Shown here: positions 1 to 7,097 of the stretch, in pieces
Numbering within the stretch: position 1 is the stretch's first letter
Layout of the letters: each line of letters opens with the position of its first letter
Assembly: GCA_030704615.1 (NCBI GenBank)
Contig: JAKLZA010000340.1
Span: 1-7,097, forward strand
From: Takakia lepidozioides
Taxonomy: Eukaryota > Plantae > Bryophyta
Length of the DNA stretch: 7,097 nucleotides
Direction: 5' to 3'
Notes under the pieces: model-generated
The model's input: only the letters and a program-made list of their open reading frames with translations
Told to the model about the DNA's origin: nothing
Database searches by the model: none
Program-made: the position numbers and the translations under genes

Positions 1-402
1 GTACCCACCGACGGAGGTGGAACGTGTTCATCACGCCAGCGGTGGATGAACCCATACATCTTTCTCATCAACAAGTTATAGTTTGAGATCTGCCACCGAA
101 GTCCATCCCCCCGGATGGAAATTCGGCGCCGCATTTACATCGAAGAGGGGATGGACTTCGTCGTGTCCAGTGGCTATCGGCCCACCTGGCAGTGACTGCC
201 CATAGTTTGCATGGCAGGGTAGGAAACTGAAACGGCTACATTCATGCAGCAGCCAATCTTCATCGGTCCAGGATCCTGTACGGGGGAAATTTAAATGTGC
301 CCTGGAGTGTGCCCTGGAATGTACCTCACTTCTGTATGACTGTGTTTCATTGTGTTGAATAACTCTCGGATTTGGCCCACTGTTTACAATTTGATGTCTC
401 AT
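1..402 (-). CDS. Partial spliced gene of unknown function continuing past the left edge
   Basis: ORF 402-76 joined through a putative intron 90-156 (GTCCAT..GGCAG, phase 0) gives ...WTDEDWLLHECSRFSFLPCHANYGQSLPGGPIATGHDE|ISNYNLLMRKMYGFIHRWRDEHVPPPSVG, open to the edge. A further intron at 276-329 is possible. The start codon is uncertain and I recognise no motif. Confidence 0.4.
97..160. repeat. 64-nt inverted repeat (hairpin) with a palindrome copy at its apex
   Basis: CGAAGTCCATCCCC (97-110) is the exact reverse complement of GGGGATGGACTTCG (147-160). The inner part GATGGAAATTCGGCGCCGCATTTACATC (114-141) is an imperfect palindrome of the same family. Confidence 0.9.
296..319. repeat. 12-bp tandem duplication
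   Basis: TGTGCCCTGGAG followed by TGTGCCCTGGAA. Confidence 0.8.
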
Positions 403-482
403 TTCTACAATTTGTCTGTCTGGTTGAATAAAGCAGAGTAACCGGTATGTGAGTCATGTGTCAAGAATATACCAGAGTAACG

Positions 483-745
483 CCATGTCGGACATTGAAA
501 TGCGGCACCGCATTTCCATGTCGGCATCGAAATGCGGCGCCGCATTTCCATGTCGGGATCGAAATGCGGTGCCGCATTTCCATGTCCACATCGAAATGCG
601 GCACAGCATTTCCATGTCGGACATCGAAATGCGGCACAGCATTTCCATGTCGGACATCGAAATTCGGCACCGCATTTCCATGTCGGACATCGAAATGCGG
701 CACCGCATTTCCATGTGGGACAAGAAAATGCGGTGCATCATTTCC
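483..745. repeat. Tandem array of 8 palindromic units, period 32-33 bp, consensus CATGTCGGACATCGAAATGCGGCACCGCATTTC
   Basis: Palindrome cores start at 497, 529, 561, 593, 626, 659, 692 and 725 (the last is degenerate). The linker ATGTC-G-GACAT is near constant. Confidence 0.97.
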
Positions 746-807
746 GTCCAGGTACACGAAATACCAACACGGGTCTATAAATTGATCAGAAAACGAGGTT
801 GGCATTG

Positions 808-1392
808 CAAATGCGGCGACGCATTTCCAGCTTGGCAATGGAAACTTCTTTTTGGACAAGGGAATGCGGTGCCGCATTTCCGTCCAACACTTCGAAAAGT
901 GCACCTATTTCCGACCAGCGCGATGGAATGCGTTACCGCATTTCCGAGAGAGGGTCTGCAAATTGACAAATTGCGATGTCCGTTCTGGAAATGCGGCGCC
1001 GCATTTCCATGTCCGTCATCGACTTTTTTTTTACAATGGAATGCGGTGCCAGTTTTTGCTGATGGGTCTGCAGTTCGAACAACCACCATCCCCAATATGG
1101 AAATGCGGCACCGCATTTCCAATCCCGCCATGTCGGCCTCCTTGTTCGACCTCCTTGTTCGACCTCTGTAAGCGTGGTGGCATCCATGCAATGAGCGGGA
1201 GAGGCCAAAACTGGCGTGTGGACAAAGGAAATTTTGGAAATGCGGCACCGCATTCCCAATTCAGATTACTTTTTACTATGCCAACATTGAAATGGAAAAA
1301 TTAGTCCCTCCCCTGTTTTGGAAATGCGGTGCCGCATTTCCAAAAGAGGTTCTTAGAGTTGCCAAAATTTTGGAAATGCCCTGACCCATTTC
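808..1392. repeat. Dispersed cluster of the same palindrome separated by unique DNA
   Basis: Copies at 808-827, 861-880, 925-944, 986-1009 (perfect 24-bp TGGAAATGCGGCGCCGCATTTCCA), 1038-1050 (half), 1098-1121, 1236-1257, 1316-1345 (14-bp arms) and 1373-1392 (degenerate). Confidence 0.95.
1137..1166. repeat. 13-bp tandem duplication
   Basis: CCTCCTTGTTCGA x2 followed by CCTC. Confidence 0.85.
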
Positions 1393-1529
1393 TGATTTTG
1401 GTAGCGTCCTGGTTTGGGCGATTGTGTGGCTGGAATGCACACTGGAGAGGGGTCACGAATGTCGGGCAGAATTTTCTTTATATACTCTGGAAGAGAATTT
1501 ACATTTACAGAGACTTCATTAAAATTCTA

Positions 1530-4500
1530 TTAATCTTGAAAATCATCGGAATCCTCATCCTGTTCTAGACTGTCCTGCTCCTCCTCCACCCCCTCAGTGC
1601 CTCTCTCATCTCCAGCGGACTGCTCGTTGGCCAGGCTTTCGAAAATCCCATCTTCCCCTTGCGGAACTGTCCATCTCACCTCCGTTGGGTCGTCTTCCTC
1701 CCTGTCTGCGTCGCTCTCATCCGCTGAATCACATATGTACTTTCGTACCCGTCTACCTGTCTGAGCTGCTGCCAACTCTTTCCTTATCCTTCTGTCCTCC
1801 CTAGCCCTCTCCAAAATCTGCTCTACTTTACTGGGATTCTCACTTCTTCTAATCGCTGTATTTGCGAGTTTAGCTGCATAACTAGGAAGGGAGTAGTCCC
1901 TCACCGGGCTCGTCATGAAGTCGGCCCTCGCAAAGAACGGGACATTCTTCCTGGCAGGAAGTGTAGGCCCTACATGTTTCGACCCGGACCCTGCAATCCT
2001 GCACATGACAATCATCAACGAGACTAATGAGAACCACAGTCGGGAAATTCCTTTGACATAAATGACCCAGAAGGCTTTGCAAACTTACAATGTTTGCACT
2101 CACTCGTATTCCGGGTTCTCCTCTGCATCAATGTCCACTGTGTCTTCCTCGGACTCCGACGAATCCGAGGAGACTTCCGCTCTGTCGGGAGCCTTCACAT
2201 TCCGTTGCAGCCCCTCCAGATGGGATCCCCACACGGATGAATCCTCCTCGTAGGCAAAGAGGTGCCGGTCGGAAAACCGCCCAGCCCACATTGAGGCACC
2301 TGTTACAATGCCATCCACACATTACCACATGGCGCTTCAGATGTTGCGAACTACATCCTAACGAGAATTTGCAGAACAGCAGAGATCAAGATTCTGCATA
2401 CCTGTCCCACAGATGAGGTCCAGCACTGTGCCCTCCACGTCTGTGCATGTCTCCATAATTGTCTGAATGAAGGCAGGGCTCCGAGTCCGTGAGTACCGCA
2501 GGGGTTCCGTTGAAGTGAGGCTATGAGGGAGAAGTTCCTTGGGAACGTTGTTGAACAGAACGTCGTAATCGAGTGGGTCGCAGTTCGGGTCAACCTTTCC
2601 TCCCTCCTTCCGGAAAGCAAAGGTGGAGTTTTCCTTCACAAAGCAGTATGCATCGAACTGCTTTGTCTGCATACACAGGGGGAAAACGATTAGAAACCGA
2701 ATGCGGCACCGCATTTGAAAGCACCCAAGCAAATGAATGGACGAGTGCCAGTGTCGTAATCACCTTCTTCCCTTCCGACCGAAGGCCCAGTGTGTTGATG
2801 CACGTCCACTTCTTTTTCAGAATCGGGACGGCGCTCTTGCGGGTCCACTTCGCAATTCCTGTCTGAGTGTTTTTTCCTCTGCTCGCCAGGACAACCACAC
2901 AGCCTCTGTCGTCCAACACCATGCGGGCAAGCCCGAATCCTTTCTTCCAAAAGTCCTCCGAGTACCTGTTCCAAGATGGCAAAGCTTGCAGTCCTTCCAC
3001 AGGCTCTCCGTCCGGAATATCCAAGATGATCATATCGCAAGACCACTCGGTGGCATTTCCGCCCCTCCTACAATCCTTGTCTGCACACACCCTCTCAAAG
3101 AACGAGACCATATTCTGAAATCCTGGGGTGTCGGAAGGCTCTTCGGCAGTCGCCTTCTTCAGTGCTCTGCCCTTCAGACCCTCCATGGTCTTCATGTATG
3201 CCAACTTGGCTGCCCGTCCATCCAAAGCCGCCAAGAAACTCTCATTTACACACTGGACTACAGTTTCGGGAGCCACTTTCGGCCTCTTCATTTCCACCGG
3301 CTCGAAAGGGTGCCCCCTGGGGGGTTGAAGAGTGCCTTCTTTGCCGAGCCAGTTCTCGTGCCTCTGGTGACAACGGTGGGCACAGGGGAGGCAGCCTGCG
3401 TTTGGGGGTGGGCTGGTTGCAAAGTCTCCATCGGAGTCCTCTTCCTCACCCTCTTCCTGAACAGGCTGTTTCTGCTTCTTCGTTTTGGCGGGTGTCACAA
3501 CAGCTGCTCCTTGCTGGCGAGTCCTCTTCTTCGACCTCTTCTGTTGGGCCTGCACAGCTGCATCCACCGTCTTTTGTGCCATCTCAGCTGCCTTTCTGGA
3601 TTCTTCCAGAGCAGCAGATTCCTTTGCCGACTTTGGCCCAGCAGGGACACGTCTTTCCTTTCTCTTCTCTTCTGCCAAGGCGTGCAGATCTTTCTCAGAC
3701 TCGTCAACAATACCGCCAGACATGTCCAGGTGCCACGGGCATCCAACGAGATGCGCGGGATGCCATTGTTTCTGCATCTCGGGTGTGTAGACACAGCTTG
3801 GGCCCGCCACGGTCCAAGCCATGAAGAACGGGGGCTCTTGAGCCAGGGCCCCTGTCTGAAGGAGCACGTATTTCATATACCTGCAAGGCAGTCAGCATGC
3901 GTGAGCAAAACTTGAGACCAACCTACTCGCAGAGTGCCACCGAAAACATAAAATGCGAATGCGGTGCCGCATTTCCGAGACAAACCTCGTAACCAGGCTT
4001 CGCATACAAGGGCAGCTGTGCTTCACCTGTAAACAATTCGCATTGCAGCTTTCCCGCTCCCTCCTGATGTGTAAACTCCACGCTCTTTCTTGCTGTCTGT
4101 AGCTCTCTGGCGAAAAGGTTGTCCTTGTACGCACATCTGAAACGTGTCACGTAGTCTTCCAATGTCTGTGTTCCATCCCATTTGACGTACAAGCCGAACG
4201 AATTTGTGTGCATTACGACTTGCTCCTTTGCATTCGACATTACCTGCCATTCCCAAATGCATTGTCACGTAGCAGTTCAGGGAATTCATGTCAGAAAAGC
4301 AAATCTGGGGAAGTACCTTGAATTACCTGGAACCACCAAGTCATACGGTTGAGCCACACATCCACTGCAGGGTCGGAAACTTCCAGTGGAAAAGACCACA
4401 TTGTCCTTATGCTCTCGGATGCATTCCAGATCGACAGCCACCGTGTCTGCCATTTCCGATCCAATGTCAGTGGCTGGAAGAGAGTGGCTATTGCTAGGAA

Positions 4501-5713
4501 GGAAATTCAGTGCATTGAAACCTCACCTTCTCTTTCGCCTCCACACATGCCGTTGAGAGGTGATGCAGTTTCTCCAATTGCATGGTCGGCTGCATGGCCC
4601 GAGAATAGTGTTTTGCAATCTCGGGGATGAAGTCCTTTCCAAGTGCCGGATCTGCAATTGCCACCAGCTTCACAAGCTTTGACTTGTATTTGGTTCTGGA
4701 CTTGACACCGGCTTCCTTCAAGTGCTCAGTCAATGACTGCAACGTTTTGACCTGCCCCTCACTTTCCATGAAGAAGCGTTTGGCATGGGCCAAATCCAGC
4801 TTGATGTTTGACTGCCAACAAAAACATGCAGAAGCGTTACATTCGATTCATGTGGAAACATTACTGGAAATTGGGGAAGGATGAGCAGAGGGAAATTGGA
4901 GCACGACTTACTTCGTATATCACCTCCACCATTCCATCCATAGTGAGACGATACCATGTCCGGTCTGTTTTTGCAACGGCTTTCTGAATGAGCTCCGGCT
5001 CCAGCATTTCCGCAAACATCTGCGGATCAGTAAGACCAGTTTTCCTCACCCTGTACAGCATATGTGCCATGTGGGTATGCACGTACGCATTCTCAGTGAC
5101 CCTGCAAGGCACACTCTCCAGTTCAGTACACGGAAGCACGGAATCAAACCAGAATGGAAACCGAAATGCGGCACCGCATTTCGAATGTGCTAGGGAGGGT
5201 ATGAGTATCTTACGAGTTGAGGTCCGCCATGGCATTCTTGAGGAGGGAGGAGTCTGCCGCCTTCACCTTGAGGATGACACACTCCACCATGTAATGCCAG
5301 CCAATGTGCTTGGCATGGTTCTGCTTGATGTACTCCCACCAGGCGAGAAGTCGGTGATTCCCGTCCCACACAAAGAACATTTTTCCCGACATATGGCCGA
5401 AGTCGGGATCACCCTTCAGCGTCGCCTCGAATTCGTGGTTGCGAGTGTGCCAGTGGGTATCCCACGTTGACAATTCATCGGCAGTGGGTCCACGGGTTTC
5501 GCCGTCCTCATTCTCTATGGAAACGTAAAACGCTGCCGATCCCAGACGGTACCCGCTTCTCGAAATGCGAACTTTGAGCTTATCCACATCTCCGGGAAAG
5601 GGCCTGCCTGACGATGGGAAGGGAGACCATGCGACAGAGTGGGATTCGAAGAGTCCGCTGGAATACCCTGCTGCCAGAACTCTGCCAATGCTACTGTGTG
5701 TCTCCTCCAACAT
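1530..5713 (-). CDS. Spliced ParB/Srx-like + beta-class amino (N6A/N4C) DNA methyltransferase-like fusion protein, about 1125 aa from ATG 5713 (true start probably upstream). Exons: 5713-5214, 5101-4912, 4811-4527, 4446-4327, 4243-4008, 3880-2764, 2666-2402, 2299-2104, 1998-1530
   Basis: Manual splicing at GT..AG sites gives introns 5102-5213, 4812-4911, 4447-4526, 4244-4326, 3881-4007, 2667-2763, 2300-2401 and 1999-2103. All phases match. Exons total 3378 nt (1126 codons) and end in TAA at 1532-1530. Splicing rebuilds a continuous MTase motif across one junction (VLDLICGT|GASMWAGRFSDRHLFAYEED). The donor at 4007 is the least certain, with an alternative at 3985 that would need a frameshift. 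Confidence 0.85.
2210..3261 (-). other. Beta-class amino-methyltransferase-like domain (N6_N4_Mtase type), split by two introns
   Basis: Motifs occur in beta order. CDMIILDIPDG is at the motif IV position (DIPD 3021-3010). LARMVLDDRGCVVVL resembles rvLkpgG-hydrophobic. RSPAFIQTIMETCTDVEGTVLDLICGTG resembles KP..l...lI...t..gd.VLDPF.GSG (motif X-I). ASMWAGRFSDRHLFAYEED resembles tt..aa...gR..igiE.d (motif II). Confidence 0.8.
2698..2717. repeat. Intronic palindrome copy (intron 2667-2763)
   Basis: CGAATGCGGCACCGCATTTG. Confidence 0.92.
3956..3976. repeat. Intronic palindrome copy (intron 3881-4007)
   Basis: CGAATGCGGTGCCGCATTTCC. Confidence 0.92.
5162..5183. repeat. Intronic palindrome copy (intron 5102-5213)
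   Basis: CGAAATGCGGCACCGCATTTCG, with perfect 10-bp arms. Confidence 0.95.
5214..5660 (-). other. ParB/sulfiredoxin-fold (ParB N-terminal-like) domain
   Basis: KMFFVWDGNHRLLAW (DGNHR at 5365-5351) matches the hydrophobic strand + DG-x-H-R + helix signature of the ParB/Srx fold. It is followed by a VECVIL strand and an AMADLN helix. Confidence 0.7.
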
Positions 5714-6740
5714 TTTATCCGCTGCACTTTTGAAATCCTCCGAGACATGTCTGTAGGTGCCGGTAGTGGCTGAGCAGGTGGAGCATCCTCAACTGGAGCT
5801 GCACTCTGGGGCCTGTGTGCGGGCAATTCTGCCACTGCAGAGGCCTCCTCCGGGCCTGCTAGCTCATCGGTGGTGAGGTCTGCCTGCGAACGTTCAGCGG
5901 CAGCACCCTCCTCCGGTACCAAATCGAGATCAACGGTCGATCCCATTGCCTTCGCTGCAGCAGAGTCGGCCCCAACATCTGCAGGCGGGAAATCCTCCAG
6001 GAACTGAGCTTCAGCTCGTGGAAGCGGTTTTTGCGGGAGATTGTTCGGGCCGTCGCCCTGATTGCCTTCTGCTTCCTCATCCTTGCAGGTGAAGGTGTCT
6101 GCTGCAATAGAATCTGTCTTCTACCTGCTGCTTCATTCGCGTTGGGGGGGGTGAATCGGCCTGAGCCGGTTCAGAAGCCAGTAGAGGGACGGGCTGCTTC
6201 TTCTTCGACTTTGCTGGAGAAGGGCCCGACCCCTGCTGGCGATTCTCCATGATCGAAGAACGCGAGTCGATCTCTGAGACTTTGAACTTGCCCTTCGAAG
6301 ACGCGTCTTTGAATCGCAGAGGGCTAGGCCCGGCAGGAGTACCCGCGCTCGGGGATCGGGTGGGTGTACGTGCTGCAGCTAGCTCCTCGACTCTTCCTGC
6401 GGCTCTTCGGATTCCTGCGATCCCTCCAGCACGTCCACCTTTCCTGTTAGGCATGCAAACATGTTCTGCATTCAAGTCTCCTAGCATTCAGTCTAAGAAT
6501 TACAGAAGCAAATGGGGGTTCGGTGCTCGATCAGCTGCGCGCAGCCCGATCGCATGGAGCTCTCACTGGTGGCTGGGTGCCTGAGTGGCCTGCTGCTCGG
6601 AGATGGCAATCTCCTCCTTAGTAGACGCATCTGCTTTCTCCCCTTCGGCATTGGCCTACGTCCGAAGTATAATTTTCCGGAGCTTTGCGACGAGGTCTCC
6701 TGTCTGGTGCACGAACTCCCCCCCTCTCAGGTTCGAGCAT
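5714..6740 (-). pseudogene. Probable low-complexity N-terminal coding region of the same gene, interrupted by frameshifts (decay or assembly indels)
   Basis: Successive A/E/P/S/K-rich segments lie in different frames: MLEPERGG..RRPRRKAPENYT (ATG 6740); ANAEGEKADASTKEE..SHQ; a likely intron at about 6444-6566 (GTGAGA..CTAACAG); KGGRAGG..PAKSKKKQ; TDSIAAD..EEAEG..PAPTD; then VSEDFKSAADKM leading into ATG 5713. Frame switches are needed near 6655, 6120 and 5750. Confidence 0.55.
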
Positions 6741-6815
6741 AAGAAGAACAGAGAGAGGAAAAGGGGCAAAGAGTGCAGATGGAAAGGGCGCGAGAGGGTG
6801 ACTGAGGAGACACGA
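6741..6815 (-). promoter_or_regulatory. Pyrimidine-rich (CT) leader immediately 5' of the candidate ATG at 6740
   Basis: The minus strand reads ...CTCTTTGCCCCTTTTCCTCTCTCTGTTCTTCTT-ATG. CT-rich tracts are typical of plant 5' UTRs and core promoters. Confidence 0.35.
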
Positions 6816-7087
6816 CAAAAGTAGATGAAACGCGGTGATGCACCACTTGGGTTCGAAAGTTGGACGAAAGTGTCTCCTCGTGGAGTTTGCGTCATTACGA
6901 AATTCGAATCGTTGAGGGTACGCCCGCCGTCCGAAAATCAAACATCATTATCCAACGGTCAGGCCGCGCCGCCTCATGCCCTTCAGTCAGATAGAGTGCC
7001 GACATGTGCAGCAAATTCCGTTGCTCCACGTGTTCACATTTCAAAGGCATTTCCGTCCCAGCGTTCATGAGTTTGGAGCGAGAATGC

Positions 7088-7097
7088 GAATGCGGCG
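7088..7097. repeat. Probable palindrome copy truncated by the window edge
   Basis: GAATGCGGCG, in the same AATGCGAATGCGG context seen at 3952-3964. Confidence 0.6.

Follow-up and report, generated by a model that had tools for sequence, protein, structure and literature searches.

A 7,097-nucleotide stretch of Takakia lepidozioides (contig JAKLZA010000340.1; the whole stretch is called the window) carries a spliced accessory gene of a high-copy, likely Mutator-like element, and the palindromes that lie around and within this gene are putative double-stranded DNA targets of the ParB-fold protein that this gene encodes, a reading to which we assign a probability of about one half. Related loci likewise have palindromes next to this gene, in versions of their own, and the palindromes are therefore likely to be landing sites for element self-recognition. 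Self-recognition through a ParB accessory gene has already been proposed for red- and brown-algal transposons; the land-plant variant, a ParB-methyltransferase (ParB-MTase) fusion, is new, and the evidence for its sites is much stronger than in the algal cases. An initial annotation had interpreted this DNA as a eukaryotic counterpart of ParB/parS. Its fusion gene, mobile setting and gene-linked palindrome families stand, whereas the CTP clamp, segregation, packaging and methylation that it envisaged find no support so far.

The palindrome AATGCGGYRCCGCATT has 20 matches in the window at three or fewer mismatches, 12 of them exact, against an expectation of 0.09 and with none of 200 shuffles reaching 20. 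Scored as a 20-mer with at most five mismatches over 18 arm positions, it occurs 21 times (expected 0.24), which, with one half copy at the window edge, agrees with the roughly 22 copies counted by the initial annotation. Its core is CGG-YR-CCG. Seventeen sites lie at 497-1392, one at 118 and three in introns (2698, 3956 and 5163); as the gene reads on the minus strand, this places the cluster on its 3' side, and both the cluster and the intronic copies had been correctly described. The 4,090 nt of modelled exon contain no palindrome. Eight sites form a tandem array with units of 32-33 nt, and when each tandem unit set is counted once the site spacings have a best period of 10.5 nt (p 0.0025), the sites being separated by whole helical turns. 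The pattern of substitution is also uneven: the central CpG has become CA, TG or TA in 17 of the 21 sites, as against 1 of 42 altered arm CpGs, and the dispersed sites alone give the same picture (10/13 versus 1/26, p 4e-6). The three intronic sites have the window's own arms in flanks that are unrelated (identity 0.30-0.35; random 0.29).

Two other readings of the sites were considered and rejected: a MITE-like insertion, as the intronic sites have no target-site duplications, and an RNA hairpin, for which there was no Rfam match, only one of the three site-bearing introns folded better than its shuffles, and the orientation of the palindrome centre was mixed (CA 9, TG 7). The spacings in the window may descend from two ancestral units of about 32 and 52 nt. 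The half site that closes the window is likely to be the start of the upstream array known from relatives (Table 1).

Table 1. Features of the window and the evidence on which each was placed
Position	Strand	Feature	Basis
118..137	.	Single palindrome, within an ORF-like plus-strand stretch	Site scan
483..744	.	Tandem array of 8 palindromes, 32-33 nt units (about 3 helical turns each)	Site scan, spacing
808..1392	.	9 dispersed palindromes, 50-137 nt apart, near whole helical turns	Site scan, spacing
1530..1998	-	Last exon, acidic tail and stop codon; part matches 3 homologous loci	Sequence, gene model, locus comparison
2104..2299	-	Exon, end of MTase-like domain, past motif I	Gene model
2402..2666	-	Exon, C-terminal half of MTase-like domain ending in motif I (DLICGT/G, split by an intron)	Gene model
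2698..2717	.	Intronic palindrome (intron 2667-2763)	Site scan, gene model
2764..3880	-	Large exon with a conserved block, a low-complexity linker and the N-terminal half of MTase-like domain, motif IV variant DIPD at 3021-3010	Relatives
3956..3975	.	Intronic palindrome (intron 3881-4026)	Site scan, gene model
4027..4243	-	Middle-region exon; one-base difference from most copies near 4052	Copy comparison, gene model
4327..4446	-	Middle-region exon; both flanking introns skipped in run X10 contig	Contig comparison
4527..4811	-	Middle-region exon; matched in 19/46 homologous loci	Locus comparison
4912..5101	-	Exon after ParB domain	Gene model
5163..5182	.	Intronic palindrome (intron 5102-5213)	Site scan, gene model
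5214..5660	-	ParB-fold domain; IPLCRM block (about 5651-5605) and DGNHR block in different frames here	Sequence, relatives, fold
5661..6443	-	Low-complexity 5' part of the coding sequence; the window copy has a broken frame; gene start approximate	Sequence only; indels from copy comparison
7087..7097	.	Half palindrome truncated by window end	Site scan, position compared with relatives

Homologous loci provide the evidence that ties the palindromes to the gene. Their arrays were first detected without presupposing a core. Class I palindromes are those with the CGG-YR-CCG core. The 2 kb preceding the ParB exon hold two or more of them in 21 of the 38 loci whose upstream sequence reaches 1 kb or longer, compared with 0 of 100 distal segments and 0 of 380 simulated ones; class I density is 10.6 per 10 kb before the ParB exon versus 0.3-0.6 distally. 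The 17 loci failing this test comprise seven with a second palindrome type, one whose array was missed by the filter and nine with nothing, and, since a second type exists, two readers are possible. Arm identity is 0.78 for sites of one locus, 0.76 for the 16 pairs from the same starred ParB clade and 0.47 for the 215 pairs from different clades: the outer arms are clade-specific, and the core is common to ParB lineages that are about 40-50% identical. Whether homologous loci carry co-varying palindromes of their own was a check named by the initial annotation, and the family passes it. Co-inheritance alone would also yield clade-specific arms. In the relatives, collapsing the spacings that they share leaves helical phasing weak (p 0.06-0.09). 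A division of the loci into palindrome classes I and II did not track single clades, each class requiring five changes on the tree, and several loci hold both types. The window's exact palindrome, sought as a pair, was not found in metagenome contigs, and with two mismatches allowed such a pair occurs in 0 of 80 homologous loci.

The gene itself is spliced and has the DGNHR motif, as the initial annotation had indicated; eight introns are modelled, and the motif is at 5365-5351 on the minus strand. One contig of run X10 lacks introns 4447-4526 and 4244-4326; the RNA origin of this run is a guess, as none of the runs is recorded as RNA. Small frame-breaking indels, several within or just before the ParB domain, set the window copy apart from most copies and may reflect real decay or assembly errors. 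Word-based protein searches with the gene product (one query being partly in the wrong frame) gave no match, Pfam, NCBIfam and PDB sequence searches with the window exons gave only chance matches such as Levivirus coat, and canonical ParB profiles of Pfam and NCBIfam/TIGR were matched neither by the window exons nor by relatives; these profile searches brought out no DNA-binding domain either. The window exon's own single-sequence fold was unusable (pLDDT 44.5), and the evidence for the fold comes from a relative, P0001, which is 46% identical to the exon and whose predicted model has a pLDDT of 88.6. Within Foldseek's list, to which the comparison was confined, this model comes nearest to the solved structures of the CTP-binding proteins ParB, Noc and KorB (Z 8.1-8.9), with sulfiredoxin behind them (Z 5.1-6.1) and 6sdk at VIA Z 8.9, rmsd 2.4 and 95 aligned; the Foldseek E-values are 0.04 or worse. 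The family alignment keeps the Box II GxxR motif (of 70 rows, 64 have the G and 62 the R; the window reads GNHR) and an Asn downstream of it, and the ParB fold has a large insertion in this family. Proteins with the ParB fold differ in the NTPs that they bind, some binding none, and sequence does not reveal this preference; one phage ParB can activate its DNA-modifying partner even though its NTP residues are dispensable for that. The domain is likely to be an NTP-gated switch and not a segregation motor.

Fusion of this domain to a methyltransferase-like one, which the initial annotation had named, is upheld by relatives, by the fold model and by a PF01555 match. The full-length relative from the liverwort Riccia matches PF01555 weakly (E 5e-5, under the cut-off), and the spliced MTase-like domain of the window matches the Riccia protein at E 2e-14; the window exons alone had no PF01555 match in Pfam. 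Atlas neighbours of the domain carry PF01555 (0.92), and motif IV precedes motif I, the beta-class order as judged by eye. The catalytic motif of beta-class N6A/N4C methyltransferases is [DNS]PP[YFW]. In this family only 1 of 14 readable locus rows has an aromatic residue at the fourth position of motif IV, and the residue there is non-aromatic in the window (DIPD), Riccia (DLPT) and Adiantum (DFPI). The domain, which is retained across relatives, is likely to be catalytically impaired and to act as a DNA- or SAM-binding module.

The mobile setting claimed for the gene is borne out by its copy number, the window belonging to an element that is present in many copies and having indels private to it. 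Of 22 long loci, 10, the query locus among them, have a putative Mutator-like transposase remnant upstream of the ParB gene and divergent from it, on the opposite strand; the window holds neither a transposase nor an element end. In L023, L036, L064 and other loci, WRKY-GCM1-like, DDE-like and SWIM-like motifs were recognized by eye in this neighbour gene, an architecture described for Mutator-like transposases (PMC1702500). Pfam searches with 26 broken transposase fragments gave no match, and neither terminal inverted repeats nor target-site duplications were found in 20 long loci; the element's ends may be decayed or lie outside the loci. The element probably belongs to the Mutator-like DNA transposons, with a seed-free plant as its host.

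If the ParB-fold protein reads the palindromes, one dimer would occupy each of them, contacting the two arms and ignoring the central YR, and adjacent dimers would lie on one helix face and cooperate. Occupancy could tag the element as self and then either shield it, keeping the promoter region and the arms free of host 5mC silencing, or regulate it through autoregulation of the divergent transposase and accessory genes. A more elaborate version appears doubtful to us: a predicted NTP-gated clamp would load on private, helically phased parS-like palindromes and spread along the element to keep it unsilenced or to deliver a DNA mark, which would amount to a functioning ParB/parS self-recognition system in a eukaryote, in a transposon family widespread in seed-free land plants whose specificity diverges by clade around the fixed CGG-YR-CCG core.

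The reader of the palindromes could be the transposase instead. Synapsis or autoregulation would then proceed through sites recognized by its WRKY-GCM1-type zinc domain, or by a third element gene, with the ParB-MTase gene as no more than a bystander among them. The motifs recognized in the divergent gene favor this alternative, as do the position of the relatives' upstream array between the two divergent genes, the room that a second palindrome type leaves for two readers, and the ATGCGG that the window half site has in common with the GCM site ATGCGGGT (PMC2172107). We nevertheless consider it unlikely, because the sites concentrate at and inside the ParB gene and not at the transposase or past it (in the five transposase-bearing loci with arrays, they are at the ParB gene and mostly kilobases from the remnant), because the likeness to the GCM site is confined to the window's arms, other clades having just CGG in common with it, and because algal arrays likewise adjoin the ParB gene. 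Another alternative is that the protein works as an active N4C or N6A methyltransferase, directed to the sites so as to mark the element; 4mC on the arm cytosines would then block 5mC and account for their low decay. Beta-class motif order, the PF01555 relationships, retention of the domain and the spared arm CpGs all accord with such an enzyme, 4mC methyltransferases act in Marchantia, and the same proposal has been made for the Ectocarpus protein (PMC12477816). The family-wide lack of the aromatic residue in motif IV speaks against it, and against the methylation of the element suggested by the initial annotation, and protein occupancy or selection accounts equally for the spared arms; we regard this enzyme as rather improbable.

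Still less probable is a true parS/ParB system, in which a CTP-dependent sliding clamp would load at the sites and tether or segregate excised or extrachromosomal copies. The ranking of the solved folds and the conserved GxxR and Asn are in keeping with it, and the tandem units with one palindrome each resemble those of F-plasmid sopC. Yet the deviant Walker A motif of ParA, [KS]GGxGK[ST], is absent from the 282 frames (six each) of the window and 46 homologous loci, these loci being partial and decayed; HTH profiles found no match in the long relatives, just as the canonical ParB profiles found none; the window has GNHR rather than the GERR of canonical ParB; and the varied NTP use of ParB folds, with the NTP-independent action of phage ParB, weakens the step from fold to clamp. 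The segregation, packaging and CTP-clamp proposals find no support in these results. That the palindromes are passive, either products of tandem duplication and gene conversion or sites for a host factor, is highly improbable: eight of them do form a plain tandem array, and arms are inherited along with the element, but passive repeats would not be expected as lone sites in unrelated intron flanks lacking target-site duplications, to be completely absent from exons, to keep core and position constant across such divergent ParB lineages, or to have their arm CpGs selectively spared.

Reading of the palindromes by the ParB-fold protein has partial precedents in algae. The Ectocarpus element Sola1-1_Ec32 encodes an accessory protein of about 1,100 aa with ParB-like and N4C/N6A methyltransferase domains, on the strand opposite the transposase, and the element that carries it has been suggested as the target that this protein binds and modifies (PMC12477816). 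The two domains in a single protein and the strand arrangement recur here; unlike that brown-algal Sola element, for which the available description mentions no palindrome array, the window represents a land-plant family with a Mutator-like neighbor, shared-core arrays and a degenerate catalytic motif, the likeness being one of description only. Red-algal Plavaka elements, with the accessory genes PAG3 and PAG2, have a ParB-like gene, PAG3, with adjacent inverted-repeat tandem arrays and a self-recognition hypothesis, as well as a PF01555 methylase, the ParB assignment of PAG3 having an HHpred E of 0.29 (bioRxiv 10.1101/2025.02.11.637652). There the partner fused to PAG3 is a 2OG oxygenase, and a separate gene encodes the methylase together with a SET domain, whereas the window has a ParB-MTase fusion and lone intronic sites. 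The hallmark of the PAG3/Sola1-1_Ec32 type, a ParB-like domain fused to a DNA-modifying-type domain with inverted-repeat arrays beside the gene, is present in the window.

Self-recognizing, self-protecting transposons are known in very few cases, and the algal ParB proposal rested on thin evidence. The ParB-MTase family offers a defined site, natural specificity variants paired with protein clades, informative as well as neutral positions within the site, and a predicted spacing rule. If the predicted binding is true, eukaryotes would have gained a new class of sequence-specific readers from a bacterial NTP switch, and DNA transposons of liverworts, ferns and related plants would have a way to escape silencing.

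VANC of the VANDAL Mutator-like elements, an accessory protein with an anti-silencing role, which binds non-coding motifs of its own element and lowers methylation, is the functional model that we favor for the window gene. Homology between the two is not expected, and VANDAL motifs are not known to be palindromes read by a ParB-fold protein. Bacterial ParB/parS, Noc and KorB have in common with the window the ParB fold, the GxxR phosphate motif and palindromes clustered beside the gene; the window differs in being a spliced eukaryotic gene with no ParA motif nearby and no HTH or canonical profile match, and its family in having the large fold insertion and an MTase-like domain joined to it. 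A likely source of the gene is the group of prokaryotic and phage ParB-N6N4 methyltransferase fusions, which have both domains in the identical order, although the plant family has a long inserted middle region and an altered motif IV, and a search for relatives in viral contigs and phages found none. Prokaryote genomes contain three lone copies of the window's exact palindrome, about the number expected by chance.

The palindrome family in the window is real. Scanning with AATGCGGYRCCGCATT returned 20 matches at up to three mismatches, 12 of them exact, against 0.09 expected, and a looser scan gave 21 palindromes: one isolated copy, a cluster of 17 of which eight form a tandem array, and one in each of three introns. 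No palindrome was found within the 4,090 nt of modelled exon in a wider window scan. The initial annotation, which had reported about 22 copies just 3' of a ParB-MTase gene and inside its introns, was correct in both count and layout, the window end cutting through one further half site.

Coordinates of features in the window and in homologous metagenome loci (L numbers)
Sequence	Position	Strand	Feature
Window	5605 to 1530	minus	ParB-MTase reading, ending at a stop
Window	118		isolated palindrome
Window	497-1392		palindrome cluster; tandem units of 32-33 nt
Window	1-198	plus	ORF-like, one in-frame stop, convergent with the ParB-MTase gene; contains the isolated palindrome
Window	1-277		about 99% identity to run X8, which is from another organism and has few words in common with the remainder of the element
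Window	294-322		short 12-nt tandem repeat; X4 contigs depart at 310 and rejoin at 321, with long unrelated sequence
Window	5328-5381		DGNHR stretch, matched by X9 and X10 contigs with unlike flanks
L036	18285-18826	minus	remnant of a further shared gene
L058	16003-16287	minus	same gene
L018	15539-16059	minus	same gene
L035	13293-13800	minus	same gene
L079	19899-20326	minus	same gene
L020	20346-20482	minus	same gene
L014	5590-6000		array downstream of the ParB exon; tandem 25- or 50-nt units, imperfect palindrome
L019	5640-5980		as L014
L071	8396-8460, 12918-13140		as L014

The window's exons recur in metagenomes, where a scan confirmed 281 stretches; the best 80 of these were used and reduced to 46 distinct loci at 97% identity, the longest per group being kept. 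The window's own palindrome occurs in none of the best 80. Many loci hold other palindrome families, recovered by a search free of motif assumptions, and most of these families share the window core CGG-YR-CCG (class I) with different arms, once C-to-T decay is allowed. Class I sites are densest in the 2 kb preceding the ParB exon (the exon with the DGNHR motif), at 10.6 per 10 kb; the following 3 kb hold 2.3, and distal sequence, further upstream than -2 kb or past +6 kb, 0.3-0.6. The proposed check for palindromes at homologous loci was run on the 38 loci that extend 1 kb or more upstream. Many indeed carried their own beside the gene, with arms differing by clade: 21 of 38 have at least two class I sites in those 2 kb, a result seen in none of 100 distal segments and none of 380 simulated ones. 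Because the site class was set after the data had been seen, the core make-up is partly circular; the position is not. Among the 17 failing loci, seven hold palindromes of a second type, with CCGG or CTCGAG at the centre, one (L013) has an array missed by the filter, and in nine the same searches found no palindromes.

Sites of one locus agree in their outer arms at 0.78, those of one well-supported ParB clade at 0.76 and those of different clades at 0.47, and the window's arms agree with those of other loci at 0.09-0.34. Clade-specific arms would be expected from co-inheritance alone; concerted change of dispersed sites calls for a reader or some copying mechanism. The second palindrome type lies at most 2 kb ahead of the ParB exon in L023, L040, L055, L077, L027, L043, L035, L058, L075, L041 and L064, alone or mixed with class I, and may have another reader. 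In L007, L020 and L079, tandem 51-nt units with one palindrome each directly precede the MTase exon, about 2.5-2.8 kb downstream of the ParB exon's start.

The gene itself is spliced, with eight introns modelled, seven of which have GT-AG borders as modelled and the eighth also if its start is 4026. From 5605 to 1530 it offers 1,083 open codons if one base is gained near 4026-4052, and an extra base near 4052 is present in most copies of sequencing runs X1 and X4. One X10 contig lacks two of the introns, the RNA nature of that run being a guess. Relatives confirm that the IPLCRM and DGNHR blocks share one frame. Relative to the majority, the window copy has many small indels (12 of 35 listed), several around the ParB domain, which may reflect decay or assembly errors. 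Over 760-7097, C/G swaps and single-base indels are frequent among the differences that set the window apart from the majority; such an unusual spectrum may stem from errors in sequencing or consensus building. The X9 and X10 contigs sharing the DGNHR stretch probably represent further, more distant ParB-family genes of the same organism.

A HMMER search of 1.84 billion representatives with the ParB exon gave 378 relatives, 95 at E < 1e-10; organism names, for 7 of 20 clusters looked up, were Riccia sorocarpa (five), Adiantum nelumboides and Adiantum capillus-veneris. The Riccia protein P0153 (1,207 aa) aligns with the spliced window sequence both in the ParB-plus-middle part (E 2e-18) and in the MTase part (E 2e-14). 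With the model of P0001, a relative 46% identical to the window exon (pLDDT 88.6), the top Foldseek rows were nearly all ParB/Srx-fold proteins (best E 0.04). In a second structural comparison, covering Foldseek's list only, the top score went to a CTP-binding ParB (Z 8.9 and rmsd 2.4 over 95 residues); Noc and KorB came next, and sulfiredoxins reached Z 5-6. The predicted fold and the GxxR motif, retained in the family, support the ParB assignment; for the MTase-like part, P0153 matches PF01555 under the cut-off (E 5e-5). No canonical ParB profile matched the window exons or relatives, and no HTH profile matched the long relatives. Catalytic motif IV follows the pattern [DNS]PP[YFW]. The corresponding residues are DIPD in the window, DLPT in Riccia and DFPI in Adiantum, the fourth being aromatic in 1 of 14 readable locus rows (13 further rows, gapped or broken there, were left out), a departure which suggests that catalysis may be lost or altered.

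The sequences flanking the three intronic sites are unrelated, and target-site duplications were not found there. The central CpG has become CA, TG or TA in 17 of 21 window sites, the arm CpGs in 1 of 42 (10 of 13 and 1 of 26 for dispersed sites only); in old loci, decay has reached every core position. Window array spacings of 32-33, 50-53, 62-64, 83-84 and 137 nt fit a 10.5-nt period (mean cosine 0.8, p 0.0025, tandem units counted once), although they may derive from two ancestral units and so include fewer independent values. Among relatives the fit has p 0.008 over all 61 spacings and p 0.09, not significant, over the 38 left when shared spacings are collapsed. Most likely, an element-encoded dimer would bind the palindrome arms, tolerating changes at the centre, with dimers assembling on helically phased sites.

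The best candidate reader is the ParB-MTase protein, at a probability of roughly one half, because the sites lie with the ParB gene rather than with the putative transposase, which is the main rival. Remnants of one gene lie upstream on the opposite strand in 10 of 22 loci with at least 5 kb upstream, including the query locus L023; by eye it combines a WRKY-GCM1-like zinc domain, DDE-like motifs and a SWIM-like end, a layout described for Mutator-like transposases (PMC1702500), and Pfam gave no confirmation on the broken fragments. The window half site resembles a GCM site (sequence in PMC2172107), but site positions make a transposase reader unlikely. For the putative ParB-MTase reader, self-protection or autoregulation would fit better than segregation; no ParA-type motif was found in six frames of the 46 loci and the window. 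The further shared gene, which lies downstream of the ParB-MTase gene and converges on it, matched neither Pfam nor the window.

Self-recognition by ParB transposon accessory genes is already a published concept. A comparable accessory protein, that of Ectocarpus Sola1-1_Ec32, is described as having 1,104 aa with ParB and N4/N6 MTase domains, in a paper that cites Iyer et al. 2011 for similar proteins (PMC12477816), and the red-algal Plavaka PAG3 is a ParB-like gene with inverted-repeat arrays (bioRxiv 10.1101/2025.02.11.637652). Related literature includes PMC4738411, PMC13229309, PMC3834811 and bioRxiv 10.1101/2021.02.12.428880, 10.1101/2025.10.10.680097 and 10.64898/2026.05.21.726589. Neither the land-plant family nor its palindromes are described in the literature searched, and supplements of the algal papers may list plant relatives.

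No terminal repeats were found in the 20 long loci searched, and neither a transposase nor an element terminus lies within the 7,097-nt window, beyond whose left edge one contig extends by 165 letters. Run X1 placed 45,630 contigs on 760-7097 (24,345 at 99% identity or more, 17,551 at 95-99%, 3,485 at 90-95% and 249 below 90%), contig depth not being copy number, and an X4 assembly of 1.75 million letters covered all 30 bins. From the spread of variants in X1, we infer that the window belongs to a large repeat family. At 294-322, an additional segment seems to be present in many copies.
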